The translations under genes and the position numbers were made by a program. Source: Paraphysomonas bandaiensis (lineage: Eukaryota > Protista > Chrysophyceae). Taken from it: 5,740 nt of DNA. The notes under the pieces were generated by a model. The model was not told the origin of the DNA and did no database searches. It worked only from the letters and a program-made list of their open reading frames with translations. Shown here piece by piece: positions 1 to 5,740 of this stretch. The stretch is taken from assembly GCA_965644295.1 (NCBI GenBank), contig CBFFRP010000538.1:1-5740 (forward strand), given 5' to 3'. Position 1 is the stretch's first letter. Each line of letters begins with the position of its first letter.

Positions 1-1101
1 GACAAGGGCAAACACACCGTCAATGTCTTCGTGTGTATGTCCAACTGGAAGGCGTGTCAACACAACTTTGTCAACCAAACGACATGCCACTAAGAGCGCA
101 CATATGCTATAAAATTCCACATTAGCGTTCTCTGATCCCCCATCTATTTGATGGTATATTACACTCGGCAGCTTCTTTCCATGACACAGGTAGTGGTGCT
201 CCAGCGCTAGCAACCACGTATGAATAGCGAGATTAGCTCCCCCTGCACAATTAGCGAATGTCCGGAAGATCATCATCTGATGTCCATGCATCAAAACTCC
301 TTGAAGATGCTGTTTAATATGCCGATCCGGGTGCTTATTGTTTCCAAACCACGGTAGAAAGCAATGATTCTGCATCATTCCGTCCATGATGGTGGAGAGG
401 AACATCTCTTTGTTTAGAGTAGCATCCAAGCGGCGGTCATAATATTTTCGACGCTCCTGCATTATGGACATGCGATGCAGCGCATACAAATTCGTGACTT
501 CCTCCCTTCCAGCCCTGTCACGGAATTTCCGTCGCTTCTCACTCAAATATGTACAGAGACTGCAGTGCCCGCAACTGGATTTGAACTTGCGGATTTTGCA
601 ATACGAAAATGTGTTCCCCCAAATCTTCTTGAAAGTGTTAAAGCATACTGGACTTTGTTTTAGACTTTCCATGTCGAAAATATACTCGTTGTATACATCA
701 ACTTTCCGTGTCGGATCAAGATGAATTTCGGAGTTACGATCAGGTGGTTGGTCACCAACCAAAGAAAAATAGTACTGAAGCCAGGATGCACACATCAGCG
801 AGACTTCAGTCTGTGGTAATCGCAAGCTTCCCAGCTGTTCATTGGTAAGAAATATTCCAAATTCCTCGGAGAATTTCTTGATCTTAGACTCGGGAAGCAT
901 TTGAGGCGATATAGACGGAGCCGGGGTTAAGTCGCTCAAACAGTTAACATTTCCCTTCTTCAATCTCCTCACAAGATCTTCAACATACCAATGAGAGATG
1001 CTGTATGCACGTGCAAAACCTCTTCTACACACCATATGCATATTTTCTCCTTCTCCTATTAAAAGAACAAACTTGTATTTCTTTTTCTCGGTCACGTGAA
1101 C
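1..1101 (-). CDS. Main exon of a DDD-type DNA transposase-like protein (Sola-like / DUF7869-like), 3'-truncated by the window edge
   Basis: Manual translation gives 367 codons with no stop: VHVTEKKKYKF..VCRRGFARAYSIS..W..YFSLVGDQPP..EIHL..FKKIWGNTF..CGHCSLC..ERRKYYDRR..FLSTIMDGM..HLQGVLMHG..GANLAIH..LPSVIYHQIDGGSENAN..LTRLPVGHTHEDIDGVFALV. Candidate catalytic Asp codons at 384-382, 144-142 and 21-19. Absent from the ORF track because it has no stop within the window. Family assignment is from remembered motifs, not a search. Confidence 0.88.
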
Positions 1102-1248
1102 CTAGCGAACTATATAAGTATATATATATAATATAGATATAAATATTAAACTAATAGAAATTGAAACTAAACAGAGGTCCGTAGAGCAATTAATACTAAT
1201 ATCCTACTATATTTATCGCTGCGAATAATAGTACTATATACTACTTAC
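1102..1248 (-). other. Spliceosomal intron, 147 nt, phase 0
   Basis: CAA|GTAAGT donor at 1248 and CGCTAG|GTT acceptor at 1102. The interior is very AT-rich. Splicing joins ..FHTFQ to VHVTEK.. in frame. Confidence 0.85.
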
Positions 1249-1476
1249 TTGAAAAGTATGAAACTTTGCTAATAAGAGATCCTTTCTCTCGTCTCTTTTC
1301 AAACGACGAACTTCCTCCATACAATAAAAGTAAAGCCGCCTAGCTGCAAACGTCGTCTCCGTATTTCCACTTCTATATAACATGCATCCTTCACACGCAC
1401 ATGTCATCATGCACATAATGCAGCAACAGGCGGACGTAAAGGTCTTCAGCATGGCAACAGGATCTTTCATGTTAAT
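1249..1476 (-). CDS. Cys-rich N-terminal exon of the transposase-like gene (76 codons)
   Basis: INMKDPVAMLKTFTSACCCIMCMMTCACEGC..KFHTFQ, preceded by the acceptor TATTGTACAG at 1477. Overlaps track ORF 1234..1470, whose ATG at 1470 is an alternative start. Confidence 0.78.
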
Positions 1477-1568
1477 CTGTACAATATATATACTTTTTGT
1501 TAATGTACTATTTTAGAAGAAATATACATTTACTTTCTGCGCACAGCAGGATACACAGGATAATATAA

Positions 1569-2281
1569 CATTATATATATACAGTATAACATACAAGTAA
1601 GTTCTGTCGACATCTTTTCATGACAACCCTGCGCCAATAGCAGTCGCCACCGCTACTGACACGAGTGGATATCACAGGTGACCGAACAAACAAGTATAAC
1701 ATATGAAGGTTGGGAAGGTCACATCTTTTCATGACGACACTGTCCCAATAGCAGTCGCCACCGCTATTGAGGCGAGTTGAAGTCACAGGTTTCCTTCCGC
1801 AACCATTATATATACAGTATAACATACAAGTAAGTTCTGTCGACATCTTTTCATGACAACCCTGCGCCAATAGCAGTCGCCACCGCTACTGACACGAGTG
1901 GATATCACAGGTGACCGAACAAACAAGTATAACATATGAAGGTTGGGAAGGTCACATCTTTTCATGACGACACTGTCCCAATAGCAGTCGCCACCGCTAT
2001 TGAGGCGAGTTGAAGTCACAGGTTTCCTTCCGCAACCATTATATATACAGTATAACATACAAGTAAGTTCTGTCGACATCTTTTCATGACAACCCTGCGC
2101 CAATAGCAGTCGCCACCGCTACTGACACGAGTGGATATCACAGGTGACCGAACAAACAAGTATAACATATGAAGGTTGGGAAGGTCACATCTTTTCATGA
2201 CGACACTGTCCCAATAGCAGTCGCCACCGCTATTGAGGCGAGTTGAAGTCACAGGTTTCCTTCCACAACCATTATATATAC
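1569..2281. repeat. Tandem array of 3 x 233 bp, each unit a dimer of related A and B subunits (111/122-bp spacing)
   Basis: ACAGTATAACATACAAG at 1581, 1814 and 2047. The only internal difference noticed is g/g/a at 1799/2032/2265. 70-nt cores: A at 1610-1679, 1843-1912, 2076-2145; B at 1721-1790, 1954-2023, 2187-2256. A and B differ at 10 of 70 positions. Confidence 0.97.
1601..2270 (-). ncRNA. Candidate array of six structured RNAs (long hairpins), probably intronic
   Basis: Core A: GUGUCAGUAGCGGU-GGCG-ACUGCUAUUGGCGC forms 14 contiguous pairs (4 G.U), plus a lower stem UGUGAU/GUCAUG. Core B: CUCAAUAGCGGU-GGCG-ACUGCUAUUGGG plus UGUGAC/GUCAUG. A and B show compensatory and wobble-preserving differences. 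Confidence 0.55.
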
Positions 2282-2323
2282 GTACGTACATGTAATCAAG
2301 CATAACAGACATTTATGGCATAC

Positions 2324-2377
2324 AGGTTCGTGTCGTCGTACCTTCTTGTATTCCCAGATGCCAGATGACATCACATG
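2324..2377 (-). CDS. Putative upstream exon of the transposase-like gene (HVMSSGIWEYKKVRRHEP)
   Basis: Acceptor AATAGTAG at 2378. Two phase-0 donors, AAG|GTACGA (2341) and CCT|GTATGC (2323), are both in frame with the 1476 exon. Confidence 0.45.
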
Positions 2378-2447
2378 CTACTATTAATATCGTGTTGTAT
2401 GTAATAATGTAGAGAGAAGTGAAGTGCATTTCAAAATATGCTCACAC

Positions 2448-2456
2448 CTCATCCAT
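2448..2456 (-). CDS. Putative first coding mini-exon (MDE)
   Basis: ATG GAT GAG|GTGTGA, followed by a 70-nt intron (2447-2378) in frame with the next exon. It could instead be 5' UTR using the GTGAGC donor at 2445. Confidence 0.33.
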
Positions 2457-2554
2457 GCAAGTGATGACCGACAAAACACAGCATAACATATAGAAAAACA
2501 CGTACAAAAAATTTGAATTTGACCAAAAACACCCCACAAGAGCATCGAACTCGC

Positions 2555-2642
2555 GTCATGAGTGTGTGGTGAGGACGGCGGTGTGCATCACAACACCGCA
2601 ACCACACTGCACGAGCAGTGCTTACGACACGCACATCATGAC
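2555..2642. other. Nested inverted repeats in the divergent intergenic region
   Basis: GTCATGA(2555-61)/TCATGAC(2636-42); GTGTGGT(2564-70)/ACCACAC(2601-07); GCGGTGT(2578-84)/ACACCGC(2593-99); CACTGC-ACGA-GCAGTG(2605-20). Confidence 0.6.
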
Positions 2643-2664
2643 CATAATACATATGCATAACTTA

Positions 2665-2697
2665 ACACACACACACACACATACACATACATATATA
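2665..2697. repeat. (AC)8 microsatellite grading into ATAC/AT repeats, with a TATA-like TATATA at 2692-2697
   Basis: Read directly from the sequence. It lies ~45-80 nt upstream of the ATG at 2743. The TATA role is inference. Confidence 0.8.
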
Positions 2698-2742
2698 GAG
2701 TGAATCACTTAACAATGATAACAAACTTTAAGTCTGCAGGCA

Positions 2743-5601
2743 ATGACAACTTCTTCTGATGATGAGTGGGATACATGTAATGTGTTCAGTGAGTTTGATC
2801 AAGATCGGTCAAATGCTGCCTATGTGTGTCGCTCATGTGAGACAACATTTCGAGAGCTGGACAAAGGGTGCTCATCTGTGAAGAAATTGTGTCCGAAGTG
2901 TAACAACGAGGGGCTAGTAAAGTCAATGGCTGTATTTTTCCCTAATTCCACTCACCCTCACGGTACGTTGCTGCACAATGACCTGGTACTCTGTGACGAT
3001 ATCACTACCTATAGGTGATGATGAGGAGCGTCTTGAAAAGGACGACGTGGAGGACCAAGGGGGGCGATACCCTACTGCCCATGTTGCTGATGATGCAGGT
3101 CCTTCTTCTCCTTACCATCACGGTACGTTGCTGTCAATCGATCTTATCTAGTATACGCTGTATTGACATTATTTTGTACCATAGGTGATGAGGAGCGTCT
3201 TGAAAAGGACGACGTGGAGGACCAAGGGGGGCGATACCCAGCTGCCCATGTTGCAGATGATGCAGGTCCTTCTTCTCCTTACCATCACGGTACGTTGCTG
3301 TCAATCGATCATATATATAGTATACGCTGTATTGACATTATTTTGTACCATAGGTGATGAGGAGCGTCTTGAAAAGGACGACGTGGAGGACCAAGGGGGG
3401 CGATACCCTACTGCCCATGTTGCTGATGATGCAGGTCCTTCTTCTCCTTACCATCACGGTACGTTGCTGTCAATCGATCATATATATAGTATACGCTGTA
3501 TTGACATTATTTTGTACCATAGGTGATGAGGAGCGTCTTGAAAAGGACGACGTGGAGGACCAAGGGGGGCGATACCCTACTGCCCATGTTGCAGATGATG
3601 CAGGTCCTTCTTCTCCTTACCATCACGGTACGTTGCTGTCAATCGATCATATATATAGTATACGCTGTATTGACATTATTTCGTACCATAGGTGATGAGG
3701 AGCGTCTTGAAAAGGACGACGTGGAGGACCAAGGGGGGCGATACCCTGCTGCCCATGTTGCAGATGATGCAGATAATATTACATCTGCGTCCCCTGTTGA
3801 CCGGTTTGTGCCTTCTTTCATGGTATCAGACATGTCCATCACGATTGAAGTTGGGGGCGTTACCCAGACCTTTGTTCGAAAAAGGTTCAAAATGGACGCA
3901 GGGAACTCGGTGCTCCAGCTATACATAGATTTGGAGTTTCTAGATAAATCTCCTCTTCTGTTTCCATATATGATACTGTCGGCGCACTTCAACCGATCCA
4001 CAAAACAGCTGGCCCTTACCATGACTGTTGTTCGGGATAAGAGAGGACTCAAATACGTCGCAGTGTGCATTCTGCGCACAAAATGTACGAAACCCCGGTA
4101 CGATGTCCTTCTGTATAAGATTTCGGATGGCAATTGCTTCCGTGTGACCGGTGTAAAGAAGTTTCGCGATGAGTATGACTATCTCTTTGACGAGGAATTT
4201 GATCCCTTCATTGTGCGTGATGCAGCGATATTGTATTTTCATGAGCAGGGACTTGTGTACGATCCGCGCGGTGGAGGTCCTAACAAGGATGAATCCGGAA
4301 AACCCTGCGTCGATGGGACCGAAAACCCATTCGGAACAGTTTCAGGTAAGAGAACTAGAACGCAGCGAAAGACTTTCGACATTGCTCCGCCTACGAGGAA
4401 GAAGAATTCTACGAAGAAGTCGACAAAGGATAAGAAAGTTGCAGCGGTGATGTTCTGATTATTGTTGTGTGCTGTTACTATACACTGTACTAACTGCTGT
4501 GTGTAGTGCAATGGGAAGAAGAATGTCGTCGAAATTCGTGGCGACATATCCAACGACGACTCGGAGGTACCACGAAAGCGCACGAGCAGGGTAAGTAGTA
4601 CTGTTCATGAAGATGGTGACGGGGTCGTCGTACGTATATATGCGGTATTGTTCTGATTATTGTTGTGTGCTGTTACTATACATGTACTAACTGCTGTGTG
4701 TAGTGCAATGGGAAGAAGAATGTCGTCGAAATTCGTGGCGACATATCCAACGACGACTCGGAGGTACCACGAAAGCGCACGAGCAGGGTAAGTAGTACTG
4801 TTCATGAAGAAGGTGACGGGGTCGTCGTACGTATATATGCGGTATTGTTCTGATTATTGTTGTGTGCTGTTACTATACATGTACTAACTGCTGTGTGTAG
4901 TGCAATGGGAAGAAGAATGTCGTCGAAATTCGTGGCGACATATCCAACGACGACTCGGAGGTACCACGAAAGCGCACGAGCAGGGTAAGTAGTACTGTTC
5001 ATGAAGATGGTGACGGGGTCGTCGTACGTATATATGCGGTATTGTTCTGATTATTGTTGTGCGTTGTTACTATAATACACTGTACTAACTGTGTAGTATA
5101 ATGGTGTAGGAGAAGTACAAAGGGAAGAAGAATGTCGTCGAAATTCGTGGCGACATATCCAACGACGACTCGGAGGAAGAGGTACCACGAAAGCACACGA
5201 GCAGGGACAGTAGTACTGTTCATGAAGATGGTGACGGGGTCGTCGAATCTCAGCAGAAAGCGGATCTGATACCTCCCGCTGTTGCTGAACTTCGTCAGGA
5301 AATGATGTCCGGACTAGCAGAACTTCGTGATCTTTTAATGAGAAAAAATGATGATCCTCCACCTGCTTATGATCCTCCACCTACTAGTACTGCGCCCCCA
5401 ACGGCTGTAGCCGCGTCGTCTCAGAGCATAGGTACTAATACTACTAGTGTAAGTAGTAGTGGTGAAGATAGCTTTATGCGTATGCATTGTATCCAAAACC
5501 AGGCTATTCGGTTGGAGCGTTTGCAATCTCAAGAGAGGCAAATGCAGCTATATGAGAATATGATATTACAAAACACAAGTCGTGGCAGGGCCAACTTGTA
5601 A
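2743..5601 (+). CDS. Spliced gene of unknown function, ~710-750 aa: zinc ribbon, acidic 35-aa repeats, globular domain, basic stretch, 41-aa repeats, helical/Pro-Ser-rich tail
   Basis: Exon model: 2743-2962, 3015-3122, 3185-3289, 3354-3458, 3523-3627, 3692-~4446 (or 4437; weak donor), 4507-4629, 4704-4826, 4901-5023 (alternative ends 4590/4787/4984), 5110-5601. Introns 1-5 are phase 1, G|GTACGT..ATAG|, 52-64 nt. Later introns are phase 0 with TACTAAC (4488, 4685, 4882, 5083). The frame is open throughout. CRSC-x17-CPKC lies in exon 1. Without splicing at ~4446 the frame stops at 4458. Confidence 0.75.
3011..3772 (+). repeat. Tandem array of ~4.5 x 169 bp, each unit a 105-nt exon plus a 64-nt intron
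   Basis: ATAG|GTGATGA with exon starts at 3015, 3185, 3354, 3523 and 3692. Encodes GDEERLEKDDVEDQGGRYP(T/A)AHVADDAGPSSPYHH. Confidence 0.96.
4444..5245 (+). repeat. Tandem array of ~4 x 197 bp, each unit an intron with TACTAAC plus a 123-nt (or 84-nt) exon
   Basis: GTGTAG|TGCAATGGG at 4507, 4704 and 4901. The diverged fourth copy begins the last exon at 5110. Encodes CNGKKNVVEIRGDISNDDSEVPRKRTSRVSSTVHE(D/E)GDGVV. Confidence 0.96.
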
Positions 5602-5604
5602 CGC

Positions 5605-5610
5605 AATAAA
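5605..5610 (+). promoter_or_regulatory. Possible polyadenylation signal AATAAA
   Basis: Hexamer just after the TAA stop (5599-5601), followed by AT/T-rich sequence. Confidence 0.4.
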
Positions 5611-5703
5611 TATTGCTAATAACAACTATAATTGCAACTTTTTCTTTATCTTTAACCTCTTAGATACAAATTACAGTAAAATAATAACTCAATACTTAGA
5701 TAT

Positions 5704-5734
5704 GAAACCTGGTGAAATCGCTTTACCAGGTTTT
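5704..5734. other. Strong hairpin / inverted repeat
   Basis: AAACCTGGTGAA(5705-16)-ATCGC-TTTACCAGGTTT(5722-33): 12 pairs including one G.T. Confidence 0.75.
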
Positions 5735-5740
5735 GGTATT

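Follow-up and report, generated by a model that had tools for sequence, protein, structure and literature searches.

The window, meaning the whole stretch of DNA analysed here, is the complete 5,740-nt contig C538 of a 62.5-Mb assembly and carries two divergent genes of a DNA transposon, a transposase gene on the minus strand and ORF2 on the plus strand. The GT..AG joints found on both genes among the contigs of run X1 identify this run as RNA, and the unspliced forms in run X10 identify that run as DNA. A 2,524-nt X1 contig joins positions 2401-2342 to 1476-1247 and 1099-4 and extends past the contig end, which resolves the minus-strand gene exon by exon. Its first exon (2342-2401) is non-coding and 60 nt long in this contig, the true start lying perhaps farther upstream, and is followed by an 865-nt GT..AG intron (1477-2341, minus strand), whose joint 1476|2342 has ends CT..AC in X1 and is missing from the DNA run X10. 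Exon 2 (1247-1476; ORF 1234-1470) provides the start codon at 1470 and encodes a Cys-rich N-terminal segment, and a second intron of 147 nt (1100-1246; joint 1099|1247, ends CT..AC in X1) precedes the transposase exon proper (1-1099), which encodes a DUF7869 domain (Pfam PF25273, E = 1.6e-21) and leaves the contig, at least 1.1 kb more of the mRNA lying beyond it. At E ≤ 1e-20 the transposase has 167 homologues.

Within the first intron lies a tandem array of 3.04 copies of a 233-nt unit (1574-2281, minus strand), found by TRF and a repeat finder, with units 99–100% identical to one another. Given the joint 1476|2342 and the start codon at 1470, the whole array is contained in a 5′UTR intron and is transcribed in sense orientation. 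The sequence-only reading had placed the array inside a transposase gene and had anticipated transcription across it in the transposase sense; both points now have RNA support, from the spliced joint in X1 and from the array unit itself, which appears in RNA assemblies. Of the intron ends that it predicted, the acceptor at 1476 is correct, whereas the donor at 2377 falls 35 nt from the actual junction at 2342|2341. Its statement that the array yields no frame-preserving exon also holds, as the unit length of 233 nt is not divisible by 3 and the RNA has the array removed with the intron. We considered the array as a coding exon, since one minus-strand frame is open through the unit, and rejected this on the grounds of the 233-nt period and the splicing.

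Each unit reads, on the minus strand, as hairpin B, a linker, hairpin A and a TA-rich tail, the two hairpins being mutually related imperfect stems of about 100 nt. Covariance-model hits and folding place hairpin A at 1582-1689, 1815-1922 and 2048-2155 and hairpin B at 1692-1800, 1925-2033 and 2158-2266, all on the minus strand, so that the description of six tandem hairpins in two alternating types is accurate, with one A and one B per unit. Hairpin A has about 35 bp, including 6 G.U pairs and no A.C mismatches, and its upper stem comprises the 14 bp with 4 G.U pairs that had been described from the sequence. Hairpin B has about 36 bp, with a basal stem of its own of 11 Watson-Crick bp. Overall, A and B are 83% identical, the alignable core of 70 nt containing 10 differences, and their outer stems are unlike each other in sequence while each is self-complementary. 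The pair changes from A to B proposed earlier can be found in the alignment: C-G to A-U at columns 32/76, G.U to A-U at 45/66 and U.G to C-G at 28/84, together with the change from G-C to C-G and that from U.G to C.A, both in the register of A. The sequence on either side of the array (1477-1573 and 2282-2420, intron flanks included) has no comparable structure.

Comparison with shuffled controls supports stable folding of the transcribed strand. One 233-nt unit folds at −87.4 kcal/mol on the minus strand (z −5.0; matched by 0 of 200 shuffles) against −57.9 kcal/mol on the plus strand (z −2.1), and the strand bias of the unit is due to hairpin A. This hairpin reaches −38.4 kcal/mol on the minus strand (z −2.8) and only −19.1 on the plus strand (z 0.0); with 6 G.U pairs and no A.C mismatches, it therefore folds on the transcribed strand only. 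Hairpin B, by contrast, folds at −41.3 kcal/mol on the minus strand (z −3.9) and −36.4 on the plus strand (z −3.7), so that the expected strand bias exists for A and is lacking for B. On the transcribed strand, A, B and the whole unit each fold stably, as a stem-loop precursor would. In A, G.U pairs outnumber A.C mismatches 6:0 (nominal P about 0.03), and a sense-strand C-to-T and A-to-G bias linked to transcription could also yield such an excess.

The original description of the six hairpins as covarying does not stand, the six being three near-identical copies of two sequences, and this leaves a single independent comparison, that of A with B. We placed the 10 core differences at random and counted the pairs retained: going from A to B, 22 of 24 pairs are kept, which 2.7% of random placements equal (P 0.027), and the same test from B to A gives P 0.38. 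All 10 differences sit in paired columns, and two pairs have changed on both sides. In an alignment of 22 distinct subunits, pairing holds in 97% of cells, and in the common core a double-sided change occurs in only one pair; covariation measures robust to relatedness, computed on pair and type counts for these 22 subunits, perform no better than shuffles. Covariation support for kept pairing is thus marginal. In decayed copies, 29 substitutions break pairs and 11 keep them, a ratio of about what neutral decay predicts, with no constraint after insertion; lost constraint is to be expected in dead transposon copies, and these counts therefore say little about the master copy. A single anecdote in the other direction is a copy on contig C24 that gained matching insertions in both arms, which lengthened the stem.

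In the RNA data the array unit appears as a 263-nt contig (233 + 30 nt, a collapsed repeat) in X1 and in X9, a marine metatranscriptome, and the unique flanks of the array-bearing intron are uncovered in the contigs of both. Contig depths are crude, a rough guide that cannot rank expression, and the ratios drawn from them are therefore weak evidence: the array unit has a depth of 239 in X1 RNA and 6,163 in X10 DNA (ratio 0.04), the non-coding flank variant of the derivative described below 38 and 1,533 (ratio 0.025), and the transposase exons 268 and 328 (ratio 0.8), which puts array RNA depth per DNA copy about 20-fold under that of the exons. With that caveat, the array signal fits read-through of many derivative copies, and accumulation of hairpin RNA is not needed to explain it. 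The hairpins are real, are transcribed in the sense in which they fold, and are then removed by splicing.

Comparison of complete copies elsewhere in the genome reveals the ends of the element. The window stops 10 nt before the end of the right terminal inverted repeat (TIR), so that positions 5726-5740 are the first 15 nt of a perfect 25-nt TIR, AAGTCGAGGTAATACCAAAACCTGG (window 5701-5740 region; derivative copies C288, C146, C263 and C432), and 4 of 5 complete derivative copies are flanked by 3-bp target site duplications (TSDs), namely TAG, GAA, AAC and CCT, the flanks of the fifth being ambiguous. A subterminal AAACCTGGTGA adjoins both TIRs (window 5706-5716 and the left end of the derivative) and resembles the 5′ hairpin bases, AAACCTGTGA in B (1780-1789) and CACCTGTGA in A (1670-1678), a likeness too short to judge. 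The commonest form of the family, in which most array copies reside, is a 6.87-kb non-autonomous derivative (C288 local 4590-11454 and at least 5 other contigs), identified by copy comparison, that lacks the transposase and most of ORF2; four copies are at least 97.5% identical over their full length, the best pair, C288 and C146, reaching 99.9%. The promoter region, first exon, 5′ splice site and hairpin array (3.5–5.5 units) are retained in the derivative, and it also bears a satellite of about 1.8 kb with a 23/46-nt period and a 225-nt array. Variants specific to it lie at 2314, 2321 and 2345, with indels at 2350-2358. Genome-wide, there are at least 67 occurrences of the 233-nt unit, array copy number varies from 3 to 5.5 units between element copies, and a covariance model of the hairpin (R1) finds 115 hairpins on 16 contigs, all in the array-bearing family, among the best 150 scored of about 19,000 first-look candidates, a depth of search that weak matches could escape. 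Near-identical units, head to tail and in varying number, thus lie within an element that has TIRs and TSDs at its ends.

Two old deletion derivatives preserve earlier states of the array. One (C26; L037 8545-9048) has a single A+B unit at 86–89% identity, the other (C297; L038 8622-8967) one hairpin at 77–87% identity, broken by a deletion. Both retain a homologue of 1404-1573 beside the hairpins, next to the start of exon 2, and in both a homologue of about 56-131 of the window is fused directly to about 1404. These states give the order of growth, in which one hairpin was duplicated to A+B and the 233-nt unit was then amplified. Two further tandem arrays in the window, and the satellite and 225-nt array added in the derivative, point to a tendency to tandem duplication. 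The plus-strand gene has RNA-confirmed GT..AG introns at 2962-3013, 3627-3690 and 4590-5108, some of which lie inside 169-nt and 197-nt exon-plus-intron tandem arrays; the joint 4589|5109, seen in two runs, skips 2.6 units and could be due to skipped exons, to variation in copy number or to a collapsed assembly.

The structure conservation that might have been looked for at homologous loci is absent both from paralogues in the same genome and from five metagenome loci: among the best 150 candidates of its own genome, R1 places no hairpins beside paralogous transposases of 45–62% identity, and with filters off it returns only noise (best 12 bits, E 0.5) from the five metagenome loci with transposases 50–68% identical, where tandem- and inverted-repeat scans likewise find no hairpin array upstream. 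The array is therefore specific to this transposon family. One of the metagenome relatives (L052) is homologous to the element as a whole: its transposase (499-2007, minus strand) is 59% identical, and the product of its head-to-head accessory gene (2633-5194, plus strand) shares 29% identity with the ORF2 core (E 2e-16). The metagenome relatives keep this head-to-head arrangement of the two genes, and the transposon group shows tandem arrays in the partner gene more than once, as in L051, where a 75-nt unit is repeated 8 times within the divergent gene (4146-4756). Parts of the window are also found in coded organisms B and C.

Nor does the array belong to a known RNA family. A scan of the whole window against Rfam at E up to 1 gives sub-threshold noise from miRNA models, the best match over the array being MIR7526, whose 22 bits (E 0.6) fall short of its gathering score of 110, and a scan for tRNA and tmRNA found none. 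Matches in its own genome to both arms of A at up to 3 mismatches are confined to arrays with one exception, at 14144-14166 of contig C425 (G000), which aligns with an arm of hairpin A over 23 nt at 3 mismatches and is the sole match outside the family; about 0.1 such matches are expected, and this one is consistent with chance.

The proposal that the element is Sola-type is doubtful. Sola elements reportedly make 4-bp TSDs (Bao et al. 2009), and Zator elements have 3-bp TSDs, the length found here. The transposase fragment in the window, where the catalytic domain is partial, matches only DUF7869 in Pfam and has no PF07592 match, and in one Atlas cluster of DUF7869 proteins 11% of members also carry PF07592 (DDE_Tnp_ISAZ013). 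The 3-bp TSD, the occasional co-occurrence of DUF7869 with an ISAzo13 DDE domain and the identification of ISAzo13-like elements as prokaryotic partners of Zator (PMC5718144) together make the Sola assignment doubtful, and the element looks Zator-like.

A short sequence motif accompanies the hairpins. AGYATAACA occurs 8 times against 0.13 expected, precedes every hairpin, and is found outside the array at 2299-2307 and 2480-2488. In addition, a solitary 31-nt copy of the A-B linker containing AGCATAACA lies between the divergent genes (2465-2495, plus strand); its local alignment scores 33, and those of shuffled sequence at most 26. This copy may be a shared cis element, or it may have seeded the duplication.

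We lean slightly towards the view that the array is an expanding, hairpin-forming intronic quasi-palindromic repeat without a dedicated product. A lineage-specific tandem amplification of the 233-nt module, made of two related quasi-palindromes, would have taken place in the 5′UTR intron of the transposase gene of a recently active TIR transposon. The (TA)n stretch at the border of each unit would be where unequal exchange or slippage lets the array grow; exon-intron units in the neighbouring gene would have been duplicated in the same way, and the array would be carried passively by transposition, also in the multiplied 6.9-kb non-autonomous derivative. The hairpins would form in the pre-mRNA or the excised intron with no dedicated small-RNA cassette, and any effect would be incidental and go no further than dicing into siRNAs whose matches are confined to the family itself. 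In favour of this view stand the intron joints seen in RNA and missing from DNA, the near-identical units of varying number, the single-unit and single-hairpin older copies, the tendency to tandem duplication, the lack of hairpins at the related transposase loci scanned, the pair-breaking changes in decayed copies, the low RNA depth of the array (weak evidence) and the absence of an Rfam family, a tRNA or, for the arms of A, a trans target. Counting against this repeat-only reading are the z of −5.0 of the unit, the sense-only fold of A and the pair retention at P 0.027, as are the distinct, self-complementary outer stems and the matching arm insertions on C24; the presence of the array unit in two RNA sets without its intron flanks would also fit stable hairpin RNAs. 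A rival reading is an intron-hosted polycistronic cassette, in which a Dicer-type enzyme would cut each hairpin of about 100 nt after splicing or co-transcriptionally, with putative products serving self-limitation of the family or host silencing of array-bearing copies, or acting as miRNA-like or protein-binding RNAs. We hold such a cassette to be unlikely. Transcription of the sense strand of the array within a spliced intron speaks for it, as do the strand-specific fold with its G.U pairs, the kept A/B pairing (P 0.027) and the occurrence in RNA assemblies from two studies of the array unit and not of the unique intron flanks. Precedents are the intronic miRNAs of Ectocarpus, another stramenopile (PMC4513859), and the miRNA cluster in intron 10 of Sfmbt2, built by the same two-phase tandem growth (PMC3212979). 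Against this, the array has no Rfam match, neither arm of A has a trans target at up to 3 mismatches, searches at paralogous and homologous loci reveal no conserved hairpins, B folds equally on either strand, and RNA depth per DNA copy is low. The G.U excess could moreover reflect a sense-strand C-to-T/A-to-G bias, and the array-bearing derivative is the most successful class of copies, so that no restraint of the family by the array is visible. Processing of the hairpins into small RNAs is possible, and the case for a cassette is weak. A more specific and rather doubtful version would make the element an autonomous transposon with an expandable intronic cassette of hairpin precursors, putatively processed whenever the transposase is transcribed, as an RNAi feedback or decoy; if true, transposase expression would be coupled to the silencing of every array-bearing copy, non-autonomous parasites included.

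The repeated unit could also act at the level of the DNA. Each unit would then multiply a putative protein-binding site downstream of a bidirectional promoter, with the palindromic core or the linker motif as the site and a transcription factor, an enhancer protein, the transposase or an accessory protein as candidate binder, and the RNA fold would be incidental. The recurrence of AGYATAACA at 2299 and 2480 and the 31-nt linker copy at 2465-2495 between the genes fit this proposal, as does B, a nearly strand-symmetric Watson-Crick palindrome of the kind expected of a DNA site, and the hairpin base AAACCTGTGA resembles, by eye, the subterminal AAACCTGGTGA. However, over 3 kb separate the array from each end of the derivative, an internal position unlike that of known subterminal transposase-binding repeats, the array is not conserved in homologous elements, and the stem of A needs G.U pairs, which are meaningless in duplex DNA; we consider a DNA-level role improbable. 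By its layout of hairpin, hinge, hairpin and tail, its intronic position and its tandem arrangement, the unit might further be taken for an intronic snoRNA-type cluster, in which H/ACA-like two-hairpin units or C/D snoRNAs would be released from the intron. Read directly, though, the sequence offers neither an ANANNA box at the hinge nor an ACA placed 3 nt before a 3′ end, and it lacks the RUGAUGA/CUGA pair. Its stems are almost unbroken and contain no pseudouridylation pocket, and no Rfam family matches at E up to 1, so that a snoRNA-type cluster is close to refuted and has only a very small chance of being correct.

Tandem-repeat arrays inside DNA transposons are known from the Tetris foldback element of Drosophila virilis (PMC4079207) and from DTC84, a tandem-repeat-containing MITE of the clam Donax (PMC3879986). 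Like these, the element described here contains head-to-tail units of 100–250 nt within its TIRs in variable copy number, and its array rides in, and can spread with, non-autonomous derivatives. In contrast to both, the array belongs to an intron that is spliced out of the mRNA of the element's own transposase gene, which is expressed; its units are pairs of long hairpins folding on the sense RNA; and no free satellite was seen outside the element, all 115 matches among the best candidates scored falling on the family's 16 contigs.

Transposon-derived hairpin RNAs that trigger silencing include Mu killer of maize and the hairpin siRNAs derived from MITEs. Mu killer lies outside the element, consists of transposase sequence in a rearranged, inverted copy, and has the mRNA as its target. 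As with Mu killer, an inverted-repeat transcript of transposon sequence could feed RNAi against the family; unlike Mu killer, the hairpins here match intron sequence only and sit within the active element. Among tandem miRNA clusters built by repeat amplification is the primate cluster C19MC. A similar case is intron 10 of mouse Sfmbt2, which acquired its intronic miRNA cluster by two-phase tandem repeat amplification (PMC3212979). As in both clusters, a short unit was amplified first and a longer composite later, and the array is intronic, co-transcribed with its host gene and associated with transposable elements; Sfmbt2 and C19MC, however, involve host genes and sequenced mature miRNAs, whereas here the gene is a transposase gene and the hairpins are known from predicted folding and transcription. 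We know of no intronic tandem miRNA clusters described in unicellular stramenopiles. Of the miRNA loci of Ectocarpus, 75% are found within protein-coding genes, chiefly in introns and in host-strand orientation, and intronic hairpins that are already transcribed have been proposed as raw material for new miRNAs (PMC4513859). The present array shares with these loci the stramenopile lineage and the position of intronic hairpins on the strand of the host gene. The Ectocarpus loci differ in that they are hardly ever clustered or tandemly duplicated and do not derive from transposons, and in that their processing has been demonstrated (PMC4513859).

If the array is a mere expanding repeat, it offers a clean, RNA-supported case of an active transposon family that builds tandem arrays, both the intronic hairpin array and the arrays of exon-intron units, with growth steps preserved in older copies. 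Should the hairpins be processed, the array would be an intronic small-RNA cluster borne by a transposon of a unicellular stramenopile, and would open a direct route to the origin of hairpin RNA genes from transcribed introns and to asking whether transposons regulate themselves by RNAi.

A separate GC-rich branched structure occupies positions 2530-2650 of the window, just upstream of the start of ORF2, and is conserved in the derivative; its plus-strand fold is strong, at −45.8 kcal/mol and a z of −4.1, whereas the minus strand reaches a z of only −0.4.
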